Sequence record: NC_052654.1
Length of the DNA stretch: 64,000 nucleotides
From: Escherichia phage vB_EcoM-Ro121c4YLVW
Direction: 5' to 3' (one strand)
Of this stretch, positions 1 through 64,000 are shown one piece after another. The notes under the pieces are model-generated. The model did not search any database. It was given only the letters and a program-made list of their open reading frames with translations, and had not been told where the DNA came from. The position numbers and the translations under genes were made by a program. Each line of letters starts with the position of its first letter. Position 1 is the stretch's first letter.

Positions 1-1
1 A

Positions 2-145
2 CCTAAACATAGTCCTTTAGCTTGGATGGAAAAATGGTTGAATCCTGATTTGATTCAGTCAGCAGCCCAAGAGATTCAGTTAACTAATTACAAATTGAAT
101 TCAGCTAACAAAGATCTCTCTGATGATGAGGAGCTTGACTTCTAA
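2..145 (+). CDS. 3' end of upstream gene (partial), hypothetical
   Basis: Open frame from window edge to TAA at 143-145, overlapping next ATG (taATG). Confidence 0.4.
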   Translation, partial: PKHSPLAWMEKWLNPDLIQSAAQEIQLTNYKLNSANKDLSDDEELDF

Positions 146-354
146 TGATTTTGAGATGTGTTGGTATAATCGACACATTCAAAGACGTTTTTGATAAAGG
201 GGCTTCTTATGAAGCCTCTGAAATGAAGAATGGTTTTTGTGATGTATTCGGTAAACGCCTGAAGAAAAACGGCGATCCTTGGCTAGGAGTTATGTCTTGT
301 GGTCATATTATTGTAAATGGTGTTGCCAAATTTGAAATAATTAAGGAGGAATAG
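145..354 (+). CDS. hypothetical protein
   Basis: ORF track 69 aa; co-oriented and translationally coupled. Confidence 0.45.
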   Translation: MILRCVGIIDTFKDVFDKGASYEASEMKNGFCDVFGKRLKKNGDPWLGVMSCGHIIVNGVAKFEIIKEE

Positions 355-506
355 TGGCTGAAAAACTTATTTTTTGTCCTGTGTGCGGTGGGACGGGACA
401 GATGGAAGTGGAAATTATGGTAACATTTCCTTGCCTGAATTGTCATGGTGAGGGGCGAGTAGTAGTCTTTGAAAAAGAAGGGTTGGAGGTAGAAGATGGA
501 GAGTGA
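354..506 (+). CDS. small zinc-ribbon protein (CxxCGGxG...CxxCHGxG)
   Basis: GTG start after AAGGAGG; 50 aa with two CxxC pairs; not in ORF track (<60 aa). Confidence 0.4.
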   Translation: MAEKLIFCPVCGGTGQMEVEIMVTFPCLNCHGEGRVVVFEKEGLEVEDGE

Positions 507-660
507 AAAAGAGTATGTCCGCATTCCACGAGAATTAACAGATCACATTGCAGAAGCAATAGCTTTCGAAGCTAGATGTTGTGGAGGTATTGCTTACGAT
601 ATTTATGAAGCAATTATTAAAGCTGCTCAAGAAGAGGAGGAGATGAATAATGGGTATTGA
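496..660 (+). CDS. hypothetical small acidic protein
   Basis: ATG after GGAGG; 54 aa; overlaps neighbours by a few nt. Confidence 0.35.
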   Translation: MESEKEYVRIPRELTDHIAEAIAFEARCCGGIAYDIYEAIIKAAQEEEEMNNGY

Positions 661-976
661 TATCGAATGGCGTATGTTACAGGGTGCACCATATGATAAA
701 TGGAAAGAAATATTTGGAGACGACCCACAAGTTGAAGACCAGTTCGATGGGGACTTTAATTGGTTTCTCTGCGAAGGTTTGGGCTTGGAAAACATTTCCC
801 CGTGGTACGATGCAGATCCTGAAGATTGTGTCTTCGGTGTCAAGCTGTGTAGCGGCTGTGGTGCTTGTGCCATAGACCTCACAAGCTTAAATAAAAAAGC
901 GAATGAGATCTATTTTGAACTGCTTAATAAGTATAATATTGAAACTGAAACATTAGTATCACAAAACGTCTGGTAA
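650..976 (+). CDS. hypothetical protein
   Basis: ORF track 108 aa; RBS GAGGAGGAG upstream. Confidence 0.5.
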   Translation: MGIDIEWRMLQGAPYDKWKEIFGDDPQVEDQFDGDFNWFLCEGLGLENISPWYDADPEDCVFGVKLCSGCGACAIDLTSLNKKANEIYFELLNKYNIETETLVSQNVW

Positions 977-985
977 GGAGAACTG

Positions 986-1978
986 ATGCGCTATCTGGTA
1001 ACAGGTGGTCTTGGTTTTATTGGGAGTGCCGTGGTGCGCTCTCTTTGTCAAGATCCTAATAACGAAGTTTTTGTCGTTGATAAGATGAGCTATGCAGCAG
1101 ATATTGAGAATGTAGGCGATATCACTCACGTTAAACTAAGCATGACAGATTTGGCAAACGAAGCCCAAGTAAAAAGTTTAGTAGTAGAGTGCAATCCCGA
1201 TTTCATCATTCACTTAGCGGCAGAGAGTCATGTGGATAATTCTATCAAGAATCCACGAGTTTTCATCGACTCCAATATTATTGGTACATACAATTTATTG
1301 GAAGCTGCAAGGCTCCTCCCAAAGAATAAACTGAAGATGTTCGTACACGTCTCCACAGACGAAGTGTACGGCGATATGGCAGACTCTGGCGTTCCCTTTA
1401 CCGAAGAGACAGCTTATGCCCCTTCAAGCCCATACAGTGCGTCTAAGGCAGCATCTGACCATCTTGTGAAAGCTTGGCACCGTACCTACGATTTGCCTGT
1501 TGTGATAACCAACTGCTCCAATAACTTTGGACCTTATCAACATCCAGAAAAGCTGATCCCAAAAATCATCACAAGTATTTTGACGAATAAAGAGATTCCG
1601 GTGTATGGTAAAGGCGATCAGGTGCGAGACTGGCTTTTTGTTGAGGATCATGCGAGAGCTATTCTTCAAGTGGCAACAGGTGGAGAACCAGGCCAAACGT
1701 ATAACGTTGGAACACGTAATCCCAAAACCAATATGGAGATCATCTATATGGTTTGTGACTACATGGATGCTGTACATCCAGAAGCAGGAACCTACCCTTC
1801 TTCCAACTTGATAACTTTTGTTGAAGATCGTAAAGGACATGACTTGCGTTATGAAATCAATCCTTCTAAGATAGAGTCTGAACTGGGTTGGAGTGCAAAC
1901 TCTACATTTGAACAAGATCTCTACTCAACGATTGAATGGTACTTAAACAACCCTCAATGGTGGAGTGAGAAGATTTAA
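986..1978 (+). CDS. rfbB: dTDP-glucose 4,6-dehydratase
   Basis: N-terminal TGGxGFIGS Rossmann motif, STDEVYG and YSASK (YxxxK) motifs typical of RmlB. Confidence 0.85.
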
Positions 1979-1986
1979 GGAGGGCT

Positions 1987-2865
1987 ATGAAAGGTATTAT
2001 TTTGGCTGGAGGAAGTGGAACCCGCCTTCATCCGGTAACACGCAGCGTGAGCAAGCAATTGCTCCCTGTGTATGACAAACCCATGATCTACTACCCTTTA
2101 TCGGTATTGATGTTGGCTGACATTAAGGATATCTTAATCATCACCACACCAGGCGATCAGGAAGACTTTGAGTATCTTCTCGGAGATGGGTCTATGTTTG
2201 GGATAAAACTCACTTACGCAATCCAATCCGAGCCACGAGGTCTTGCGGACGCTTTCATCATCGGTAAAGATTTTATCGGAGAAGACTCTGTTGCTCTTAT
2301 TTTAGGTGACAACCTATTCTTCGGACAAAGCTTTGGTAAACTACTGATTAACGCCAGTGAGATGGTAGATGTTTGGGGCGGAGCTTGTATCTTCGGGTAT
2401 TTGGTGAAAGATCCTGAACGATTCGGTGTGGTTGAATTTGGGAGTAATCGTCAAGCTATTTCTATTGAAGAGAAACCTGAAAATCCTAAATCAGATTACG
2501 CTGTCACAGGTTTGTATTTCTATGATAACTCTGTTGTTCAACGTGCATTAGAAGTAACCCCTTCCGCGCGTGGAGAACTGGAGATCACAGATATCAATCG
2601 CAGCTACCTCGAAGACAGGAAGTTACAAGTGGAAGTTCTCGGACGAGGATTTACTTGGCTTGACACAGGAACACACGCCAGTCTGATGGAAGCTGGTCAA
2701 TTCGTGCAGACTATTGAGAACCGGCAAGGATTGAAGATTGCGTGCCTGGAAGAAATTGCTTTCAAAAAAGGGTGGATTTCTTTAGAGACTTTGGTGTATC
2801 ATGGAAACTCACTGAAGAAAACAGAATACGGGCAATACCTACTCAAATTAGCGGAGAGAAAATGA
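1987..2865 (+). CDS. rfbA: glucose-1-phosphate thymidylyltransferase
   Basis: [16 protein letters not shown]...[17 protein letters not shown]-terminus typical of RmlA. Confidence 0.85.
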
Positions 2866-3428
2866 AAGTAGAAAAAACAAAAATTGAAGGTGCGGTAATT
2901 ATCAAACCAGACGTTTATAAAGATGATCGTGGTTTCTTTTTAGAAACATATAATGAACAAAAATACGAAGATATTATTGGTAGACAAACTTTCGTTCAAG
3001 ATAACATGTCTAAATCAAACTTCGGTGTTTTGCGAGGAATGCACTTTCAAACAAATAATCCGCAAGGTAAGCTTGTTCGTTGTGTAAGTGGGGAAGTATT
3101 GGATTTCGCTGTAGACCTACGTAAAGATAGTCCTACTTACGGTGCTTGGGACGGTGTTGTTCTTCGTGCACGACACCATACACAGTTCTGGCTTCCACCT
3201 GGTTTGGCACATGGTTTTATAGTGTTGAGTATGGATGCTATCTTCGAATACAAATGCACAACTCCATACGACCCTTCCAGCGAACAAAGTTTACGTTGGG
3301 ATGATCCTGATATAGGGATTGATTGGGGCTTCGATATGATTTTTGACGAAGATTTTAAACCTATCTTATCAACAAAAGATGCAATGGCTAAGTCTTTTCA
3401 ACAGCTACGTAGCGAGGGTGTATGCTAA
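2862..3428 (+). CDS. rfbC: dTDP-4-dehydrorhamnose 3,5-epimerase
   Basis: RmlC-like cupin with RGMHFQ motif; ATGA overlap with rfbA; start chosen at internal ATG after RBS. Confidence 0.8.
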
Positions 3429-4264
3429 CATATCTGGTATTGGGCGGTAATGGACAACTGGGACAAGCTTTACGTAAAGTGGCTCCTTCAAATGTATCTT
3501 TAATTTATCCTAAAGAACGTGTAGATATTACAAATTTTGAAGCTGTGCGAAACGCTATTGTTGAAGATTATGTAGATGGTGTTATTAATTGCGCTGCTTA
3601 TACGGCTGTAGATAAAGCAGAACATGATTTTGCTACTGCTTTGGCTGTTAATTCCTACGGCCCTGCAAACATTGCAGCAGTGTGCAGTAAACTTAAAATT
3701 GATTTTGTGCATATTTCTACAGACTATATTTTTAATTACTCTCATCCTATTTTTGAAGATACTACACCTAACCCAATAAACAATTATGGGTATACGAAAG
3801 AACTTGGTGAAAAAATGGTGCGAGGAGTTAACCCAAATGCATATATTATTCGAACAGCCTCGGTATATAGCGAATTTGGAAATAACTTTCTAAAAACCAT
3901 GTTGTCTCGCTATAATGATGGACAACGTGATTTTATTATTGTTGCTGATCAGTTCTCTTGTCCAACATATGCTCCAGATTTAGCAGAAGCTATTTTTGAA
4001 GTATTAAAAACAGGTTGGTCAAGGTCTGTTAAGACTTACCATTTTGCAGGAAGCCATCTTATTTCTTGGGCGGAGTTTGCGGAAAAGATCTTGACACAGA
4101 TGCCAGAACCTGTTAAGATATCGGCGGTATCAGCTTCAACCTATAATGCTCCAGCAGCACGTCCGGTGAAGTCACAATTAGTAACCAGTCACTATCTTAC
4201 AAAATCAGATTTAAATAAAGGTATTGAACGGTCTTTAGCAGTATTACTTAATAAGGAGAGGTAA
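3422..4264 (+). CDS. rfbD: dTDP-4-dehydrorhamnose reductase
   Basis: LGGNGQLG N-terminal Rossmann motif, length and position after rfbC. Confidence 0.75.
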   Translation: MLTYLVLGGNGQLGQALRKVAPSNVSLIYPKERVDITNFEAVRNAIVEDYVDGVINCAAYTAVDKAEHDFATALAVNSYGPANIAAVCSKLKIDFVHISTDYIFNYSHPIFEDTTPNPINNYGYTKELGEKMVRGVNPNAYIIRTASVYSEFGNNFLKTMLSRYNDGQRDFIIVADQFSCPTYAPDLAEAIFEVLKTGWSRSVKTYHFAGSHLISWAEFAEKILTQMPEPVKISAVSASTYNAPAARPVKSQLVTSHYLTKSDLNKGIERSLAVLLNKER

Positions 4265-4524
4265 TGGAATTTGTAATTTTTGGTAAACCTAACTGTCAAT
4301 TTTGCGAAATGTCAAAACAACTATTAACCATGCGCAATAAACAGTTTGAATATTTAAGTCTTGACCAAGACTACGATTTAGAATCAATGACTAAAACAGT
4401 TGTTGATCTTACCGGAGTTCCTCCACGCACATTTCCACAAATTCTGTCTGAAGTGAACGGGGAGGTAACATACGTAGGCGGTTTTACCGAACTGCGTGAT
4501 CTCATGGCTCAAATTGCGGAGTAA
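4264..4524 (+). CDS. glutaredoxin/NrdC-like thiol-disulfide protein
   Basis: CQFC redox motif near N-terminus, about 86 aa, similar architecture to T4 NrdC. Confidence 0.55.
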   Translation: MEFVIFGKPNCQFCEMSKQLLTMRNKQFEYLSLDQDYDLESMTKTVVDLTGVPPRTFPQILSEVNGEVTYVGGFTELRDLMAQIAE

Positions 4525-4529
4525 CACTT

Positions 4530-4679
4530 ATGAAAAGTAAACAGAAACGTAAGATCTTTTCTCGTGCTTTGGCAAATGAGCTGAAGTCCAACATAAAGAA
4601 AACGAAACCAAAACGTGAAACTTCTCCAGAACATCTGTTGTTTAATGAGTTGGATCACGGAGTAGGAGACGACGAATAG
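4530..4679 (+). CDS. hypothetical small basic protein
   Basis: 49-aa ORF filling gap between glutaredoxin and lysozyme genes. Confidence 0.3.
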   Translation: MKSKQKRKIFSRALANELKSNIKKTKPKRETSPEHLLFNELDHGVGDDE

Positions 4680-4686
4680 GAAGTAA

Positions 4687-5187
4687 ATGGCTAAAGTAGT
4701 AGATGAGTTTGATATGCTACGAGTCGATGAAGGACTGAAGCTTACTGTTTATCAAGACCATCTTGGTTATTGGACAGTCGGCATAGGACACCTTCTGACT
4801 AAAATAAAAGATAAAGCAAAGGCTATTCAAATCTTAGATAATCTCCTTGGTCGTAAGACCAATGGAGTTATCACAGAAAAAGAAGCCCGTCAAATCTTTG
4901 CTGACGATGTTGCAAAAGTGAAGAGAGACATAAAAAACAGTGCTATCTTATCACCAATCTATGATAAGGTGAGTGATACTCGTAAATTGGGAATAATCAA
5001 CATGGTTTTCCAGTTGGGGTTAAAAGGTGCTGAAGGGTTTAAAAATAGCTTGACTTTAATCAGCAATGCATATTATACTCAAGCAGGTAAAAACATGCGT
5101 AAAAGCCGATGGTATAGCCAGACGCCAAACCGTGCTGAACGAGTAATTAAAGTTCTGACTTCTGGAACTTTAGATGCTTACAACTAA
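4687..5187 (+). CDS. T4-type lysozyme (endolysin)
   Basis: DEGLKLTVYQD...GYWTVGIGHLLTK...NMVFQLG...AKSRWYSQTPNRAERV closely parallels T4 gene e lysozyme. Confidence 0.9.
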   Translation: MAKVVDEFDMLRVDEGLKLTVYQDHLGYWTVGIGHLLTKIKDKAKAIQILDNLLGRKTNGVITEKEARQIFADDVAKVKRDIKNSAILSPIYDKVSDTRKLGIINMVFQLGLKGAEGFKNSLTLISNAYYTQAGKNMRKSRWYSQTPNRAERVIKVLTSGTLDAYN

Positions 5188-5190
5188 TAA

Positions 5191-5206
5191 AGGGGCTTCG
5201 GCCCCT
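5191..5206 (+). other. GC hairpin (tetraloop TTCG) between lysozyme and phoH; possible attenuator/stabiliser
   Basis: aggggcttcggcccct, no strong T-run. Confidence 0.3.
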
Positions 5207-5224
5207 TCTAAAAGGAGTGCTACT

Positions 5225-5983
5225 ATGGGAAATAAAACCGCAGCTAAAACACAACGGCAGAAACTGGCTAATTCAGCAAAGATTGAAAGCCGTTATGCAG
5301 CAAAAGCGGTAGGTAATGACGATTACCGTTTAGATGAATTTATGCCTGAAGGGGACCAAAATAAGATTGTTCAAAGCATGATTTGGAATGATCTGACTGT
5401 TGTAAATGCTCCGGCAGGGACTGGTAAAACCTCTGTTGCTTTATGGAAAGCTTTGCAGATGCTTCGTTCAGGAGACTTCCGTAAACTACTTTTTATCAAG
5501 AACCCTACTGAAGTCGGAGATGACCAGATTGGTTTCTTGTCTGGGGATAAAACAGATAAACTAGCAGCACACTATGAATCTACAAAACGTATTTTCCAGC
5601 AATTCATGACAGCCAACAAATTGGAAAACGATATTGGATCAGGTAAGATCGAATTGAATATTCCTAACTATTTGTTGGGGGCTACCCTGGATAATACAAT
5701 CGTCATTATTGACGAAGCACAACTCATGTCAACAGAAACACTTAAACTTCTTATTGAACGTGCAGGTATTAATACGCATGTTATTGTATTAGGCGATGTT
5801 CGCCAGACATATGCAATTAAAAAACGTAGCAATGGTCTGCATCAAATTTTGGAACTTTTATATCCAGAAAATGAAGAAGGTGTTCGTGAGCCAATTGTAG
5901 ATTTTATTGGATACGTTGAACTGACAACGGACGATAATAAACGTGGACGTTTGTCTAAACTGATTACTGAAGTGTTTATTTAA
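5225..5983 (+). CDS. phoH: PhoH-like ATPase
   Basis: Walker A APAGTGKTS, Walker B IIDEAQ; start chosen at ATG after AAAGGAG (alternative 5174). Confidence 0.8.
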   Translation: MGNKTAAKTQRQKLANSAKIESRYAAKAVGNDDYRLDEFMPEGDQNKIVQSMIWNDLTVVNAPAGTGKTSVALWKALQMLRSGDFRKLLFIKNPTEVGDDQIGFLSGDKTDKLAAHYESTKRIFQQFMTANKLENDIGSGKIELNIPNYLLGATLDNTIVIIDEAQLMSTETLKLLIERAGINTHVIVLGDVRQTYAIKKRSNGLHQILELLYPENEEGVREPIVDFIGYVELTTDDNKRGRLSKLITEVFI

Positions 5984-6018
5984 TAATGTGGCAGGGAAGC
6001 CATTTATAAGGAGGATTG

Positions 6019-6519
6019 ATGGGTGTAGCAACAATAGCTATCGGAAGAAGCGGTATAGATGAGTGCTATCAAACGGGACTCGTAAAACCTAACGAATTTC
6101 GTCAAATTTGTGTAAACCATATTGAAAAAGAGATTGCTCTTACTTTAGAGAATATGACCCTCCGAGATAAACTGGAAATGTTTAAATGTTGGTGTCTAGG
6201 AGAAGATTGGCTTTTAAACCATTTTCAAGAACTTTCTGATAGTAAAGAAAGCTTGTTTGATTGTATAATAGGAATAGCTGGCTCCGATCCTAGCCTTCTG
6301 CACATAACAGAAGAAGAGGCGAAGTTACTGTTCTTAAGTAATTTGTTTAATAAGAAAGCACTGCTTGTTCGTGATTGTAGTGATCTTCTTAATAACCCGC
6401 TCGCAACGTCTGATCAAATTTTTGTTGACAAAGAGACACTACGTGCGATAGAATACATCTGCAAATATGTGAATGGCGGGAAAGCGGTTCTTAAAACATT
6501 AACAGAGGAGGAAGAATAG
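6019..6519 (+). CDS. hypothetical protein
   Basis: ORF track 167 aa; RBS AAGGAGG. Confidence 0.5.
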   Translation: MGVATIAIGRSGIDECYQTGLVKPNEFRQICVNHIEKEIALTLENMTLRDKLEMFKCWCLGEDWLLNHFQELSDSKESLFDCIIGIAGSDPSLLHITEEEAKLLFLSNLFNKKALLVRDCSDLLNNPLATSDQIFVDKETLRAIEYICKYVNGGKAVLKTLTEEEE

Positions 6520-7211
6520 TGACGACAATTATTGCAACCAAAAATAAGATTTTGAGTGACGGTAAGGTAACTTTTGGTGGACGTGTAGATTCTATTAATT
6601 TCAAAAAGGTCCGAAAAATTGGAGATTACCTTGTAGGTGGTGCTGGTCGTCTGACCTCCGTGCTTTCTTTCTTTCAATGGTTTGAACAAAATCTACAGTG
6701 CGAAGCAGCACGTGATGCTGTCCCTGGTTTGATGATTCACTCTGATCCAGATAAAGAAGATGAAGAGTTTATTGCACTTGTTGTTCATCCAGACGGACGT
6801 ATTTTCCTGCACGAAGGTAATAACCCAACACGTGCATATCCGATTGATGAAGAATATTATGCGGTAGGAAGCGGGTCAGACTTTGCTTTAGCTGCTCTTG
6901 ATGCAGGGGCAACACCAGAACAGGCTATGGAAGTAGCTAAAAAGCGAGATGCTTTTTCTGGTGGTGAAACATTTATTGAAGAACAAGACGAGATTATTGA
7001 ATTAACAGATGATGATTTAGAAAACTTCTCCAAAGAAGAATTGATCAATCTTTTGAAATTCGGTAATCCCTACGGTGAAGAAGAACCTCGTAACGTGGCA
7101 GGTAACGAGGCGGATACTGAAGAAAAATCTGTTGCAGAAAACAACTTGACTTCTAAATCTGAAAATATTAATCTCGTAAATGTGGCGGATTTCGAAGGAA
7201 CCGCTATTTAA
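6519..7211 (+). CDS. HslV-like (proteasome beta-like, Ntn-hydrolase) peptidase with acidic C-terminal extension
   Basis: N-terminal MTTI (Thr after Met), GGAG and AVGSGSDFALAAL motifs as in HslV; GTG start after GGAGG. Confidence 0.65.
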   Translation: MTTIIATKNKILSDGKVTFGGRVDSINFKKVRKIGDYLVGGAGRLTSVLSFFQWFEQNLQCEAARDAVPGLMIHSDPDKEDEEFIALVVHPDGRIFLHEGNNPTRAYPIDEEYYAVGSGSDFALAALDAGATPEQAMEVAKKRDAFSGGETFIEEQDEIIELTDDDLENFSKEELINLLKFGNPYGEEEPRNVAGNEADTEEKSVAENNLTSKSENINLVNVADFEGTAI

Positions 7212-7214
7212 CAA

Positions 7215-7239
7215 ACTGCCCCTTCGGGGGCATTTCTTA
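7215..7239 (+). terminator. Rho-independent terminator
   Basis: tgccccttcgggggca hairpin followed by tttctt. Confidence 0.5.
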
Positions 7240-7256
7240 AACATAGGAGATTAATA

Positions 7257-7691
7257 ATGTTACAAGTTCCTGCTAAGTTTGTTGAAGGCGCTATCCACTC
7301 TTACCGTCAAACATGTAAGAGGGCAAGAAACTGTTTAGATGGTCTGGTGGCAAAAACCTATACTGTTGAAAAGAAGAAACGTTGGTTTGGCAAAGATGTT
7401 TACGAAGTTAATATTTTTGGTGAACATAAACTAAACCACGATACTCCTGAAAACATGTTAGAAATATTTCTAAGAGATGACAAAATATCTCCTATGGATT
7501 ACCAACTTTTAAAATTTTATGATTCTTCTTTGGCTATTGATAAGTTTGTTGAAGATATTCTGTCTAGAAAAACAGATAAAAACACTTATCCTCTAGAGGC
7601 TGATCAAATAGGATTATTAAACGAGATTTCATCCTTTAAAGAGTTGGATAATATTACAAAAGAGGAGATTTTAGATGGCATTAGATTATGA
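7257..7691 (+). CDS. hypothetical protein
   Basis: ORF track 144 aa. Confidence 0.5.
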   Translation: MLQVPAKFVEGAIHSYRQTCKRARNCLDGLVAKTYTVEKKKRWFGKDVYEVNIFGEHKLNHDTPENMLEIFLRDDKISPMDYQLLKFYDSSLAIDKFVEDILSRKTDKNTYPLEADQIGLLNEISSFKELDNITKEEILDGIRL

Positions 7692-8184
7692 TCGCCCAAC
7701 GAGCGATTATTATCCGACACCGCAAAAAGCAATCAATAGTTTGTTTAGTGTTATAGATTTCAAAAATCTAAAGGAAGAAGGTTGGGTTTTTGCAGAACCT
7801 TGCAGAGGTGAAGCTGAAGCGATTTATCGCCATTTTCCTGAAGGTTCAGAATATTGCGAACTTGAAGAAGGTAAAGATTATTTTAGTCATGAATGGGAAA
7901 ATCGTCCCGACATTATAATCACAAATCCTCCATTTAAGTTAGCAATGGAGTTCTTGGAAAAGAGCTTAAAAGAGGCGGATGTTTGTATTTATCTTCTTCG
8001 GTTGGGCTTCTTGGAGTCAAAGAAACGACGAGAGTTCCATCAAAAGAATCCACCAACAAACCTTATAGTCCTTTCAGAACGGCCTTCGTTTGTTGCAGGT
8101 GGAACAGATAAGACAGCATACGCTTGGTATGTATACGACCCAAAGAATCGTTTGGGCCTCTCTCAACCATTTTATTTTGTTTAA
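7675..8184 (+). CDS. SAM-dependent methyltransferase, N6-adenine DNA MTase-like
   Basis: DYYPTP and catalytic NPPF motifs. Confidence 0.5.
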   Translation: MALDYDRPTSDYYPTPQKAINSLFSVIDFKNLKEEGWVFAEPCRGEAEAIYRHFPEGSEYCELEEGKDYFSHEWENRPDIIITNPPFKLAMEFLEKSLKEADVCIYLLRLGFLESKKRREFHQKNPPTNLIVLSERPSFVAGGTDKTAYAWYVYDPKNRLGLSQPFYFV

Positions 8185-8196
8185 GGAGTGTGAACT

Positions 8197-8433
8197 ATGG
8201 GTAAACTAATTATGACAGTGGCTATTGATTTTGATGAAGTAGATGAAAGCCTCAACCTTTCACTTTCTACTGACGTAGATGGCGAAATGGATAATATTGA
8301 AGCAGCTACTGCTCTTTTCTTCAAAAAAGCCATTGAAGTTTATGCCGAACATGCTGCAAATCAGGCAGTAGATTACGGTGGTATCGTGCGAGCTTTAGTT
8401 CACTCTACCGAGGGCAATGACTGGGAAGATTAA
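8197..8433 (+). CDS. hypothetical protein
   Basis: ORF track 78 aa. Confidence 0.4.
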   Translation: MGKLIMTVAIDFDEVDESLNLSLSTDVDGEMDNIEAATALFFKKAIEVYAEHAANQAVDYGGIVRALVHSTEGNDWED

Positions 8434-8636
8434 TGGCTTACAATTATTACTGCATTTATGCACATGAAAAGAAAAAAGGTGACACTGGGACTAACGTTTA
8501 TGCAGAGTCCGAATCTCATGCAAAAGAGATTGGTGCTATCCTTTTATCACGCTGGACTGGAAATAATTACAGTGCAGAAGATATGTTTGCAGAAGTGGAT
8601 TCTAGTATCCAAGAAGACAACATAACAACTACGTGA
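8433..8636 (+). CDS. hypothetical protein
   Basis: ORF track 67 aa, ATG overlapping previous stop. Confidence 0.4.
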   Translation: MAYNYYCIYAHEKKKGDTGTNVYAESESHAKEIGAILLSRWTGNNYSAEDMFAEVDSSIQEDNITTT

Positions 8637-8646
8637 TATACTTATA

Positions 8647-8668
8647 CTCCCTTTTCGGAGGGAGTATT
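8647..8668 (+). terminator. Rho-independent terminator
   Basis: actcccttttcggagggagt hairpin plus atttt. Confidence 0.45.
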
Positions 8669-8681
8669 TTAAGGAGGGATT

Positions 8682-8876
8682 ATGCAGAGCGGAGAAGAAC
8701 TTTTAGAGAAACAATTCTCAACGCGTCAACAAGCTTTAAGTTATATGGTTTTTCTAAGCAATCTTGATGTGAATGAGATACTTTTACGGCGCGAAGGTAA
8801 TTTCTGGAGCGTTAAATATCATGCAACAAGGTCTGTAATCTACCTGGAAGAGGCGGAATTCTCTTTGGTAGAATGA
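8682..8876 (+). CDS. hypothetical protein
   Basis: ORF track 64 aa; RBS AAGGAGGG. Confidence 0.4.
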   Translation: MQSGEELLEKQFSTRQQALSYMVFLSNLDVNEILLRREGNFWSVKYHATRSVIYLEEAEFSLVE

Positions 8877-8890
8877 TCCGAGGAGTAGTT

Positions 8891-9463
8891 ATGCGTTCAA
8901 CTTTCACTGGCAAAATAAATGCTGGTTTGATTTTTACAGCAGTAAGCATTCTTAGCAAAAAGTTTAAAGTTGTTAACTTACCTGTGTGTGTCGATTTCGA
9001 TCATGTTTTTGATCCTTCGAACCCCACTCGTTGCATAGTAAGGAGTAATGTTGAAAACCCAACAGAAAATCTTTTTTATGTAACAAAACCATCTCAAAGC
9101 ATACTTAACCAGGTTGAGGCGAAATTGATACCTAACGGTAAATATTACTCCTTTTTACCTTGTAAGTCGGTTGAAGTAGAGAATAGCAATACTTTCGCTA
9201 ATAACTTGTCTGTATTCGTTTTCTTTGTTTCACAGGAAGACGAAACAGATGAAATGGTAGCAACAGTGAGATCACTTTATGACTCTTTAGGGGTTGTTTA
9301 TAGTCAACAGGTGTGCGAAAATAATAAATCCTGTGTAGATTTCATTATCAACGGTATTTGTGTTTGTAGAGTAGAATCTTTTTGGCTGCACGATACATAT
9401 GTGACTGTAGCAGAGGTTATATCTGAACCAAGATTTAGTCATGCGGTTTCGTTAATAATTTGA
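8891..9463 (+). CDS. hypothetical protein
   Basis: Start moved to ATG after GAGGAG; 190 aa. Confidence 0.45.
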   Translation: MRSTFTGKINAGLIFTAVSILSKKFKVVNLPVCVDFDHVFDPSNPTRCIVRSNVENPTENLFYVTKPSQSILNQVEAKLIPNGKYYSFLPCKSVEVENSNTFANNLSVFVFFVSQEDETDEMVATVRSLYDSLGVVYSQQVCENNKSCVDFIINGICVCRVESFWLHDTYVTVAEVISEPRFSHAVSLII

Positions 9464-9473
9464 GGAGGAAGGA

Positions 9474-9803
9474 ATGGAAATTACTACAGAACAAGCCCTT
9501 ATCGACGAGGGTCGTAAAATCTTAGAAAAGTATTTAGGGGAGATTCATAAAACCCCTGGCTATTTGGGTTGGAGAATTGTTGAAGCTGTAGATTTCCTTC
9601 CTCGTAACAGTAAAAGCGTCGAAATGCGATCTCTTTTCTTATTAGTAAAGGTGGACGGGGATACACCTTTTAAAGATGCCGCAGAACATATTGAAAAAGT
9701 TGAAGAGAAAGCTTATGCAGAATTTGCCGATCTTGTTTTAGAACAAGAGATTGAAGGAAAGGTGAATATTTTTATTTTCTTAGATTTTGAGGAGGATAAG
9801 TGA
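9474..9803 (+). CDS. hypothetical protein
   Basis: ORF track 109 aa; RBS GGAGGAAGG. Confidence 0.45.
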   Translation: MEITTEQALIDEGRKILEKYLGEIHKTPGYLGWRIVEAVDFLPRNSKSVEMRSLFLLVKVDGDTPFKDAAEHIEKVEEKAYAEFADLVLEQEIEGKVNIFIFLDFEEDK

Positions 9804-10543
9804 TCATACACAGAGAAATTACTGTTAAAAGCGATCAAGATCTTTTTATAATTGGAGATCTACACGGTTGTTATAATTTGTATGAAAAAGGAAAGGCAAA
9901 GTTAGGTATCCGAGATACAGATGTGGTTGTATCTCTAGGAGATCTTACTGACCGTGGAAAGCAAAACTTTCGTTGTGTTTTAGAATTTACTCGTAAACAC
10001 AATCGCTACGCTATTCGTGGCAATCATGAAGACATGATGATTAAAGGTATGCTGGAAGGAGATCGTAGCTACTACGAGTGTTGGTATCAAAATGGAGGAT
10101 ATACGGTCTTTGAAGAATGTGGTGAAGAAGGAGCTACAGCCTTAGCAATGATGACAGAAGATTTACCTGTTGTTCTCATTGTTAACTACAGAGGCATGAA
10201 ACTTGCGTTTATTCATGGTGGGTATCCATCTTCTTTGGAATATCTCCCTGTAACAGATATTCCAGAATACATTTCGAAGATGACAAAAACACAGGAAAAC
10301 CGTTTTGCTGAAGCACTTATGTGGGACAGAGATATGGTAGACTGTGCTAAAGAGGGAATGAAACTTCCTGTTGTGATGGGTGTGGATTATGTGTTTCATG
10401 GACACTCTTATGTAAAAACACCTATTATCAATGCGAATCGTGTTTATATGGATACTGGATCTGTGTTCAATAATAACTTAACATTTGCTTATTTCGATAT
10501 GGACGGTGGTCTTCAATTTTATTCAACTCTTGAGGAGGATTAA
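9800..10543 (+). CDS. Ser/Thr protein phosphatase (calcineurin-like metallophosphoesterase)
   Basis: GDLHG, GDLTDRG and GNHE metallophosphatase motifs in canonical order. Confidence 0.75.
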   Translation: MIIHREITVKSDQDLFIIGDLHGCYNLYEKGKAKLGIRDTDVVVSLGDLTDRGKQNFRCVLEFTRKHNRYAIRGNHEDMMIKGMLEGDRSYYECWYQNGGYTVFEECGEEGATALAMMTEDLPVVLIVNYRGMKLAFIHGGYPSSLEYLPVTDIPEYISKMTKTQENRFAEALMWDRDMVDCAKEGMKLPVVMGVDYVFHGHSYVKTPIINANRVYMDTGSVFNNNLTFAYFDMDGGLQFYSTLEED

Positions 10544-10851
10544 TGTATAAGATTACAATTATTCAAAGTGTAGGTAATATCCGTAAAGAAGTTATCTTAG
10601 AAACAGAAGATGTTAATCTTGTTCGTGAGATTGTTCTTAAGGAAGATAACCTGCAAGCTGTAGAATCAGATGCACCGAATCTTATGGTGGATCAAGAATA
10701 TTCTGAACTTCGTCGTATTTTTGAAGAGATTCAGAAGAAAGAAACACAACCTACCATAAAACCTTTTGGCCCTTATGATCCGAGCAATCCTAGCAGTCCT
10801 TGGATCATGAGAAATACGGAACCCTATACACCTTTTGAAATTACTTGTTGA
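10543..10851 (+). CDS. hypothetical protein
   Basis: ORF track 102 aa. Confidence 0.4.
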   Translation: MYKITIIQSVGNIRKEVILETEDVNLVREIVLKEDNLQAVESDAPNLMVDQEYSELRRIFEEIQKKETQPTIKPFGPYDPSNPSSPWIMRNTEPYTPFEITC

Positions 10852-10858
10852 GGTGATT

Positions 10859-11440
10859 ATGGCAGAACTGTTCTATACGGGAGTTGGAAGTAGAGACATA
10901 TCCGAAGAAGAGTGGGCTTTGATGGTAGGCATAGGGAAATGGCTTTCAAACCTTGGGTTTAAATTAAGGTCTGGGAAGGCAGAGGGTAGTGATTCTGCTT
11001 TTGAAACAGGTGTCCAAGAGTCTGAAAATCCTACTAACAAGGAGATTTATGTTCCTTGGGAAAATTTCAAAGGTAATCAGATTCCAGGGGATGTTATTGT
11101 TCTTGCAAAACCAGATACAATGAACTATGCTATCTCTGTGCAATGGATCAAAGATGTTCACCCAGCCTATGAAAAGCTTAAGCAGGGTGCTAGAAAATTG
11201 CACCAACGTAATGTGCATCAAGTGTTAGGTAGAGATTTGGAGAATCCTGCTCCATCATGTTTCTTGTTGGCTTGTGCTAATACTGATAAACATGGAGATG
11301 CAAAAGGTGGAACAGCTACGGCTTGGAAGATAGCTAAAGCCAATAATGTTCCTTGTTTAAACATTCGTGGGAAAACAAAACAAGAGATTTACGATTTTCT
11401 ACGACCTTTGGTAATGAGGGCAATAACAAGTGATTCCTAA
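10859..11440 (+). CDS. DprA/Smf-like Rossmann-fold (SLOG superfamily) protein
   Basis: GVGSR...SGKAEGSDSAFETG...QRNVHQVLG...GGTATAW pattern resembles the DprA core (GSR, SGxAxGxD, RNR); start at ATG after GAGGTGA. Confidence 0.45.
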   Translation: MAELFYTGVGSRDISEEEWALMVGIGKWLSNLGFKLRSGKAEGSDSAFETGVQESENPTNKEIYVPWENFKGNQIPGDVIVLAKPDTMNYAISVQWIKDVHPAYEKLKQGARKLHQRNVHQVLGRDLENPAPSCFLLACANTDKHGDAKGGTATAWKIAKANNVPCLNIRGKTKQEIYDFLRPLVMRAITSDS

Positions 11441-11942
11441 ACGTAAACGTGGTGAACAAAGAACAAACTTGGCAGAAATCTTAGATTACAACATGGTTAA
11501 TGATGTGACAAAAGAAATTCTGCCTGTTGTAGAAGATATTCTTCAAAGAGGGTTACGATTCTGCTCGGATCGGGTGCATTTCATGTGGACACATAAAAGT
11601 GACTCCGCTTTGAATTTCTATCCTTTGGATTATACTCTGAACAATACAGAGATGAAAGATATCAACAAATACTTAATGGGATATAAAGATATAACCGAAA
11701 CCGTTCTTGGAGAATTGGCAGAAATCTTGGCTAACGATATCCTTAGAAATATTAATAAGGCTCTTGACAGAAGCCCAGCAGGAGTAGTAGTATCTTTTGC
11801 TGTGCCAGATATGGTTAAATATGAGTCTACAATACCTAATAAAGCTTATGCCTTTCTTCGGAGAGACGTTCGTGGAAATGTGTTGGAGATGGAGTCAAAC
11901 TACAAGATTGAGGAGGTTTTATGGCAGAGTTCGGATCAGTAA
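11430..11942 (+). CDS. hypothetical protein
   Basis: ORF track 170 aa. Confidence 0.4.
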   Translation: MIPKRKRGEQRTNLAEILDYNMVNDVTKEILPVVEDILQRGLRFCSDRVHFMWTHKSDSALNFYPLDYTLNNTEMKDINKYLMGYKDITETVLGELAEILANDILRNINKALDRSPAGVVVSFAVPDMVKYESTIPNKAYAFLRRDVRGNVLEMESNYKIEEVLWQSSDQ

Positions 11943-12211
11943 CAAGTTTTGAAAGTAACTTCGTTACCGCTTGGGAAGCTTGGGATGAAATGGGTGTTGG
12001 GGAACTTTATTTTTACAATGTAACACTACGTCCAGAGTATGCTTACCTGGTACCAGAAGGAACAGTTCAAATTGGCATGTATCTGTCTTCTCAAGACGGT
12101 GTTGTTCAATTTGAGTTTTATTCAAACACAACGGACAACGAATTTACATATCGTGCATTTCATGTCAACATGTCTTTAGGAGAGGAGAAATTTTATGACG
12201 ACCAAGTTTAA
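11921..12211 (+). CDS. hypothetical protein
   Basis: ORF track 96 aa; RBS GAGGAGG. Confidence 0.4.
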   Translation: MAEFGSVTSFESNFVTAWEAWDEMGVGELYFYNVTLRPEYAYLVPEGTVQIGMYLSSQDGVVQFEFYSNTTDNEFTYRAFHVNMSLGEEKFYDDQV

Positions 12212-12392
12212 AACAGTAGAAGAAGCCGTAAAAGCAGCTTATGAGGCTTTAGCGGAAGCAGAGCAGTTAGCAGATGAGACTGGTAAAGGTTTCCGTTTCT
12301 CCCCTGAATATGGGATGGGTGGCTATTATGATCCAGAAGATGAAAATGAGAATACTGGAACAAATTGGCATCCATCTTCTTTAAGTTGTTAA
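12195..12392 (+). CDS. small acidic protein, C-terminal W-x-SSxSC motif (family member 1)
   Basis: 65 aa ending NWHPSSLSC. Confidence 0.45.
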   Translation: MTTKFKTVEEAVKAAYEALAEAEQLADETGKGFRFSPEYGMGGYYDPEDENENTGTNWHPSSLSC

Positions 12393-12403
12393 TAGGAGGT
12401 AGA

Positions 12404-12679
12404 GTGGGAATCGAAGATATCAAAGGTTATAAGGCGCATACTGACGATAAGATTGGCAAGGTTAACGCTATTAAAGATGCAGAAGAGCGTTTAGGTTTAA
12501 TCTTCAAAGCTTTAGAGGAAGAGTATTGTGAAGCATATCATGGGTCTTTTGACGGCACAGAAAAAGAATTAGGTCTTGCATACGAACGTATTGATCAAAT
12601 CCGTTGTGCTATTAGACATTTAAAAGAAGCTAGTATGTGGGCTTGTCGTTCAGTTTTCCAACCAGAGGAGAAATACTAA
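12404..12679 (+). CDS. hypothetical protein
   Basis: GTG after TAGGAGGTAGA; 91 aa. Confidence 0.4.
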   Translation: MGIEDIKGYKAHTDDKIGKVNAIKDAEERLGLIFKALEEEYCEAYHGSFDGTEKELGLAYERIDQIRCAIRHLKEASMWACRSVFQPEEKY

Positions 12680-12897
12680 TGAGTGATCGTAATGTTGAAG
12701 AATTAACTGAAAAAGCCCAAGCTATTATGGCTTTAGTGGACGAACTTACAAAAGAAGCTGAAGATGCTGGTTTTGGTCTTAGTTTAGAAAATGACGCAAT
12801 CTGTTTTGAAGATTGGCAATCCTCTTCTTGTTATGGTGAAGGTGATGATGGTTTCGTCGTTAATTCTCAAGGTGTTTGGCACAGTAGTAGCTGTTAA
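12679..12897 (+). CDS. small acidic protein, C-terminal W-x-SSSC motif (family member 2)
   Basis: 72 aa; internal DWQSSSC and terminal VWHSSSC. Confidence 0.45.
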   Translation: MSDRNVEELTEKAQAIMALVDELTKEAEDAGFGLSLENDAICFEDWQSSSCYGEGDDGFVVNSQGVWHSSSC

Positions 12898-12906
12898 GGA
12901 GAGATT

Positions 12907-13179
12907 GTGGAGTCTGAAGGCGAACTGCTGATAAAAAAGAAAGTTAAAGAGATGGAACAAGCACAAAGAAAGTTTCGTAAGGAGATTGAAGAACTTTGTG
13001 AACAGTTTCAGGAACAAGCTTGGATAGGTGACTACGGTAACGGAGAAACTTATTACCCTACAGGAACGCCAGCCGCAGATCACTATATTGATTTCATTTG
13101 TGAAGATTATGGTGTAGAGTTGGATGAAAATGGTTTAACCACAAGAGGTGTTTGGATCTCTTCTTCCTCAATGTGTTAG
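12907..13179 (+). CDS. small acidic protein, C-terminal W-x-SSSSMC motif (family member 3)
   Basis: GTG start after TAAGGAGAG; 90 aa ending GVWISSSSMC. Confidence 0.45.
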   Translation: MESEGELLIKKKVKEMEQAQRKFRKEIEELCEQFQEQAWIGDYGNGETYYPTGTPAADHYIDFICEDYGVELDENGLTTRGVWISSSSMC

Positions 13180-13186
13180 TAAATAA

Positions 13187-13211
13187 TAACCCGCTTCGGC
13201 GGGTTTTTTAT
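13187..13211 (+). terminator. Rho-independent terminator
   Basis: aacccgcttcggcgggtt hairpin plus ttttatt. Confidence 0.7.
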
Positions 13212-13269
13212 TGACAGGAATCTGGAAGCTTGATAAACTTAACCTATCAACCAATAGAGGAGAAATATT

Positions 13270-14211
13270 ATGGTGTTAATTGGTAGCCGTGCATTGCAAA
13301 TTCATGCTATGGACATGGGAAAAGACTTGTATCGCCCTTGTGTAGATTTAGATTACCTGTGTACAGAACAAGAGTGGGAAGAATTATCAAAAATGTTCTC
13401 TCAAGAGGAGTTTGTTGAACTTGTAGAACGTAAAGGAAACAAAGGCCATGTCAAAATGATAGCTGGTGCACATTTGGAATACGATATTGCTTCTCAAGGA
13501 GATAGCACAGAAGCTTTGATTAGTTATTGTGAAGATTCTGATGATGTTCGTCGAACTTACGCTGGACATGTTGTTGCTCCTTTAGATGTGCTCTACCTTC
13601 TTAAAATGAGTCATCGTTTTAAAAAGGATAGTCCTCACTTCTTTAAAACTATGAAAGATATTCATTTCATGCGGTCACTGGGCGCAAAGATCCCAGAAAA
13701 TCTTAAGAGTATTTATGAGTTGCGTGAGAAAGAAACATACACTTACTCTCATCCGAACTTAAACGTAAAAAGTAAAGACTTTTTTAAAGGTGATGAGGTT
13801 CCGTATGTTTATGATCATGATTCTATCCATGAAGCAATCGCGGTAATGGATGCTCCGGCATATAAATCTTATATGAAAGATGGAAGTGAAGTTATGACCA
13901 GCAAAGAAAAGTTTTTTGCTCAACCAAAACATGTGCGCCTGTTAGGTGTTTATGAAGAAGCGTGTGTTTTGGCTTTGGAACGTTCACAAATTCCTTTCGG
14001 TGGAGAGATCGGAGGTCCAACCCCTAAGCAAAGTTTTATAATGGCTTTATCTAAAGTCTGCACATCCATCACTAGTGGTTGGTTTAGGGAATATGCTTGG
14101 GAAAACTTTTATGTTGTTATTAAGCTATATGAAAACATGGGCGAAAACGACTATGTTGAACGTTTTAAAGCTAATCAACATGTAGTAAAGCCTTTTGAAG
14201 GAGGTTATTAA
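13270..14211 (+). CDS. hypothetical protein, possibly Pol-beta-type nucleotidyltransferase fold
   Basis: N-terminal GSRAL...DLD resembles the GS...DxD NTase signature (weak); 313 aa. Confidence 0.45.
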   Translation: MVLIGSRALQIHAMDMGKDLYRPCVDLDYLCTEQEWEELSKMFSQEEFVELVERKGNKGHVKMIAGAHLEYDIASQGDSTEALISYCEDSDDVRRTYAGHVVAPLDVLYLLKMSHRFKKDSPHFFKTMKDIHFMRSLGAKIPENLKSIYELREKETYTYSHPNLNVKSKDFFKGDEVPYVYDHDSIHEAIAVMDAPAYKSYMKDGSEVMTSKEKFFAQPKHVRLLGVYEEACVLALERSQIPFGGEIGGPTPKQSFIMALSKVCTSITSGWFREYAWENFYVVIKLYENMGENDYVERFKANQHVVKPFEGGY

Positions 14212-14212
14212 T

Positions 14213-14608
14213 ATGTGTGGATATCTTTCAGAAAGTTATTTCAAAGTGACGCACGAGGATTTAGAAAAAGCACGATTGAAACTGACAGCTATTATTGAAT
14301 ACTCTAATACTGTTGATCACAGATTAAAGACTACTAAAGTATCTGTTCCTTGTTGGTTAGGTTTACGGCATAAAATAATGTCTCAACATGACCATGTTGT
14401 TCGAGAGATGCATGGTTGGTGTTGGTTTCACGATGTGGCTCTGCATTTTGGTTATATTACAGAAGAAGAGCATAGATTCTGTGAACTAACATATCGTATT
14501 CCAACCCTTCACGATTTAGATTTGTGGAAGAAAGCAAACGAGATTTTTCTTACAGAAAGTGATTGGCGTAAAGTTATGGCTTGTCTTGAATGGAGGGGTA
14601 ATGAGTAA
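14213..14608 (+). CDS. hypothetical protein
   Basis: ATG after AAGGAGG; 131 aa. Confidence 0.45.
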   Translation: MCGYLSESYFKVTHEDLEKARLKLTAIIEYSNTVDHRLKTTKVSVPCWLGLRHKIMSQHDHVVREMHGWCWFHDVALHFGYITEEEHRFCELTYRIPTLHDLDLWKKANEIFLTESDWRKVMACLEWRGNE

Positions 14609-15284
14609 AACAGTTTTGTCTATGTTTGACGGATCTGGGATCATGGTGTTACGTTATGCCGAAGCAGGTCACAAGTGTTTTTGTGTAAACGCTGATGAAG
14701 GGGATCACGGTAAATACGAGGTTAGGATGGAGCACCCAAACATAACCTATGTGAATGCCTGGATAGATTCTACATTCAACCCTGAAGATCATGGGATACC
14801 TAAACCCGATATTATTTTTGGATTTCCACCTTGCACTATGTTAGCAGGTAGTGGTAGCAAACACGAACGCAGCACAGAGGAATTGGATGAAGCTTTAGCT
14901 AATATTCGTGTAGTGGAAGCTTTGGGTAACAAATATAATGTTCCTTGGATGATTGAGAACCCAGTAGGTAAACTTTCAACCTTATGGCGTAAACCCGATT
15001 TTTACTTTGATCCTTATGAGTATGGTGGGTATTTGTTTGAAGAGGAAGGAAGCTTTCATCCTAAAATGCCTACCCGTGATGGGTATACAAAGAAAACTTG
15101 TATTTGGCACGGCAATGGTTTTGTTCAACCAGTGAAGAAACCAGTAGATCATATAGGCTGCTTCTGGGGTTGGAAAAGCTTAGGTGGAGCTAGTGCAAAA
15201 ACAAAACAACTTAGATCACTAACCGCACGTGGTTTTGCTCGTGCAGTGTTTTTGTCTAACAATCTTCTAGATAAGGAGAAATAA
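14601..15284 (+). CDS. C5-cytosine DNA methyltransferase-like
   Basis: Motif I LSMFDGSG, motif IV FGFPPC, motif VI ENP; start after GGAGGGG. Confidence 0.6.
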   Translation: MSKTVLSMFDGSGIMVLRYAEAGHKCFCVNADEGDHGKYEVRMEHPNITYVNAWIDSTFNPEDHGIPKPDIIFGFPPCTMLAGSGSKHERSTEELDEALANIRVVEALGNKYNVPWMIENPVGKLSTLWRKPDFYFDPYEYGGYLFEEEGSFHPKMPTRDGYTKKTCIWHGNGFVQPVKKPVDHIGCFWGWKSLGGASAKTKQLRSLTARGFARAVFLSNNLLDKEK

Positions 15285-15937
15285 TGTTAAATTCAAAACC
15301 AGTGGTTGCTTATCAAGTAGATCGTAATGATGGTGAAGGAAGTGTTGTTATTTTCAGTACACACGGTCTTGAGGCTCGTCGAAAAGGTGCATATCGTTTA
15401 GAATGTGAGTTTGAAGACTGCACAAGCCACCGTGTCAAACAATTCGATCAATATGCTGATAAAGGCTTCGTCCCTATCAAAGCGTTACTGGAAGATGGTT
15501 GGTGGGTATATTCTGCTTTTGATTACTCAAAACTGGAGGAGTCAGCTTCGTGCGCCTCCGAGATCGAATATGATGATTACTATGACACTCTATACCTTCC
15601 AGAATGGCTTGTCTTTTCTCCTGATGAGAGAAGTGTCTGGAAAACGTGGGAAGAAATGGAGAGACATGCGTATAGCATCAATGAAGCTTTAGATCGTAAA
15701 ACTTGGTTTATTGAGGCAGTAAAGGCGGCATACCCCCAATTCTCATTCTGTGATTTCACTGGCGGCCCAGGATACATTACACATACAGCCTCTTTTGAGT
15801 TTCCTGGTTCACGTTATAAGGGTAATGTTTATTGGGACTGGGATGAAAATAAACAACCTTCGGCTCAAGACTTCCGTTGCTATGTTTGTCAAGGCGATCA
15901 AGAAGCCCTTGACAAATACCTACAAAATCTGGTATAG
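15284..15937 (+). CDS. hypothetical protein
   Basis: ORF track 217 aa, coupled to MTase gene. Confidence 0.45.
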   Translation: MLNSKPVVAYQVDRNDGEGSVVIFSTHGLEARRKGAYRLECEFEDCTSHRVKQFDQYADKGFVPIKALLEDGWWVYSAFDYSKLEESASCASEIEYDDYYDTLYLPEWLVFSPDERSVWKTWEEMERHAYSINEALDRKTWFIEAVKAAYPQFSFCDFTGGPGYITHTASFEFPGSRYKGNVYWDWDENKQPSAQDFRCYVCQGDQEALDKYLQNLV

Positions 15938-15954
15938 TGCCAGCATCTGAACAA

Positions 15955-15984
15955 AGCCTCCTGTTTCAGGGGGCTTTTCTTTTA
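15955..15984 (+). terminator. Rho-independent terminator
   Basis: gcctcctgtttcagggggc hairpin plus ttttctttt. Confidence 0.55.
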
Positions 15985-15995
15985 TAGGAGGGAAT

Positions 15996-16481
15996 ATGTT
16001 TCAAGTAAATGTCAATGTGCATAATAGTTACTCTGATTGTGAAACGTGTGGCTATAATTCATCTAATGTTATTCGTATTAGTGGCGATTTAGGAGAAGCT
16101 TCTTTTGGAGAAGAAGCAAGTTGCTTTAGTGGTATGGATGCAGAATGGAATGATATTGCACATTGGTTAGTGAGCAAACTAAAAGAAAAAGAGAAACCAT
16201 TTCCTACTCTGCTTGATCGTTCTCTTGTGGAAGATGCAGGTAAAGCATATGCAGACTATGCGTATGCAGACGGGAAATATTTGGAAGATGATAAGGCTAA
16301 CCATTTGCTTTATGTTTACTATGAAGCTGAATCTGCCTACGATAATTATTACAGCATGTCTAACATCCTACGTCTGTTTGCAGAGTTTGATATTTATTTC
16401 GAAGTAGAATTTTCAGAAGATGATACTTACGAGTACAATTCTTATGATCCATTTGAGGAGGAAGAATGCCAAGACGAGTGA
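15996..16481 (+). CDS. highly acidic protein (possible DNA mimic)
   Basis: 161 aa, D/E/Y-rich C-terminal half; overlaps Sir2-like start by 16 nt. Confidence 0.45.
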   Translation: MFQVNVNVHNSYSDCETCGYNSSNVIRISGDLGEASFGEEASCFSGMDAEWNDIAHWLVSKLKEKEKPFPTLLDRSLVEDAGKAYADYAYADGKYLEDDKANHLLYVYYEAESAYDNYYSMSNILRLFAEFDIYFEVEFSEDDTYEYNSYDPFEEEECQDE

Positions 16482-17281
16482 TTTTTGTAAGCGGTGCAGG
16501 TTTAAGTGCAGACAGTGGGATTCGAACATTTAGAACAGACACAGATAGTGGTCGTGCTTTATGGGAAGAATATGATTTAGAAGAGGTCTGCGATATTGGA
16601 GCTTTCCAAGCAGGTTATCGTGTTAGAACATCTCCAGATCTTCCAGTGGTCGGTGGTGTAGACGAGAACGGTATGGATTTGTATGCCAAAACACACGAAT
16701 TTTATAACAAAAGACGTGTTGAGCTTAAAGATGTACAACCTAATGCTGCACATATTCAAATAGCAAAGTGGTTTAAGGAATATCCTAACCAAATAGTAAA
16801 CTTGACAACAAACGTTGATGATCTACTAGAGCGAGCAGGTGTAGACAGAGATTCTGTTATTCACGTACACGGATATCTTCCTGAAGTAGTTTACCGTATG
16901 CATCCCGGAGATTACAAAACACTGGTAGATATTGGTTACAATAGTATAAACATAGATGATTATAACTGGGTGAAGCCTAATGTTGTATTTTTTGGTGAGG
17001 CTGCACCTTTGTATGCAGATATGGCTCACTTGTTCGATACTTTGACCATGCAAGATTTGGTTGTAGTAGTAGGATGTTCAAACCAAGTTATCAATTTTAA
17101 TTGGGAATTATTTCCTGCACTTAGTATGGGTACAAAAATGGTTGTAGTTAACCCTGGAGTTAATTACGAAGAAACACTTCTCTATGAAGATCGTGGAGTT
17201 TTTGTTTACCGAGAAAAAGCTGCAACAGCCTTCAGCAATGAAGGTTTCATTAAAATGGTCGAAGACCACTTAAACAAATAA
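16466..17281 (+). CDS. Sir2-like (sirtuin-family) NAD-dependent protein
   Basis: GAGLSADSGIRTFR NAD-binding motif, HVHG and VVVGCS motifs. Confidence 0.65.
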   Translation: MPRRVIFVSGAGLSADSGIRTFRTDTDSGRALWEEYDLEEVCDIGAFQAGYRVRTSPDLPVVGGVDENGMDLYAKTHEFYNKRRVELKDVQPNAAHIQIAKWFKEYPNQIVNLTTNVDDLLERAGVDRDSVIHVHGYLPEVVYRMHPGDYKTLVDIGYNSINIDDYNWVKPNVVFFGEAAPLYADMAHLFDTLTMQDLVVVVGCSNQVINFNWELFPALSMGTKMVVVNPGVNYEETLLYEDRGVFVYREKAATAFSNEGFIKMVEDHLNK

Positions 17282-17288
17282 ACCACTC

Positions 17289-17312
17289 AAGGGGCTTCGG
17301 CCCCTTTCTTAT
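17289..17312 (+). terminator. Rho-independent terminator
   Basis: aaggggcttcggcccctt plus tcttatt. Confidence 0.6.
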
Positions 17313-17324
17313 TAGGAGAATAAA

Positions 17325-17597
17325 ATGACTGAAGAAATCCGTGATTACTACCTTGCACATTACGTTTACTACTTTGCCAATGCTACACAAAAAGGGGAAG
17401 GTAATCTTTACTTGGCAACAGGACATGGAACAGGCGTTAGGAAATCAAATATTGATAATGCCTTGGCTCAAGTGGCTGCGGGGCTAGAAGATAAACTTCA
17501 AACACCTGTAGTTGTAGTGATGCAAAATATAAATTACCTAGCAAGTTGTACTGAAACCGAATTTAACGCGTCTGAGACGCAATCTAACGAAGAATAA
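17325..17597 (+). CDS. hypothetical protein
   Basis: ORF track 90 aa; RBS AGGAGAA. Confidence 0.45.
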   Translation: MTEEIRDYYLAHYVYYFANATQKGEGNLYLATGHGTGVRKSNIDNALAQVAAGLEDKLQTPVVVVMQNINYLASCTETEFNASETQSNEE

Positions 17598-17598
17598 A

Positions 17599-17630
17599 AC
17601 AAAGGCACCCAAGTGGGTGCCTTTTCTATT
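17599..17630. terminator. bidirectional terminator at convergence of + and - blocks
   Basis: aaaggcacccaagtgggtgcctttt hairpin with A/T runs on both sides. Confidence 0.6.
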
Positions 17631-17666
17631 TTAGAGCGTCTCTGTTCGATTTAGGTGGGTTCTAGC

Positions 17667-17897
17667 TTACTTGTGTAGTGCTCTCTCGTATAACTCAATG
17701 ATCAATTCATCCTCTACTGTAATACGCGCCATTTGATCCGTCTTAAGTATTGTTGGTTGGTAGTGGTGCATTTCACTATTGATACTACAATCCCATTCGT
17801 CATAACCTAAATACTCTCCTACATGGACCTTAACCATAAAGGGAAACGGGTTATCTACCAAAAATGCCATACAACCTTCTTCGATTTTATTTAACAC
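17667..17897 (-). CDS. hypothetical protein
   Basis: ORF track 76 aa. Confidence 0.4.
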   Translation of the reverse strand: MLNKIEEGCMAFLVDNPFPFMVKVHVGEYLGYDEWDCSINSEMHHYQPTILKTDQMARITVEDELIIELYERALHK

Positions 17898-17923
17898 ACG
17901 ACCTCCTATTGCTACAGATATGA

Positions 17924-17945
17924 AAAAACCCGCCGAAGCGGGTTC
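17924..17945 (-). terminator. Rho-independent terminator (minus strand)
   Basis: cccgccgaagcggg hairpin; T-run on minus strand. Confidence 0.5.
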
Positions 17946-17988
17946 TATTGCTACGATAGGATCACTATCCTATAGTATTGTTTCTGTG

Positions 17989-18270
17989 TCAAGCCTTAGC
18001 GTAGAAAAACTTCTCATATTCAGATTTTGTTACGATTGTGGGGCAATCTTTTGTTCCATCCTCGATAACAGGGGCTTCTACCATTCTGGTGTTGAATAAG
18101 CAATAAGTTCCACGCATGTAAATACCCAGTTTTGTTTCTACGATGTGCTCTTTACTTACGCTTGAAAACTTAATCTCACCATCGGAGTCTCTTATAGCAA
18201 TAAGCGCATGTTCGGGCCAATCTTTTCCTTTTGCTCCTAAAGCATTATACAATTCTTGAACGAGTTCCAT
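17989..18270 (-). CDS. hypothetical protein
   Basis: ORF track 93 aa; RBS AAGGAGG. Confidence 0.45.
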   Translation of the reverse strand: MELVQELYNALGAKGKDWPEHALIAIRDSDGEIKFSSVSKEHIVETKLGIYMRGTYCLFNTRMVEAPVIEDGTKDCPTIVTKSEYEKFFYAKA

Positions 18271-18282
18271 ATGACCTCCTTA

Positions 18283-18456
18283 TTAAATAACAAATTTTTC
18301 TTCTTCTGGCTTATCGTAATCTGGAGAATAAACATGTGCGGGATTAAAACCTTTAAAATTTCCGCGACCTTTACGTGGACAGTTGAATGTGCGAGCTTGA
18401 TGATCCCCAAAAGATTTCCCACAATGCATACATTTAAAATCAGTGCGTTTAGTCAT
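18283..18456 (-). CDS. small Cys/His-rich (zinc-binding-like) protein
   Basis: Start moved to ATG after AAAGGAGA; CMHCGK...HQARTFNCPRKG. Confidence 0.4.
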   Translation of the reverse strand: MTKRTDFKCMHCGKSFGDHQARTFNCPRKGRGNFKGFNPAHVYSPDYDKPEEEKFVI

Positions 18457-18508
18457 GCCATATCTCCTTTTAAAAGGCTGCACCTATTGAAGATGCAGCT
18501 TTGATAGA

Positions 18509-18610
18509 TTATTTAGATGAGTCTAAAATGTCTTTTACTTTTGCCGTGATAACGTCTTGATATTTGTTAATAAGATAGCCTACAACTACACCTACGATAA
18601 ATGAAACCAT
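18509..18610 (-). CDS. 33-aa hydrophobic membrane peptide
   Basis: GGAGAAATA RBS then ATG; single TM-like segment; below ORF-track cutoff. Confidence 0.35.
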   Translation of the reverse strand: MVSFIVGVVVGYLINKYQDVITAKVKDILDSSK

Positions 18611-18619
18611 TATTTCTCC

Positions 18620-19228
18620 TTATTTAAGTGGTGAGAGAACAATCTCTCGGTTTTTTAAGAACCAAAGCACGTCATCTTGATCATAGTCTGATCCCTCTGT
18701 AGTAGAATTTTTGATAGAATCAAAAAACCAACGAGGTATACCAAAACAACTTCCAGATGACTGCATGTCTTTCTGCGACATTTTAAATGTGATTGGAAAA
18801 TCACAATTATCAATCTCTCGGATATCTGCTGAAGATAAGATTGTAACTTCAACCAGTTCGTCGTTAGATGTAGTATCGTTGTCTTCCTGAATAATGTCAA
18901 ATGCTTTTTGCACATCTTTTGCATCTAATGTTAAACCTGTGGCTTTCTGAAAAGCCGAAACAAAAATTAGAGCTTCTTCAGAGCAAGGGGCTTCCAGCAA
19001 ATGAGCCATAATAGGTGACAAGCAAATGTTAAGATCTTTGTCATACCAACGAACAATCCACACAGGCGTTGCTCCGTTTTGTTTGTCACGAGCCAAAATT
19101 GTAACGTGCTGACCTTCTTCTGGTATATGATACAAACCAGAAAAACCAGGACCTGTAGTAGATTTTTTGACACGCGCTACGTGTCCAACTTCTAAAGGAT
19201 CTTTACCATCCCAAATCTTCTCTTCCAT
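18620..19228 (-). CDS. hypothetical protein
   Basis: ORF track 202 aa; RBS GGAGG. Confidence 0.5.
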   Translation of the reverse strand: MEEKIWDGKDPLEVGHVARVKKSTTGPGFSGLYHIPEEGQHVTILARDKQNGATPVWIVRWYDKDLNICLSPIMAHLLEAPCSEEALIFVSAFQKATGLTLDAKDVQKAFDIIQEDNDTTSNDELVEVTILSSADIREIDNCDFPITFKMSQKDMQSSGSCFGIPRWFFDSIKNSTTEGSDYDQDDVLWFLKNREIVLSPLK

Positions 19229-19236
19229 ATAACCTC

Positions 19237-19500
19237 CTAAATAACATCTTTGAAATAGTGAATCACTTCAATATTATGGTACAAAGTGCTTCGCTCTTTT
19301 GTGTACTCTGTTTTAGTAACAAACACTTTTGCAATACCGTACTTATGCGCTGGTAGGCTTGGATTGGTTTGCATAATTTCTTTCACTACACTTATAGTTT
19401 CGTGCTCGGATTCCCAATAAGTGAAGTAACCCTCACCATCAACGATTAAAGACTCGTTTTCAAGATCTACAAAACAGAAAAATATTGACGGATGGCTCAT
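19237..19500 (-). CDS. hypothetical protein
   Basis: ORF track 87 aa. Confidence 0.45.
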   Translation of the reverse strand: MSHPSIFFCFVDLENESLIVDGEGYFTYWESEHETISVVKEIMQTNPSLPAHKYGIAKVFVTKTEYTKERSTLYHNIEVIHYFKDVI

Positions 19501-19664
19501 TCTTTTTCTTCAACCTTCCTCAAAGCTTTTTGATCGAATATGGCGTGTTGCAATTCCCCGTTTTCATCGAACCAAGTTACTTTACAAGATTCACCATAAC
19601 TTTCTATTACTGTCATTTGTTTGTTTGCACCTTTAAGGCAAACCACATCACCTACTTGCATCAT
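19497..19664 (-). CDS. YodC/DUF2158-like small protein
   Basis: 55 aa MMQVGDVVCLKGANKQMTV... pattern; ATGA-coupled to downstream gene. Confidence 0.4.
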   Translation of the reverse strand: MMQVGDVVCLKGANKQMTVIESYGESCKVTWFDENGELQHAIFDQKALRKVEEKE

Positions 19665-20110
19665 GATTGAGTTCCTTTTTGTTTTTCAATAGCTGCACGA
19701 ATTTCTGCTAAAGGTTCTGCTACCAAGTCTTCAACTTCTTGGATTTGTTCATTCATCACATCACGAACCATTTGAATACGCTCTTCAAGGGAAACAGCAA
19801 GTTCATCTGCATAAGCCATATTAAGAACGTGGTAGAAATTTTCTTGTGCACTTAAAGCACCAGATAACAAATAATCCTGATCTTCCTCTGGTAAAAGCAT
19901 GTGTTGCTCATATTCAGCAAAAGTGTTTTTGTTAATCTCAAGCAAAGCACCCATCATAACATCATACTGATAATCTTTATGACCAGGGTTGTTTAAAATA
20001 ACATCTTCAAAAATATTAAGAAGAATCTTAGTAACAAAAGCATTGTTTTCGGCACCTTCCATCTGACGGATTACCGTGATTACTTCTTTTTCTTTAGCGT
20101 TTTGGCTCAT
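19661..20110 (-). CDS. hypothetical protein
   Basis: ORF track 149 aa. Confidence 0.5.
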   Translation of the reverse strand: MSQNAKEKEVITVIRQMEGAENNAFVTKILLNIFEDVILNNPGHKDYQYDVMMGALLEINKNTFAEYEQHMLLPEEDQDYLLSGALSAQENFYHVLNMAYADELAVSLEERIQMVRDVMNEQIQEVEDLVAEPLAEIRAAIEKQKGTQS

Positions 20111-20300
20111 AGTGTTTCTCCTCTGATTCTATTTGGATATAACCTGTGGTTTTGCACGGGTTACACTCGTAAATTTGACCTACGTCCGCCATAACATATC
20201 CTGCACCACCACAATAGGGGCAAGGCATAGGAGGACAAGGTATGGACGTAGTGATTGTTACGACATTATCAATTTCCAACATTTTCGCCATTACTACCAT
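20094..20300 (-). CDS. small zinc-ribbon protein (CPxCGGxG...CxxCxxxG)
   Basis: 68 aa with DnaJ-type CxxCxGxG-like motifs. Confidence 0.4.
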   Translation of the reverse strand: MVVMAKMLEIDNVVTITTSIPCPPMPCPYCGGAGYVMADVGQIYECNPCKTTGYIQIESEEKHYEPKR

Positions 20301-20542
20301 TCCGCTATTAACGTCAAACCAAGTGCATCGTTAAAACGCTCAACATTTGAGTATAGGTATGGAGGGGTTATTTGCTCTAAAATTTGTGCTGCTTCCACTT
20401 GGTGTTCTATGTTTTGAGAAGTTCGGGCATAAACTAAGACACCCATTTTATTCAAAATAAAAACAGAATCAGACCCATCCAGCTTATCAACGGCTGCATA
20501 CATTTTAGTCATATTTTCTCCTGGATTACCATTCAGCAACAA
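20294..20542 (-). CDS. hypothetical protein (C-terminal ...LIAEW)
   Basis: ORF track 82 aa. Confidence 0.4.
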   Translation of the reverse strand: MLLNGNPGENMTKMYAAVDKLDGSDSVFILNKMGVLVYARTSQNIEHQVEAAQILEQITPPYLYSNVERFNDALGLTLIAEW

Positions 20543-20741
20543 GACTAGGATTCATAGCAAAAGCTTTGAAAGTTGTTATGTCATGACTAACATTAAAACT
20601 AACACCTTTTACTTTCTCTAGTATTTGAACTTTTGTCTCTCCGTCCCACGGTAGGATGATAACACCATCTCCTGTGATCAACCACCAATGGTTCTCTCCA
20701 TCTCGTGAATCTTTTGCTTTGTATAGAAAATTGGAACTCAT
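20526..20741 (-). CDS. hypothetical protein (C-terminal ...LVAEW)
   Basis: ORF track 71 aa; RBS AGGAGGAAG. Confidence 0.4.
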   Translation of the reverse strand: MSSNFLYKAKDSRDGENHWWLITGDGVIILPWDGETKVQILEKVKGVSFNVSHDITTFKAFAMNPSLVAEW

Positions 20742-20934
20742 TCTTCCTCCTGTTCGGTATTATTCACCTGTGAGACACAATGTAACACAAGCTTTGTGAG
20801 TTTGTCAAGGATCTAATTACATTCTACAGAAGAAGAGGGTTAATAACTATAGGAATAGTCTTACTATAGGTGCAATACTAGTTAAGACTTAGATTGATAG
20901 GTAAGACTTATCTTAAACAGATAATTGATAGGTG

Positions 20935-21010
20935 AATCAGCATTGACTTTTTCAAAAAAATATGGTACCCTAAACATATGTTTACGAGCGATAGCGAGTA
21001 GTAGATTTCT
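20935..21010 (+). promoter_or_regulatory. promoter-like conserved element, copy A (TTGACT..TACCCT..CGAGCGATAGCGAGTA)
   Basis: About 60 bp nearly identical to 55716-55790. Confidence 0.35.
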
Positions 21011-21101
21011 ATATAATAATGTTTCATGTTACTCACGATAGTGAGGTATGAAACGTAAGTGAAGGTAGATAAACTATGATCATCTATCTACCATCTATTA
21101 A

Positions 21102-21311
21102 TCAGTATAGATCCAATGTTAGACTAACAGTTATCCAACAAACAATAACAGTCCATATAACAAGTAATGATCTACAAACTACATCCCATTCAAATACATT
21201 GTATGTTAACCATTCTCCCATCACAACACAAGAACCTAACCAACATCCAACAATAACTATAATCCAATAAAAGAATCCTACAGTAGAGTATATAGCAAAA
21301 GCTTTTAACAT
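21102..21311 (-). CDS. hydrophobic membrane protein
   Basis: 69 aa, strong GGAGGAAAG RBS; antisense + ORF 21076-21270 also has an RBS. Confidence 0.4.
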   Translation of the reverse strand: MLKAFAIYSTVGFFYWIIVIVGCWLGSCVVMGEWLTYNVFEWDVVCRSLLVIWTVIVCWITVSLTLDLY

Positions 21312-21724
21312 CTTTCCTCCAGAAGTTGTTCAACAGTTTGACGAGTATGATTGTCCCAGTAAACCTTAGTGAAGTCAAGAGTCCCTTGTTCGTTTCTCTT
21401 AGTTTCGAAGAAGTATCCGCCTTCTCTTTCTACTCTGTCTCTAATGTGCTCTATAAGGTGCTTTTTACAAGATGCTGATAAACAATAGTCATACTCCCCA
21501 CGAAGCAATGCTATAGCTGCAAGCCTGTTATCACCAACTTGAGATATTGTCCAAGAAAGCATACTACCTTTTATACCTAAAGGTGTTTGTCGAATGGAAT
21601 ATCCACCATGCCGACTGATAGAAATTATGGCAAGTGGTTCTCCTGTTAGGGATCTTCCTAATGCACCTTCTGTTGGACTTCCTTCAATAACACGTTTGAA
21701 AAAAGCTTTGATCTTACCTAACAT
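21305..21724 (-). CDS. hypothetical protein
   Basis: ORF track 139 aa. Confidence 0.45.
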   Translation of the reverse strand: MLGKIKAFFKRVIEGSPTEGALGRSLTGEPLAIISISRHGGYSIRQTPLGIKGSMLSWTISQVGDNRLAAIALLRGEYDYCLSASCKKHLIEHIRDRVEREGGYFFETKRNEQGTLDFTKVYWDNHTRQTVEQLLEERC

Positions 21725-21741
21725 AAGTCCCCCTTAAAAAC

Positions 21742-21876
21742 TTACTTGTTTAAAGTATCTCTTACTTGTTCTGCTTGACGTTTAGTAATAAAAGTCCCAA
21801 CCGAAACGTTAAATTCATTGACTACAGAGAACGATCCATCACGATTCTCACGAATATTAAACAATTTCTTACTCAT
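21742..21876 (-). CDS. 44-aa hypothetical protein
   Basis: GGAGG RBS then ATG; below ORF-track cutoff. Confidence 0.35.
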   Translation of the reverse strand: MSKKLFNIRENRDGSFSVVNEFNVSVGTFITKRQAEQVRDTLNK

Positions 21877-22072
21877 TTCTACCTCCTTCGATGCTTTGTG
21901 CCGTACCATCCCAAGCCATTAGAATATTTGCCAATAGTTCACGAGGCTCTTTAAACCAAACTTCCATTTCATCAAGAATCTCGTCCGTGTCGTAAGTATA
22001 ACCTGGAACACCAAGTTCGCATTTCTTAAGATAGCTTTCTAACCAGCGGTGATAATTCTTAACCCCATTCAT
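21869..22072 (-). CDS. hypothetical protein
   Basis: ORF track 67 aa. Confidence 0.4.
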   Translation of the reverse strand: MNGVKNYHRWLESYLKKCELGVPGYTYDTDEILDEMEVWFKEPRELLANILMAWDGTAQSIEGGRNE

Positions 22073-22397
22073 ACTGTGCTACCTTTTCTTTTACCCAATC
22101 TACACGATCTTTATCATAATGTTGAGTGCCAAGGAAAAGACCATTGTGGAAACTTTCCTCACCGAAAGGATAAATCGGATCTAAACCATCTTCTTCAAAT
22201 AACATTTTTAGTCTCTGTGATGTAGATTTCTTAGTTTCTGAGTTGTAGTTTGTGGTTATAAGCCAATCTTCCAAACAACGACACAAACCTTGACGAGAAT
22301 CCCAAGGAAAAACACAATCTCCGACAGGAGCTTGTTCAGCCCATTTCAACCAGCCTTTAAAAAAGTTATACAGTATGTAGTCTTCAGTGTAATACAT
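22059..22397 (-). CDS. paralog-family protein F (FY..W..GLC..PF..R..WV motif family)
   Basis: Shares motif pattern with five other genes; start at ATG after AAGGAGGAG. Confidence 0.5.
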   Translation of the reverse strand: MYYTEDYILYNFFKGWLKWAEQAPVGDCVFPWDSRQGLCRCLEDWLITTNYNSETKKSTSQRLKMLFEEDGLDPIYPFGEESFHNGLFLGTQHYDKDRVDWVKEKVAQYEWG

Positions 22398-22448
22398 TAT
22401 CTCCTCCTTTACGTATACAATAACACCCCGAAGAACGGGGTGCAACTG

Positions 22449-23060
22449 TTATTTAATCTGTTTGAAAATTTCGTTTGGAACGGTACCGTTTAAAATACCT
22501 TCTACGATCTCCTGTGCAGACGTGTAAGAGAGTCCAAAAGAAGCTACGCCTAAAATTGCCTCCTTCAAAGGATCTGGCAGGGGTTCAAAATTACCTGCAA
22601 CAAAGCCACCTGCACAAGCAGCGCCTTCATCATCCCAGAAAACAACTGCTACATCGTTACCATGCGAAGTTGTGCGATGTGCAATAACTTCAACTTCTGT
22701 TCCTTCTTTAGGAACAGAATAAGAACTGTCCCAAGAATATCTTTCCAAATCAGGAACAAAGATAACCTTTTCACCTACTGGCGGCAGTTCACAACGATAA
22801 TACCAAGAATTTTTTTCGTTCATTGTTTTATTTTCCTCCACGTCTTCAAAAGTAACGATCCAATCGTAGCCGTAAGAAAACGGATATTTTAGATCTAAAG
22901 AATAAGTTTGACCTAGATCGTCCTCAACAAGAACCATCCTGTCAAAGTTTGCGATGTTAGGATTATGTTTAATGATAGGGTATGTTTCCCCTACAGTAAA
23001 TTGCCCCAAATGGTAAAGTTCATCTCTCCAAGTAATTTGGATATGAGTGCATTGAATCAT
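22449..23060 (-). CDS. hypothetical protein
   Basis: ORF track 203 aa. Confidence 0.5.
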   Translation of the reverse strand: MIQCTHIQITWRDELYHLGQFTVGETYPIIKHNPNIANFDRMVLVEDDLGQTYSLDLKYPFSYGYDWIVTFEDVEENKTMNEKNSWYYRCELPPVGEKVIFVPDLERYSWDSSYSVPKEGTEVEVIAHRTTSHGNDVAVVFWDDEGAACAGGFVAGNFEPLPDPLKEAILGVASFGLSYTSAQEIVEGILNGTVPNEIFKQIK

Positions 23061-23064
23061 AAAA

Positions 23065-23337
23065 TCACCCCCAAGAAATATTTATATATCTTACAATGTT
23101 TGCACTGTCTAAAGCCATGTTTGCACCACACCCACGCTCGCGCCAGTAACTAACAATACCTTCACAGATACTCTCTTGTATCTTCTTATCACTTGGCATT
23201 TCTAGTATAAGACTTGGATTGTGGATGTTTATGTTATAATATCCTTCCTCTGCGGCTTGAGCTACCAATTTACTTACTTTTTCAAAGTACGGGGAATTAG
23301 TGGCATCTGCCATTGTTTTTAAGGTTTGTCTATCCAT
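23065..23337 (-). CDS. hypothetical protein
   Basis: ORF track 90 aa. Confidence 0.45.
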   Translation of the reverse strand: MDRQTLKTMADATNSPYFEKVSKLVAQAAEEGYYNINIHNPSLILEMPSDKKIQESICEGIVSYWRERGCGANMALDSANIVRYINISWG

Positions 23338-23702
23338 TATTCTGCCTCATCATAGAAGAAATCCAACTCTTGTTCCAGTTGTTTAACTCGATCCTTAACC
23401 CACTGTACACGTTTTTCATTAAACATGCAACGTTTTTCCTTACACTCTTGCTCAAAAGATTTTGCTGTGTTAAACGGGAAAGTTGTATCTAAACCAGCAT
23501 TTTCAAAACTGGCTAATTGCATACCATAAACAGAATATGCTAAAGAATGATCGGCTCGAAATTCATCACTTATATACATACGTAGACCTCGGCATAAGCC
23601 AACATCAGCGTAACCACTTTCTCGTGGAAAGAGACGGAGGTGTTCTAACCAATTATTATAGAAATCTAAAAGAATCCTCTTACACTTCAAATCAATTGTC
23701 AT
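23337..23702 (-). CDS. paralog-family protein E
   Basis: DFYNNWL...GLCRGL...FPFN...RVQWVKDRV; start after GAAGGAG. Confidence 0.5.
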   Translation of the reverse strand: MTIDLKCKRILLDFYNNWLEHLRLFPRESGYADVGLCRGLRMYISDEFRADHSLAYSVYGMQLASFENAGLDTTFPFNTAKSFEQECKEKRCMFNEKRVQWVKDRVKQLEQELDFFYDEAE

Positions 23703-24102
23703 AAAAAGTTTCTCCTTCATCGAACAAGTTGGCAAGATTGTTCACCGCAATTTGGGTGGAAAGAAGACAACTGTTTGCAGACACATAAGCACGGGCTATT
23801 TTGTAAACATAAGCTTTCGTATTGCAATCTTCTAAAATCGGAAGACTTTCATCGATAGCATCTATAACACTAAACATTACATCTAAAACTTTAATGGTGA
23901 GTGTTGTATTTGTATCTTCGTAACCTTTTTCAATCCGACCTGAATAGAAAGTATAGTCCTCAACAGTTCGTCGTTTAAATTGGCGCATAAAATCAGAACC
24001 ATCTGTAGCAGAATTGAACAAATTTTCAAAAAATACCTCCCATCCGGCAAAAAGGGCTGACAGCATGATTAAGTGGTCTACAGATTCATTTTCTTGTTTC
24101 AT
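23692..24102 (-). CDS. hypothetical protein
   Basis: ORF track 136 aa. Confidence 0.45.
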   Translation of the reverse strand: MKQENESVDHLIMLSALFAGWEVFFENLFNSATDGSDFMRQFKRRTVEDYTFYSGRIEKGYEDTNTTLTIKVLDVMFSVIDAIDESLPILEDCNTKAYVYKIARAYVSANSCLLSTQIAVNNLANLFDEGETFYDN

Positions 24103-24110
24103 ATCCTCTC

Positions 24111-24782
24111 CTATTTAATGTTCAATCTAGCACACAAGCGAGAAACAGTTTTAGCATCCCACTTACCACCACGTGCTGTTGCGATTTTCTTACTATTGAA
24201 TTTTTCAGCAATAGTTTTGTAAGGTGTATTTAAATCTCTAAGGATCTCCAAGCGTTCACGGAATGTCTCTGCAAAAGCGTCTGCTTTAACAGAATTGTAT
24301 TCCATTTTTCCTTTTCTACGTGCAGCGGCAGTTTTAGGATTAGCACTGCCTAATAAAACACCTTTGCTTTTTGCTACAGCAAGACCCTTTTTAATACGAT
24401 CAGCAATACCTCTGACTTCTTGTTCAGCCAGAACAGACAGAAGCTGTATAACCATTTTATCTGCATCTGGCATGATGGCTATCTTAACATCGATCATTTC
24501 TAGAAGAGTTGCTACGGAGGCGTTGTTACGACCCAAGCGGTCAACTTTAGCTACCAATAAAGTTGCTCCGGTAGCTTTACACATTTCAACCGCTTTGACC
24601 AGTTCCTTACGTTGCTTCCAATCGCCCTTACCCGAATAGTATTCAGAAAATTGACCAATAACTTCAGCATCAGGCACAGAGTCTAAGAAGTAACGGATAT
24701 CGTTCTCTTGGCTCTCCATACCATATTGTGCCTCACCTTTTTTCTGTTTAGAAAGACGACTGTAAACAACAAACTTTTTCAT
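24111..24782 (-). CDS. serine recombinase (resolvase/invertase family)
   Basis: N-terminal YSRLS catalytic motif and LLVAKVDRLGRN motif; C-terminal HTH-like region. Confidence 0.65.
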   Translation of the reverse strand: MKKFVVYSRLSKQKKGEAQYGMESQENDIRYFLDSVPDAEVIGQFSEYYSGKGDWKQRKELVKAVEMCKATGATLLVAKVDRLGRNNASVATLLEMIDVKIAIMPDADKMVIQLLSVLAEQEVRGIADRIKKGLAVAKSKGVLLGSANPKTAAARRKGKMEYNSVKADAFAETFRERLEILRDLNTPYKTIAEKFNSKKIATARGGKWDAKTVSRLCARLNIK

Positions 24783-24852
24783 AACCACTCCTAAACCATT
24801 GCTGTATTCTCACTTTACAAAACGAATAAACACTTGTCAAGGTATTTATTAT

Positions 24853-25065
24853 TTACAGCCATTCTACTTTTAAGCAGTATTCTTCGACATGTTGTTTACG
24901 CTTGTTTTTGTCTATGTAAGTGTATTCAACAAATGTCCCAAGATAATCCTTGTCCACATTGTGTTGGCTATTAATTGGACATTTAGTACGACAAACCCGT
25001 TGCCACTGACGAAGAATTACGGCTTTGTTTTTAGGATCAAAGGGATGAGGGTAATGTGCCTTCAT
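24853..25065 (-). CDS. hypothetical protein
   Basis: ORF track 70 aa. Confidence 0.4.
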   Translation of the reverse strand: MKAHYPHPFDPKNKAVILRQWQRVCRTKCPINSQHNVDKDYLGTFVEYTYIDKNKRKQHVEEYCLKVEWL

Positions 25066-25389
25066 TCACGCCTCCTGTTTTAGTCGAAAAATATTTTGAA
25101 TAACTAGAGATGTATAGTTATCACTTAGTCCCATAAGTTCTACTTCCAAGTTTCGAATATCTTCCACCGTAGGAGGATATGTTGGTAAAAATGCTTGAGC
25201 ATTGCCAGATCCGACCTCATTGCTGTAAGCAGTTGTAAAATTGTAAGATACAAAACATGAAACACCTTTTTGTCGGTACCCGATTAATCGACGAATACAC
25301 CAGATAAGAGCCAAACCTATGAGAACACCTCCTAAACCAGCCAACAAGAAGGATAAGTTCATAATAGCTTCGTTAACAACTGCTTGCAT
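25066..25389 (-). CDS. hypothetical membrane-anchored protein
   Basis: 107 aa, N-terminal hydrophobic helix. Confidence 0.4.
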   Translation of the reverse strand: MQAVVNEAIMNLSFLLAGLGGVLIGLALIWCIRRLIGYRQKGVSCFVSYNFTTAYSNEVGSGNAQAFLPTYPPTVEDIRNLEVELMGLSDNYTSLVIQNIFRLKQEA

Positions 25390-25399
25390 TCTTTTCTCC

Positions 25400-25699
25400 T
25401 TAGTTATGTAAACCCAAATGTGCTACAACTTCTCTACGATAAGATAACTGCATAGCGATTTTATAGCCAGGATGAAAACCATTTACATCAATGTCATCAA
25501 ACCAAACCTCAAACGAACCGTGCTTAAGGGTCATTAAGTTGATATACCATTCGATAGTATAATGATCGTTAGCAATACCTTCGATGTAAAACTCTCGGCA
25601 ACAATGAGATAAATCTTCACTTGTTTCACGTTTCCAGTCTTTGATAGCACCCTTCTCTTTAGCTTTATTCAGAATGTGGATCAGGTCTTCAACTTGCAT
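25400..25699 (-). CDS. hypothetical protein
   Basis: Start at ATG after AAAGGAGAG; 99 aa. Confidence 0.45.
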   Translation of the reverse strand: MQVEDLIHILNKAKEKGAIKDWKRETSEDLSHCCREFYIEGIANDHYTIEWYINLMTLKHGSFEVWFDDIDVNGFHPGYKIAMQLSYRREVVAHLGLHN

Positions 25700-25709
25700 A
25701 TTCTCTCCT

Positions 25710-26264
25710 TTAGTTCCAACTAATAACGATGTGTTTGATAATCCCAAAAATACTGTGCTCTGCGGTTGCCAATGTTACATCCAAACCTTTTGCACGTAGC
25801 ATTGTAGCTACAACATTTGCCCCTCTTTTCTGTTCACTTATCTGTTCATAAGAAGAAGGGTTATTGCACAAACCAAAACTGGAAGGTTCAAAGTATTTTT
25901 CAAACTTCCCTTGTTCTGCACAATCTTCAATCTCTAATAGAACGGCGTCTACCATTTCAGTAAAATGGGAATTTGCTTGCAGTGCTTTATTACGCAGTTT
26001 ATCACGTAAACTTCCCGTAGATTCTTCCTGCTCTTCTGTCTGTCCATCTTCACAGAAAGGATGAAGTTCAGCCCAGTCCCAAGCATCTCCTTCTAAAGCA
26101 AATGGAGTGTTGTAATTGAAGAAAGTGCAGCGCGGATATTCCCCGTTGAAAGAATCTTTCAGCAGAATATATTTCTTACCGTTTGCATGGAAGAGTTCTC
26201 CTTTGATAACCTTACCTACAAGGATATCACTGTTAGTGGAACGGGTGCAAATAAATTTTTTCAT
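25710..26264 (-). CDS. hypothetical protein
   Basis: ORF track 184 aa; RBS AGGAGAA. Confidence 0.5.
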   Translation of the reverse strand: MKKFICTRSTNSDILVGKVIKGELFHANGKKYILLKDSFNGEYPRCTFFNYNTPFALEGDAWDWAELHPFCEDGQTEEQEESTGSLRDKLRNKALQANSHFTEMVDAVLLEIEDCAEQGKFEKYFEPSSFGLCNNPSSYEQISEQKRGANVVATMLRAKGLDVTLATAEHSIFGIIKHIVISWN

Positions 26265-26326
26265 GATTTTCTCCTCTTTGTTTCGATGAGATGATTATGA
26301 CAAAGACAGATCCTTCTGTCAACTAT

Positions 26327-26548
26327 TTATTTCCATTCCCCTTGGTGTTCTTTGATCTCATAAGAGTAGTATTCGAACATGCTCATACAAACCACACCAG
26401 ACATTTCTAAACAAAGAGGTTTACTATTATAAAAGGCACTTATCATTCTTCCAGCTTTATCTGCTGACTCTTTAGTATCACATCCGCAAACTGTTCTCAC
26501 CCAAGGATTAGGGCCATCATACTTAAGACGCACAATCCACATGATCAT
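26327..26548 (-). CDS. hypothetical protein
   Basis: ORF track 73 aa. Confidence 0.4.
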   Translation of the reverse strand: MIMWIVRLKYDGPNPWVRTVCGCDTKESADKAGRMISAFYNSKPLCLEMSGVVCMSMFEYYSYEIKEHQGEWK

Positions 26549-26772
26549 TCTTCCATCTCAAACCATTCAGGGAACACTTTGCGGAAGACCCGCGTGTTTT
26601 CTAAGAGAAATTCCAACTCTTTTTCCAAATCTGCGTTCCAACCGTTTATTTTAACACGGATTGCCAATGCACTTGCACGGCGACTCAATTCTTGACAGAT
26701 TGGATCACGCAGAACTATTGAGTCATAAAACTGACAAACAGCCTCAAGTTCATACCAGTTATAATCCGACAT
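26545..26772 (-). CDS. hypothetical protein
   Basis: ORF track 75 aa. Confidence 0.4.
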   Translation of the reverse strand: MSDYNWYELEAVCQFYDSIVLRDPICQELSRRASALAIRVKINGWNADLEKELEFLLENTRVFRKVFPEWFEMEE

Positions 26773-27098
26773 TATTCATCCTCCTCTGCAATACGATCTC
26801 TTACCCAATTAATCCTGTCCACGTTCAGGTGACATACCTCTGCATCTGATTCTAAGATATATGCATCGTAGTTCTCATTGAAAGGGAGTGCTTGACTCAA
26901 CCCTTTGTGGTAAAACTGTGCGTGCATTTCATCTGACAAGATTGTTATAATGGGGTTGTAATTACCTCTGTGCACATAATCGAACAAGTTGGCACACAAA
27001 CCACAATCCCGCCGAAAAGGTTTACCATCAGGAGCACCAACATCAATCCATGCTAGATAAATTTTATAAAACTCCATCAACCTTGTGCTTGTTTTCAT
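26772..27098 (-). CDS. paralog-family protein D
   Basis: EFYKIYLAWI...GLCANL...LPFN...RINWVRDRI. Confidence 0.5.
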   Translation of the reverse strand: MKTSTRLMEFYKIYLAWIDVGAPDGKPFRRDCGLCANLFDYVHRGNYNPIITILSDEMHAQFYHKGLSQALPFNENYDAYILESDAEVCHLNVDRINWVRDRIAEEDE

Positions 27099-27336
27099 TT
27101 AGCCACCTCGTTAGTTTTTCTTGCTCTTTGTTTGCGCGTTCTAAGCTTCTGAACTTTAAACAGAGGGAACGAGAATCCCTACCCATGCACAAGCTTTCAT
27201 CTAAGCTGTGCTCCCCAACCAACCAAAGAGAGTATGTTTGAACATCTAACCCATAGTTTCTGTCTTTCCATAATCTCACCCCAAGAACATCAAAAGGAGC
27301 TTCCGCGACTAAAGAAAGAAACCGATCTTTATTCAT
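27064..27336 (-). CDS. hypothetical protein
   Basis: ORF track 90 aa. Confidence 0.35.
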   Translation of the reverse strand: MNKDRFLSLVAEAPFDVLGVRLWKDRNYGLDVQTYSLWLVGEHSLDESLCMGRDSRSLCLKFRSLERANKEQEKLTRWLNENKHKVDGVL

Positions 27337-27398
27337 ATTACACCACCTTGCTCACGTTGATAATGTATGTATACCATACATAAAATAAATGTCAAGGC

Positions 27399-27599
27399 TT
27401 ATCGACACAGATAGTTGTAACGATCTGCTTTATCCTCGGCTTCAGCAAAGTCAGCAATCAAGGAAGTTTTGAGTTCTTCCAACTCTTTCACCCAAGAGTC
27501 GTAATCGTTCTGTGTTTCTCCAATAGTTTGGAGAAAACAATCGTCGTAGCCAATAGACATGGCTAACTCGATAATACGTTCCAGTTTTTCTTCCATCAC
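27399..27599 (-). CDS. hypothetical protein
   Basis: ORF track 66 aa. Confidence 0.4.
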   Translation of the reverse strand: MMEEKLERIIELAMSIGYDDCFLQTIGETQNDYDSWVKELEELKTSLIADFAEAEDKADRYNYLCR

Positions 27600-27958
27600 T
27601 TCTCTCCTTCTACAGACTTCTGTTTAACATAAAAGTAAGCACCACGAGCAAGATACAAATCATGTTCAATATCGCTCACAGGAAAACCATCTGGATTTTT
27701 AAAACCGTCTTCTACAGCCAAAATGAGAGATCGTAAACTGATAGCTAACAACTCCATTTGATCTTGTAGTTTTCTATTTTCTGCATAAAGGTTTTTGCAT
27801 TTTTGTTCTGCATTTTTCCATTGTTCTAATGCATGATCATAGTTTCGCATAAGGATAGCTTTTTCTTGTTCACGTTTAAAAGTTTCTTCACAAATGAAAC
27901 CCGTGCCTAAACCAGTTTCTTCATCTTTGACAAACACTTCAACAAAATCTTTAGACAT
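27596..27958 (-). CDS. hypothetical coiled-coil protein
   Basis: Start at ATG after AGGAGATAA; about 120 aa. Confidence 0.45.
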   Translation of the reverse strand: MSKDFVEVFVKDEETGLGTGFICEETFKREQEKAILMRNYDHALEQWKNAEQKCKNLYAENRKLQDQMELLAISLRSLILAVEDGFKNPDGFPVSDIEHDLYLARGAYFYVKQKSVEGEK

Positions 27959-27959
27959 A

Positions 27960-28223
27960 TTATCTCCTATTTGCTTTTGGATACTCCCAACCCTCTGGGA
28001 GATCTTCTTTACACATCCACTCAAAAGGCCAGCGACAATAACTGTGCCACTTTCCATCGAGATACAAGCAATCTTCATCCACTGGTCCACAAGGGTTGAT
28101 AACTACAACACACCCTTTTGCTCGCCAATATTGAACTATTTCAGGGTAAAAACAAGAAACGTCGGTCCACTCCCAAATACGTTCATCATTCAAACGGTAT
28201 GCTGCTGGCAATGTCTCTTTCAT
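27960..28223 (-). CDS. hypothetical Trp/Cys-rich protein
   Basis: ORF track 87 aa. Confidence 0.4.
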   Translation of the reverse strand: MKETLPAAYRLNDERIWEWTDVSCFYPEIVQYWRAKGCVVVINPCGPVDEDCLYLDGKWHSYCRWPFEWMCKEDLPEGWEYPKANRR

Positions 28224-28227
28224 ATTA

Positions 28228-28674
28228 TTAAACCTCTGTCAAAGAGAAACGCCAATCCTTACTACTACCTACACCAAGGAAGATATAGTCTCCGGTACTA
28301 ACGGAATATCTCCAAGCGGGAATCCAATCAGGAATCTCTGGCTTATGGCTGTAGCCATAACGCTCGCCACTCGAATCTGTTGCAATATAATTAACAAATT
28401 CAGGAACCTCTAAAGTTTCACCTTGATACTCTACACGCTTGAAGCCATCTTCCACTTCTTTCTCACCTTCTACCAGAAGGGCAAGAAATTTGATGTGAGG
28501 GCAAGTGAAATCTTGTCCTGGATAACGTGAACGGATATCTGTTAACAATGCGACTACAGCATCCGATAACTCTTTATAATCCTCATATCTTACAAATGTG
28601 CCTTCTGTCGGATCATCAGGACACAAACGCCAAACATCGTTGCAGTTTACAGCGTAATGTCTCATTTTAGTCAT
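28228..28674 (-). CDS. hypothetical protein
   Basis: ORF track 148 aa. Confidence 0.5.
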   Translation of the reverse strand: MTKMRHYAVNCNDVWRLCPDDPTEGTFVRYEDYKELSDAVVALLTDIRSRYPGQDFTCPHIKFLALLVEGEKEVEDGFKRVEYQGETLEVPEFVNYIATDSSGERYGYSHKPEIPDWIPAWRYSVSTGDYIFLGVGSSKDWRFSLTEV

Positions 28675-28683
28675 AAATCCCCC

Positions 28684-29082
28684 TTATCGTTGCGTACAAT
28701 CAGCTTCTAGAGTAAGAACATTCGTTATTGTTTTATCATTTTTTAGAAATGCAAACCAAGCCAAAGTGTCTCGATACTCTGTGCGCATCATTACTACTTC
28801 AGTAGTGCCAATAAATTGTTGTGAACCGTACATAGCACTACCATCTTTACTTTTTTCTCCTGTGTATTGCAGAATGCCACTCATCAAAGCACCACCTGAA
28901 TTTTTAAGGATAAAGGAGTTATCTTTATTAATGACAACAGAAGCCATTTTCTTAGGACCAGAAATCACTTCACCTTTCAGATTTTTAACAACCACATCTG
29001 ACACACACTCATAAACTTGAGACGCATTTGCTGTTCCAAGTGATGCAACGAGTAGCAATAAACCTACAATGATCTTTTTCAT
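28684..29082 (-). CDS. secreted/periplasmic protein (signal peptide)
   Basis: MKKIIVGLLLLVASLGTANA-SQ signal-peptide-like N-terminus. Confidence 0.5.
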   Translation of the reverse strand: MKKIIVGLLLLVASLGTANASQVYECVSDVVVKNLKGEVISGPKKMASVVINKDNSFILKNSGGALMSGILQYTGEKSKDGSAMYGSQQFIGTTEVVMMRTEYRDTLAWFAFLKNDKTITNVLTLEADCTQR

Positions 29083-29177
29083 ATAAACTCTCCTCTTTAT
29101 TTACCCGACGCGCCCCTGTTGGGCGGAAAGGGTTGTACGCAAAATTTTTAGCTCCAATCGTCGGGTGTCCCGACTCC

Positions 29178-29384
29178 TTACGCTTTTAATGTTTTAACAG
29201 AATGACAAGCTTTGCAAACCATAACCGGAACAAGTTCATCTCCATTATCCGCATAAATCACTGTTTTCTTCATTCTGCCACCGCATGAACAATACTCTGT
29301 ATGATCCGCAGGAATATTAAATATTCCGTAATCACTTTCATACTGTTTCTTACATATGGACACTGCTTTCGTAAAACAAGACAT
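29178..29384 (-). CDS. small zinc-ribbon protein
   Basis: CSCGG...CKAC pairs; 68 aa. Confidence 0.4.
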   Translation of the reverse strand: MSCFTKAVSICKKQYESDYGIFNIPADHTEYCSCGGRMKKTVIYADNGDELVPVMVCKACHSVKTLKA

Positions 29385-29386
29385 GC

Positions 29387-29608
29387 CTACTCCGCAAGAA
29401 CCTTCACTTCGTCAGAGAAGAATACGTAATCACAACCTTCCCAAACATCTTCTTCAAACCACTCCCATCCCTCGACTTTGGACATTTCTTCTATCGTAAC
29501 AAAGAATGTTGTCATATCCTCACTAACAAGATGTGCTTCAACAACAAAAGGAATCTGAACATTCTCAAAACCAACATAACCCAATACATCACAAACTCTA
29601 ATTTTCAT
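29387..29608 (-). CDS. hypothetical protein (DYVFF pair, member 1)
   Basis: 73 aa; shares W..E.....EG.DYVFF motif with 32900-33130. Confidence 0.4.
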   Translation of the reverse strand: MKIRVCDVLGYVGFENVQIPFVVEAHLVSEDMTTFFVTIEEMSKVEGWEWFEEDVWEGCDYVFFSDEVKVLAE

Positions 29609-29609
29609 A

Positions 29610-29810
29610 TTATGCTCCTTTGTAGATTATGTTGGTGCGTTCACACTCTGCCACCAGCAAGCGATTAGCAATGTTGTCCATAGGAACATCAATCTCTACG
29701 CTCCAAGCGTTGATATACACTTCTTCAATCTTTGCTCCAAGCATTTGTGCGATCAGAGCAACAGCGCCAGCATACTCAAGTTTAATCTCAATTACCATTT
29801 TGCACCTCAA
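29610..29810 (-). CDS. hypothetical protein
   Basis: ORF track 66 aa. Confidence 0.4.
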   Translation of the reverse strand: MRCKMVIEIKLEYAGAVALIAQMLGAKIEEVYINAWSVEIDVPMDNIANRLLVAECERTNIIYKGA

Positions 29811-29812
29811 GG

Positions 29813-30013
29813 TTATTTGTCTTGCTTGTATCTTACAAGGCGATCACACTCCAGGTCAAGAAATTTCTCCGCATTTCGTTCATGTTTGAGCACAATACAT
29901 TGTTCTTTCCAGTCTGTAGCTCTTTGCTGCGCTGCTCCTGGGTCAAAATCCCAAAGCCATGCCGCGAAAAGAACAACCATAACAATTACCAAGAAACTAA
30001 ACACTATTGGCAT
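29813..30013 (-). CDS. small membrane protein
   Basis: Start at ATG after CAGGAGGA; one TM helix. Confidence 0.4.
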   Translation of the reverse strand: MPIVFSFLVIVMVVLFAAWLWDFDPGAAQQRATDWKEQCIVLKHERNAEKFLDLECDRLVRYKQDK

Positions 30014-30318
30014 TGCACATCCTCCTGTGTAGCATGATCTTTTACCCATTTTATACGGGCAGCATTCAAATGCAATAGCCCGTTTCTTTGTGCAAAATCA
30101 TATTTAAACCAGTCTCCGTCATCAAACGGGTATTCTTCAGACAATCCTGCTTCTCGAAATTGCATTTGCATTTCATAATTTAGGTCATCATAACCACCAG
30201 ACCAAAGATAGAGGCAACTGCACAAACCTTTATCGTGCCAGAAAGGATTATTATCTGGAGCACCAGCTAACAGCCAATTATGATAGGCTTGATAAAATTC
30301 TTTAAGTTCTTCTGACAT
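30004..30318 (-). CDS. paralog-family protein C
   Basis: EFYQAYHNWL...GLCSCL...YPFD...RIKWVKDH. Confidence 0.5.
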   Translation of the reverse strand: MSEELKEFYQAYHNWLLAGAPDNNPFWHDKGLCSCLYLWSGGYDDLNYEMQMQFREAGLSEEYPFDDGDWFKYDFAQRNGLLHLNAARIKWVKDHATQEDVQCQ

Positions 30319-30516
30319 TTAACCCCCTGTGTACAGTGTTGAAAGATACACAGCAAAAGCATTCTCGGCTGTTTTAACCTCCTCTTCAAGATCTTCACGC
30401 TCTGCTGGCGTTAGCGCATTTCGCACAGCAGCGTCTGCTTCTCGGATTTTTCTTACTAAACGTGAAACATCTTTCAGTTGTTGAAAAGTAGCCATAATCT
30501 TCCTCCTTTTAGTCAA
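30319..30516 (-). CDS. hypothetical protein
   Basis: ORF track 65 aa. Confidence 0.4.
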   Translation of the reverse strand: MTKRRKIMATFQQLKDVSRLVRKIREADAAVRNALTPAEREDLEEEVKTAENAFAVYLSTLYTGG

Positions 30517-30742
30517 ACCAGTTGTATTCGGAAGGGTAACGAGCGTAGTTTGGCTTGTACCCCAGTCTTTTCATCTTAACAGACATACGAGTGAAGCCAA
30601 AGGTTGTTTTGCCCTTAGACATAAACTTCTTCCCACTCTTCATTGGCTTCTTAGGGTTTTTGATCGTCTGGTGTAACGCTCGCGCAAGCCACAAAGTGTA
30701 TGCGCTCGGCACTTGATTAACTTTCATCTTGTTACCTTTCAT
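30509..30742 (-). CDS. small basic protein (possible nucleic-acid binding)
   Basis: Start at ATG after TGAGGAGG; Lys/Arg-rich, 77 aa. Confidence 0.4.
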   Translation of the reverse strand: MKGNKMKVNQVPSAYTLWLARALHQTIKNPKKPMKSGKKFMSKGKTTFGFTRMSVKMKRLGYKPNYARYPSEYNWFD

Positions 30743-30752
30743 CGAAACCTCC

Positions 30753-30980
30753 TCAGTGAACTTCGTGCCAAGTGCCAAACTCTTCTGCTGATACTTTAGG
30801 AACGGCATGAGTTTCTCGGTATTTGTTTAAAGCTTTCTCAATGGCTGTAGCAAAAACATCTTGTGATTTATAAGGCATATAATAAGAGCGTCCCATGTAT
30901 GCCACTGCATCACGTAATTCTTCTGCTTGCTCTTGTGTAACTGTCAATGTGATAGTAACCATTATTTCACCTCCGACCAA
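30753..30980 (-). CDS. hypothetical protein
   Basis: ORF track 75 aa. Confidence 0.4.
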   Translation of the reverse strand: MVGGEIMVTITLTVTQEQAEELRDAVAYMGRSYYMPYKSQDVFATAIEKALNKYRETHAVPKVSAEEFGTWHEVH

Positions 30981-31261
30981 TCAATAGTGATCCACTCGTA
31001 TGCCCCGTTCAGATCCATTTCTTTATAAACAATAAGCCCACGCTCACGAAGAATTGCTACTGCTTCATCCATCCACTTCACCTGATTGTAGATCTCCCCT
31101 GGGTGGGTAGGGGAATTATCCAGACCAAAATCAGATGGCGTGAAATTTCTTGAAGAGTTTCCCGCTCGTGCTTCAGCAAAACATGTCTCGATCACTTCTT
31201 CAACAGGGAAGTTGAAGGAAGCTTCTTTTGCAATACGGCGTAACTGTTCGGTCAGATTCAT
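30962..31261 (-). CDS. hypothetical protein
   Basis: ORF track 99 aa. Confidence 0.45.
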   Translation of the reverse strand: MNLTEQLRRIAKEASFNFPVEEVIETCFAEARAGNSSRNFTPSDFGLDNSPTHPGEIYNQVKWMDEAVAILRERGLIVYKEMDLNGAYEWITIDWSEVK

Positions 31262-31288
31262 TTTATTCTCCTTTCGTTGTGCGAAACA

Positions 31289-31726
31289 TTACAGCAGATC
31301 TAATGCTTTCAACTCTTCTTTCAATGATTCAGGCAGGTCACATTCAATGTCAATCAGAGATAACAAGTGACCAACAATGCCTTCCAGATGTTGATACTCA
31401 CTATAACTTATAAATTCAGAATTGTAAACAGAAACATCCTTAGTTTCTTTCACAACTTCCCCCGCAGACACGCACATAAAAAAGTTACGCTCTCCGCGAG
31501 CTAACAATATCTCCCAACTTCTGAACGGATACTGTCCAGCTTCAATAATATCTCCGCTGTCCAATAAGGTCAATGAGCAAACAGACCCTGATTCACTAAC
31601 ATCTTCGACGCGGAAACAAGACCCTTCAATCAAAGCTGCCATTTTGAAATTTTCATCAGAGATCATAGAGAAAGCTTCACATGCAGCTTTGCTTTTGAAA
31701 CAGTAAACAGCATTAATTTTAAACAT
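31289..31726 (-). CDS. hypothetical protein
   Basis: ORF track 145 aa. Confidence 0.5.
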   Translation of the reverse strand: MFKINAVYCFKSKAACEAFSMISDENFKMAALIEGSCFRVEDVSESGSVCSLTLLDSGDIIEAGQYPFRSWEILLARGERNFFMCVSAGEVVKETKDVSVYNSEFISYSEYQHLEGIVGHLLSLIDIECDLPESLKEELKALDLL

Positions 31727-31738
31727 AACATTCTCCTT

Positions 31739-32197
31739 TTAAACAAAAGATACGCCGATGGTAGCAACAACCAAACGTTTATAAACTTCAACCTCTTCTG
31801 TAGGATTAGCCATTTTATGCTCCGCTGCTTCTTTCAAAGCTTCTTCATAATTTTGAGATCCAGAAATACAGGTGTCACCAGTCATTACAACATACCACTC
31901 TTCTTTTGTTGTATCAACAGGTTCTTCTTGGGGTTTTCCACGACCACCACGAACACCACCGTCAACAAAATAATCTATATGAGCAGAATTGATTATGTAA
32001 CGATCCCCATCACCAGCAGTGATAATACCATCTCTCATACCTATTACAACCATTGACAAGATATTACCATTTGCATCAGTGCTCAACACCTCGAAAAAAT
32101 TCTCTCCAATGATAGCCGCAATACTGTTATCAAAGGTAGAATATAGTCGCATATAATCCTCATCCTGGAAACGGTAGACATGACCTTCTTTAAACAT
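31739..32197 (-). CDS. hypothetical protein
   Basis: ORF track 152 aa. Confidence 0.5.
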   Translation of the reverse strand: MFKEGHVYRFQDEDYMRLYSTFDNSIAAIIGENFFEVLSTDANGNILSMVVIGMRDGIITAGDGDRYIINSAHIDYFVDGGVRGGRGKPQEEPVDTTKEEWYVVMTGDTCISGSQNYEEALKEAAEHKMANPTEEVEVYKRLVVATIGVSFV

Positions 32198-32651
32198 TGC
32201 TCTCTCCTCCTAGTTCATCATACCATTTCAAAGCGTCTTTTGGAAGCATACCAAAATCTTCTTTTAGCTCTTTTTCAATCTCTTCTTGCATTTCCATCAG
32301 CATTTTCAATTGACGGACTTTTTTGTGCATAGCCACATTCCTTTCATTAAGGTTTGTCACTACATTATTTGCACGACTCGGTGGAAACGACAAAGGTTTC
32401 ACGGGAAGATAATCTTCGATATTATCTAGTGCGTTACGAAAATTATGATCCAAGAAACGCACATCTACACGATTGTAATCGGCAGCTACAACAGTGAACA
32501 CTTTAAACGGCACATTGGATAAAGTATGTTGCACACAGACAGTACCCATATTACCTTCAATTTTACTGGTAACTTCCAGCACACCTGTATGAGCACTAAC
32601 ATAATCGTGAACACATTGCACATAGGCTGCCAGTATAGTGAATTGTCTCAT
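32190..32651 (-). CDS. hypothetical protein
   Basis: ORF track 153 aa. Confidence 0.5.
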   Translation of the reverse strand: MRQFTILAAYVQCVHDYVSAHTGVLEVTSKIEGNMGTVCVQHTLSNVPFKVFTVVAADYNRVDVRFLDHNFRNALDNIEDYLPVKPLSFPPSRANNVVTNLNERNVAMHKKVRQLKMLMEMQEEIEKELKEDFGMLPKDALKWYDELGGESNV

Positions 32652-32896
32652 TTTCTACCTCCCCATAATGCTAACATTTTATTGAAAATGGAAACGCGTC
32701 GTGCGCGAGATGCCATATCATAATTCATTCTTTCCGTCTCTGCAAGAAATTGATCTACGGTAATCAACGCTTTTGTCTTCTCTTTCAGAGTTTGCATATT
32801 CATCCATTCACATTCAGAGTACCAATTATCGAAATACAAACTATCGAGAAGATCCATTGCTGCTTCATTCTGTTGTGGTGTGATCATTGCACACAA
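32648..32896 (-). CDS. hypothetical protein
   Basis: ORF track 82 aa. Confidence 0.4.
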   Translation of the reverse strand: MCAMITPQQNEAAMDLLDSLYFDNWYSECEWMNMQTLKEKTKALITVDQFLAETERMNYDMASRARRVSIFNKMLALWGGRK

Positions 32897-32899
32897 CCC

Positions 32900-33130
32900 T
32901 TAATAGACAATTTCATATTCGTGAGGAAAGAAAACATAATCTTCCCCTTCTCGTGCATCTATCTCGTCCCAAAACCATTCCTGCACTTCCATCATCTTCG
33001 AGAATCGCACATGAGCAAGCCCACTGTATTCCACCGTAGCTTCCAACACAAGTGGGAATTTTGCACGGGTAAGTCCTTTATAACCACCATCATTCTCAAT
33101 ACGAATTTTCATGCGTTTCATGTTATGCAT
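32900..33130 (-). CDS. hypothetical protein (DYVFF pair, member 2)
   Basis: 76 aa; W.WDEIDAREGEDYVFF. Confidence 0.4.
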   Translation of the reverse strand: MHNMKRMKIRIENDGGYKGLTRAKFPLVLEATVEYSGLAHVRFSKMMEVQEWFWDEIDAREGEDYVFFPHEYEIVY

Positions 33131-33332
33131 CCTTCAGACCCTTAATAAAGTAACGACCAACCGGATTCCCTCGGAAGTATTCGTTAATGAAATCGATAAC
33201 ACACGTTTCACTGCCTGTCACAACGGACGGCTTAAAGTTTTGGAATTCTACAGCTACACGGCTGGCTTTAGCCAGTGCTTGCACACGTGTAGGATCAGTC
33301 AAGAACATTGTGACAGTTTTCAAATTCTTCAT
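33123..33332 (-). CDS. hypothetical protein
   Basis: ORF track 69 aa. Confidence 0.4.
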   Translation of the reverse strand: MKNLKTVTMFLTDPTRVQALAKASRVAVEFQNFKPSVVTGSETCVIDFINEYFRGNPVGRYFIKGLKDA

Positions 33333-33381
33333 TTCATCTCCTCATTGGCTATCTGCTATGTCATCCATTATACAAACATCT

Positions 33382-33750
33382 TTATTCAATGCAAGCATTA
33401 TTTGCATCTTCAATGCGATCTTTCACCCATTGCACACGAAACTTGTTGGTATGACACGCTAAAGCTATACACTCTGAAAGGTAATCCATGCAATCTGCAT
33501 TGAACGGAAGATTGTAGTCCAGCCCTGCACATGTAAATTGTTTCCTCATTTCATATTTCAAACGGTCTAACAAATGATCACGCCATCTTCTATCTTCTTC
33601 TCTAGTTGTCTCACCAACAAAATCATCTACATAGTCTACCAGACAACCACATAAGCCACTCGTTGTGCGATTCATTGCAGGATAGTTGGCAATCCATGCT
33701 TTATAGAAGCGAAGCAATGTTGCACTACTCAACGGAATACTATTTGTCAT
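33382..33750 (-). CDS. paralog-family protein B
   Basis: RFYKAWI...GLCGCL...LPFN...RVQWVKDRI; start after AAGGAGAGAA. Confidence 0.5.
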   Translation of the reverse strand: MTNSIPLSSATLLRFYKAWIANYPAMNRTTSGLCGCLVDYVDDFVGETTREEDRRWRDHLLDRLKYEMRKQFTCAGLDYNLPFNADCMDYLSECIALACHTNKFRVQWVKDRIEDANNACIE

Positions 33751-34084
33751 TTTTCTCTCCTTCATAATCTTGAATTCTATCTAGCACCCATTGTATACGA
33801 TGTTTGTTTTTATGGCAAATATGTTTTTTATGTTCGAAGGTGTATTCCTCATAACCACCTTCATTAAACGGGAAATTGTAATCCAATCCTGCACCAATAA
33901 ACTGTGATTTCATCTCCTGTTGTAGACGAGGTAACAGTTCATCAGGATATGTTCCCTCTACATACTTAATCAAACATATGCACAAACCACTCGTTGTGTG
34001 ACCTTCTACCTCACCAGCAAGCCAAGCTTTGTAAAACTTCATTAGACGTAAACTGCTCAACGGAACATTTTTACTCTTTTGCAT
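33740..34084 (-). CDS. paralog-family protein A
   Basis: KFYKAWL...GLCICL...FPFN...RIQWVLDRI. Confidence 0.5.
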   Translation of the reverse strand: MQKSKNVPLSSLRLMKFYKAWLAGEVEGHTTSGLCICLIKYVEGTYPDELLPRLQQEMKSQFIGAGLDYNFPFNEGGYEEYTFEHKKHICHKNKHRIQWVLDRIQDYEGEKNDK

Positions 34085-34089
34085 GACAA

Positions 34090-35640
34090 TCTCCTCTCAT
34101 CGTTAGCCATCTTTCATGGCAATCATCAATCACCAACATCATACGATCAATCTTAGGGAATTACAATCGAATTATCATAGGGGATTCCTATCAATTATCC
34201 CATATATACCGATTATTTTTGACACCCCACTCTTGTATAAAAAGTAACCCAAAATATCTACGGGGAGAGATTATTTCGGGACACCCTGTTTCATAGCAAT
34301 CATGGCAAGAATATCTAATAGAATCAATATGATATGGCAAAAATCATGGCGCATACGTAAGAAGTGCTTAACGCGAATTTTCGGGCCGTCAGGTCCACGC
34401 AGCGACAATTCCCAAATATCATGCGAATGAGAATAATTATCATTCGTATTCAATGACTTATGCAAGGCTCATGCCAACATAGCGACAAGGTGGGCCACTT
34501 GATTATAAATCACACAAACACTTATTTATCAATGGTTTGGCAACTTCATCATATGACGGAACAATGTCAACTGATCCCGCTCATGACAAGCAGACTATTA
34601 TTTATATGAGAATGATTATTATTTAAACGTTTATTAACATATAAACTAAAATAAATCAAGAATTTTCTGATTTTATTTACGTTTAAGAGAAGGTGCTCAA
34701 CATATCGCTACGCGATAGTATTCGCCCCCAAAAGATTAGCCTTTATTTTCTTGTATGTTTATACACTGCGTGTACATCTATGTGCACACTATGCAACCTG
34801 TCGCTATTCGCTCATGTTGCTACGTGCAATTATTCATCTTGCTAATGATTTCATATTGTAACTATTACAATGACTATTGTTATTGCGCTAATGTTATGAT
34901 CTTGGTAATTACATATAATGCTAATAATAAGCCAGCGCAATAAGTGTAAGCGTCATTACGCTTGCAATTATTGCAAGCTACGCAGTAACAAGAAATAACC
35001 GTCACCGATGGTTATGATTGTTGGGGTGTAGTTGGCTTATTATTAGCTCGCTATGTGTCCGGCATAGCGTGCTAATGATGACTCTGTGAATGATTCGTTT
35101 TGTAATGATTTCATTCAGGCACTATTTTGCTAATAGTTATTATTTTAATGGTTTCGTTTGTTATTGTTCGTTAGTTGGTTGTTTTGTCGTGTTATCGTTA
35201 TCTTGCTTAGTATTCATCATGGTTTGATTGTTTGTCATTATCAATCATCTTGCTATTATTCCTTTGATTATGATTAGTTTGCTTATTGTTTTAGGTTGTT
35301 GGTTGGTTAGTTGTTGCGAACTATTATCAACATTATAGTTATGCACTTATATTGCATAGATAAACATGGATAGATGATAATGGTTATCATTGCACCAGAA
35401 AGGAGGTAAAAGGGTGTTTTTGATGGTTTGTTGTTGGTTGTTGATCGATTTTAACCGCTTTAAATGGCTCTCTAACAGCCTGTTACCCTGGGAGGTATGG
35501 TTATTCATTTAATGGTTGATTAGCTTGATACCACTATTTATTCAGTTTTGTTCTGTGTCGGTTTTCCATAGGCGGAATCTATCAACATTGTTCGGGCAAA
35601 AAGAAAGGGCGCTTGGTGCGCCCCTTGTTTTGTTGTCGAT
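34090..35640. other. about 1.5 kb non-coding region with strand-skewed composition, palindromes and Fur-box-like motifs
   Basis: No ATG ORF with RBS; T/G-rich top strand; palindrome at 34936-34975; motifs at 34421-34441 and 34601-34620. Confidence 0.5.
35606..35630. terminator. bidirectional terminator
   Basis: agggcgcttggtgcgccc hairpin flanked by A-run upstream and T-run downstream. Confidence 0.55.
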
Positions 35641-36059
35641 TATAACGCTTCATAGATTGAGTAGATCCGGTTTGCCAGGTCATTACGAAAGCGGAATTTT
35701 TCATCACGTTTAATCATCAGATCCTTAAAACCGCATTCTTTCAAGGCTTCATTAACTTTATGGCGGCAAACGTTCATATTATCCTGCGCGTCACCAATAA
35801 ACTTATTACTGTGATGCATTGCTTTGATCTCTTCCTCTAATACCAGGGCAACTACACGGACCGGATCAAGCTGATATGCGGTAACATCCATGCGGCATTG
35901 TAAACGGCTTTTAACATCGTTTACAGGATACACTGCAACCTCTTCCCCGTCAACGTTCACGATAACCAATTTACCATCGATTTCGAAGCCTTTGGCGGCG
36001 CTACCGTGACAAAAAGCGTTATCGAAGGAGTAAGCTGGATTATTTGATTTAATGTTCAT
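35640..36059 (-). CDS. hypothetical protein (first gene of small-gene array)
   Basis: ORF track 139 aa. Confidence 0.5.
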   Translation of the reverse strand: MNIKSNNPAYSFDNAFCHGSAAKGFEIDGKLVIVNVDGEEVAVYPVNDVKSRLQCRMDVTAYQLDPVRVVALVLEEEIKAMHHSNKFIGDAQDNMNVCRHKVNEALKECGFKDLMIKRDEKFRFRNDLANRIYSIYEAL

Positions 36060-36198
36060 GATGTTGTCCTTTGTTTCGTTTCGTTGTTTGCTGCCAGTAA
36101 GTTAAATATAATATAACGCCGATCCCCTGTCAATAGGGGATAGCGCATTATTTACATTTCTTTACGTTAAAGGGCGCTTAGTGCGCCCTTGTATAATC

Positions 36199-36567
36199 TT
36201 ACTTTGTGCTGTTGTAAACGTTATCGCGTTCAACCATCAGGGCAAGGCGGATCAGTTGATCAGTTGTATCGCTTAAGCTTTTAGGCCATGTTTTACTGTT
36301 CCAGCTATCAAGATTAGATTGAATATATGTATCAATGGCTTGATCCATGTTGTCAAACAAGTTTTCTTCTAAGCTCTCGGCTGTTTCACACTGGAAAGCA
36401 TTAGCCACACTATTAATCAGTAAGCAAGCCAGTAAATCAGCGTTACGCCAATTTTTACGGATAGTTTCATCTGTCAGATAACCAACGAGATTAACCTTTG
36501 CGCCAGTGGTGGACGTTGCGATCACTTCTTGCGCTTTTTCAACTGCTTTAATTGCTGATTTGCTCAT
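36199..36567 (-). CDS. hypothetical protein
   Basis: Start at ATG after AGAGGAAAATAAA; 122 aa. Confidence 0.45.
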   Translation of the reverse strand: MSKSAIKAVEKAQEVIATSTTGAKVNLVGYLTDETIRKNWRNADLLACLLINSVANAFQCETAESLEENLFDNMDQAIDTYIQSNLDSWNSKTWPKSLSDTTDQLIRLALMVERDNVYNSTK

Positions 36568-36819
36568 TTTATTTTCCTCTTTGTGGGCTTGCTGTATTGC
36601 TTGCCCTACGAGATAAATAATAATATAAGGGTGATCCGGTGTCAATAGGTAGAATTGTAAAGATTCGATAGTTTATCTCTTTGATGTTTTGTTGTTTGAT
36701 AGGTGTTAGCTATCAATATATAGCGGGGTCGTCCGGTGATTATCTTCCCTGTTGCCAGTGCCGCCCGTTCAATAAGCATAACAAAAAACAGGACAAAAAC
36801 AAGCCCTGTTTTGTAAAGA

Positions 36820-37023
36820 TTAGATGATCTGCATATCCTCCACGATAATTTCTAATTTCCAAACAAGATGATCTAAGCTCCCTGATAAAAATGATTCCGA
36901 TACATAACCGCCATCGGATACCGTAGCAAGGATCTCGCCATTTGCTTGCTCTTTGATTTGAACATCCAGGCGGTTAGCCTTTGCTTTATTCAGGACGGCG
37001 ATCAGGCGGTTAGCTGTAGTCAT
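36820..37023 (-). CDS. hypothetical small protein
   Basis: Start at ATG after GGAAGGAAA; upstream part of track ORF is the translated leader hairpin. Confidence 0.45.
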   Translation of the reverse strand: MTTANRLIAVLNKAKANRLDVQIKEQANGEILATVSDGGYVSESFLSGSLDHLVWKLEIIVEDMQII

Positions 37024-37040
37024 GGTGTTTCCTTCCAGTG

Positions 37041-37100
37041 GTGAGCGGCACCATTGCCGCCCTACAAAACACATCTTACACTATCCGGCACATTGTGCAA
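37041..37100 (-). promoter_or_regulatory. array promoter unit (TTGCAC-N16-TAAGAT, TAGGGCGG, hairpin GCGGCAATGGTGCCGC)
   Basis: Read on minus strand upstream of 36820-37023. Confidence 0.55.
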
Positions 37101-37106
37101 GCTATT

Positions 37107-37298
37107 TTAAATCTTATCGCCAATATAATCTGATCTGTTCTTCTCTGTCATGCGCTTTAATAATTCTTGCATATTGCTTATAGCTTGCAAGGTGTCTTCT
37201 TCCAGACTTGAATCAACATAATCAGGATCATTCTTCACCTTGCTATAGTTGTGATAGCGTAACGCTGCTAATACCTTTCTAACTTGTTCCACGTTCAT
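37107..37298 (-). CDS. hypothetical protein
   Basis: ORF track 63 aa. Confidence 0.4.
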   Translation of the reverse strand: MNVEQVRKVLAALRYHNYSKVKNDPDYVDSSLEEDTLQAISNMQELLKRMTEKNRSDYIGDKI

Positions 37299-37307
37299 AA
37301 TGTACCC

Positions 37308-37442
37308 TTAAAATAGTGTGCCGATGGAAGATAGCAGGTCACTAACAACTAAAACCAGATCTACTATCACATATCTAATCAGGAAGGGGATAAGCGCCAG
37401 CGTCGCTACTATGATCCCCATTGTGATGATCACCTTTCTCAT
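37308..37442 (-). CDS. 44-aa hydrophobic membrane peptide
   Basis: ATG 3 nt after upstream stop; no clear SD. Confidence 0.3.
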   Translation of the reverse strand: MRKVIITMGIIVATLALIPFLIRYVIVDLVLVVSDLLSSIGTLF

Positions 37443-37444
37443 CG

Positions 37445-37729
37445 TTAGCGGCTTACGTAGGCTTTACCGTTTACGGTCATCGGTATGGCTTCAAGGTCTG
37501 GATCTTCCTTAAGGTCGCGTGCAAGCTCACCGCAGCGGATACCCTCGAATCCGTGATATTCTGTTACACCGTCGTTAAATGTTTTAGCGGCAAGGCATAG
37601 GCGATAATTAACGCCGATCCGGTTTATTGCGTTGATATCGGTTAGCGTGATGGATTCTGGCAACTCATTAGCCAGTACAGGCGCGTTAATACCAACAACC
37701 AGGGCAACTACTGCGATCATCTTTTTCAT
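37445..37729 (-). CDS. secreted small protein (signal peptide)
   Basis: MKKMIAVVALVVGINAPVLA-NE; RBS AGGAAGAGGA. Confidence 0.5.
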   Translation of the reverse strand: MKKMIAVVALVVGINAPVLANELPESITLTDINAINRIGVNYRLCLAAKTFNDGVTEYHGFEGIRCGELARDLKEDPDLEAIPMTVNGKAYVSR

Positions 37730-37783
37730 GTGTCTATCCTCTTCCTATTGCGTTTAATGGGGCGTTACCGCCCCGCTTATGGT

Positions 37784-38020
37784 TTATTGATTGATGTTAT
37801 GATGAAAGTTATTTTCTTCAATAGCTTTTAAAATAAAAGCCGTGATCGCTTTCGTGTCTACTTGTTCGAACGTATCAGAATAAGCCCAATAATAATCATC
37901 CCCTACTTTCGGCGGGTAAACCTGGACAAGGAGATCGCCACCTGGTTGATCTATAAGCTCAACATGCAAGCCGGATGATTCAGCGGTTTTAACGGCGTTT
38001 AATACTGTTGCAATACTCAT
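37784..38020 (-). CDS. hypothetical protein
   Basis: ORF track 78 aa. Confidence 0.45.
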   Translation of the reverse strand: MSIATVLNAVKTAESSGLHVELIDQPGGDLLVQVYPPKVGDDYYWAYSDTFEQVDTKAITAFILKAIEENNFHHNINQ

Positions 38021-38064
38021 AATCTTTCCCTTTCTGATGTGGGGCGTTGCCGCCCCTTTGTTGA

Positions 38065-38364
38065 TTAGATCGCTGTTTCCAGTAGTTCGGCTAACGTCTT
38101 ACCGCCTGATAGTTGGTCTAACGTTTGCTCTTCTGGCAAGAAATTAGCTGATATTAATCCGACTTGATTTCCTTTGTGCCAATTAGCTTGACGGATGATT
38201 CCATCCTTTAAAGATTTTACCGCCATTGTGCAACCGTCGCCAAATGATTCATTTTTATGATCCATTACTTCATAAGCGCCCAGCTTGCTGCTGTTAGGCA
38301 CCATTAATGCGAATACATCACCAACAACCAGTTTTTCTACGGTAACAATAGCGATAGTTTCCAT
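38065..38364 (-). CDS. hypothetical protein
   Basis: ORF track 99 aa; RBS GAGGAAAG. Confidence 0.45.
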   Translation of the reverse strand: METIAIVTVEKLVVGDVFALMVPNSSKLGAYEVMDHKNESFGDGCTMAVKSLKDGIIRQANWHKGNQVGLISANFLPEEQTLDQLSGGKTLAELLETAI

Positions 38365-38382
38365 TTTACTTTCCTCATTATC

Positions 38383-38439
38383 GGCGGCACCATTGCCGCC
38401 CTACGTGGTAAATATTAGCACACTGGCGATCTGTGTCAA
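38383..38439 (-). promoter_or_regulatory. array promoter unit (TTGACA-N16-TAATAT, GTAGGGCGG, hairpin)
   Basis: ggcggcaccattgccgccctacgtggtaaatatta...tgtcaa on + strand. Confidence 0.6.
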
Positions 38440-38445
38440 TACTTT

Positions 38446-38832
38446 TTATTCAATATAAATCAAATTATCTTCACCAATGTAAGCCGACACGTTCGGCATA
38501 AACTTAGCTGCATTGGTTAGGCGGTTCGCCGTGTTAGTGGTGTATATTTCAGGGCGATCCCAAAAGCCTACGCCGTGACTGTTACGGGTAAAATGTAAAT
38601 CATTCCCGATCTGGTTGGCTGTTGCGCCGTCGCTCATTGCCTCAGAGATAGCGGCATTATTGGCATCACAAAACGCCGCCACGTCACGTATGATCCGCTG
38701 ATGGGCTTGATCTGAAAATTCATAATCAGTCATGTCATCTATAAAATTACCTTCATGATCCCTTGCGGATTCAGCAAAAATAAAGGCTTCTTTATAACCG
38801 TTGATGATTTCAATAATGATTTCTGTTTTCAT
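38446..38832 (-). CDS. hypothetical protein
   Basis: ORF track 128 aa. Confidence 0.45.
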   Translation of the reverse strand: MKTEIIIEIINGYKEAFIFAESARDHEGNFIDDMTDYEFSDQAHQRIIRDVAAFCDANNAAISEAMSDGATANQIGNDLHFTRNSHGVGFWDRPEIYTTNTANRLTNAAKFMPNVSAYIGEDNLIYIE

Positions 38833-39053
38833 GCTGTACGCTCGACAATAATAATGGTTTGCGGTATCTCGTTTTCTACTACTAATAAGGCTTTTTTCTG
38901 CGTGATAGATATTTTAACACGTTGTAAAGTAGCGGTAAAATCTTTCATTTCATTATGCGCGGATTTAGTGCAATGCCAGATCTCAGGCTTACCTATTTGC
39001 AAGCCGCGTAAAAATTCTGTTTTACCTGTCTTATTCGTGATCATTTGATTCAC
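38829..39053 (-). CDS. hypothetical protein
   Basis: ORF track 74 aa. Confidence 0.4.
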   Translation of the reverse strand: MNQMITNKTGKTEFLRGLQIGKPEIWHCTKSAHNEMKDFTATLQRVKISITQKKALLVVENEIPQTIIIVERTA

Positions 39054-39054
39054 C

Positions 39055-39159
39055 TTAACCGATACCGTGGGAAGATAGGATCATATTAGCCATAGTTGCA
39101 ACCACTCCAACCGATAACGCCAGGCCCACTATTACAACCGTGAAAATTTTCTCTAACAT
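39055..39159 (-). CDS. 34-aa hydrophobic membrane peptide
   Basis: Own promoter/hairpin unit upstream, RBS GAGGG; below ORF-track cutoff. Confidence 0.4.
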   Translation of the reverse strand: MLEKIFTVVIVGLALSVGVVATMANMILSSHGIG

Positions 39160-39426
39160 GATTCTACCCTCATTAATGGGCGTTGCCTTATTGCCCCGCC
39201 CTACGAAATACATTCTATCAGATAACAAATTATCGTCAAGATTTATTTTTTACTTCCCAAACGGAAAATTCGCTGCCTGTTGGGATCATCTTTTTAATCT
39301 TGTTTGCTGCCGCTACCAGGTCAACGGCTTGCACTGTAATAATATAACCAATTGTCGAGGCTGTTGCGTTGAAAGTTTTCATTATATTACCCTTTAATAC
39401 AGGCGGGATTAATCCCGCCTTGTTGA

Positions 39427-39597
39427 TTACTCTTCATCGTCGCCGTTATAGTATTCAATGCCATTTTCATCGGTTACGGTGATGTTAACGCCACCGATAG
39501 CAACACGATCACGGGCAAACGTCATGGCTTCATTTAAATCTTCAGACCAAAAAATATTGTGACCTTTGCGCGATACATAAAACATAGTCGGGATCAT
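39427..39597 (-). CDS. hypothetical small protein
   Basis: Start at ATG after AGAAGAGAAA; upstream part of track ORF is leader hairpin. Confidence 0.45.
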   Translation of the reverse strand: MIPTMFYVSRKGHNIFWSEDLNEAMTFARDRVAIGGVNITVTDENGIEYYNGDDEE

Positions 39598-39618
39598 GAT
39601 TTGTTTCTCTTCTGTTGT

Positions 39619-39681
39619 GAGCGGTGGACCATTCCGCCGCCCTATGTGGTAAACTTTACTACGTTGTTTGCGTGCTGTCAA
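39619..39681 (-). promoter_or_regulatory. array promoter unit (TTGACA-N17-TAAAGT, ATAGGGCGG, hairpin GGCGGAATGGTCCACCGC)
   Basis: Hairpin stem differs from other copies but stays self-complementary. Confidence 0.6.
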
Positions 39682-39682
39682 A

Positions 39683-39967
39683 TTATTTTTTAATGTTTTG
39701 CCCTACAAAATTAATCATTTCCTTAAGCTGTCTCTCTGTCATGATCGTACCTGGTAACTCTTCTTTAATTTCTTCCGGTAAATAAATATTACCGCGCCAG
39801 GTTAACAAACAACCGTTTTGATCTTCGCAGATAGAATAGGAAAACATCCACTCGCAATCATTTTCAAGCTCCCAAAAACACAAAAAGTCTTCTTTCCCTA
39901 AGTTTTCAACGGTTAAACATAATCCGCGACGTGCTGCATAATTAGTTAGGCTTTTTGTGATTTTCAT
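39683..39967 (-). CDS. hypothetical protein
   Basis: Start at internal ATG (MKITKS...), 94 aa. Confidence 0.45.
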   Translation of the reverse strand: MKITKSLTNYAARRGLCLTVENLGKEDFLCFWELENDCEWMFSYSICEDQNGCLLTWRGNIYLPEEIKEELPGTIMTERQLKEMINFVGQNIKK

Positions 39968-39986
39968 GATTTTTCTCTCTTCTTGT

Positions 39987-40044
39987 GAGCGGCACCATTG
40001 CCGCCCTACAAGATACATATTACCAGACTAAGCCGACTTGTCAA
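39987..40044 (-). promoter_or_regulatory. array promoter unit
   Basis: gagcggcaccattgccgccctacaagatacatatta...tgtcaa. Confidence 0.6.
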
Positions 40045-40165
40045 ACTATTTTTTCTTTTTCTTTGCTTCCAACCGTCTAAGGTTACGGCTTGACTTATTG
40101 CGCAAGGCGCTTAGATCGTCGTACCCTTTCCATGCTTGCATATCTTTCGGATTCATGTTATCCCC

Positions 40166-40327
40166 TTACTTGTTAGCCGGATTATATGCCAGGACCGCGC
40201 CGCTTGCTTTCACGCTTTCCGCTTCATAGTTGCGCAGATCGTTTTCTGTAAGGTTGAGCGCGATCACTTCCTCGATCTCAACGTCAGCGGCAAGGGCGAT
40301 CTCTTTGATAATGTCTGCTGTTTTCAT
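40166..40327 (-). CDS. hypothetical small protein
   Basis: Start at ATG after AAGGTG; 53 aa. Confidence 0.4.
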   Translation of the reverse strand: MKTADIIKEIALAADVEIEEVIALNLTENDLRNYEAESVKASGAVLAYNPANK

Positions 40328-40337
40328 AGTATGCACC

Positions 40338-40457
40338 TTATAAGATGATTGATAAGATAGTGACAACGAAAGCGATTATACTGATGGCAAATGTTATCTT
40401 TTTACCTTCGGATACTGCCGGATTTTTTGCCGTGTATTCTACTATGTACTTGCTCAT
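40338..40457 (-). CDS. 39-aa membrane peptide (C-terminal TM helix)
   Basis: Promoter unit upstream, RBS GAGAGGA; below ORF-track cutoff. Confidence 0.4.
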   Translation of the reverse strand: MSKYIVEYTAKNPAVSEGKKITFAISIIAFVVTILSIIL

Positions 40458-40480
40458 CGTGTAATCCTCTCATTTGCCTT

Positions 40481-40540
40481 GGGAACTATTCCCGCCGCCC
40501 TATGAATTAAATATACACTATCTCAAAAAGATTGCAAGCC
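40481..40540 (-). promoter_or_regulatory. array promoter unit (hairpin variant GGGAATAGTTCCC)
   Basis: gggaactattcccgccgccctatgaatt...tgcaag. Confidence 0.55.
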
Positions 40541-40555
40541 TTTTTCTGAATTATT

Positions 40556-40840
40556 TTATGCAGTAAACAAACCATCATTTACAACGGCGGCGATGATCTC
40601 CCGTGCCATTGATTCAGGGAAAGGGGCGCTATAGTCCTGGCTTGTCTCGTCGGTGTCAGTGATACAATGATAAGCTAACGAGTAAAAGCCTTTACTAACT
40701 GTTTTCAGTGAGATGATGATCACTCGGTCAAGCTTATTGGTGAATGTTGCCGTTAATGTGTTACCCTCCTGCGTCATATTGGACAAGTAAGCGGCATTAT
40801 TAATCAGGGAAAACATTAGCACGGTGTTAGCTTTACTCAT
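40556..40840 (-). CDS. hypothetical protein
   Basis: Start at internal ATG after GAGGATG; 94 aa. Confidence 0.45.
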   Translation of the reverse strand: MSKANTVLMFSLINNAAYLSNMTQEGNTLTATFTNKLDRVIIISLKTVSKGFYSLAYHCITDTDETSQDYSAPFPESMAREIIAAVVNDGLFTA

Positions 40841-40856
40841 GATTGCATCCTCAAAG

Positions 40857-40916
40857 GGGCGCGGCACCATTGCCGCCCTACACGATAACTATAACACAAT
40901 ATAAAACAGGATCAAC
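40857..40916 (-). promoter_or_regulatory. array promoter unit
   Basis: gcgcggcaccattgccgccctacacgat...gatcaa. Confidence 0.55.
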
Positions 40917-41124
40917 CTTTATTTTTCCACGGTGTCAGTTTGTTAATCATTGGTGATAAATAGCGTTTACCAACGTAAAACAGTACGCCAACTGATGCAA
41001 CGGCGGCGATCTCATGTAAGGAGGAAGGTCGCGCGGTGTCATAGTAGGTACCAATAATAGCAATAGCGGCTACTGCGGCAATGTCTGTAATAATTTTTTC
41101 TTGTTTTGTTGTGATAGTGGTCAT
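40912..41124 (-). CDS. small membrane protein (two hydrophobic segments)
   Basis: ORF track 70 aa. Confidence 0.45.
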   Translation of the reverse strand: MTTITTKQEKIITDIAAVAAIAIIGTYYDTARPSSLHEIAAVASVGVLFYVGKRYLSPMINKLTPWKNKG

Positions 41125-41145
41125 AATGTTTTTCTCTTTTATGTG

Positions 41146-41203
41146 GTCGGGAACTATTCCCGCCCTACGTGATACATCTTATCATACTTGGTTATGCTGT
41201 CAA
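41146..41203 (-). promoter_or_regulatory. array promoter unit (TTGACA-N16-TAAGAT)
   Basis: ggtcgggaactattcccgccctacgtgatacatctta...tgtcaa. Confidence 0.6.
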
Positions 41204-41209
41204 CCGTTT

Positions 41210-41395
41210 TTAAAGATATTTTATGCTAATGACGTTTTCAGGTTTAACCTTGTTGTGATGTGCATCAACATAGATCAAACCATCGTCAGAAAAGCCCAGG
41301 ATCACGCCCTGCGCGATAAAACCGTACGCATCACGGTAACGCACGGCTATTTTTAATGTTGCGTTGTAGGCTGTTTTAAGCTCGTTTAAAGTCAT
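41210..41395 (-). CDS. hypothetical protein
   Basis: ORF track 61 aa. Confidence 0.4.
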   Translation of the reverse strand: MTLNELKTAYNATLKIAVRYRDAYGFIAQGVILGFSDDGLIYVDAHHNKVKPENVISIKYL

Positions 41396-41450
41396 TTTTG
41401 TTTATCCTCTACATGTAAAAAGAAAGGGCGCTTGATGCGCCCTTGTTATG

Positions 41451-41597
41451 TTAATCCTCTAAATCCATCCAATTATATTTGTCACTCTTCCCGCGCTTTG
41501 TTTTATTGCGCTTGTCGCCTTTGCGGATCACTTCCTCGTTCCAGGCCTTGCGGATCTTGGAAGATTGAATTTTTTCTGCGCGATTAGATGTATTCAT
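41451..41597 (-). CDS. 48-aa basic protein
   Basis: Promoter/hairpin variant upstream, RBS GAGGAAACAAA; below ORF-track cutoff. Confidence 0.4.
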   Translation of the reverse strand: MNTSNRAEKIQSSKIRKAWNEEVIRKGDKRNKTKRGKSDKYNWMDLED

Positions 41598-41676
41598 TTT
41601 GTTTCCTCTTCATATGAGCGGCACCATTGCCGCTATATTGTTAATTTAAACTGTTTTGTAAAATTGTCAAGGTTTA

Positions 41677-42030
41677 TCATTCATAAGAGCAAGCAAGGAT
41701 CACGCCTGCAATATAAAGCCAATAATTTTCCCTTTCTCGTTGGATTTTATCATCGCTGCTATTCTCTTTAATGTATCCCCAGGATGTTAACAGGCGATCA
41801 ATTTCCCAATATTCGAAAGCGATATTGATATCTGATGGCAAGCCTTGTAACCATGATGCAAGTGCTTTAACAATACTATAATTAAAACGTGATTGGTTAT
41901 CAGGGTACCAGTACTCGGAATTAAAACGGCGCATCAATTCCGCGATCTTCTCTTTTTCGGTTGTAATACCGTAATCATTAAAATCGATAGCGGCAAGGAT
42001 GTACTCTTTAATTGCATTTTGTGCTTTCAT
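41677..42030 (-). CDS. hypothetical protein
   Basis: ORF track 117 aa. Confidence 0.5.
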   Translation of the reverse strand: MKAQNAIKEYILAAIDFNDYGITTEKEKIAELMRRFNSEYWYPDNQSRFNYSIVKALASWLQGLPSDINIAFEYWEIDRLLTSWGYIKENSSDDKIQRERENYWLYIAGVILACSYE

Positions 42031-42047
42031 GGTCTTTCTCTCTTTTT

Positions 42048-42106
42048 GAGCGGGAACTATTCCCGCCCTACGTGTAACAGTTTACTAAAAATTAAATCGG
42101 TGTCAA
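42048..42106 (-). promoter_or_regulatory. array promoter unit
   Basis: gagcgggaactattcccgccctacgtgtaac...tgtcaa. Confidence 0.6.
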
Positions 42107-42109
42107 GCT

Positions 42110-42331
42110 TTATTTTGTTACTACCATTTGGTACCCTGCTTCAATGTTAGTAAATACTGTTATTCCGTCCTGGCGTTCACTCATTAGCATACAAGGCGCT
42201 AACATCCTTTCTACTGCCTTGCACTCATTGTAAACGGCGGTTATATCTCCTGCGGCCTTGTCTTCTGTGGTGAATGTATCGTTTACGTAAACTTGACCAG
42301 CAACAACGGCGACAATAGCGAAAGTGATCAT
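42110..42331 (-). CDS. small protein with N-terminal hydrophobic segment
   Basis: Start at ATG (MITFAIVAVVAG...). Confidence 0.4.
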   Translation of the reverse strand: MITFAIVAVVAGQVYVNDTFTTEDKAAGDITAVYNECKAVERMLAPCMLMSERQDGITVFTNIEAGYQMVVTK

Positions 42332-42410
42332 AATGTTTTTTCTCTTTATGTGTTTCGTTTCAATTAGTTGATAATACAGCAATTTGCAGATTAGTCTTTA
42401 GCAATTCATG

Positions 42411-42629
42411 CTATTTACTCACAACAATATCGAAAACAAATTTTTCTTTGTTGTCTAAGCTCACGTATCCGATTCGACCACGCAATCCGAGAGTAGTGCC
42501 GTATTCGTAACCATCAAGACCTTTAACCTTCCAATCCATGCCCATTAAAACCGCATTATATTTCTGACCAACTACAAAAGCGCCACCAGTTGATTCAATG
42601 CAAACAACTTTAATTTTACGGATTGCCAT
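42411..42629 (-). CDS. hypothetical protein
   Basis: ORF track 72 aa; promoter TTGACT-N17-TATAAT with palindrome flanking -10. Confidence 0.45.
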   Translation of the reverse strand: MAIRKIKVVCIESTGGAFVVGQKYNAVLMGMDWKVKGLDGYEYGTTLGLRGRIGYVSLDNKEKFVFDIVVSK

Positions 42630-42707
42630 TTTCTTTCTCTCTTTCTGGTGATTGGTTTCTCTTCTCTATAGCGCCCATTATAAGGCGCTATAACGAAAAG
42701 TCAACGA

Positions 42708-42875
42708 TTATTTTTTAAGGCTTAAAGTACCTAACTTGTCAGCATGACGTAGACCAGGGAAGATCCATTTTCCTGATTCATCTTTTACAGGGGCTTTAAG
42801 CGTAGCGCCCAGGTTGGCGGCGTTAACTTTACGTGCAACGTTGCGAGCGGCTTCACGGGTAGCGAAAGTGATCAT
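42708..42875 (-). CDS. 55-aa hypothetical protein
   Basis: Promoter unit upstream, RBS AGAGGAAAA; below ORF-track cutoff. Confidence 0.4.
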   Translation of the reverse strand: MITFATREAARNVARKVNAANLGATLKAPVKDESGKWIFPGLRHADKLGTLSLKK

Positions 42876-42966
42876 AATATTTTCCTCTTCTCTTTGTTAG
42901 GCGGTGGACCATTCCGCCGCCTTGATGTAATACAGTTTACTTTATTTTTGCAGTATTGCAAGCGTT

Positions 42967-43179
42967 TTATGAAATAATCGTCAAAGTAAAATTGTAATCA
43001 CCTGATTGGTACAATACTTTATCACCGAACGTTCCAACACGTTTAACATTGCAATATATACCCATAACACTTTTTACATCTTTGATATTCTTCACGCCTG
43101 TAATATCTTTATTAAAATGATCGTGATCAGAAAATAAAACTTGACTTGCATTTTTTAACAGTGTGCGGATATTAGCCAT
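42967..43179 (-). CDS. hypothetical protein
   Basis: ORF track 70 aa. Confidence 0.45.
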   Translation of the reverse strand: MANIRTLLKNASQVLFSDHDHFNKDITGVKNIKDVKSVMGIYCNVKRVGTFGDKVLYQSGDYNFTLTIIS

Positions 43180-43212
43180 CGTGATAATCTCTCTTCTGTT
43201 GTGAGCGGCACT

Positions 43213-43270
43213 ATTGCCGCCCTACGTAATACAGTTTACTCTTTTTCTTTCCCGTGTCAACAATCTTTTT
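43213..43270 (-). promoter_or_regulatory. array promoter unit
   Basis: gagcggcactattgccgccctacgtaatac...tgtcaa. Confidence 0.6.
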
Positions 43271-43497
43271 CAGATTAATTCATCCAGGCATAACAGGCGA
43301 TCAACGTTGAGATCGGTCAGGCTGATGGTTGGCACCTGGTAGGATTCGATGTACTCAACGCTTGCATATTCCCCAAAATTAGCAATAGCCCACTTATTCA
43401 AGATCTCACATACATCATTAATCTTTTTGTTTGTTACAACTGCAATAACCTGGGAAGTGCCAACGGTGCCGGATACGCGAACAATATTGATAGCCAT
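43270..43497 (-). CDS. hypothetical protein
   Basis: ORF track 75 aa. Confidence 0.45.
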   Translation of the reverse strand: MAINIVRVSGTVGTSQVIAVVTNKKINDVCEILNKWAIANFGEYASVEYIESYQVPTISLTDLNVDRLLCLDELI

Positions 43498-43519
43498 AAT
43501 CTTTAATCTCTCTGCTGTT

Positions 43520-43579
43520 GGCGGGAAACCACTTCCCGCCCTATGTGATACATCTTACACTAATTTTAAACGTTGTCAA
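43520..43579 (-). promoter_or_regulatory. array promoter unit (hairpin variant GGCGGGAAGTGGTTTCCCGCC)
   Basis: ggcgggaaaccacttcccgccctatgtgatacatctta...tgtcaa. Confidence 0.6.
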
Positions 43580-43588
43580 CTGTTTTTA

Positions 43589-43828
43589 TTACATTCCAAC
43601 CATCGCGGCGCGGATCGCTGTAGTGCTATACTTGAAACCGTCTGGAGTTTTATCTTGTCCAGTTTGTTCCAGGAATAACATCATATCACGGGCAGCATCA
43701 TTACGATTAGTATTAGCGGCGATAAATTCTTTCGCCAACCGATATAATGATTCGTCGTTATTAATCCAAAGGCTTACATTCCAGTGAGTTTTGTTTTTGT
43801 GACCGTTGTAAGTTTTAGTAATAGCCAT
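43589..43828 (-). CDS. hypothetical protein
   Basis: ORF track 79 aa. Confidence 0.45.
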   Translation of the reverse strand: MAITKTYNGHKNKTHWNVSLWINNDESLYRLAKEFIAANTNRNDAARDMMLFLEQTGQDKTPDGFKYSTTAIRAAMVGM

Positions 43829-43849
43829 GATGATAATCTCTCTTTGAAT

Positions 43850-43911
43850 GAGGCGGGAACTATTCCCGCTCTCTATGTAATACAGTTTACTCTTTTTATT
43901 CGTGCTGTCAA
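43850..43911 (-). promoter_or_regulatory. array promoter unit (degenerate TAGAGAGCGG)
   Basis: gaggcgggaactattcccgctctctatgtaatac...tgtcaa. Confidence 0.5.
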
Positions 43912-43917
43912 TGCTTT

Positions 43918-44283
43918 TTATAAATCTTTTTTACGTTTTACATCGCTTGCATGACTGTATACAGTGATCCCATTGTCACGGCAAAAACGGGAAAGATACG
44001 CGCCGCGTGAAAATTCCTTGCCCTCAAGGTTGATAACCTTGCTAAATTCTTCCAGGGCGACGGTATCAAAATGATCACCATAGCCATATTGAAACGGAAC
44101 GTTAACCACCTCGATCAGTTTACCGCCGATCTCAACGTCAACCATTAAAGAAAAATATGTGTTACCGTAGGACTGTTGAAACCAGCGACGGGCGCTAATA
44201 TGCACCGCCTCAATGCTGGATAATTCAATTTTAGCCGTGTTAGCCAGGGTAGCATAAGCGGAAACATTGATATTAATAGCCAT
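43918..44283 (-). CDS. hypothetical protein
   Basis: ORF track 121 aa. Confidence 0.5.
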   Translation of the reverse strand: MAININVSAYATLANTAKIELSSIEAVHISARRWFQQSYGNTYFSLMVDVEIGGKLIEVVNVPFQYGYGDHFDTVALEEFSKVINLEGKEFSRGAYLSRFCRDNGITVYSHASDVKRKKDL

Positions 44284-44380
44284 GGTGTCACTCTCTCTTT
44301 TTGGTTAGTGGGAAGTATTCCCGATAAAAGTTATTATGCTTATACTATCACTCATTGTCAATAGTATAAGACTAAAACTT

Positions 44381-44560
44381 TTAACGATAATCATTATAGG
44401 CTTTATTGACCTGGCGAATGTAACATTCGAAAGCAAGATCAATGTATTCGTATTCACGCACATAATCACCATAGGTCACTACATACATTTTTAAAGTTTC
44501 CTCATAAGCCAGGAGGATCGAATCTAAACCTATAATCTCAGTTTTTGCAATGATAGCCAT
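44381..44560 (-). CDS. 59-aa hypothetical protein
   Basis: Promoter unit upstream; below ORF-track cutoff. Confidence 0.4.
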   Translation of the reverse strand: MAIIAKTEIIGLDSILLAYEETLKMYVVTYGDYVREYEYIDLAFECYIRQVNKAYNDYR

Positions 44561-44580
44561 GATGTTAACCTTTTATTGTT

Positions 44581-44637
44581 GGCGGCACCATTGCCGCCCT
44601 ACGTGATAAACTATACCAGAAGTTTAAACAGTGTCAA
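44581..44637 (-). promoter_or_regulatory. array promoter unit
   Basis: ggcggcaccattgccgccctacgtgataaacta...tgtcaa. Confidence 0.6.
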
Positions 44638-44643
44638 CCGTTT

Positions 44644-45006
44644 TTATTCGTAAATTTTACCGCTTTCGGCCCATACCATAACGCGGCGCATACTATCCCA
44701 AGTGTTTTGATCCAGGTTTAAGCCGTGCAACTCTTCGGTACTTCCCAGACCAGGTACCGCTTTGTTGTAAGTCGCATATAAGCGCCCTTGATACTCATAC
44801 GCCAGAGTAAGATCCTTTTGAATCATCTTTTTAAGCATAGCATTAAGCATCATATTAGCGGCATGTTGATCACGTTTTAGCGGTAACATGTCAATAAGGG
44901 CGCGATAAGCTGAAACATGAATATCAACCGTTTCACGTGGTAAATTTTTCATATCATTGCGGAAAGATACCAGATTAAACATGATAGTATTGATTTGCTT
45001 GCTCAT
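44644..45006 (-). CDS. hypothetical protein
   Basis: ORF track 120 aa. Confidence 0.5.
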   Translation of the reverse strand: MSKQINTIMFNLVSFRNDMKNLPRETVDIHVSAYRALIDMLPLKRDQHAANMMLNAMLKKMIQKDLTLAYEYQGRLYATYNKAVPGLGSTEELHGLNLDQNTWDSMRRVMVWAESGKIYE

Positions 45007-45027
45007 TGTGTTACCCTTTTTTGTTTT

Positions 45028-45088
45028 GGCTGGGAAGTATTCCGCCGCCCTATGTGATACATCTTATCAGATTAAAAAACGTTGTCAA
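45028..45088 (-). promoter_or_regulatory. array promoter unit
   Basis: ggctgggaagtattccgccgccctatgtgatacatctta...tgtcaa. Confidence 0.6.
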
Positions 45089-45096
45089 GAATATTT

Positions 45097-45192
45097 TTAG
45101 AAAATAATAGCCGCTACTACAATCCAAAATGGAACGGCTAGAATGATAGCGTTAATCGTTCCAACCGTCAAGCTATTTTCTTTATTAATCAT
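45097..45192 (-). CDS. 31-aa hydrophobic membrane peptide
   Basis: Promoter unit upstream; below ORF-track cutoff. Confidence 0.35.
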   Translation of the reverse strand: MINKENSLTVGTINAIILAVPFWIVVAAIIF

Positions 45193-45219
45193 TGTAAGCC
45201 TCTTGCATAATTTCACTAT

Positions 45220-45278
45220 GAGCGGCACCATTGCCGCCCTACGTGGTAAATATTATGCCAGTGGCGGCGATATGTCAA
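45220..45278 (-). promoter_or_regulatory. array promoter unit
   Basis: gagcggcaccattgccgccctacgtggtaaatatta...tgtcaa. Confidence 0.6.
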
Positions 45279-45841
45279 AGACTATTTTCAAAGTTTTCTA
45301 GTGCGATCCTTTTTTCTTCCTCTGTCGGCTGATAATCAGGAAAAGCATCAACACACAACAACGGCGGGATCTCTTCGTACTCTTCCTCTTCCGTTGTCTC
45401 CTCGTCTTCCTCCTGGGCTATGGCTGCAATTTTGGCTAATTTTCTTTCAGCTTGAATCAATTTACCATCAAGTACGTTTTTTGCCATGTTGTAAGCGGTC
45501 CAGGTGATGCGCTTACTTTCCAGGGCCTGATCGAGCGCCGCTATCTTGCTGGGGTATTCATCCAGGACACGAAAAGCCGGATCAACTTTGTACAAAGGAT
45601 TATCTTTCGCGCCGTCGCTCGCATCTTCCGCACTGGATAAATCAGCGTTACCATTTGCCAGCCAGCCAGGGCGCACATAACGCGCTTTTACGTTGCCGTT
45701 ACTACGTGCTAATCTGTTACCTATTTGCTCACCACTATATCCCGTGGATTCATCGATAAGATGATCGGGAATGATGCGCGGATCATCTGCTTCATGTTTT
45801 ACCCAAGACTGGATCACATATTCGCGGCCCATATTAACCAC
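45275..45841 (-). CDS. hypothetical protein with acidic C-terminal region
   Basis: ORF track 188 aa. Confidence 0.5.
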   Translation of the reverse strand: MVNMGREYVIQSWVKHEADDPRIIPDHLIDESTGYSGEQIGNRLARSNGNVKARYVRPGWLANGNADLSSAEDASDGAKDNPLYKVDPAFRVLDEYPSKIAALDQALESKRITWTAYNMAKNVLDGKLIQAERKLAKIAAIAQEEDEETTEEEEYEEIPPLLCVDAFPDYQPTEEEKRIALENFENSL

Positions 45842-46091
45842 CTTTTTTCAACAATTGGCATACTTTAAAAAGACTTGCTGAATCCTTGCAAGGGTAGAAA
45901 GATGTACGATAATCACGTACGCCAACCTTGCGGATCTCGATGTTCTCGCATGTTGTTTGATCAAAGATATTTATTTCATCACGCCCCCTTATATAAACAT
46001 AGTGGGGATGTATTAACGCATATTTTGCTAATCTGTAAAAAGCGTTATCTTTGAACGCGATCACGTGACCTTTTAATTTGATGTAAAACAT
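45834..46091 (-). CDS. hypothetical protein
   Basis: ORF track 85 aa; promoter unit at 46109-46164. Confidence 0.45.
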   Translation of the reverse strand: MFYIKLKGHVIAFKDNAFYRLAKYALIHPHYVYIRGRDEINIFDQTTCENIEIRKVGVRDYRTSFYPCKDSASLFKVCQLLKKGG

Positions 46092-46167
46092 TCTACCACC
46101 TTACAAATAGCGGGAACTATTCCCGCTTTATGTAACATATTAACAAATTATTCGTTAATGTCAAGCC

Positions 46168-46440
46168 TTAAAGCAAAAACGCTACATCTTGCGCTTTTAG
46201 TGTAGTATCAACCATTTTCGGGCTTTTATAATCAACAAAGCGCGCGGTTTTTTCAATAGCGAAACCGAGATAATCTTGCTTGTTGAAATTACATTCTTTC
46301 TTAAATGTTTCCCGTGCAATAGTGATCGCTGCGTCCAGGGATAAACGCCCGTCAATATTGATATTAGCGAAAGATCCGCCACCGCTCATAGGTTTACCAG
46401 TGGTGCCAGCTACGATCATTGTTGCGCTATATGATGCCAT
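46168..46440 (-). CDS. hypothetical protein
   Basis: ORF track 90 aa. Confidence 0.45.
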   Translation of the reverse strand: MASYSATMIVAGTTGKPMSGGGSFANINIDGRLSLDAAITIARETFKKECNFNKQDYLGFAIEKTARFVDYKSPKMVDTTLKAQDVAFLL

Positions 46441-46464
46441 GATGATAATCTCTCTTCTGTTGTG

Positions 46465-46525
46465 AGCGGTGGACCATTCCGCCGCCCTATGTGATACATC
46501 TTATCAGGTTGTTGTTTGTTGTCAA
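46465..46525 (-). promoter_or_regulatory. array promoter unit
   Basis: gagcggtggaccattccgccgccctatgtgatacatctta...tgtcaa. Confidence 0.6.
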
Positions 46526-46531
46526 TACTTT

Positions 46532-46729
46532 TTATTCTATTCCTGCAATTTGATTAACGCGCTTGCATTTTGTAGCGTGCTGGTCTTCTGTAATGACTCC
46601 CATTTCTAACAGGGAATCAATGAAAGATAAAACCGTTTCATGATCATCCTGGGGGTGACTGAACTCAGTAAAACCGTTTACCACTACGTTGATTTGTCCA
46701 GCTTTCGCCACAATGTGCAATGTTGCCAT
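46532..46729 (-). CDS. hypothetical small protein
   Basis: Start at internal ATG (MATLHIVAK...). Confidence 0.45.
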   Translation of the reverse strand: MATLHIVAKAGQINVVVNGFTEFSHPQDDHETVLSFIDSLLEMGVITEDQHATKCKRVNQIAGIE

Positions 46730-46748
46730 GATTTTAACTCCAAATAAT

Positions 46749-46807
46749 GAGCGGCACCATTGCCGCCCTACGTGGTAAATATTATGCCGCCACCTGGCGA
46801 ACGTCAA
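46749..46807 (-). promoter_or_regulatory. array promoter unit (last copy)
   Basis: gagcggcaccattgccgccctacgtggtaaatatta...cgtcaa. Confidence 0.6.
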
Positions 46808-46916
46808 TCACTTTTTCAATCTTTTTTATTTTCTTTTTGCTTGCTATATATAAAAGAAAGGGCTATCATCTTTCTACCGCGCCAACCAGGGCGCACATCA
46901 AAGAAAGGGCGATACC

Positions 46917-47120
46917 ATGACAACTACATTACACCTTATGCACTCATTGGGCTGGCAAGGCGGCACGGTGCACCAGGTAGCAAGTGCAACGGGCTTAAAG
47001 GTTGAAACCGTTCTCAACCTGGGCGATCATAAGGTGGAAGAGATAGATCATTTTGATACGTTCGCAAATGGTTATCTATGGGCTTGCAGTGGCGGCGGGG
47101 CGATATGTATTTTTGGTTAG
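46917..47120 (+). CDS. hypothetical small protein (only + strand gene within the leftward block)
   Basis: ORF track 67 aa; weak RBS. Confidence 0.35.
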   Translation: MTTTLHLMHSLGWQGGTVHQVASATGLKVETVLNLGDHKVEEIDHFDTFANGYLWACSGGGAICIFG

Positions 47121-47154
47121 GTGTCCTATCCTGGCAAGAAAACAAAAAATAATC

Positions 47155-47183
47155 TTGACAAGCCCAGGGATCGGGCTTATACT
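47155..47183 (+). promoter_or_regulatory. sigma70-type promoter with no ORF downstream
   Basis: TTGACA-N17-TATACT; palindromic spacer. Confidence 0.5.
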
Positions 47184-47189
47184 GTTTTA

Positions 47190-47290
47190 CATACAGAAGA
47201 GGAAGCGCCACCCCACGGCGTAAAGGCGGGGCTAACATACCAGGGGGCACTGGTTGGAAGGTTGATCGCCGGTAGGCTGGGCGCTATATA
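47190..47290 (+). ncRNA. candidate small non-coding RNA
   Basis: GC-rich segment with local hairpins just downstream of the promoter, ends near an A/T-rich stretch; no ORF. Confidence 0.25.
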
Positions 47291-47537
47291 TTTGTAAAGA
47301 AATGTAAAGATAAAATAATCGCTTGCTTTCCTGGCTGGATCTGTTATTCTTATTACATGGCGAGGGGACACGGGAGCGCGAGACAAACACCACCCCTGCG
47401 CGTCATTCTCTAAATGAGAATGATTATCATTTACCTTATCAAATAAGAATCAATCTCATTTATAAACCTAAATGCGAATCATTATCATTTGCATTTCCAT
47501 ATGAGAACTCTTCTCATTCCCATCTGCATAAATTTTT

Positions 47538-47740
47538 GTAAACTTTAAATTTTGCTTTTGTACTTTCATTTTTGTAAAAGCAAAAAAACTTTAAATACTG
47601 TGGGCGCGCAAAATTTTTAAAATTTTCCTTGACTTTTGAGTTTTGTTTTGTATCTGACATTTTAAGATAATTTTCCTAAACTTTAAATTTTGGTTTTCAA
47701 CTTTCACTTTTGTAAATTCTTAAAAAGTTTAAATAATTTG
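47538..47740. repeat. two about 63-bp direct repeats rich in A-tracts plus short TTTGAGATAA repeats (iteron-like)
   Basis: Copies at about 47538-47600 and 47677-47740. Confidence 0.55.
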
Positions 47741-47958
47741 AGGGATTTTTGAGATAATGGATAGTGGGAATTTGAGATAACCTTTAATCTTATTGGCAGA
47801 CCTTCAGGAAGCCACTTAGATCGAATCCTAGCAATGCAAACTGAAAAAGACAAGTGTTTGTATAGGACAAAATAATAGGCTCTCTACGGTGCTGTAGGAG
47901 CCTTATTTCTGTGCTACAAAGTGACACCTTTGTTCTAAAAATGAAAAAAGTTAAAATA

Positions 47959-48501
47959 TCACAAATATCGTCTTTGCGGTATTTTGTCTGGGAAAAGTAT
48001 TTCGATCAGTTTATTATGATATTTGCCTAAAAGATTCTGCCCTTTCCAGGTGGCAGGGTTTAGCACCCCTGGTTCATACATCCCCATTCCAATTCCGTAA
48101 ACCTTATCGTAGGGGCTTGCTTCAACAAACGTTTTGTATTGGTAAAGGTGTAAGTCTGCATACAAATCTGGATTCTGTACATATTTCAAGCATAAACCTC
48201 GCATAACAATACGCTCACGGTTCTCTTCCCACATATCATTATTAAAACCAGATACCGCTCGACCCATACGTTTGTAGTATGCTTGTTTCCTCTCGTTGTC
48301 ACGTATAGTCGAGTGATCAAGGATAGCTGCTGCAATCGCATGATCCTTGAACAGCAAAGCCTTACGCCACATCATATATTGCTCAACACAACAGAAAGTC
48401 TCATTGTAACCTGGTTCAGTTTCTGTAAAGGGTGCAATATACCAATTACTAAACACATCTTTATGTGAAAAGAAGAATACATATTCATCAGTTATTCTCA
48501 T
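47959..48501 (-). CDS. NADAR (YbiA-like) domain protein
   Basis: FFFS...FSNW, CVEQYMMWRKA, KRMGR, FVEASPYDKVYGIG match the NADAR signature. Confidence 0.7.
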   Translation of the reverse strand: MRITDEYVFFFSHKDVFSNWYIAPFTETEPGYNETFCCVEQYMMWRKALLFKDHAIAAAILDHSTIRDNERKQAYYKRMGRAVSGFNNDMWEENRERIVMRGLCLKYVQNPDLYADLHLYQYKTFVEASPYDKVYGIGMGMYEPGVLNPATWKGQNLLGKYHNKLIEILFPDKIPQRRYL

Positions 48502-48676
48502 TTTTCATGCCTTCTAAAACTTTAGCTTGCCCGTCTTGAAAAGCTTTCATCAGAACTATCTTAAGATTGACTTCCAAACGTTCTTCATCCTCTCTATAAC
48601 AATCCAACACTGCTTTAAGTTCATCATAGTGGCTCAGAATAGGTTTAAAGATTTCATGATCTGCTAAACGTGTCAT
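48488..48676 (-). CDS. hypothetical small protein
   Basis: Start at ATG after AAGGAGAAA. Confidence 0.4.
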   Translation of the reverse strand: MTRLADHEIFKPILSHYDELKAVLDCYREDEERLEVNLKIVLMKAFQDGQAKVLEGMKNENN

Positions 48677-48689
48677 AGTTTCTCCTTTG

Positions 48690-49055
48690 TTAATCCATCC
48701 ACCAGTAGCCATAAACTGCGTCTGCGTCGATGAGTTTGTGTTTGTTGTTCCGCATGTAGTCTAAGATAAGTAGACGTTTATTGTATCTGGAGAGATTATG
48801 ACCCTCTTTTCCGCCATAGTCAAAATATTTTGCAAGATCTTTACACTCAAACAAAATCAGTTCGGGAGTTTCTTCACACTGGTCTGTCTGGTACACTTGA
48901 CGAATGATCATGTATACATCGTCGTCTTCCGCTAAATGCTCTACTGGTCCACATCCAGCAGGAACAAATTCATAGTCCCATCTGATCAGATGTTTCTCTA
49001 CTGCTTCAAAGAAATCCATCCTTTCGTTGCGCATAATTTGAACGTCAACTAACAT
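48690..49055 (-). CDS. hypothetical protein
   Basis: ORF track 121 aa. Confidence 0.45.
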   Translation of the reverse strand: MLVDVQIMRNERMDFFEAVEKHLIRWDYEFVPAGCGPVEHLAEDDDVYMIIRQVYQTDQCEETPELILFECKDLAKYFDYGGKEGHNLSRYNKRLLILDYMRNNKHKLIDADAVYGYWWMD

Positions 49056-50251
49056 GTTTCCTCCTGTAATGTTCCACCATAAAGTTTATAAATGTTTTGT
49101 ATTGAGGCCATGCAAGATAACTCTACTGTTTCTGTGTAGCCATCTGGCATAGAATATTTGCTCACTGCTTCCGTGTGAAGGACACGCTTACAACGCTTTT
49201 CTGCATCTTTGCATTGCTTCACAGTAGGGAAGTGCCACACTTGGACCTGTTTCATAGTAAACACATTACGACTATTTTGTTTTTTGATACGGCGATCACT
49301 ATTATTGGCAATTCCAAATTTCAAAGCACAGAGAATACCTTGTTCATCATGAATGTGGTTAATGTAACATTGTTGTTGTGTCTGGTTAGCACATTGCGGA
49401 CAACCAGTGCCATGATTTAACAAACCACTGGCACGTCCTATTTGTACCCCATGTTTCTTACATCCATATTTAAACTTACCTAATCTTACAGACGGTTTCC
49501 CGATCCAACCTACCCAGATATACCCTTTCCTTTCTACTGCCTTTTTTACCCTATAGGTAATCTGTGCTTCTGTGTAATGACAGTTAGTTGCACAACGGCA
49601 AGGAATCTTCCCTTGTTTAAGGTCATTCCCTGCGACATAAAACTTACCATCACACACCCCAGCTTGCACATACTCATCGTGAGAGCAGGCAGGACACTCT
49701 ACACACCATAAAGAATCGCGGCCTCGTTTTTTATCTGTTTTAGTGAAGATTGTACCCTCTTTAAACTTTCCTGTATTAATGAAGTCTTGTATGTGCTGAT
49801 CGTCTGGAAGTATTTTAGAATTCCTAGATCTTTTGTTACCGCATTTAGGACAACCACTACCACCCTTAAGATTATGAAATGTTAATGTTCGCCATTCCCC
49901 GTGCTCAGGACAAAGGTTGATCATCTTTGTATGTACACCTATAAACTCTCCATTAATGCCTAAAATCTTGATTCCCTTAGCTTCAGCAATAGGCTTACAT
50001 TCCGAAAGGTAATAATCTAGGTTTTTACTGTTGTCTTGTCTTGCTTTCTCATTTTTGCACCTAGGGCAACCAGACTTACCACGTTTAAAATTGGCAAATG
50101 TGGATGTTCTCCACTCCCCATGATTAGGGCAGAAGTTGATCATCTTCGTGTGCACACCTTTAAATGGCTCTACAATCCCTATAATCTCATATCCTTTAGC
50201 TTCCGCTATTGGTTTACATTCTCCTATATACTGTTCTAACGTCTTCGCCAT
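49049..50251 (-). CDS. multi-zinc-ribbon protein with internal tandem duplication; possible nuclease-like C-terminal domain
   Basis: Two about 80-aa repeats ending CPxHGEWRT..F.N.K.G.SGCPxC; further CxxC pairs; C-terminal FGIANNSDRRIKKQNS region. Confidence 0.5.
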   Translation of the reverse strand: MAKTLEQYIGECKPIAEAKGYEIIGIVEPFKGVHTKMINFCPNHGEWRTSTFANFKRGKSGCPRCKNEKARQDNSKNLDYYLSECKPIAEAKGIKILGINGEFIGVHTKMINLCPEHGEWRTLTFHNLKGGSGCPKCGNKRSRNSKILPDDQHIQDFINTGKFKEGTIFTKTDKKRGRDSLWCVECPACSHDEYVQAGVCDGKFYVAGNDLKQGKIPCRCATNCHYTEAQITYRVKKAVERKGYIWVGWIGKPSVRLGKFKYGCKKHGVQIGRASGLLNHGTGCPQCANQTQQQCYINHIHDEQGILCALKFGIANNSDRRIKKQNSRNVFTMKQVQVWHFPTVKQCKDAEKRCKRVLHTEAVSKYSMPDGYTETVELSCMASIQNIYKLYGGTLQEETC

Positions 50252-50293
50252 CTTTATCTATCCTCTCTCCCTATAATCTGAAGTCAATATAAC

Positions 50294-50314
50294 AAAACCC
50301 GCCGAAGCGGGTTT
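50294..50314 (-). terminator. Rho-independent terminator (minus strand)
   Basis: cccgccgaagcggg hairpin then T-run on minus strand. Confidence 0.55.
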
Positions 50315-50330
50315 AGTTATTTGTGCTGTA

Positions 50331-51470
50331 TCAGAACACGCTACCCAGTGTAGTGGAACGTTGTGTTACAGGCTCCAGCACCACTCGCAGAGTGTTTCCT
50401 GGTGTAGTGCTCATCACCAGAATCTTACCACCTTCAATCAGATCACAAGTTAGACCATCAGCAGTTGCACACAGATCAATATGTGGATCGCCATCTTCAT
50501 CCAGGATAACATAACTGTTGGTTTCCATTGCTTCCACTTCATCATCTTTCAAACTTTGCAGATAGATGTTCAGGGAACAAGCACCCGACAAAAACTTAGT
50601 AGGGGTGAAGTCGTGCCAGTTATTGATCCAATTCACCTTCAGGGTTTTGCCATTAGCTACGATAGAAGCCACATTCCATTTAGCATCGTTGCCTAAAGAA
50701 ATACCCATCATTTCCAGACATTCTTTAAAAGTCATTTTTGGATAGAAATTCAATTCTTCTACAATACCTTGAATAACATCAAAAGACAACTCTGTACTAA
50801 CATCCCATAAACGTTGGAAGTTATCTACGTGCTTTTTATTTACCAAGTTCTTATCCAAGTAATCTAACATAGTTTCACTAGACAGTTTATCGTAATTGAA
50901 ACTGTAATAGATACGACTAGGACGGTTTACAAAATATTCCGAGATATAACCACTATTTTTAGTGAGGATGTAAAGTTTATTCCCACTTCCTGTTCCATCC
51001 AACAAGGTCAACAGTGCTTCCTGATCTTCTTTCTTAGCGTACACTTTATCAAATTCGTCAAATAAAACAACAGCACGATCTGTAATTTTACTCATAAATT
51101 CTAAGAAGCCAGCATCTGTGTAAGGCTGTGTAACCAAAATGGTTGGAATACCTAAACCTTCTGTGGACATTAGAGACATGCTAATCAGTTTAGCTAACAT
51201 CGTCTTACCACTGCCCTTTGTCCCTGTCAGTAACACCCCAGTATTTTTACCTTCTTTACTACGACGAGCAAATGTTTTAATAACATGTGCGGCGCGGTCT
51301 TTAGTTTCCCCATAAAGAGTGTTCGGAAGAGAGAAACTTTCGCCACGCACTAAAGAGTAGTTACCGTGCGGATCGCAGTTGACAACCCAAACTCCAGCAG
51401 GAAGTTTATTAGCTTCAACGCCATATTCCTTATTTACAACCGCTACATCTCCAAAAATAGTGTATTTCAT
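50331..51470 (-). CDS. AAA+ ATPase
   Basis: Walker A GTKGSGKT, Walker B VVLFDEFD; 379 aa. Confidence 0.65.
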   Translation of the reverse strand: MKYTIFGDVAVVNKEYGVEANKLPAGVWVVNCDPHGNYSLVRGESFSLPNTLYGETKDRAAHVIKTFARRSKEGKNTGVLLTGTKGSGKTMLAKLISMSLMSTEGLGIPTILVTQPYTDAGFLEFMSKITDRAVVLFDEFDKVYAKKEDQEALLTLLDGTGSGNKLYILTKNSGYISEYFVNRPSRIYYSFNYDKLSSETMLDYLDKNLVNKKHVDNFQRLWDVSTELSFDVIQGIVEELNFYPKMTFKECLEMMGISLGNDAKWNVASIVANGKTLKVNWINNWHDFTPTKFLSGACSLNIYLQSLKDDEVEAMETNSYVILDEDGDPHIDLCATADGLTCDLIEGGKILVMSTTPGNTLRVVLEPVTQRSTTLGSVF

Positions 51471-51826
51471 TAGAACGTTTCTCCTTTTAAAATAATTACT
51501 GTAAACTTTGCAGTTTTTTCACTCTTAATATTCTTGACTAATAAGTATTCTCCTCCAGGGGCATCTTTATATTGTTTAATAGCTACTATTTCATTTTTGC
51601 AAGTAGCTATAATCGAATAAAAAGGACGTTCCGTGTTATCTTCTTTTCCTGTATATGCCTCAACATCTTTGCACTGTTCTAGAACACCATTCCCAGGTGT
51701 ATAGTAAAACTTGTTGCCTGTGATCACAACATCTTTACCAATATCTGTTTTAACTGCTACAAATTTTTGAGCGTAAGTGGTGAAGCTTACGGTAGCCAGC
51801 AATGTGGCTAAGATTAGTTTTTTCAT
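51470..51826 (-). CDS. secreted small protein (signal peptide)
   Basis: MKKLILATLLATVSFTTYA-QK; start at internal ATG. Confidence 0.5.
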   Translation of the reverse strand: MKKLILATLLATVSFTTYAQKFVAVKTDIGKDVVITGNKFYYTPGNGVLEQCKDVEAYTGKEDNTERPFYSIIATCKNEIVAIKQYKDAPGGEYLLVKNIKSEKTAKFTVIILKGETF

Positions 51827-51837
51827 AAACTTCCCTC

Positions 51838-52002
51838 CTATTCCCACAACATACAAATCGCAGCGACAAACATATTAGCAATAGCCGCACCAAGAACTAT
51901 AAACATCGCCAGTTCAGAACAATATTCACCAACCAGAGGGGATACTATTGCACAGAGTAATCCCAATGTCAAACACAAGTTGATGATGAAGTTTAAAATC
52001 AT
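51838..52002 (-). CDS. 54-aa membrane protein
   Basis: GGAGAGAAT RBS then ATG; two hydrophobic segments; below ORF-track cutoff. Confidence 0.4.
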   Translation of the reverse strand: MILNFIINLCLTLGLLCAIVSPLVGEYCSELAMFIVLGAAIANMFVAAICMLWE

Positions 52003-52011
52003 ATTCTCTCC

Positions 52012-52203
52012 TTACAACCAACCTTTTGCCTGATAGCCTTTAGAAAATCCATCTTCCCATTCTTCGAATTCCTTTTTGTGTGTCATTGGACAATATGGAT
52101 TTACTTTATTAAACATACCAAACTTGAACCCTGCGGTATACCCCTTCTTAAAAGCTATTGATTCTAAAGAGATCATATTCTTTCTCCTCTTAGAACTCGA
52201 CAA
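52012..52203 (-). CDS. hypothetical protein
   Basis: ORF track 63 aa. Confidence 0.4.
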   Translation of the reverse strand: MSSSKRRKNMISLESIAFKKGYTAGFKFGMFNKVNPYCPMTHKKEFEEWEDGFSKGYQAKGWL

Positions 52204-52441
52204 TGATTTTGTCTAAGTGTTCTGCTTCAACTTGGGATAATGTTAACACCTGCACCAAACCTCTGTCAATACCAATTTTAATGACTTGCAAATAATCACC
52301 AAAAAGATCTGATAAAGAAATAGCATGTTCCGTAACTACAATAACTTCATTACCTTTAGTGTATTCTTTCCACACCCGACCACATTTATAAATGTAATCT
52401 TTTTGATCTTCAGTAATCATTTTAGGTTTGATACTTAACAT
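52190..52441 (-). CDS. hypothetical protein
   Basis: ORF track 83 aa. Confidence 0.45.
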   Translation of the reverse strand: MLSIKPKMITEDQKDYIYKCGRVWKEYTKGNEVIVVTEHAISLSDLFGDYLQVIKIGIDRGLVQVLTLSQVEAEHLDKIIVEF

Positions 52442-52779
52442 TACATACTCCCGTATTCTGGTTCAATATTATGTTTACGACAAATGGTATCCCAACGTTC
52501 ATTACCAAAACTTCTTCCATGTAGAGCGTTAAATGCGAAATGCTCTGCCAACCACAATACTACATCATCAGGATCTGTGTCAAGAGGAATTCTAAACTCT
52601 CGATCATAACGCATACGCAGAATAAAATCCTTATCATCTTCAAGGAGATACATGTGACTTTTAGCCCGTGATGCCAAATCAAAGAAAGGAGGCTCATCTT
52701 TCCAAACGTGACGCTCAACTTCAACACCATGATCTACTACCAGAGTAGCGATCACCTCTCTCATTTCTTTACTAAACAT
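52441..52779 (-). CDS. hypothetical protein
   Basis: Start at ATG after AATGGAGGTAAT. Confidence 0.45.
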   Translation of the reverse strand: MFSKEMREVIATLVVDHGVEVERHVWKDEPPFFDLASRAKSHMYLLEDDKDFILRMRYDREFRIPLDTDPDDVVLWLAEHFAFNALHGRSFGNERWDTICRKHNIEPEYGSM

Positions 52780-52789
52780 ATTACCTCCA

Positions 52790-52978
52790 TTAACCAATGA
52801 GTTCAACTGCTTTGCAGATGTAGATCCAAACCGGAGTGAGCATAAGAGCTATACCGAATGCACAATTCCACTTAATTCCCATTTCCTCTATTAGAGACAT
52901 GATTAAGCCAACAGCACTAATAATCAGATAGATCCCTAAGAAAGCCATTGTGAAGAATTCAGACATATTTAGCTCCAA
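52790..52978 (-). CDS. small membrane protein
   Basis: 62 aa, two hydrophobic helices. Confidence 0.4.
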   Translation of the reverse strand: MELNMSEFFTMAFLGIYLIISAVGLIMSLIEEMGIKWNCAFGIALMLTPVWIYICKAVELIG

Positions 52979-53325
52979 AGATTATCAAAATAACTAGCGA
53001 ATAAAAGACGGCCCTCTAACCGTGCCTTCCTTTGATCTTCAGCATACACGATTTCTGGATTACCACTATCAATAAAAGCATTCTCCATCTTTTCTAAAAT
53101 ATTTAACCACTCTCTTCTACCTGTCTCCTCTTCTTCATCTGTATACGGCGCACTTCTATTTGGATACAAAACACGCATCAGTTTAGTGGGGATCATGACA
53201 AACGTGCTATTGTTTGCCTTCTCGCGGAAGGCTTTAATTCCTGCATAGATTACCTTCCCCAAAGCTGCATCCAAATCCATCAGGTCACTTTCTTCTATTT
53301 GAATTTCATCGTGTACAATTTTCAT
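52969..53325 (-). CDS. hypothetical protein
   Basis: ORF track 118 aa. Confidence 0.45.
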   Translation of the reverse strand: MKIVHDEIQIEESDLMDLDAALGKVIYAGIKAFREKANNSTFVMIPTKLMRVLYPNRSAPYTDEEEETGRREWLNILEKMENAFIDSGNPEIVYAEDQRKARLEGRLLFASYFDNLWS

Positions 53326-53609
53326 CGTGCCTTCTCCCGATCTGCGTCCAATTTCAACAAGAAGGTTGCATACTCTTCTGAGCCTTGATGCAAGAACATA
53401 CGATAAGAACTTACCAGTTTCTTGGTCGTTGTATAACGTTCCATTTCCCCAACAACACCTCCACCCAGGGTGTAGAGCACAACACCCTCAAACCCAACAT
53501 GAGTTACTACTTCAACCAAGTCTGTGTTATCCCAATGGTAGTTAGGTGACACAATAAGATCGCCAACTGCCAGTTTAATGTTTGCTACTTCATTTTGTGA
53601 ATAATACAT
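53322..53609 (-). CDS. hypothetical protein
   Basis: ORF track 95 aa. Confidence 0.45.
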   Translation of the reverse strand: MYYSQNEVANIKLAVGDLIVSPNYHWDNTDLVEVVTHVGFEGVVLYTLGGGVVGEMERYTTTKKLVSSYRMFLHQGSEEYATFLLKLDADREKAR

Positions 53610-53621
53610 TTGGTTCTCCTC

Positions 53622-53915
53622 TCACATTAAGACACGTTTTGTATCGATGGGTGCATTATCAAACATGTTAAGAACATTGTCAAGCAGTTTTACTAATTCA
53701 TTTGTAATTTGTTCTTTTGAACGGGAGGAAGTGAGCACTTTGCTTTCACCAACGATATGCATAACTTTTATAGGAGCATCTAAAATAATGTTGTGCTGAC
53801 GATCCTCTTCAAAAGAAGCCAACCATTTCTCGTTGTTACCGTGTAAGGCTACAATGACACCAAAACCGTTAATTGTCTCAGAAATATTCTTAGTTGCTAA
53901 AGTAATGTTCATCAT
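53622..53915 (-). CDS. hypothetical protein (first gene of leftward block)
   Basis: ORF track 97 aa. Confidence 0.45.
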   Translation of the reverse strand: MMNITLATKNISETINGFGVIVALHGNNEKWLASFEEDRQHNIILDAPIKVMHIVGESKVLTSSRSKEQITNELVKLLDNVLNMFDNAPIDTKRVLM

Positions 53916-53929
53916 CTACCTCTCTTGTT

Positions 53930-53995
53930 AATGTTCATATATGATACCTGAAAATAATTTCAGATCAAGTATTGACATGCTTTTTAGTCCTGTTA
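53930..53995. promoter_or_regulatory. divergent promoter hub
   Basis: Rightward TTGACA-N16-TAAGAT (53964-53991); leftward TTGATC-N16-TATCAT on opposite strand. Confidence 0.5.
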
Positions 53996-54029
53996 AGATC
54001 AACTCATACAAAACAAGAGGAGAAAACAA

Positions 54030-54464
54030 ATGCAAAACATCAAACTAACTTGGACCGAAGCTAAAGAAGCAATGAAGGAAGGTAGACGTGTTGAGCACAG
54101 TTATTTTTGCGGTGGTGAATGGTTTGAGATGCGAGATGGTGTTATTCTCGACGAACAAGGTTATAACATGGAAACTTGGTTCAGAGGGGAAGCTTGGCAG
54201 GAAGAGGGTTGGTCTGTAATTGAAAAAGAAGACAGTAAGGAAGAAGGCGTGTTGTCTAATGTAGAACGCAAGATGAGGGAAACAAAGATACCTGCTTTGG
54301 ATTTTGTATACCTGGAAGAACTTGTGGCAGCATCTTTTGTAGCAGGAAATCTTTGGAATACACCTGTTAGCCGACTGGAGAACCAAAATAACCCATCTGC
54401 TCGTAATCACAAGCTTTATAAGGGTAAAGGTCACAACAAATTAAAGAAAGGAAAGAAGAAATGA
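54030..54464 (+). CDS. hypothetical protein with basic C-terminus
   Basis: ORF track 144 aa; RBS AAGAGGAGAA. Confidence 0.5.
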   Translation: MQNIKLTWTEAKEAMKEGRRVEHSYFCGGEWFEMRDGVILDEQGYNMETWFRGEAWQEEGWSVIEKEDSKEEGVLSNVERKMRETKIPALDFVYLEELVAASFVAGNLWNTPVSRLENQNNPSARNHKLYKGKGHNKLKKGKKK

Positions 54465-54607
54465 TCTACAAAAACAAGTTCACTGGTTGTCTCCGTAAAT
54501 TTATCGATAAGAAAGGGTATGTTTCTCTTGACAACGGGGTTACATGGACAGAGAATGGCACTTCAGAACAGCTGATCAAAGCTTTGCCTTACTACGAGGA
54601 GGTTTAA
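54461..54607 (+). CDS. 48-aa hypothetical protein
   Basis: ATGA-coupled; fills gap; below ORF-track cutoff. Confidence 0.35.
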   Translation: MIYKNKFTGCLRKFIDKKGYVSLDNGVTWTENGTSEQLIKALPYYEEV

Positions 54608-54931
54608 ATGTCAAACAGTTTGTTTAGCGTGTCAATTGCACCACGTGTCAACATCCGTTGTCAGTTTGTTACTTTACCTGGTGTAACGCATATCACATTA
54701 GAATACGATCCTCGCTCACGAGACAACCCAATCACAGGGAAAATTGATTGTGCTTATGGAGACTTTGTTATGGATCACCAAACCCTCTTATGCTGTGTGC
54801 AACGCTTACAGGCAGGATCTTTATACATCTTTAAGAAAACAGTGTTCCAAGAGATTGCTCAAGCAGTTGAAAGCGGTATGGAGACTCTTAACGTTATGAT
54901 TGAAGCAGCCAACCAGAAGGAGGTTTTATGA
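54608..54931 (+). CDS. hypothetical protein
   Basis: ORF track 107 aa; RBS GAGGAGG. Confidence 0.45.
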   Translation: MSNSLFSVSIAPRVNIRCQFVTLPGVTHITLEYDPRSRDNPITGKIDCAYGDFVMDHQTLLCCVQRLQAGSLYIFKKTVFQEIAQAVESGMETLNVMIEAANQKEVL

Positions 54932-55185
54932 CACTTTATCACGTAACCACTGAAGGCGATACCGAAGGTCGTACTACGAAAGATTTAGGGTATGTTGAAG
55001 CAGATTCCCCTGAACACGCAATTAAGTATTTGCATTCCATCGGTAAATATGCGACTTATGAATATACTATCTACAAGGTTGAAGTTAGCCCTATACAAGT
55101 GGCAACTCCTATGGTAGAGTTGAAACATCTTAAGGCAAAAGTAAGACCTGGTATAGTGTCCGATTACAAAGGGGGAGTAAAGTGA
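54928..55185 (+). CDS. hypothetical protein
   Basis: ORF track 85 aa. Confidence 0.45.
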   Translation: MTLYHVTTEGDTEGRTTKDLGYVEADSPEHAIKYLHSIGKYATYEYTIYKVEVSPIQVATPMVELKHLKAKVRPGIVSDYKGGVK

Positions 55186-55394
55186 GTGGATGGATTAAAG
55201 TATCTGGTACCGAGGATGTTCCTATCGGAGAGTGGCTTGTAATCATGGCAAACGGCAAGAAGGGATTCTGTGAAGTTAACAAAACACGCAATGGCACGAT
55301 AGCTGTTATCAATGGTCATTTTTATTTTGACTTGGCACCTGTGATCGCATACCATGCACTACCAACATATGAAGAGGAGATTAACAATGGCTAA
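55182..55394 (+). CDS. hypothetical protein
   Basis: ORF track 70 aa. Confidence 0.4.
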   Translation: MSGWIKVSGTEDVPIGEWLVIMANGKKGFCEVNKTRNGTIAVINGHFYFDLAPVIAYHALPTYEEEINNG

Positions 55395-55710
55395 CAAAGA
55401 ACCACATGTATACACTGCACTGGTAAAGCACTTGAACAAAGAACGTAACAAGATCATTGCAGATTATCGTAAATTTAAACGTAGTAGTCTAAATCGTAAA
55501 TACATGCCACATGCAGCTTTTGACGCTACACGTGCAGTGTTTCGTGCAAAGATTGCAGAAATGGATAATCTGCTTAAGCTTGCACGATTATCTATTCAGG
55601 CATCCAAAGTAACAGGAGTCACTCACTTCTTTGACTTCGATACTAAAGCACTATATGCACCAGAAGCAGGTGAACAATTGATTTATCTACTTACCAAAAA
55701 TAAGTGTTGA
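55387..55710 (+). CDS. hypothetical protein
   Basis: Start at ATG after GAGGAGATTAAC. Confidence 0.45.
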   Translation: MANKEPHVYTALVKHLNKERNKIIADYRKFKRSSLNRKYMPHAAFDATRAVFRAKIAEMDNLLKLARLSIQASKVTGVTHFFDFDTKALYAPEAGEQLIYLLTKNKC

Positions 55711-55715
55711 CTTTT

Positions 55716-55790
55716 TTCAAAAAATATGCTACCCTAACCCCGAAGGGTCGAGCGATAGCGAGTATAGATTATGTAATAGATTAATCTCTA
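55716..55790 (+). promoter_or_regulatory. promoter-like conserved element, copy B
   Basis: TTGACTTTTTTCAAAAAATATGCTACCCTAA...CGAGCGATAGCGAGTA, homologous to 20935-21010. Confidence 0.4.
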
Positions 55791-55879
55791 TCGTTAGATG
55801 TTCGAAGAACAGAGATTTAAGTACTTGTTCTTATCGGTAGATGATCGTAAGATCAAGAACAATAATAGGAGAGTGTGTT

Positions 55880-56077
55880 ATGTTAGTCAGTGAAATACTA
55901 CCTGACTCTAATGGTAATCAGATCACTATTGATTGGTTTCCTGGTACTGGTACACTAGATCTAACTGCTGAATGGTCTGGTGATATTTATGGAGAAGGTG
56001 TATTATCATTGTCTACAGAACAAATGATCATCCTTCGTGACTTCTTAATTAGTTTAGATCTAGGAGAAAACAAATGA
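55880..56077 (+). CDS. hypothetical protein
   Basis: Start at ATG after AGGAGAGTG. Confidence 0.45.
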   Translation: MLVSEILPDSNGNQITIDWFPGTGTLDLTAEWSGDIYGEGVLSLSTEQMIILRDFLISLDLGENK

Positions 56078-56343
56078 GTAAAACTTCTGTTGAGTTTATC
56101 GAGAAATCCCCTGTTCCAAAGTTATACCGTTTATCTGAAATTGAACCTATGTCTGTTTTCTATTACTACAACTCAGAAGTAAATGAACAAGAACGGGACT
56201 ACTACTTAGCTACAGATACAGGTGCAGTTTGCTTAACAGGTTCTCGTGCAGGAGAATACATTGCAAATAGTCGTTTTAATGAAGCAGATTCCTGTTGGGC
56301 TAAGGTTGAAACTAAGATCGTCATCAACATCATCAATCATTAA
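56074..56343 (+). CDS. hypothetical protein
   Basis: ORF track 89 aa. Confidence 0.45.
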   Translation: MSKTSVEFIEKSPVPKLYRLSEIEPMSVFYYYNSEVNEQERDYYLATDTGAVCLTGSRAGEYIANSRFNEADSCWAKVETKIVINIINH

Positions 56344-56425
56344 GATTAATCTCACAAAGAGTTACTTGACATGTGCAAAGCTCTTTGTGTAGAATAAAGA
56401 TTCACTTACTAAGGAGACTTTATAA

Positions 56426-56623
56426 ATGGCTACAAAGAAACAGAAAATGAAATGTCTTACTCTTACTGAACTGGGTCAAGCTTCCAACTGCGTTACTGTT
56501 GGTAAGATTTATTCTACAGTTCTTGATAAAGACAACAACAGTTTTACTTTCAAAGATGATAACGGAAACCCTCAAGTTGGAATCTACCCTTCCTGTGCTT
56601 TTGGTACTTGGGAAAAAGTGTAA
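56426..56623 (+). CDS. hypothetical protein
   Basis: ORF track 65 aa; RBS AAGGAGA; promoter TTGACA-N18-TAGAAT upstream. Confidence 0.45.
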   Translation: MATKKQKMKCLTLTELGQASNCVTVGKIYSTVLDKDNNSFTFKDDNGNPQVGIYPSCAFGTWEKV

Positions 56624-56666
56624 CTAATTAGAGGGTATACTTGTAAACAAGATTAAGGAGGCATTT

Positions 56667-56840
56667 ATGGGAGATAAACAAAGTAACATCCGTTACGCGC
56701 TTTATGGAAGAATGGGTGCAGATTGTGAATGGATGCTTCTGTCGCAACGTATACCCTCTTACAAAGAGGCTCTTGAAAAAAGAGACTATTATAAACAAAC
56801 ATGGCGTTTTGTCATTTGTAAACACTATTTGGAGGCGTGA
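56667..56840 (+). CDS. 57-aa hypothetical protein
   Basis: Strong RBS TTAAGGAGG; preferred over antisense track ORF 56628-56855. Confidence 0.4.
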   Translation: MGDKQSNIRYALYGRMGADCEWMLLSQRIPSYKEALEKRDYYKQTWRFVICKHYLEA

Positions 56841-57148
56841 TGAGTACATTATCATTAGCAGTTATGGTACATCAACAGTATGAAGAAGCTGTGAAAGATT
56901 CAGAAAACCCTTCTACATTGGTGTTTGAAGATCGGACTGGTCTTAAATGGGTAGAATCTTGTGGTGAACTTTACTTTTGGTATCCACAAGGTTGCACAAG
57001 TAATTCTAATCTGTATAGTTATGAATTGGAGTATCGTGCGCCTGTAGACGAAGATGATAATTACATCATGTATTATGTTAATAATGGTTGCGGTGAAATG
57101 TTTAATGTAGTATTCTCTAAAGCCTTGAAGTCCGACGAGGAGATGTGA
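56840..57148 (+). CDS. hypothetical protein
   Basis: ORF track 103 aa. Confidence 0.45.
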   Translation: MSTLSLAVMVHQQYEEAVKDSENPSTLVFEDRTGLKWVESCGELYFWYPQGCTSNSNLYSYELEYRAPVDEDDNYIMYYVNNGCGEMFNVVFSKALKSDEEM

Positions 57149-57507
57149 TGAGAAAAGTGCTGTTTGCCTTGCTGTTATTAGCCTCTACTGGTGTTTTTGC
57201 TCGTGACGGCTTTAAGGTTGGGGCAGATCGCACTAAATTCTTCACATGGTTCGGAGGTGAAGCACTTTACCAAGACGGTAAAGATAAAATAAAATGTAAG
57301 TATGTAGAAACATTAAAAGGTGTGGATGATTGGGGCGATGCTTATCAAGCAACAGGCTTCTCTTGTAAGAAACACCTTTACATTGTAGTAAAAGAGTTTC
57401 AAGATATAAATAAACAACTTTTTATTTTAGTAGATCCTAGTAAATTTAATGAACGGGCAGCTTATGAAGTTGACATGTTCTTAGAATACAAGAAGGAGGA
57501 AAAATGA
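57145..57507 (+). CDS. secreted small protein (signal peptide)
   Basis: MMRKVLFALLLLASTGVFA-RD. Confidence 0.5.
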   Translation: MMRKVLFALLLLASTGVFARDGFKVGADRTKFFTWFGGEALYQDGKDKIKCKYVETLKGVDDWGDAYQATGFSCKKHLYIVVKEFQDINKQLFILVDPSKFNERAAYEVDMFLEYKKEEK

Positions 57508-57866
57508 GAGAAACGATTGTAGATGTTGTTATTAATGGTCAACGTTATGTGCCTGTTGTAGATAAAGCTGAACCAGATGCTTTAGATGTTGTTTTTGAAG
57601 ACGATGATCTTGGCACTGTTACTGTGCGTGAATATTTCAGACGACTGCTCTCTACACTTTGGGAAGAAGAAGACAGTTTCAGTGGAAAACGTCCTTTCGG
57701 TAATTCTTGTTGGCAGTTCGATTTGATTATTGGTTTGATCGATGCTGGGTACTTGGAAGGTAAAGTTTATCGTGACGAAGATGGTGGTATAGAAGATACC
57801 GACTATGATCGAGAAGAAGCAGATAAACTAATTCAAGGTCTGATCGCACGTATGTGTTTAGGTTAA
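57504..57866 (+). CDS. hypothetical acidic protein
   Basis: ORF track 120 aa. Confidence 0.45.
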   Translation: MRETIVDVVINGQRYVPVVDKAEPDALDVVFEDDDLGTVTVREYFRRLLSTLWEEEDSFSGKRPFGNSCWQFDLIIGLIDAGYLEGKVYRDEDGGIEDTDYDREEADKLIQGLIARMCLG

Positions 57867-57867
57867 T

Positions 57868-58236
57868 ATGAAGGTATTAAACTTTTACCATTTAGGCAAA
57901 ACAATCCCAGAAGGTGCTGTTTATATTGGTAGAGCAATGCCACACATGGGACTAAAAGCCTCCAAGTTTGCGAATCCTTTTAAGTTAAAAGATGATGAAC
58001 CACGAGGATCAACCATACAAAGGTATAAAGAGTGGTTGTGGGAGCAAATTCGTTGTGGTAAGATCACTCTTGAAGATTTATTAGAGTTAGAAGGGAAAGA
58101 TTTAGTTTGCTTCTGCTCACCTCAACCTTGTCATGGAGATGTATTGGTAGCAGCCGTAGCTTGGGCTAGAAAAGAGTGGGACAAAAAGCATCCTACTTAT
58201 GTAGACAATTATTGGATTTGGGAGGAGAATTTTTGA
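57868..58236 (+). CDS. hypothetical protein
   Basis: ORF track 122 aa. Confidence 0.45.
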   Translation: MKVLNFYHLGKTIPEGAVYIGRAMPHMGLKASKFANPFKLKDDEPRGSTIQRYKEWLWEQIRCGKITLEDLLELEGKDLVCFCSPQPCHGDVLVAAVAWARKEWDKKHPTYVDNYWIWEENF

Positions 58237-58586
58237 AAAATATTATTGATGTAGATGTGTTTGGTATCACAACACTACAAGACAAACAAGCAACATTGTA
58301 TTATCATAAAAAAGAGGACCAAGCTTACATCTACATCGGGGCAGAAAAGTTTGGTGTCGGAGATATGGTTTTAAATGTTGAAGGAGATCTTCCTTTAGAA
58401 CAAAAGTTGAAAGTTTTTCGTTTCACAGGAGATGTTAAACTAGACGGCGTTATCGCAATCCTACAAGAAGACCATTATTACATGGTAACTTTCGTTACTC
58501 CTGCTTTCTCTGGCCTTAATGGAGAAGAAGCTCTTAACGACGTTATTATCTTAAAGATTGGTAATGCTCTAAACGATGTAAACTAA
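58232..58586 (+). CDS. hypothetical protein (start uncertain)
   Basis: Frame open across previous stop; possible TTG start after GGGAGGAGAA. Confidence 0.35.
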
Positions 58587-58599
58587 AGGGGGAGTGAGT

Positions 58600-59109
58600 A
58601 TGTTCTTTGATGCAAATTCTCTTTTTGTATCTACAGCAGGGCAGTCTGCTGTTAATGCAGAATTTGAGGAAAGAGAAGAATGGATTGATAATCACAACTA
58701 CGATCCAAGTAATTTAAACTGGTGCAGTTTGGATGTTGGTAATCTTAGTCGAGATAATGCACTTAGAGCATACTACTCTGTATATACTGTTGACAATCTT
58801 TATCAATACTACGTGTTTCGTAGTCTTATTGTTAATCTTAATTTAGCTGGACGTTTAAAGAACAATAAGGCATTCACATTGGGACATTATATTCCCTTCC
58901 GTAAAGGTGGTGTGCATTTTCCATGTAATTGGATTATTCAAACACGAAAAGAAAACAGTTTAGCAGGAGACACCATGCCAAGATTTAAAGATAAGTGGAC
59001 ATGGGAAAAACAAATGGGATACATTAATGCACATTTGCCACCTAATCTAAAAGAACCTTACGCCAGCAGAGCTAAGGAAATGATGAGGATTGTCAAGAGT
59101 TTTTATTAA
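58600..59109 (+). CDS. hypothetical protein
   Basis: ATG after GGGGGAGTGAGT; 169 aa. Confidence 0.45.
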   Translation: MFFDANSLFVSTAGQSAVNAEFEEREEWIDNHNYDPSNLNWCSLDVGNLSRDNALRAYYSVYTVDNLYQYYVFRSLIVNLNLAGRLKNNKAFTLGHYIPFRKGGVHFPCNWIIQTRKENSLAGDTMPRFKDKWTWEKQMGYINAHLPPNLKEPYASRAKEMMRIVKSFY

Positions 59110-59123
59110 GAGAGGAGAAATAC

Positions 59124-60716
59124 GTGTCTACACAATTGAGTTTTACACCTACCGATGAACAATACGCTATTGAAAGTGGGTATCAAGAAAATCGTTTCGT
59201 TACAATTCAAGCTAAATCTGGATCAGGTAAAACGTCAACACTGTATATGTTGGCTAATGGCACAAATGATAGTATTCTATACTTGGCGTTTAACAAAAGT
59301 ATGGCAGAGGAAGCTCGACGTAAAATGCCGCCTAATGTTATGTGCCGAACGCTACATTCAATCTGTTACCAGCGTCTTCCACAAAACCTTCGACACAAAT
59401 TGTCTCGTCCAGAAGGTCAATATGTTAACGTAGCTGGAACTGGTAGTGAGATTGCCAAAAAATTCAAGATTCAGAACTTGATTGATAAGAATGGTAAAGT
59501 GCTACTGACTCGTGCAATGATCGGGTTAATGGTAAAACAAACTTTAGCTAAATATGAGTTTTCTGACGATGAACATATTGGACATAAACATTTTCCTAAA
59601 GTGCATATGTCAGATCTTAAACGTAAGAACATCAACGAACAAAAACTTATTAACGAAGTTGTTAAATATGCGAAGCAACTTTGGCGTGAGCGTATTGATC
59701 CTAAATCAGAAACCATTATGACTCATGACACCTATGTGAAACTCTTTGAATTGAGTAAAGAAGATTTAGGATACGATATTATTTTTGGAGATGAATTCCA
59801 GGATGTTAACCCTGCATTCCTGTCTATCCTTCGCAATGCTAAATCGGCTAAACGTATTGTTGTTGTGGGTGATGAATTTCAGAGTATTTATCAGTTCCGT
59901 GGAAGCCAGAACATGATGAAGCAAACGGCTAAATATGGGGTTGAGTTGCCTCTGACAGCTTGTTTTCGCTTTGGTCCTAAAGTTGCGGACATTGCTAATG
60001 CGATCCTTTCTGATCGCTCACCTCTGAAGCATCCGCTGGTAGGCAAAGGTTATGATACTGTCACTGGAAGTTTTCATTCTGATGTGGTAGATTATAGTAA
60101 ACCTTACACCATTATTTTCCGTAAGAATTTGACCCTGTTGCTCGAAGCTATGGATCGAATCGCTAACGGAGAAGAGATTATTATTAACGTAGATACCAAA
60201 GATTTCATTTCTATGGTTGATAGTGTTAATGCTTTACGTAGAGGTGATTTGGACAAAGTTAAGCATGAGACAGTTCTACCTTACACTTCTTGGGAAGAAT
60301 TTGTAGAGTGTGCAGAATCAGATCCTGATGCAAAACGACTTTTAAACATCGTTGTTTCTGGTAAAGCTAATAATATTGCATACACTTTACGTATGCACCG
60401 TAACTCTCCAACGGCTAAAGTTACTTTAACTACAGCCCACAAATCAAAAGGTTTGGAGTGGGATCAGGTTATTGTTGCAAATGACTTCCCTTCCAATTAT
60501 GATAAGAAGGGTGAGTGGGTAGGTCTTGAAGAATCAGAACGAAATCTTCTGTATGTTGCACATACACGTTGTATTAAATGTCTGCAATGGAACCGAACTG
60601 TTCAAGAGATTTTAGACATGCATCGTTTAGGTAAGAGCACGGCTCCTGTATCTGAAGAAGATAAGCTTATAGCTGCCCTTGCTCGTAAGATTAATCAAAT
60701 CAGAGAGGATCGTTAA
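59124..60716 (+). CDS. UvrD/Rep-family (SF1) DNA helicase-like protein
   Basis: Walker A AKSGSGKTS, motif II GDEFQD, C-terminal TTAHKSKGLEWDQVIV; GTG start after AGAGGAGAAA. Confidence 0.65.
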   Translation: MSTQLSFTPTDEQYAIESGYQENRFVTIQAKSGSGKTSTLYMLANGTNDSILYLAFNKSMAEEARRKMPPNVMCRTLHSICYQRLPQNLRHKLSRPEGQYVNVAGTGSEIAKKFKIQNLIDKNGKVLLTRAMIGLMVKQTLAKYEFSDDEHIGHKHFPKVHMSDLKRKNINEQKLINEVVKYAKQLWRERIDPKSETIMTHDTYVKLFELSKEDLGYDIIFGDEFQDVNPAFLSILRNAKSAKRIVVVGDEFQSIYQFRGSQNMMKQTAKYGVELPLTACFRFGPKVADIANAILSDRSPLKHPLVGKGYDTVTGSFHSDVVDYSKPYTIIFRKNLTLLLEAMDRIANGEEIIINVDTKDFISMVDSVNALRRGDLDKVKHETVLPYTSWEEFVECAESDPDAKRLLNIVVSGKANNIAYTLRMHRNSPTAKVTLTTAHKSKGLEWDQVIVANDFPSNYDKKGEWVGLEESERNLLYVAHTRCIKCLQWNRTVQEILDMHRLGKSTAPVSEEDKLIAALARKINQIREDR

Positions 60717-60968
60717 ATGGCAGGGTATCACATAACAGACATTAAGAAACAACCTTATGGCAGCATAGAAAAGATTAAAGAGGAAGTAGAAGAACTTTTT
60801 GATGCTGTTGAGCAGGATTGCAAAATAATGCAACTTGTTGAATTATCAGATATTATAGGTGCTGTCGAGGGAGTTTTAGAACAACAGTTCCCAGATATGA
60901 CTTTACAAGACTTAATCATTATGTCCAACATTACTAAACGCGCTTTCCGCACAGGAGGAAGATCATGA
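60717..60968 (+). CDS. small MazG-like nucleotide pyrophosphohydrolase (tentative)
   Basis: 83 aa with KIKEEVEELFDAVE...ELSDIIGAVEGVLE pattern. Confidence 0.35.
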   Translation: MAGYHITDIKKQPYGSIEKIKEEVEELFDAVEQDCKIMQLVELSDIIGAVEGVLEQQFPDMTLQDLIIMSNITKRAFRTGGRS

Positions 60969-61519
60969 ACGTAGCTGTTATTGCTCAAGCTATTGATTAC
61001 TACGGGCGATTTGCGGAGATGTTGGAAGTTCCTTATCTTGTAGATGCGGATATCCTTGCATATACATTACCAGAAGGTAAAGAGGATCGCCCCTTGGGGC
61101 ATCCTAATGGTAAGTTCTACGTAGCCAGTGCAGAGCAGTCTTTCCTCCAGATGGAGAAAGATGGGTTTGAATTTTCAACAGATCATCCTTATATGGCTCT
61201 AACACCTTGCTACCGAACAGAAGAAGAGTTGGATGATGCTCATTTTAACATTTTCTTAAAGTTGGAAATTATTGAGTTTTATCCAGGAGCGTCCGTAAAA
61301 GAATATGCCGAAACTATGCGCTATTTCTTTTGGACGTATTACAAAGTTCAAACTCAAATCATAGAGACAGATATTGGTCTTGACGTGGAAGATATGTATG
61401 GGTTAGAATTAGGTTCGTTTGGGATGAGAACTTCTCCACAAGGTCATCCGTATTTATACGCCACTGGTATCGCAGAGCCTAGGGCATCTATTGCAATAAA
61501 ACGAGGAGGGTTATTATGA
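60965..61519 (+). CDS. hypothetical protein
   Basis: ORF track 184 aa. Confidence 0.45.
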   Translation: MNVAVIAQAIDYYGRFAEMLEVPYLVDADILAYTLPEGKEDRPLGHPNGKFYVASAEQSFLQMEKDGFEFSTDHPYMALTPCYRTEEELDDAHFNIFLKLEIIEFYPGASVKEYAETMRYFFWTYYKVQTQIIETDIGLDVEDMYGLELGSFGMRTSPQGHPYLYATGIAEPRASIAIKRGGLL

Positions 61520-62862
61520 ATGTATATGCACATAAGCAAGATTTGGTAACAGCGGCAAACAATCGGGGCTTGTTCGATAGGCTTTGCAAAGCTATTGAAA
61601 TTGCATATGGTTGGACTAAAGAGACAGATCCTAAACTTACAGGACAATATGCTCTTTTACACGGTTGCACAAATTTTCCATACGTCTGTCACACAGTCGG
61701 GACCAATGAATTTTCTGGAGAGCCGACAGTAGGAGATAATGAACTACGTTTTACAGGAGATGCAATGTTAGATTTAATTCTTAAGAAAACTAAAATGCTA
61801 AAAATTGAAGATGTTTACACGGACACTAGTAACCTTTCTGAAGAAGAAATTGGAGAAATGATTACTACTTTCAATAATACAACAGGGAAGAGTTTTTGGA
61901 CTAAAAGCGATGCTTCCCGTCTTAAACGAGTAGACCCTGCTATTCCAGAAGACGGCAAGAAGTATCGAAAAGTTATCTTTTACGATAAAATGGCAGGTCT
62001 GGATGCTCTACATCTTGAGTGTGGAAGCCTTGTGCCTCCGGCTGTTAGAGAACATGAATTTGCAGTTGAGGTTGAAGCACAGGAGTTTAAAGATATGTTT
62101 TATACTAAGCATGTAAGAAAAGTGGAAGATGTGGAACAACAAAAAGAGACTTTTGAACCAGAAGACACAGAGCCTACCTATATTCCTAATACAGGTATTC
62201 AACCTTGTGAGGATTTTGTTCAAGTCCGTTACAAAAATGGTGTTTTAGAAGTATGCAAAGCCAACCACTTCGAATGGGAGAAATACGACAGTGAATGGCA
62301 GATTGAAGAATATTTTGTTCTCCCAAGAACAGCAAAATACCAAGCACACATCGGAGGTAGACGCCCTTGTGATGGTCCTGTTAATGTTCTTTTTCGAAAT
62401 GGGGACCAAGGAAAAGGTTTGGCAGAGACGTTTTATTGGAGCCACTCTGGAGATGGGTCAGATATTGTAGGTTATATTGAACTTAACCCGTCTCCACGTT
62501 ACCGCAAGCGTCGTCAGAAGCCGCCAGTAGGTAAGAAGAGTGTCGTTCGTGTCCTTTACACTACACAGCAGACATACACATTTAAAAATGTGGTAGACGT
62601 GCAAGTGACCGAGGAGCGAGTTTATATCCAATATGATCGTGAAGTTACAGAGGGTATTAAAGAATCGGTTACTACCGAAATTGAAAATAAGCTTGTTATG
62701 GCAATCATTGTGGAAGAAAGTAAAGTAGAGAACGGTAAAGCCTACACTGTTCGTGATAGCTTCTTGCGTAACATTGATGGAACTTGGGATTATAATGGAC
62801 ACGATGGGACCGCTGTAAAGAACGGTAAGATCATGGGAAGACAATTCCTCTCCAAACGATAA
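61516..62862 (+). CDS. hypothetical protein
   Basis: ORF track 448 aa. Confidence 0.5.
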   Translation: MNVYAHKQDLVTAANNRGLFDRLCKAIEIAYGWTKETDPKLTGQYALLHGCTNFPYVCHTVGTNEFSGEPTVGDNELRFTGDAMLDLILKKTKMLKIEDVYTDTSNLSEEEIGEMITTFNNTTGKSFWTKSDASRLKRVDPAIPEDGKKYRKVIFYDKMAGLDALHLECGSLVPPAVREHEFAVEVEAQEFKDMFYTKHVRKVEDVEQQKETFEPEDTEPTYIPNTGIQPCEDFVQVRYKNGVLEVCKANHFEWEKYDSEWQIEEYFVLPRTAKYQAHIGGRRPCDGPVNVLFRNGDQGKGLAETFYWSHSGDGSDIVGYIELNPSPRYRKRRQKPPVGKKSVVRVLYTTQQTYTFKNVVDVQVTEERVYIQYDREVTEGIKESVTTEIENKLVMAIIVEESKVENGKAYTVRDSFLRNIDGTWDYNGHDGTAVKNGKIMGRQFLSKR

Positions 62863-62867
62863 AACTT

Positions 62868-62892
62868 AAAGGCGCACTTTGCGCCTTTTTTG
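62868..62892 (+). terminator. Rho-independent terminator
   Basis: aaaggcgcactttgcgcctttttt. Confidence 0.7.
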
Positions 62893-62962
62893 ATTTTCCT
62901 CAAAGCTTTTTTCGGTTGGAAGAGGTAGAATAATAGTTCTACTCACAAAATAAGGATTAATA

Positions 62963-64000
62963 ATGAAAGATTTGTACCAAGATGTTTTTTCTTTTTTAGA
63001 TCGCACTTCAGAAACATACACTAGAGAGAATGCAAACAAACCTTCCCACCTCGTTAACACGCATAGGGATCTCTTGGCGGGGATTTTAAGCAAACATATG
63101 GCAATGACACAGATACTGCCAAAAAACTTGTCAGAGTGGCATACAGAAGGTTTTGGACATATTCACGACTTGGATTATCTACTCTCTCCTCTTACAAACT
63201 GTTGTCTTGTTAATTATCAAGATATGTTAGAGACTGGTTTTAAGATCGGAGCCGCACAGATAGAAAAACCAAAATCTATTGGGGTAGCTACCACAGTACT
63301 AACTCAAATTATCCAAGCTGTTGCCTCCAGTCAGTATGGAGGTCAGACGTGTGCGCACATTGATAAAGGTCTTAGTCCTTATGTTGAAGCTAGTTTCCTT
63401 AAAAACATGGAGATAACTAAACGTCGCTACGGTTGTTATGCAAGGAAAGAAGCCCTAGAAATGACCGAACAAGATGTATATGATGCTATGCAAACTCTCT
63501 TGTATCAGGTTAATACTTTAATGAGTGTTAATGGACAATCTCCTTTTATTACAATCAGTATGGGTCTGGATACCTCTGTTTTTGGCAGAATGATCACAGC
63601 TAACTATCTTAAAGTGCATAGTAACGGTCTAGGCAAAGATCATGTAACACCTGTATTCCCTAAAGTTATTTTCTTTTTACAAGAAGGTGTAAACATGAAA
63701 CCTAGTGATCCTAATTATGACCTTAAGCAACAAGCTTTGGCCTGTTGTGCTGATCGTATTTATCCAGATTTTATTTCTGTTCCTTTGAACAAAGAAGTTA
63801 CGGGATCAGCAGATGGTACTGTTACGAGTATGGGTTGTCGTTCCTTTTTGTCGTACTATGCCACCGAACAAGGAGAAAAATATGATGGACGATTCAACCT
63901 TGGAGTAGTTTCTATCAATTTACCTCTGATTGCTGCGGAAGCGAGAAGTAAAGGAGAATCTTTCACCGACCTCCTTAATAAACATATGGAGATAGCCTAC
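62963..64000 (+). CDS. nrdD: anaerobic ribonucleoside-triphosphate reductase (class III), 5' part; continues beyond window
   Basis: N-terminal region closely parallels T4 NrdD (NANK, RDLLAGI.SKH, HxHDLDY, TNCCLV, GFKIG.AQIEKPKSIGVAT, QYGGQT); no stop within window. Confidence 0.8.
   Translation, partial: MKDLYQDVFSFLDRTSETYTRENANKPSHLVNTHRDLLAGILSKHMAMTQILPKNLSEWHTEGFGHIHDLDYLLSPLTNCCLVNYQDMLETGFKIGAAQIEKPKSIGVATTVLTQIIQAVASSQYGGQTCAHIDKGLSPYVEASFLKNMEITKRRYGCYARKEALEMTEQDVYDAMQTLLYQVNTLMSVNGQSPFITISMGLDTSVFGRMITANYLKVHSNGLGKDHVTPVFPKVIFFLQEGVNMKPSDPNYDLKQQALACCADRIYPDFISVPLNKEVTGSADGTVTSMGCRSFLSYYATEQGEKYDGRFNLGVVSINLPLIAAEARSKGESFTDLLNKHMEIAY

Follow-up and report, generated by a model that had tools for sequence, protein, structure and literature searches.

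Why should a short GC-rich palindrome stand directly behind promoter after promoter in the early genes of this phage, and is it kept as a structure or as a sequence? The window, by which we mean the whole 64,000-nucleotide stretch analysed here, comes from a Phapecoctavirus-like coliphage with 95-98% identity to tuntematon, Ro121lw and Mt1B1_P17, and its small early genes form an array of about 10 kb on the minus strand. Positions 38383-38402, the copy taken here as focal, read GGCGGCACCATTGCCGCCCT on the plus strand (reverse complement AGGGCGGCAATGGTGCCGCC), and the elements around it are the following.

38434..38439, minus strand: -35 box TTGACA, with the A-rich, UP-like tract gaataaaaagta before it
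38412..38417, minus strand: -10 box TAATAT, with TG before it, followed by 8 nt (ttaccacg) and then TAG
38404, minus strand: predicted +1, a G, placed from promoter geometry
38396..38403, minus strand: TAGGGCGG, with TAG as the initial transcribed sequence and GGCGG as the 5' stem arm
38383..38400, minus strand: leader hairpin GGCGGCA-AUGG-UGCCGCC, 7 bp, -14.2 kcal/mol
38362..38382, minus strand: unstructured leader GATAATGAGGAAAGTAAA with a Shine-Dalgarno (SD) sequence, then the ATG (38364-38362) of a 99-aa ORF

A Promoter-Hairpin Cassette Repeated along the Early Array

The motif TAGGGCGG begins 8 nt past a sigma70-type -10 box and opens the 5-9 bp GC-rich hairpin. It is present 16 times without a mismatch, always on the minus strand, from 37057 to 46770 (37.0-46.8 kb), for a chance expectation of 0.61; 16 or more copies were seen in 0 of 100 shuffles. 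Relaxed searches brought the total to about 22 cassettes, plus three hairpins without a promoter. The cassette is a modular unit of about 110 bp, found in about 22 copies in the array, whose promoter part consists of an A-rich UP-like tract, TTGACA, a spacer of 16-17 nt, TAnnnT, 8 nt and TAG, and whose leader part consists of the GC-rich hairpin of 5-9 bp, an unstructured purine-rich leader of 17-23 nt with its SD, and ATG. Throughout the roughly 22 cassettes, the hairpin starts 10-12 nt beyond the -10 box, at predicted +4, and its distance to the ATG is 17-23 nt. The tetranucleotide head of the cassette is GTAG in 11 of 20 cases and ATAG in the other 9. When whole leaders are folded, the SD is unpaired in most cassettes, and the leaders behind these promoters fall into two kinds, one with a hairpin (-9 to -17 kcal/mol) and one with essentially no structure. 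The individual hairpins are listed below, those without a promoter last.

46749..46768, minus strand: leader hairpin GGGCGGCA-AUGG-UGCCGCUC, cassette 46770
46464..46487, minus strand: leader hairpin GGGCGG(C)GGA-AUGG-UCC(A)CCGCUC, cassette 46489
46109..46127, minus strand: leader hairpin AGCGGGAA-UAG-UUCCCGCU, head degenerate (TAAAGCGG)
45220..45239, minus strand: leader hairpin GGGCGGCA-AUGG-UGCCGCUC, cassette 45241
45028..45049, minus strand: weakened leader hairpin GGCGGCGGAA-UAC-UUCCCAGCC, -7.8 kcal/mol, cassette 45052
44578..44602, minus strand: leader hairpin with core GGCGGCA-AUGG-UGCCGCC, cassette 44601
44310..44322, minus strand: short leader hairpin GGGAA-UAC-UUCCC, promoter TTGACA-17-CATAAT, an extra cassette
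43850..43873, minus strand: leader hairpin GAG(A)GCGGGAA-UAG-UUCCCGCCUC, head TAGAGAGC
43520..43540, minus strand: leader hairpin GGCGGGAA-GUGGU-UUCCCGCC, cassette 43543
43201..43225, minus strand: leader hairpin GGGCGGCA-AUAG-UGCCGCUC, extendable through GU..AC to the predicted +1
42899..42923, minus strand: leader hairpin AGGCGG(C)GGA-AUGG-UCC(A)CCGCCU, promoter TTGCAA/TAAACT, head TCA instead of TAG, an extra cassette
42048..42068, minus strand: leader hairpin GGGCGGGAA-UAG-UUCCCGCUC, cassette 42070
41617..41634, minus strand: leader hairpin AGCGGCA-AUGG-UGCCGCU, head cut to TAGCGG
41143..41168, minus strand: leader hairpin with core CGGGAA-UAG-UUCCCG, cassette 41167
40858..40878, minus strand: leader hairpin GGGCGGCA-AUGG-UGCCGCGCC, cassette 40880
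40476..40498, minus strand: weak leader hairpin with core GGGAA-UAG-UUCCC, -7.8 kcal/mol, cassette 40502
39985..40009, minus strand: leader hairpin GGGCGGCA-AUGG-UGCCGCUC, cassette 40008
39619..39642, minus strand: leader hairpin GGGCGG(C)GGA-AUGG-UCC(A)CCGCUC, cassette 39644
39178..39201, minus strand: interrupted leader hairpin GGGCG-GG-GC-AAUAAG-GC-AA-CGCCC, cassette 39203
37043..37062, minus strand: leader hairpin GGGCGGCA-AUGG-UGCCGCUC, cassette 37064
36583..36609, minus strand: interrupted leader hairpin GGGC-AA-GC-AAUACA-GC-AA-GCCC
39402..39419, minus strand: promoter-less intergenic hairpin GGCGGGAU-UA-AUCCCGCC, with a stop codon 7 nt before and the next ATG 19 nt after
38041..38056, minus strand: promoter-less intergenic hairpin GGGGCG-GCAA-CGCCCC, GNRA loop in the sense strand
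37759..37774, minus strand: promoter-less intergenic hairpin GGGGCG-GUAA-CGCCCC

Examination of the cassette sequences located in the window every stem variant that the original prediction had named, with two corrections. The GCGGCAATGGTGCCGC form, said to occur in most copies, is the commonest type but makes up only 7 of the 16, to which one AATAGT variant can be added. The GGGAATAGTTCCC hairpin belongs to cassettes 40502 and 42070, and also to 41167, 46130 and 43875, and the GGGAAGTGGTTTCCC hairpin to cassette 43543; the GGCGGAATGGTCCACCGC hairpin of cassettes 39644 and 46489 is present as well, but has an internal C.A mismatch and ends in ...CCGCT, not ...CCGCC. The related hairpins GGGGCG-GTAA/GCAA-CGCCCC reported at 37759 and 38041 are indeed there, both intergenic and without a promoter. 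To place a stem-loop at the 5' end of every array transcript was too general: the hairpin does come directly after a strong sigma70-type promoter and would thus lie at the 5' end of the transcripts or close to it, but promoters 42704 and 36133 have hairpin-free leaders; some array genes have no promoter. TAG also stands in leaders that have no hairpin (CATAGACAAACG..., GTAGGGCAAAC...), and no GTAG head precedes the promoter-less hairpins, so that head and palindrome are separable.

Rfam covariance models run over positions 30000-64000 of the window (E <= 1) returned no family, the lone match being weak and unrelated (at 58588). In the literature, the motif strings were found in no paper, and our searches turned up neither transcriptomes nor start-site mapping for these groups of phages.

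Pairing Is Kept while the Stem Sequence Changes

Folding of the predicted leaders gave the hairpin in all 20 tested, with a mean dG of -13.4 kcal/mol and, against dinucleotide shuffles of the 20 leaders, a mean z of -3.2. Covariation over 56 distinct family hairpins from several genera scored 0.432 against 0.144 for shuffled partners (0/500), with 119 cells changed on both sides against 54 (0/500) and slid-partner controls at 0.06-0.14; these numbers represent an upper view, since the layout (loop-anchored, N-padded, with artificial 15-nt end anchors) was fitted to the structure, its register being anchored for each sequence on the RNAfold closing pair and its rows being related paralogues. 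A MAFFT sequence alignment was discarded for this purpose: length differences were forced into one arm, and RNAalifold then paired nothing. Paired cells amounted to 82%, against 58% when the 3' arms were shuffled (maximum 64% in 1000 shuffles). Complementarity is kept across 36 distinct apical stems, and the geometry is constant in Phapecoctavirus, Justusliebigvirus, Certrevirus, Vequintavirus, a Seunavirus-like phage and Asteriusvirus, whose stems differ. The hairpin is thus real and far beyond chance, with a pairing that persists as the stem sequence changes; the proposal of selection on pairing and not on sequence agrees with the formal covariation, the number of apical stems and the constant position across genera.

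Whether this pairing is read in RNA or in DNA is a separate matter, on which the evidence is equivocal. Wobble cells count 24 G.U versus 21 A.C, and folding favours the sense RNA over its antisense by only 0.7 kcal/mol, with p = 0.045 for rows that are non-independent; neither wobble nor fold energy indicates a strong preference for RNA over DNA structure.

Hairpins Are Exchanged as Whole Units

The compensatory stem changes described in the original prediction need qualification. There are a few true point compensations: the tuntematon orthologue of the 37759 hairpin, AGGGCG-GUAA-CGCCCU, has a compensatory G-C to A-U change, and a G.U to A-U change is seen among the TAGAGCGG...CCGCTC orthologues; in the loop, GUAA changes to GCAA, both being GNRA in the sense strand. 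Most of the "compensatory change", however, consists of a whole hairpin replaced through recombination by that of another, paralogous cassette, and one gene was found with four hairpin types across five phages. Several single disruptive stem changes are tolerated in window copies and in relatives; hairpin 45028..45049, for example, has a C-to-A change compared with three relatives and has lost one pair. Much of the covariation comes from swaps of complete hairpins between paralogues, which do not require a selection event at each site.

One may then ask whether the hairpin has any function, or whether it is a palindrome hitch-hiking, its two arms always together, in a cassette that owes its spread and its uniformity to duplication and gene conversion. 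Orthologous genes do bear different complete hairpins known from other cassettes, and decayed copies (45052 and 40502, at -7.8 kcal/mol) have been retained, as have single disruptive changes in relatives. We nevertheless consider a functionless hairpin very unlikely, given that at least 36 stems are complementary, including those of distant genera (AAAGG-CAACAA-CCUUU, GGGCGAC-ACAAC-GUCGCCC), that point compensations occur at orthologous sites, that the position relative to the -10 box and the ATG is conserved, and that hairpins are kept where there is no promoter.

The exchange reaches beyond the hairpin. In phage nieznany, 38451-39989 has been deleted by a crossover of which hairpin 39985..40009 was one partner, and the cassette at 36583..36609 is a chimera of two phiWec179 cassettes, with its junction at CGTAGGGC. 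Breakpoint clusters fall within cassettes in 16 of 27 cases, where 19% would be expected (p = 6e-6). The conserved TAGGGCGG-hairpin block is thereby demonstrated to be a crossover site for the deletion, insertion and exchange of gene modules between related phages. This character of the cassette as a recombination module had been overlooked in the first reading of the locus.

Such a site could in principle be marked by the DNA itself, a hairpin or cruciform, in single-stranded or supercoiled DNA, signalling recombination or cassette mobility to a nuclease specific for structure or to an HUH enzyme of REP/RAYT type that recognises a GTAG head beside a GC-rich palindrome. Crossovers inside the block and the enrichment of breakpoints in cassettes go in this direction, as do the wobble and energy values just described, with no strong preference for RNA, and the occurrence of related cassettes in unrelated phage groups, including the 348-kb Asteriusvirus. 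So does the resemblance of (G/A)TAG, a GC stem of 6-9 bp and a short loop to GTAG-tagged REPs (PMC3733652), which share with the window element an unpaired (G)TAG head followed by a GC-rich stem of 6-9 bp and a short loop, as well as sub-families with alternative complementary stem residues and G.T pairs (PMC3733652, PMC3479197). These REPs are found in gamma-proteobacteria in association with RAYT transposases, and RNA-level roles in mRNA stability have been proposed for them (PMC3733652, PMC3479197). They are, however, high-copy extragenic repeats of chromosomes and lie mostly downstream of genes, whereas the window element is phage-borne, upstream of genes and tied to a promoter. Membership of the GTAG-tagged REPs was rejected, the head not being inseparable from the palindrome and GTAG standing at 11/20 versus more than 90% in REPs; membership of the REP/RAYT family was rejected too, with no match in 5,426 E. 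coli genomes and no RAYT link. A DNA-level signal appears to us highly improbable: an identity of 20-26 nt suffices for ordinary homologous recombination, so that no special signal is needed; TAG head and palindrome come apart; about half of the copies have ATAG, while REPs conserve the first G (PMC3733652); the 5,426 E. coli genomes hold no match; and constant distances to promoter and ATG would be unnecessary.

Relation to PeSL Cassettes and to Known Early Promoters

The closest known relatives of the window cassettes are the PeSL (promoter-early stem-loop) cassettes of RB49/phi1, PST/T4 and nt-1/KVP40 (Arbiol et al. 2010, PMC2839356; Comeau et al. 2014, PMC4122927). Both are repeated units of about 100 bp that combine a near-consensus sigma70 promoter and its AT-rich upstream tract with a GC-rich stem-loop, an SD and a start codon; both cluster in a hyperplastic region made up of small ORFans, and in both, indel or replacement crossovers between close relatives fall inside the cassette. 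The product of the window gene at 39683-39967 has 48% identity to RB49 ORF194, itself encoded in a PeSL-rich region. The two differ in their hosts, window-type cassettes being found in Stephanstirmvirinae and Vequintavirinae and PeSL in T4-like phages, and above all in their architecture. In RB49, whose sequence we read directly, the stem-loop occupies the interval from -35 to -10 or covers the -10 box, with no structure in the leader (PMC2839356); that of PST sits immediately 5' of the promoter (PMC4122927). The window hairpin instead always follows the predicted start, beginning at +4, and lacks a U-tract; its place behind that start would make it part of the cassette's own transcript. Promoter 42704 alone has PeSL geometry, its -10 box lying in the hairpin loop.

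The stem-loops of RB49 and PST were interpreted as terminators (PMC2839356, PMC4122927), and the window hairpins might by analogy be terminators or attenuators damping upstream transcription, so that promoter activities would not add up along the array. RB49 PeSL stem-loops lowered downstream lacZ expression to an extent comparable with the rrnB T1 terminator (PMC2839356), and the array combines some 22 co-oriented promoters with few canonical terminators. No cassette hairpin is followed by a U-tract, however, whereas the array terminators at 41444-41424, 35626-35604 and 36812-36785 have one, and a hairpin downstream of its own promoter would also terminate its own transcript. The missing U-tract speaks against intrinsic (Rho-independent) termination; a terminator scan picked up, among the exact TAGGGCGG hairpins, only 46770 with its weak tail ATTATTTGGA, and scored the degenerate 41635 copy on the antisense strand only. 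Damping of a PeSL type therefore has, in our opinion, a very slim chance of being the answer.

Early promoters of sigma70 type with an UP element have been described in rV5 (PMC3606486) and in the Certrevirus phages CB7, CR3, CR8 and CR9 (PMC7344957), with the consensus AAAA(N3)TGTTGAC(N19)TATAAT; they correspond to the promoter part of the window cassettes and are likewise clustered among short hypothetical ORFs. The promoter, stem and motif passages of both papers make no mention of a downstream hairpin or of cassette shuffling. The rV5/Certrevirus family of phages was also found here to carry window-type cassettes. An IMG/VR scan with the pattern TTGACA-N15-18-TANNNT-NNNN-CACRTAG gave, among the matches listed, mostly single chance matches; the family members gained among them are L014, L025, L039, L084, L094-096 and L115-117.

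What the Leader Hairpin May Do

The likeliest role of the leader hairpin, to which we give an about even chance, is that of an RNA structure stabilising or insulating early mRNAs, their start sites being predicted. The host sigma70 RNA polymerase would start at the purine directly before TAG, so that the hairpin would span about +4 to +24 of each early mRNA; in read-through transcripts it would be internal, between cistrons. As a sequence-independent RNA structure it may shield and insulate short early messages, by making it harder for RppH and RNase E to attack or scan from the 5' end, by blocking 3' exonucleases on upstream fragments and by preventing the ribosome site from pairing with any upstream gene. 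Each gene module would then be functional in any context, which fits a region evolving by cassette shuffling.

Comparable leaders exist. That of phage T7 gene 10 (phi10) has a similar 5' stem-loop. The 5' stabilisers of ompA and papA (Emory, Bouvet and Belasco 1992, as cited in PMC3997798) also resemble the window leaders: a stem-loop whose sequence is immaterial lies near the 5' end, with a stretch free of structure and the ribosome site behind it. Pairing of the 5' end slows RNase E (PMC3997798), and protection by a hairpin is expected, as RNase E and RppH require unpaired 5' nucleotides (PMC3997798, PMC8833179). That structure matters and sequence does not, as in the ompA type, agrees with the covariation and the 36 distinct stems of the window-type hairpins. 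One has to bear in mind, however, that the predicted start leaves three unpaired nucleotides (R-U-A) before the hairpin, or none where, as in a few copies, GU..AC pairing extends the helix to +1. Such a tail is tolerated by RppH and RNase E, which require two or more unpaired 5' nucleotides and prefer three or more (PMC8833179); a 3-nt tail is at the limit where protection fails, and ompA-like protection may be only partial. The window hairpin further differs from the ompA type in being repeated about 22 times in a mobile cassette and in occurring also between cistrons without a promoter, and with three promoter-less hairpins of the same kind, the extreme 5' position cannot explain everything.

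The hairpin could instead be a site for a common trans-acting factor, either a phage or host RNA-binding protein or endoribonuclease or, on DNA, a protein bound to an operator from +4 to +24, all early genes then being shut off or processed together once the early phase is over. The same element does follow about 22 promoters of one temporal class, the loop of the phi92/phAPEC8 group keeps AAU(G/A)GU(U) while the lower stem varies, and the overlap with the early transcribed region is typical of a roadblock repressor. Yet stems and loops vary widely across the family (loops AUGG, UAG, GUGGU, ACAA, AACA, AAA, ACAAC, CAACAA), which speaks against a single sequence-specific binder; a shared ancestor in the recent past, together with gene conversion, can account for loops that are conserved inside a genus, and no candidate factor was identified. 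We regard such a site as unlikely, and the common protein-binding operator first suggested does not hold up well as a sequence-specific site, the stems differing too much.

Several narrower proposals, weighed on the sequence alone, were dropped. A lambda/rrn-type boxA after the hairpin was rejected, CGCUCACAACA being only partly like GCUCUUUAACA, restricted to some cassettes and overlapping the 3' arm; a sigma70-dependent proximal pause, as TAGGGC has no T at position 6 of the -10-like hexamer; a CsrA site, as the loops have no GGA; and an upstream ORF from the AUG of the AAUGGU loop, as this AUG is missing in most other hairpin types. A promoter hairpin of N4 type was rejected as well, the window hairpin being downstream of a sigma70 promoter; no virion RNA polymerase is known to us from this kind of phage.

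Implications for Early Gene Modules

Hairpin and (G/A)UAG together might also be a dedicated signature read by a phage or host factor, be it an RNA-binding protein or nuclease that would process or silence the entire early regulon in one step or an enzyme of single-stranded DNA hairpins (HUH/RAYT, structure-specific nuclease). This is distinctly unlikely in our estimation; if it were true and the factor acted on the DNA form, the promoter cassettes would be actively mobile, which would explain why closely related ones are found in coliphage lineages that are themselves unrelated, namely the phi92/phAPEC8 group, the rV5 group and the jumbo Asteriusvirus.

To return to an RNA structure in the leader, what this analysis shows is a design unlike that of PeSL, with a stem-loop that, from the predicted start, would belong to the transcript's own 5' leader. 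The PeSL idea, that of portable promoter cassettes driving modular gene shuffling, is extended from T4-like phages to the rV5/phi92/phAPEC8 supergroup and to a jumbo phage. The rV5, phi92 and phAPEC8 groups are much used in phage therapy collections, and the cassettes provide a simple marker of early transcription units in genomes where nearly all early genes are annotated as hypothetical. If the hairpin does stabilise or insulate, it would explain how tiny orphan genes can be swapped freely without their expression being disturbed, and the cassette would be a compact natural "promoter + insulator + RBS" part, available in dozens of natural variants.

A promoter cassette repeated along the early gene array

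Between 37 and 47 kb, the window is 95-98% identical to the Phapecoctavirus coliphages tuntematon, Ro121lw, Mt1B1_P17, ESCO13, and others (Stephanstirmvirinae); the genes here are short ORFs read from the minus strand, and nearly all the genes matched in the relatives' records are annotated as hypothetical proteins. Positions 38383-38402 read GGCGGCACCATTGCCGCCCT (reverse complement AGGGCGGCAATGGTGCCGCC). The motif TAGGGCGG, with which the hairpin opens, is present in 16 copies for 0.61 expected, a count reached in none of 100 shuffles; every copy is on the minus strand, from 37057 to 46770. The layout is identical across all copies: an A-rich tract, TTGACA, a spacer of 16-17 nt and TAnnnT, frequently with TG upstream; 8 nt (tTaCCACg or gTATCACa); TAGGGCGG and its hairpin; then a purine-rich leader of 17-23 nt with a Shine-Dalgarno sequence, followed by ATG. 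Scanning from the promoters and surveying the gaps between genes brought in six degenerate cassettes, named by their window positions (46130, 43875, 41635, 36608, 42920, and 44320), for a total of about 22. The array also holds three promoter-less hairpins of the same kind, whose spacing to the next start codon is that of the cassette hairpins:

37759-37774, minus-strand gene array, promoter-less hairpin (the 37759 hairpin)
38041-38056, minus-strand gene array, promoter-less hairpin
39402-39419, minus-strand gene array, promoter-less hairpin

In the antisense direction (plus strand; 37758-37775, 38041-38056, and 39401-39420), these three hairpins are followed by T-rich tails (e.g., GGGGCGTTGCCGCCCC TTTGTTGATT) with terminator-like scores, and they might provide an additional stop for antisense transcription. 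All the hairpin variants listed in the original prediction were found in the window; the GCGGCAATGGTGCCGC type, which it attributed to most copies, is the commonest but, with 7 of the 16, not the majority.

A non-coding AT-rich region adjoins the array. At 47410-47518, it holds three palindromic units of about 22 nt, 29 nt apart (AATGAGAATGATTATCATTT / AATGCGAATCATTATCATTT), which resemble the E. coli Fur box, GATAATGATAATCATTATC; the equivalent in the tuntematon record is annotated as a repeat_region. The same region bears two 72-nt direct repeats (47531-47602 and 47669-47740, 82% identical) and a partial third copy (47621-47649), with promoter-like pieces (TTTACA...CAAAAT), and may function as an origin or in regulation.

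Structure and variation of the leader hairpin

Folding each leader gave a hairpin in all 20 tested (weak at 45052 and 40502), with a mean dG of -13.4 kcal/mol and a mean z of -3.2 against dinucleotide shuffles; the hairpin begins 3-5 nt past the purine preceding TAG. MAFFT alignment with RNAalifold was unsuccessful for covariation, because stems of different lengths were set out of register. Each of 56 distinct family members, among which there are 36 different apical 7-bp stems, was anchored on its closing pair; for the covariation score and the double-change count, this layout was kept in register by artificial end anchors, with padding Ns excluded. The covariation announced by the original prediction is found, with figures that are biased towards structure because the register is fitted and the rows are paralogues: 82% of cells are paired in the first nine positions versus 58% with 3' arms shuffled among sequences (1000 trials, sd 1.8, maximum 64%), the covariation score is 0.432 versus a null of 0.144 (0/500; 0.06-0.14 in slid-partner controls), and double-change cells number 119 versus 54 (0/500).

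The proposal that structure is kept through compensatory changes stands only in part. When cassettes before the same gene are compared between phages, most of the change is replacement of the whole hairpin, and classical compensation is present but rarer. Across five phages, four types of hairpin precede the gene starting ATGGCATCA, each type being found at other cassettes too; paired changes include G.U to A-U in TAGAGCGG...CCGCTC, and GGGGCG...CGCCCC to AGGGCG...CGCCCU in the tuntematon orthologue of the 37759 hairpin, a type whose loop is GUAA or GCAA, GNRA in the sense strand either way. Single disruptive stem changes also occur.

The wobble count gave 24 G.U cells versus 21 A.C cells, and the sense RNA exceeds the antisense in stability by only 0.7 kcal/mol (p = 0.045, the rows being non-independent). 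The GNRA loops, like the constant spacing to promoter and start codon, speak only weakly for a role in RNA. We hold a signal acting as DNA to be very unlikely. The hairpin is not an intrinsic terminator, as no convincing T-run follows any cassette hairpin: the terminator scan flagged only 46770 (weak tail ATTATTTGGA) and 41635 (antisense strand), and T-runs are present at the array's true terminators (41444-41424, 35626-35604, and 36812-36785). An attenuator seems scarcely probable to us.

The cassette hairpin had no match in Rfam, and the E. coli genomes searched held no sequence similar to the cassette. Its (G/A)TAG head and GC palindrome recall GTAG-tagged repetitive extragenic palindromes (PMC3733652), an identity that we rejected: TAG also occurs in leaders that have no hairpin (CATAGACAAACG..., GTAGGGCAAAC...), it is missing from the promoter-less hairpins, and the head begins with A in half of the copies.

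Relatives in other phages and PeSL cassettes

One 91-nt cassette used as query found relatives in 152 phage records. We compared the early regions of Justusliebigvirus alia, Cronobacter phage PBES 02 (Certrevirus), slur16 (Vequintavirus), Salmonella phage SSBI34 and GE_vB_MG (a Seunavirus), the 348-kb Asteriusvirus slurp01, and four more Phapecoctavirus phages. Their cassettes have the geometry seen in the window, with very different stems (GGCGGGAAA-UGG-UUUCCCGCC, GCGGGGA-GUGG-UCCCCGC, GGGCGAC-ACAAC-GUCGCCC, AAAGG-CAACAA-CCUUU, GGCGGGA-AACA-UCCCGCC, GGGGC-AACAA-GCCCC); in every genus compared, the stem starts 10-12 nt past the -10 box and ends 17-23 nt before ATG. That such hairpins are the site of a shared trans-acting factor appears rather unlikely.

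A leader after these promoters either forms a hairpin (-9 to -17 kcal/mol) or is CA-rich with essentially no structure. The second class (e.g., L002:14531, L004:15956, L006:3315, and L001:21192 in the phage loci compared) keeps CATAG or GTAGGGC, followed by an unstructured C/A-rich, U-poor tract (CATAGACAAACGAAAG...) with a folding energy of about 0, like the leader CATACCGAAACGAA of the promoter-early stem-loops (PeSLs) of T4-like phage RB49. The jumbo phage slurp01 has cassettes of this family at 1042, 2567, and about 3000 (stems GGGGAGAA-UAG-UUCUCCCC and GCGGGGGAA-UAG-UUCUCCCGC), and the T5-like Klebsiella phage DevonBitter (Sugarlandvirus) has, at about 3000, the promoter with GTAGGGCGGCAAG and without hairpin, which suggests that promoter cassettes may be exchanged across unrelated phage lineages.

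In the PeSLs of T4-like phages, a stem-loop accompanies an early sigma70 promoter, and these units drive modular shuffling (PMC2839356, PMC4122927). In the RB49 sequence, which we inspected, the hairpin occupies the stretch between -35 and -10 (TTGACA-GGGGATC...GATCCCC-TATAAT) or covers the -10 box, ahead of an unstructured leader; in phage PST, stem-loops lie immediately upstream of the promoter (PMC4122927). The window cassettes have every other feature in common with PeSLs, but their hairpin is instead in the predicted transcribed leader, at a fixed position, and the promoter passages of the rV5 and Certrevirus papers give promoters but do not speak of any hairpin after them (PMC3606486, PMC7344957). 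For these reasons, we class this promoter cassette, with its hairpin in the 5' leader, as PeSL-like rather than as a strict PeSL; within the literature searched, it appears to be undescribed for this group of phages.

Promoter 42704 (TTGACT-16-TATAAT, minus strand) differs from the other window cassettes in having the classical PeSL geometry: a 9-bp hairpin (TATAGCGCC-TTATAAT-GGGCGCTATA, 42667-42692) carries the -10 box in its loop, and the leader is unstructured. Past the -10 box, the stretch compared, SSBI34 promoters resemble it (TATAATgggcggcatag...). Promoter 36133 (36060-36198, minus strand), preceded by a terminator-like hairpin (CAAGGGCGCACTAAGCGCCCTT), bears a CCCCT/AGGGG hairpin whose loop contains the -35 box, continues with TTGACAGGGGATCGG like RB49 PeSLs (TTGACAGGGGATCGGTGATCCCC), and has the leader 17-mer CGAAACGAAACAAAGGA in common with RB49. 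Directly behind cassette 40008, the 94-aa ORF 39683-39967 (minus strand) is 48% identical (E = 4e-34) to ORF194 of RB49, an orphan gene of its PeSL-rich hyperplastic region, with an identical stretch of 23 nt; this orphan gene is therefore common to a T4-like and a phi92-like phage.

Crossovers between related phages within the cassettes

When the array was aligned with four relatives, 16 of 27 breakpoint clusters fell in cassettes, which represent 19% of the sequence (p = 6e-6) and are gene boundaries as well. Phage nieznany lacks window 38451-39989, and its junction combines the promoter of cassette 40008 with the leader of cassette 38403, the crossover lying within the common GTAGGGCGGCAATGGTGCCGC. 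Window cassette 36608 likewise carries the promoter of one phiWec179 cassette and the hairpin and leader of the next, joined at CGTAGGGC, the intervening gene being absent. Crossovers fall in the conserved TAGGGCGG-hairpin block. We give very little credence to the hairpin being a neutral hitch-hiker.

Proposed role of the leader hairpin

About 22 early promoters are followed, at a constant position, by a hairpin conserved in structure and devoid of a terminator tail. As its start site, E. coli RNA polymerase favours a purine that lies 7-8 nt past the -10 box and has a pyrimidine before it. Transcription would start at the purine preceding TAG, which would place the hairpin at about +4 to +24 of early mRNAs. 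RNase E is slowed when the 5' end is base-paired, and ompA and papA mRNAs are stabilised by 5' stem-loops (PMC3997798); for RppH and RNase E, 2 unpaired nucleotides are the minimum and 3 or more are preferred (PMC8833179), so that the predicted 3-nt tail would allow partial protection at best. In a few copies, the predicted +1 and +2 can pair too. The original prediction is confirmed as an observation and partly supported as an interpretation. Since the promoter-less copies are equally far from the next start codon, a broader role fits better. The hairpin may be a protective and insulating structure before each ribosome site, a reading to which we give an even chance; such a structure would bar the way to 3' exonucleases and to 5' scanning, and the ribosome site would not depend on which gene lies next to it.

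What the first reader, a model, noticed from the sequence alone, without database searches (positions are those of the whole stretch)
47121..47958. Convergent 840-bp non-coding region with an orphan promoter, structured GC-rich segment and A-tract direct repeats
A good sigma70 promoter (TTGACA-N17-TATACT, 47155-47183) points rightward into sequence with no ORF; the first 100 nt or so are GC-rich with local hairpins (candidate small RNA). Downstream lie Fur-box-like palindromes (47406-47422, 47475-47491), two direct repeats of about 63 bp built of phased A/T tracts (47538-47600 and 47677-47740), short TTTGAGATAA repeats, and a hairpin near 47880-47915. Iteron-like repeats with A-tracts in a convergent intergenic gap are typical of replication origins; the promoter suggests a non-coding transcript (primer or regulatory RNA).
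Basis: partly seen in the sequence, partly recalled or inferred. Interest (0 to 1): 0.65.

Follow-up and report, generated by a model that had tools for sequence, protein, structure and literature searches.

The report
New phage small RNA beside Fur-box array
The 840-bp gene-free gap of this phAPEC8-like E. coli phage holds a previously undescribed, strongly conserved pseudoknotted small RNA gene, followed by a conserved module of a second promoter, four host-Fur-type binding sites and AT-rich repeats that may be a replication origin or control region.

Summary
The window is a Phapecoctavirus (phAPEC8-like E. coli myovirus). The gap is a composite of two separable elements.

(1) The promoter TTGACA-N17-TATACT (47155-47183) drives a roughly 90-nt RNA at 47195-47283. 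It folds as a hairpin, an H-type pseudoknot and a long hairpin, followed by an invariant tail AAGGUnGAUCGCCGGUAG. A covariance model finds 59 copies (49 distinct) in Vequintavirinae, Stephanstirmvirinae and Aeromonas Plateaulakevirus phages. In these, 92% of cells are paired and 9 of 15 pairs show compensatory changes. Rfam 15 has no match. In Aeromonas phages the RNA sits alone, with its own promoter and terminator, so it is a discrete small RNA gene. Its function is unknown.

(2) Downstream lie a second promoter with a conserved GC-rich leader and four palindromes spaced 29 bp apart. These are Fur-box variants (TGAGAAT-n-ATTCTCA). Then come three AT-rich repeats of about 70 bp, TTTGAGATAA repeats, and the terminator of the convergent NADAR gene. 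This architecture is conserved from Escherichia to Aeromonas phages. The same boxes occur in the unexplained palindromes of the T5 injection-stop region.

An origin function is plausible but unproven. There are no DnaA or IHF sites, and the A-tracts show no helical phasing.

The parts
46917..47120 (+). Small + strand ORF (67 aa) bounding the gap on the left. It has an HTH-looking motif, GGTVHQVASATGLKVETVLNL. A 28-bp deletion truncates it relative to the 88-aa form in relatives.
   Evidence: It matches PHROG 19316 (unknown function) and has no Pfam hit. It is conserved only within Stephanstirmvirinae; Vequintavirinae carry an unrelated + ORF here or none.
47155..47183 (+). Promoter P1 (TTGACA-N17-TATACT). 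Its spacer holds a GC-rich inverted repeat (47160-47178).
   Evidence: It scores 11/12 in the scan. A TTGnnn-N16-18-TAnnnT pattern was found upstream of the RNA in the great majority of the real loci examined, and in 30 of the 38 sequences that matched the pattern the spacer folds at -3 kcal/mol or better, with different stem sequences in different lineages.
47195..47283 (+). RNA1, a conserved pseudoknotted small RNA. P1 hairpin: 47206-09 with 47217-20, loop ACCCCAC. Pseudoknot: loop 47212-14 with 47229-31. P3 hairpin: 47232-33/47259-60, 47236-37/47255-56 and 47240-43/47250-53. Invariant tail AAGGTTGATCGCCGGTAG: 47258-47275.
   Evidence: The covariance-model hit scores 93.7 bits and is the only copy in the window. 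Covariation supports the fold. It is conserved at 70-75% nucleotide identity across subfamilies whose flanking genes do not align. No Rfam family matches.
47291..47310 (+). Conserved A/U-rich segment TTTGTAAAGAAATGTAAAGA (two copies of TGTAAAGA). It is either the single-stranded 3' extension of RNA1 or the UP element of P2.
   Evidence: It is conserved in the alignments. TGTAAAG occurs twice here, 10 bp apart.
47323..47350 (+). Promoter P2 (-35 TTGCTT at 47323-28, -10 TATTCT at 47345-50). The inferred start site is about 47356.
   Evidence: Only the two hexamers are conserved; the spacer varies across genera. P2 is not in the list of the consensus scan, whose only promoter-like site nearby, 47292-47319 on the + strand, lies upstream of it. 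P2 therefore rests on conservation alone.
47356..47406 (+). Element 2, a conserved GC-rich leader (CATGGCGAGGGG...GAGACAAACACC...CTGCGCGTCAT).
   Evidence: It is conserved in all genera, including rV5. RNAalifold finds no consensus helix. A manually proposed closing helix is 83% paired, with only one covarying pair. The single-sequence fold gives z = -2.57.
47413..47518 (.). Array of four Fur-box-type palindromes (consensus AATGAGAATGATTCTCATT) at an exact 29-bp period: 47413-31, 47442-60, 47471-89 and 47500-18.
   Evidence: TGAGAATGATTCTCA is a documented Fur box in E. faecalis (PMC6056675). One of only three E. coli matches to the box array, all non-significant at E = 4, is the fhuE promoter, matching box 3.
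47531..47740 (.). AT-rich region (20-22% GC in its right two-thirds, up to 32% around 47550-47640) with direct repeats: 72-nt copies at 47531-47602 and 47669-47740 (82% identical) and a partial copy at 47620-47652.
   Evidence: Equivalent sets of three repeats with 63-78 bp periods occur in 4MG, CR3, pEa_SNUABM_55 and rV5. A related AT-rich stretch with GATCGAGACC motifs occurs in the Aeromonas phage.
47748..47780 (+). Two TTTGAGATAA repeats, 23 bp apart.
   Evidence: TTTTTGAGATAT repeats occupy the equivalent place in phage 4MG (D2).
47868..47902 (-). Intrinsic terminator of the convergent - strand operon: hairpin 47878-47902 followed by a U-tract. It may also stop + strand transcripts.
   Evidence: Fold z = -4.45. 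It is annotated as an ARNold terminator in phAPEC8.
47959..48501 (-). NADAR-domain protein gene bounding the gap on the right.
   Evidence: Pfam PF08719, E = 3e-35.

Best explanation
The gap is a conserved composite of two separable non-coding elements.

(A) Small RNA gene. A host-RNA-polymerase (sigma-70) promoter drives a roughly 90-nt RNA at 47195-47283. The RNA folds into a short hairpin whose loop pairs with a downstream G-run (an H-type pseudoknot), stacked on a longer hairpin. This scaffold presents an invariant, apparently unpaired tail, AAGGUnGAUCGCCGGUAG. Shown: the RNA is a new, discrete phage small RNA family under strong purifying selection. Inferred: it acts in trans, with the invariant tail as the contact surface for a conserved partner, either an RNA target or a protein.

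(B) Cis-acting DNA module. Immediately downstream is a second promoter with a conserved GC-rich leader. It transcribes into four Fur-box-type operator sites spaced 29 bp apart. These are followed by about three AT-rich repeats of ~70 bp and by short repeats, and the module ends at a terminator shared with the convergent operon. Shown: the architecture and the box motif are conserved from Escherichia to Aeromonas phages. The boxes behave as protein-binding DNA sites that fit the Fur 7-1-7 consensus. Inferred: host Fur, or a phage protein of the same specificity, occupies the boxes. The module is either a transcription-activated replication origin of T7/T4/lambda type or an iron-responsive control region. 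I rate the origin reading at about 0.35-0.4 and Fur occupancy at about 0.55.
For: RNA1 is real and structured.
- BLAST conservation starts within a few bases of the predicted start site and runs at 70-75% identity across Seunavirus, Certrevirus, Mydovirus, Henunavirus, Phapecoctavirus and Justusliebigvirus, while the flanks do not align.
- The covariance model separates 59 true hits (56-105 bits) from chance matches to the search pattern (23 bits or less).
- 91-92% of cells are paired. 8/13 and 9/15 pairs carry double changes. 0/500 shuffles reach the observed values, and slid controls collapse to 23-55% paired.
- The pseudoknot covaries: CCC/GGG, CCAA/TTGG, CCAG/CTGG and CCAT/ATGG. P1 is fully swapped in the Aeromonas phage (GGAC/GTCT).
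- The tips of the P3 hairpin are GAAA, GCAA or UUCG tetraloops in variants.
- Indels of 4-8 nt in the P3 tip rule out coding sequence.

RNA1 is a discrete gene.
- In Aeromonas phage 2L372X it sits in a 310-bp gap with TTGCTT-N17-TATAAT upstream and a stem plus U-tract terminator downstream.
- It is not in Rfam 15.

The module is conserved.
- A promoter, a leader, boxes at a 28-29 bp period and sets of three ~70-bp repeats occur in 4MG, CR3, CR9, pEa55, rV5 and KP13-26. The Aeromonas phage has the promoter, leader, two boxes 28 bp apart and an AT-rich stretch carrying the same GATCGAGACC motif, 2 kb from its RNA1.

The boxes are Fur-type protein sites.
- They match the 19-bp Fur consensus at 16/19 and 14/19.
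- The core TGAGAATGATTCTCA is a Fur box of a Fur-repressed E. faecalis operon (PMC6056675).
- The one variable half-site position alternates only between G and the canonical Fur base T, and the two halves vary independently, which argues for a protein site rather than an RNA hairpin.
- Box 3 matches the fhuE promoter, one of only three E. coli hits to the array.

The region is AT-rich and bounded by a strong terminator.
Against: - There are no expression data. The promoters, start sites and RNA ends are inferred from sequence.
- In the window, RNA1 has no terminator of its own, so P1 transcripts may read on through P2.
- The single-sequence minimum-free-energy fold of the window RNA prefers an alternative fold (AGCGCC/GGCGCT plus CGGCG/CGCCG) and is not unusually stable (z = -1.77). 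RNAalifold also picked the invariant CGGCG/CGCCG helix, so a conformational switch cannot be excluded.
- No target for the invariant tail was found in the window or in the E. coli rRNA operon.
- The conservation of the tail is partly by ascertainment, because the collection scans used that pattern. It is nonetheless conserved in the loci found by BLAST.
- Element 2 lacks convincing covariation.
- Against the origin reading: there are no DnaA or IHF sites, no initiator gene was identified, and similar boxes also occur in a second non-coding locus of the window (34.4-35.4 kb) and in the T5 injection-stop region, which is not thought to be an origin.
- Against the Fur reading: the fhuE hit has E = 4. 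No iron gene is regulated here. In uncultured relatives (L064, L039) the equivalent position holds different palindromes, which could point to a phage-encoded binder.
Confidence: 0.6

Rival explanations
1. One reading: the whole gap is a replication origin, and the P1 transcript (RNA1) is the primer or an R-loop-forming RNA. It would be processed at the AT-rich repeats, as with ColE1 RNA II, T7 phi1.1A/B or T4 oriF/oriG.
For: Tandem promoters point into an AT-rich repeated region of 20-30% GC. The RNA is G-rich with positive GC skew. The repeats evolve in concert within each genome while the architecture is kept, as iterons do. rV5-type phages carry a T7 gp4-like primase-helicase (PMC3606486). 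The origin of these phages is unmapped.
Against: In Aeromonas phages RNA1 is terminated about 50 nt after its tail and lies 2 kb from the box and AT-repeat module. rV5 itself lacks RNA1 but keeps the module. The elaborate, covarying pseudoknot and invariant tail are not needed for simple priming. There are no DnaA or IHF boxes.
Confidence: 0.2
2. The region is purely regulatory. The boxes are operators for host Fur or a phage repressor. They control P2 and nearby weak promoters, or act as roadblocks or a Fur sink. This would tie phage gene expression or host iron uptake to iron status. The AT-rich repeats would be promoter or UP-like elements or nucleoid-protein sites, not an origin.
For: The boxes fit Fur specificity and are used at a second non-coding locus of the same phage and in T5-like phages. 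A weak promoter-like site (47459-47488) is overlapped by boxes 2 and 3. Box 1 together with the upstream CATTCTC forms a terminator-like hairpin at the end of element 2.
Against: No protein-coding gene lies downstream on the + strand to be regulated. The three-repeat, 70-bp architecture has no obvious regulatory rationale. The boxes lie about 55 nt or more downstream of the P2 start site rather than over its hexamers.
Confidence: 0.25
3. RNA1 is a cis-acting leader, either an RNA-polymerase-modifying antiterminator of the HK022 put type or a riboswitch-like sensor that controls read-through into the downstream module. It would not be a trans-acting RNA.
For: It lies immediately downstream of its promoter. 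In most members a mutually exclusive pairing is possible, between the 3' strand of P1 (CGGCG) and CGCCG in the invariant tail. In enterobacterial phages no terminator separates it from P2.
Against: The alternative helix never covaries, and it is broken in the Aeromonas homologue, where P1 is instead compensated. There is no expression platform and no downstream ORF. The Aeromonas copy is followed directly by a terminator with nothing to read into.
Confidence: 0.12
4. The region encodes unannotated small proteins; some GenBank records annotate ORFs here. The conservation would then reflect coding sequence.
For: phAPEC8_00257 and EcG1_191 are annotated across parts of the gap. ORFs of 33-78 aa exist on both strands.
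Against: Indels of 1, 4, 5 and 8 nt fall inside the conserved block. Substitutions are paired rather than at third codon positions. Most records annotate nothing here. The AT-rich ORF lies inside non-conserved repeats.
Confidence: 0.03

Closest known systems
Fur box (E. coli 19-bp GATAATGATAATCATTATC; Baichoo-Helmann 7-1-7 unit TGATAAT-n-ATTATCA)
   Same: The boxes are 7-1-7 inverted repeats with 13/14 identity for box 1 and 16/19 to the 19-mer. The exact core TGAGAATGATTCTCA is a Fur site in E. faecalis. GAGAAT and GATAAT half-sites interchange.
   Different: The boxes sit in a virulent phage with no iron gene downstream. They form an array at a strict 29-bp period rather than overlapping a promoter. 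G is preferred over T at half-site position 4. Binding was not tested.
Phage T7 primary origin (tandem promoters phi1.1A/1.1B followed by an AT-rich region) and T4 oriF/oriG (promoter plus downstream unwinding element, R-loop primer)
   Same: Two tandem rightward promoters are followed by a 20-30% GC region. The phage family uses a gp4-like primase-helicase.
   Different: The promoters are of host sigma-70 type. A protein-site array and three ~70-bp repeats are interposed. No initiation has been mapped.
Lambda-type origin (four dyad-symmetric iterons next to an AT-rich region)
   Same: Four dyad-symmetric 19-bp sites in a regular array lie directly next to an AT-rich stretch.
   Different: The region is intergenic rather than inside an initiator gene. 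No O-like initiator was found nearby. The site sequence matches a host regulator (Fur).
T5 'Repeat Region 3' / injection stop signal (iss) palindromes palE-palJ (Davison, bioRxiv 10.1101/866236)
   Same: The same AAATGAGAATGATTCTCATTT-type palindromes occur, in a large conserved non-coding region full of direct repeats.
   Different: The T5 region also has paired DnaA boxes and TGTCGGATTTGCACA repeats, and it lies at the boundary of the terminal repeat. It has no homologue of RNA1 or element 2. The function of the T5 palindromes is itself unknown, and that paper does not mention Fur.
Phage-encoded small RNAs and H-type pseudoknot RNAs (for example the T4 gene 32 leader pseudoknot, HK022 put, and Hfq-type sRNAs with a promoter, structured body and intrinsic terminator)
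   Same: RNA1 has its own sigma-70 promoter and a compact pseudoknotted fold. In the Aeromonas homologues it has an AU-rich linker and an intrinsic terminator.
   Different: There is no sequence or model match to any Rfam family. It has no adjacent regulated ORF, and no target has been identified.

Membership tests
Any Rfam 15 RNA family | Covariance-model score at or above the family's gathering threshold | tested here: not met
   There are no hits at gathering thresholds in the window or in 7 homologous loci. At E <= 10 nothing overlaps 47190-47405.
Structured non-coding RNA (generic) | Base pairs maintained by compensatory substitutions across homologues, beyond shuffled and slid controls | tested here: met
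   Alignment A1: 91.1% paired, 8/13 pairs with double changes, 0/500 shuffles. Alignment A2: 92.1% paired, 9/15 pairs, 0/500 shuffles. Slid controls fall to 23-55%. Caveat: A2 is fitted to the model.
Trans-acting bacterial/phage sRNA | Own promoter and own intrinsic terminator defining a discrete transcript | tested here: inconclusive
   The promoter is conserved in nearly all loci. A terminator is present in the Aeromonas phage homologues. No terminator lies between RNA1 and P2 in the window.
Trans-acting bacterial/phage sRNA | Identifiable complementary target | tested here: not met
   No complement to the invariant tail was found in the 64-kb window. Complementarity to the E. coli rrnH operon RNAs is no better than for shuffled queries. 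Whole host genomes could not be scanned.
Riboswitch / cis-regulatory leader | Expression platform and a regulated downstream ORF | tested here: not met
   There is no + strand ORF downstream. The alternative helix does not covary and is broken in L025.
Fur box | Match to the 19-bp consensus / 7-1-7 inverted repeat | tested here: met
   Boxes 1 and 3 match at 16/19 and 14/19. The consensus core is identical to a published Fur box.
Fur box | Overlaps the promoter of an iron-regulated gene | tested here: not met
   No gene lies downstream. The boxes lie 55-160 nt downstream of the P2 start site. Only a weak 9/12 promoter-like site is overlapped.
Fur box | Bound by Fur-Fe2+ | not testable with these tools
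   This needs EMSA, footprinting or ChIP.
DnaA-dependent origin | DnaA boxes TTWTNCACA and IHF site next to an AT-rich unwinding element | tested here: not met
   There are no DnaA boxes or IHF sites in 46800-48000.
Iteron-type origin (lambda or plasmid-like) | Array of repeated initiator sites next to an AT-rich region | tested here: met
   Four boxes lie at a 29-bp period next to a 20-30% GC region with ~70-bp repeats. The arrangement is conserved in other genera.
Iteron-type origin (lambda or plasmid-like) | Cognate initiator gene adjacent or overlapping | tested here: not met
   The neighbours are a small unknown ORF, a NADAR protein, an HNH/CapR endonuclease and an AAA ATPase. None is a recognisable initiator. 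The small ORF is not conserved together with the module.
Replication origin (any type) | Initiation of DNA synthesis mapped to the locus | not testable with these tools
   No published mapping was found.
Intrinsically curved DNA (phased A-tracts) | A/T-tract periodicity of about 10.5 bp | tested here: not met
   AAA/TTT autocorrelation in 47520-47760 has no peak at lags 10-11 or 21.

The most novel reading that the evidence does not exclude
Two linked novelties are not excluded by the evidence.

(i) RNA1 may be a new class of phage-encoded structured RNA. It is shared by three lineages of large virulent myoviruses of Enterobacterales and Aeromonas. Its invariant tail would capture a conserved host or phage factor, for example in a takeover or anti-defence function.

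(ii) Large virulent phages of at least three groups (rV5/phAPEC8-like, Plateaulakevirus and T5-like) may deliberately recruit host Fur to phased box arrays in essential non-coding regions. This would link iron status to phage replication or DNA entry. It would also give the first molecular handle on the unexplained palindromes of the T5 injection-stop region.
Probability: 0.3. Interest if true: 0.85.

Novelty: new variant of a known kind. Interest (0 to 1): 0.66.

Why it matters
rV5-like and phAPEC8-like phages are broad-host-range candidates for therapy, and their replication origin and non-coding repertoire are unmapped.

The small RNA found here is one of the most conserved sequences shared by their subfamilies. 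It is absent from Rfam. It can be tested directly by Northern blot, by deletion, and by pull-down.

The Fur-type box arrays suggest a connection between host iron regulation and virulent-phage biology that was not found in the literature searched. They also connect this locus to the injection-stop region of T5, whose palindromes have lacked an explanation for decades.

If the module is the origin, it defines the element needed to engineer these phages or build replicons from them.

Tried and rejected
- Rfam at gathering thresholds and at E <= 10: nothing relevant.
- tRNA and tmRNA search: none.
- RNAalifold on RNA1 chose an invariant long-range helix, CGGCG/CGCCG. I rejected it as the main fold because it never covaries and is broken in the Aeromonas homologue, where P1 is compensated.
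- Element 2: there is no consensus fold. My manually proposed closing helix has only one covarying pair. I left its status open.
- Genome-collection scan: 10 of the 11 pattern matches in bacterial or archaeal genomes are chance (23 bits or less). The one real hit is a 4-kb phage-like contig in a MAG.
- Target search for the invariant tail: none in the window, and the rRNA operon is no better than shuffled queries. A full duplex-energy scan timed out.
- DnaA, IHF and GATC clustering: absent or unremarkable in the window.
- A-tract helical phasing: absent.
- Plasmid relatives: none.
- Genome-terminus idea: a few records begin near this locus, but no more than arbitrary opening of circular assemblies would give. 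I dropped it.
- The small + ORF as the box binder: it has an HTH-like motif but is not conserved outside Stephanstirmvirinae. It is not supported as the general binder.
- The boxes as RNA hairpins: rejected, because the half-sites vary independently.
- Literature searches for origin mapping, transcriptomics or a description of these motifs: nothing found.
Full report
**Identity of the window.** The region is 95-99% identical to 58 Phapecoctavirus genomes (phAPEC8-like Stephanstirmvirinae; the best match is vB_Ec-G1 at 98.5%). In these records the gap is unannotated or carries scattered 'hypothetical protein' calls. The window contains no tRNA and no Rfam family.

**Checking the observation.** The gap lies between a + strand ORF (46917-47120) and a - strand ORF (47959-48501) and holds only short ORFs.
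- The promoter TTGACA-N17-TATACT at 47155-47183 scores 11/12, the top + strand match in 6 kb.
- GC content is 55-62% across 47160-47280 and 55% at 47340-47400. It falls to 20-30% between 47400 and 47760.
- The repeat finder returns three overlapping 51-nt copies 29 bp apart at 47410-47518, which resolve into four palindromic boxes at a 29-bp period. It also returns a 72-nt direct repeat (47531-47602 and 47669-47740, 82% identical) with a third partial copy at 47620-47652, and two TTTGAGATAA copies.
- The hairpin is at 47878-47902. Read on the - strand it is followed by UAUUAUUUUGU and folds with z = -4.45. The phAPEC8 record annotates it as a terminator.
- The claimed helical phasing of A/T tracts is the one part not supported. 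AAA/TTT autocorrelation has no peak at 10-11 bp.

**A conserved RNA behind the 'orphan' promoter.**
- A sensitive BLAST of the gap against 50,697 phage records gave matches in 332 records. The segment corresponding to window ~47186-47431 aligns at 70-75% identity in several genera of Vequintavirinae (4MG, GE_vB_MG, CR3, CR9, PBES 02, BIS47, KpS8, pEa_SNUABM_55) and in all Stephanstirmvirinae. The flanking genes do not align.
- Conservation begins within a few bases of the start site predicted from the -10 element.
- Inside the block, indels of 1, 4, 5 and 8 nt and paired substitutions exclude coding sequence.
- The fold has four parts:
  - P1: CGCC/GGCG at 47206-09 and 47217-20, with the 7-nt loop ACCCCAC.
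  - Pseudoknot: loop bases 47212-14 pair with the G-run 47229-31.
  - P3: a bulged hairpin, 47232-33/47259-60, 47236-37/47255-56 and 47240-43/47250-53.
  - Tail: AAGGTnGATCGCCGGTAG (47258-75), invariant across members.
- On a MAFFT alignment of 27 sequences, 91.1% of cells pair and 8 of 13 pairs show changes on both sides. No shuffle in 500 reaches the observed values, and sliding the partners drops pairing to 23-45%.
- The pseudoknot covaries (CCC/GGG, CCAA/TTGG, CCAG/CTGG, CCAT/ATGG). In one lineage P1 is entirely replaced (GGAC/GTCT). The tips of P3 are GAAA, GCAA or UUCG tetraloops in different lineages. These are hallmarks of RNA rather than DNA structure.
- A covariance model built from this alignment finds a single copy in the window (93.7 bits). 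It finds 59 copies (49 distinct) among loci retrieved from IMG/VR, metagenomes and GenBank phages, at 56-105 bits.
- Chance matches to the 18-nt search pattern score 23 bits or less. They include 10 of the 11 hits in 185,579 bacterial and archaeal genomes.
- On the 59-sequence alignment, 92.1% of cells pair and 9 of 15 pairs are compensated. That alignment is fitted to the model, which favours the structure.
- RNAalifold preferred a different, invariant helix (CGGCG with CGCCG of the tail), and the window's own minimum-free-energy fold uses it. It never covaries, and it is broken in the lineage where P1 is compensated. I treat it as a possible alternative conformer only.

**RNA1 is a gene in its own right.**
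- The most divergent members are Aeromonas phages (2L372X, 2L372D, 4L372D; Plateaulakevirus).
- In 2L372X the RNA lies in a 310-bp gap between - strand genes. TTGCTT-N17-TATAAT is upstream. About 30 nt after the tail there is an 8-bp GC-rich hairpin followed by AATTGTTTG. 4L372D has an equivalent terminator, and also a ~55-nt insertion between P1 and the pseudoknot strand.
- The RNA is therefore a discrete small RNA gene. rV5 itself lacks it. At that position rV5 has a second copy of the downstream 'element 2 plus box' unit.
- No Rfam family matches it in any lineage, and literature searches found no description.
- I could not find a target. The tail has no complement in the window. Its complementarity to E. 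coli 16S, 23S and 5S rRNA and three tRNAs is no better than for shuffled queries.

**The downstream module.**
- After a conserved A/U-rich stretch (TTTGTAAAGAAATGTAAAGA, 47291-47310) comes a second promoter. Only its hexamers are conserved (TTGCTT at 47323-28, TATTCT at 47345-50). The consensus scan does not list it, so it rests on conservation alone.
- Next is a conserved GC-rich ~50-nt leader, element 2 (47356-47406), which contains GAGACAAWCACC. Its structure is unresolved. RNAalifold finds nothing. A closing helix I proposed is 83% paired but has a single covarying pair.
- Four 19-bp palindromes follow, at 47413, 47442, 47471 and 47500. Across 42 boxes from 13 genomes the consensus is AATGAGAATGATTCTCATT. 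The 28-29 bp spacing recurs in CR3, CR9, 4MG, BIS47 and rV5 and in the Aeromonas phage.
- After the boxes, 4MG, CR3, pEa_SNUABM_55 and rV5 each carry three direct repeats of 57-71 nt at 63-78 bp periods. The repeats are similar within a genome but divergent between genera.
- The Aeromonas phage has the same promoter, GC-rich leader, two boxes and an AT-rich stretch, with the GATCGAGACC motif also seen in CR3. This module lies 2 kb from its RNA1, after a small + ORF.
- The module is therefore old, conserved and separable from RNA1.

**What the boxes are.**
- Boxes 1 and 3 match the E. coli Fur 19-mer at 16/19 and 14/19.
- The palindrome is a 7-1-7 unit, TGAGAAT-n-ATTCTCA. It differs from the Fur unit TGATAAT-n-ATTATCA at one position per half.
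- At that position the phage boxes use G (30 of 42) or the canonical T (10 of 42), and on the other half C (28) or A (12).
- The two halves change independently: G/C 19, G/A 11, T/C 7, T/A 1. This is expected for a dimeric protein site and not for an RNA hairpin.
- The exact core TGAGAATGATTCTCA is listed as the Fur box of the EF3082-85 iron transporter operon of E. faecalis, which is derepressed 12-18 fold in a fur mutant (PMC6056675).
- A BLAST of the box array against 5,426 complete E. coli genomes gave only three weak hits (E = 4). One is the promoter of fhuE, annotated as a ferric-coprogen receptor and, to my knowledge, Fur-regulated. Another lies in a non-coding gap of a prophage. This is suggestive, not significant.
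- From memory, the aerobactin and fhuA Fur sites also contain GAGAAT/ATTCTC hexamers.
- The same boxes, including a perfect AAATGAGAATGATTCTCATTT, occur in T5-like phages. They lie in the conserved non-coding 'Repeat Region 3' at the end of the left terminal repeat. Davison catalogues palindromes there (palE-palJ), to which these boxes appear to correspond; he assigns them no function and does not mention Fur.
- Within the window, all seven sites matching the box consensus at 15/19 or better lie in this gap or in a second non-coding region at 34.4-35.4 kb.
- Three unrelated phage groups, all with gammaproteobacterial hosts, share the motif. A host factor, Fur, is therefore the most economical binder. 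A phage protein with the same specificity is not excluded, and uncultured relatives carry different palindromes at this position.

**Origin or not.**
- In favour:
  - Tandem promoters face a protein-site array and an AT-rich repeated region.
  - The repeats evolve in concert.
  - The position is conserved across subfamilies.
  - This phage group has a T7-type primase-helicase, and its origin is unmapped (PMC3606486).
- Against, or missing:
  - There are no DnaA or IHF sites.
  - There is no recognisable initiator next door. The neighbours are NADAR, HNH/CapR, an AAA ATPase and unknowns.
  - There are no plasmid relatives.
  - The boxes are also used elsewhere in the genome and in the T5 injection-stop region.
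  - There are no experimental data.
- I therefore keep 'transcription-activated origin' as the leading but unproven reading of the module (about 0.35-0.4). An iron- or Fur-linked regulatory region is the main alternative.

**Verdict.** The solid result is a new, widely conserved, pseudoknotted phage small RNA family. The more speculative but potentially more interesting lead is the phased Fur-type box array shared with Aeromonas and T5-like phages.

Noticed in passing
window 34100-35640: A second large region (~1.5 kb) with no long ORF lies between - strand genes at the GC/AT-skew switch. It carries three of the same Fur-type boxes (34426, 17/19; 34605, 16/19; 35373, 15/19).
   Followed up: partly
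window 47090-47100 (within ORF 46917-47120): Relative to vB_Ec-G1, phAPEC8, phiWec181 and alia, the window has a 28-bp deletion between G-rich direct repeats (GGCGGCGGGG / GCGCGGGGCG) and a 3-bp deletion near the start. These truncate the small + ORF to 67 aa instead of 88 aa. In relatives the ORF reads through the P1 promoter.
   Followed up: partly
window 47160-47178: The 17-nt spacer of promoter P1 is a GC-rich inverted repeat (AAGCCC...GGGCTT). Equivalent hairpins with different stem sequences, and GCAA or GAAA loops, occupy the P1 spacer in most enterobacterial lineages but not in the Aeromonas phages. The function is unknown; it could be a terminator fused to the promoter or a supercoiling-sensitive element.
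   Followed up: partly
L004 (rV5_ev158) ~1400-1640: rV5 proper lacks RNA1. In its place it has a second promoter, element-2-like leader and box unit, so the unit is duplicated in tandem, with boxes 136 and 29 bp apart.
   Followed up: partly
L090 (T5-like phage HASG4) 1190-1370 and 1697-1717: The T5 injection-stop 'Repeat Region 3' contains at least five of the same Fur-type palindromes, next to TGTCGGATTTGCACA repeats and paired DnaA boxes. The literature read here does not connect these palindromes with Fur.
   Followed up: partly
L091 (Aeromonas phage 2L372X) 2821-3000 and 4880-5260: RNA1, with its own promoter and terminator, and the promoter/leader/box/AT-repeat module are 2 kb apart, separated by several small - strand genes.
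   Followed up: yes
window 47959-48501 and 49049-51470: The right-hand neighbours are a NADAR-domain protein (a family linked in the literature to reversal of DarT ADP-ribosylation), an HNH/CapR-domain endonuclease and an AAA ATPase with weak similarity to clamp loaders and DnaC.
   Followed up: partly
window 44000-46810, - strand: A run of small - strand genes, most with a near-consensus sigma-70 promoter in the 80-100 bp spacer upstream (for example 44637, 44361, 45088, 45278, 46164, 46525). This is typical of an early-gene array.
   Followed up: no
L092 (E. coli H22 chromosome) 2505-2535: An 860-bp non-coding gap in a prophage-like region starts with CTAAATGATAATGAAAATCATTTGCATTT. This is a 16/19 Fur box resembling the phage boxes.
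   Followed up: no
PLSDB record CP057073.1 (137,565 bp): This record is filed as a non-mobilizable E. coli plasmid, but it matches the rV5-type element 2 and box segment. It is most likely an rV5-like phage genome.
   Followed up: no
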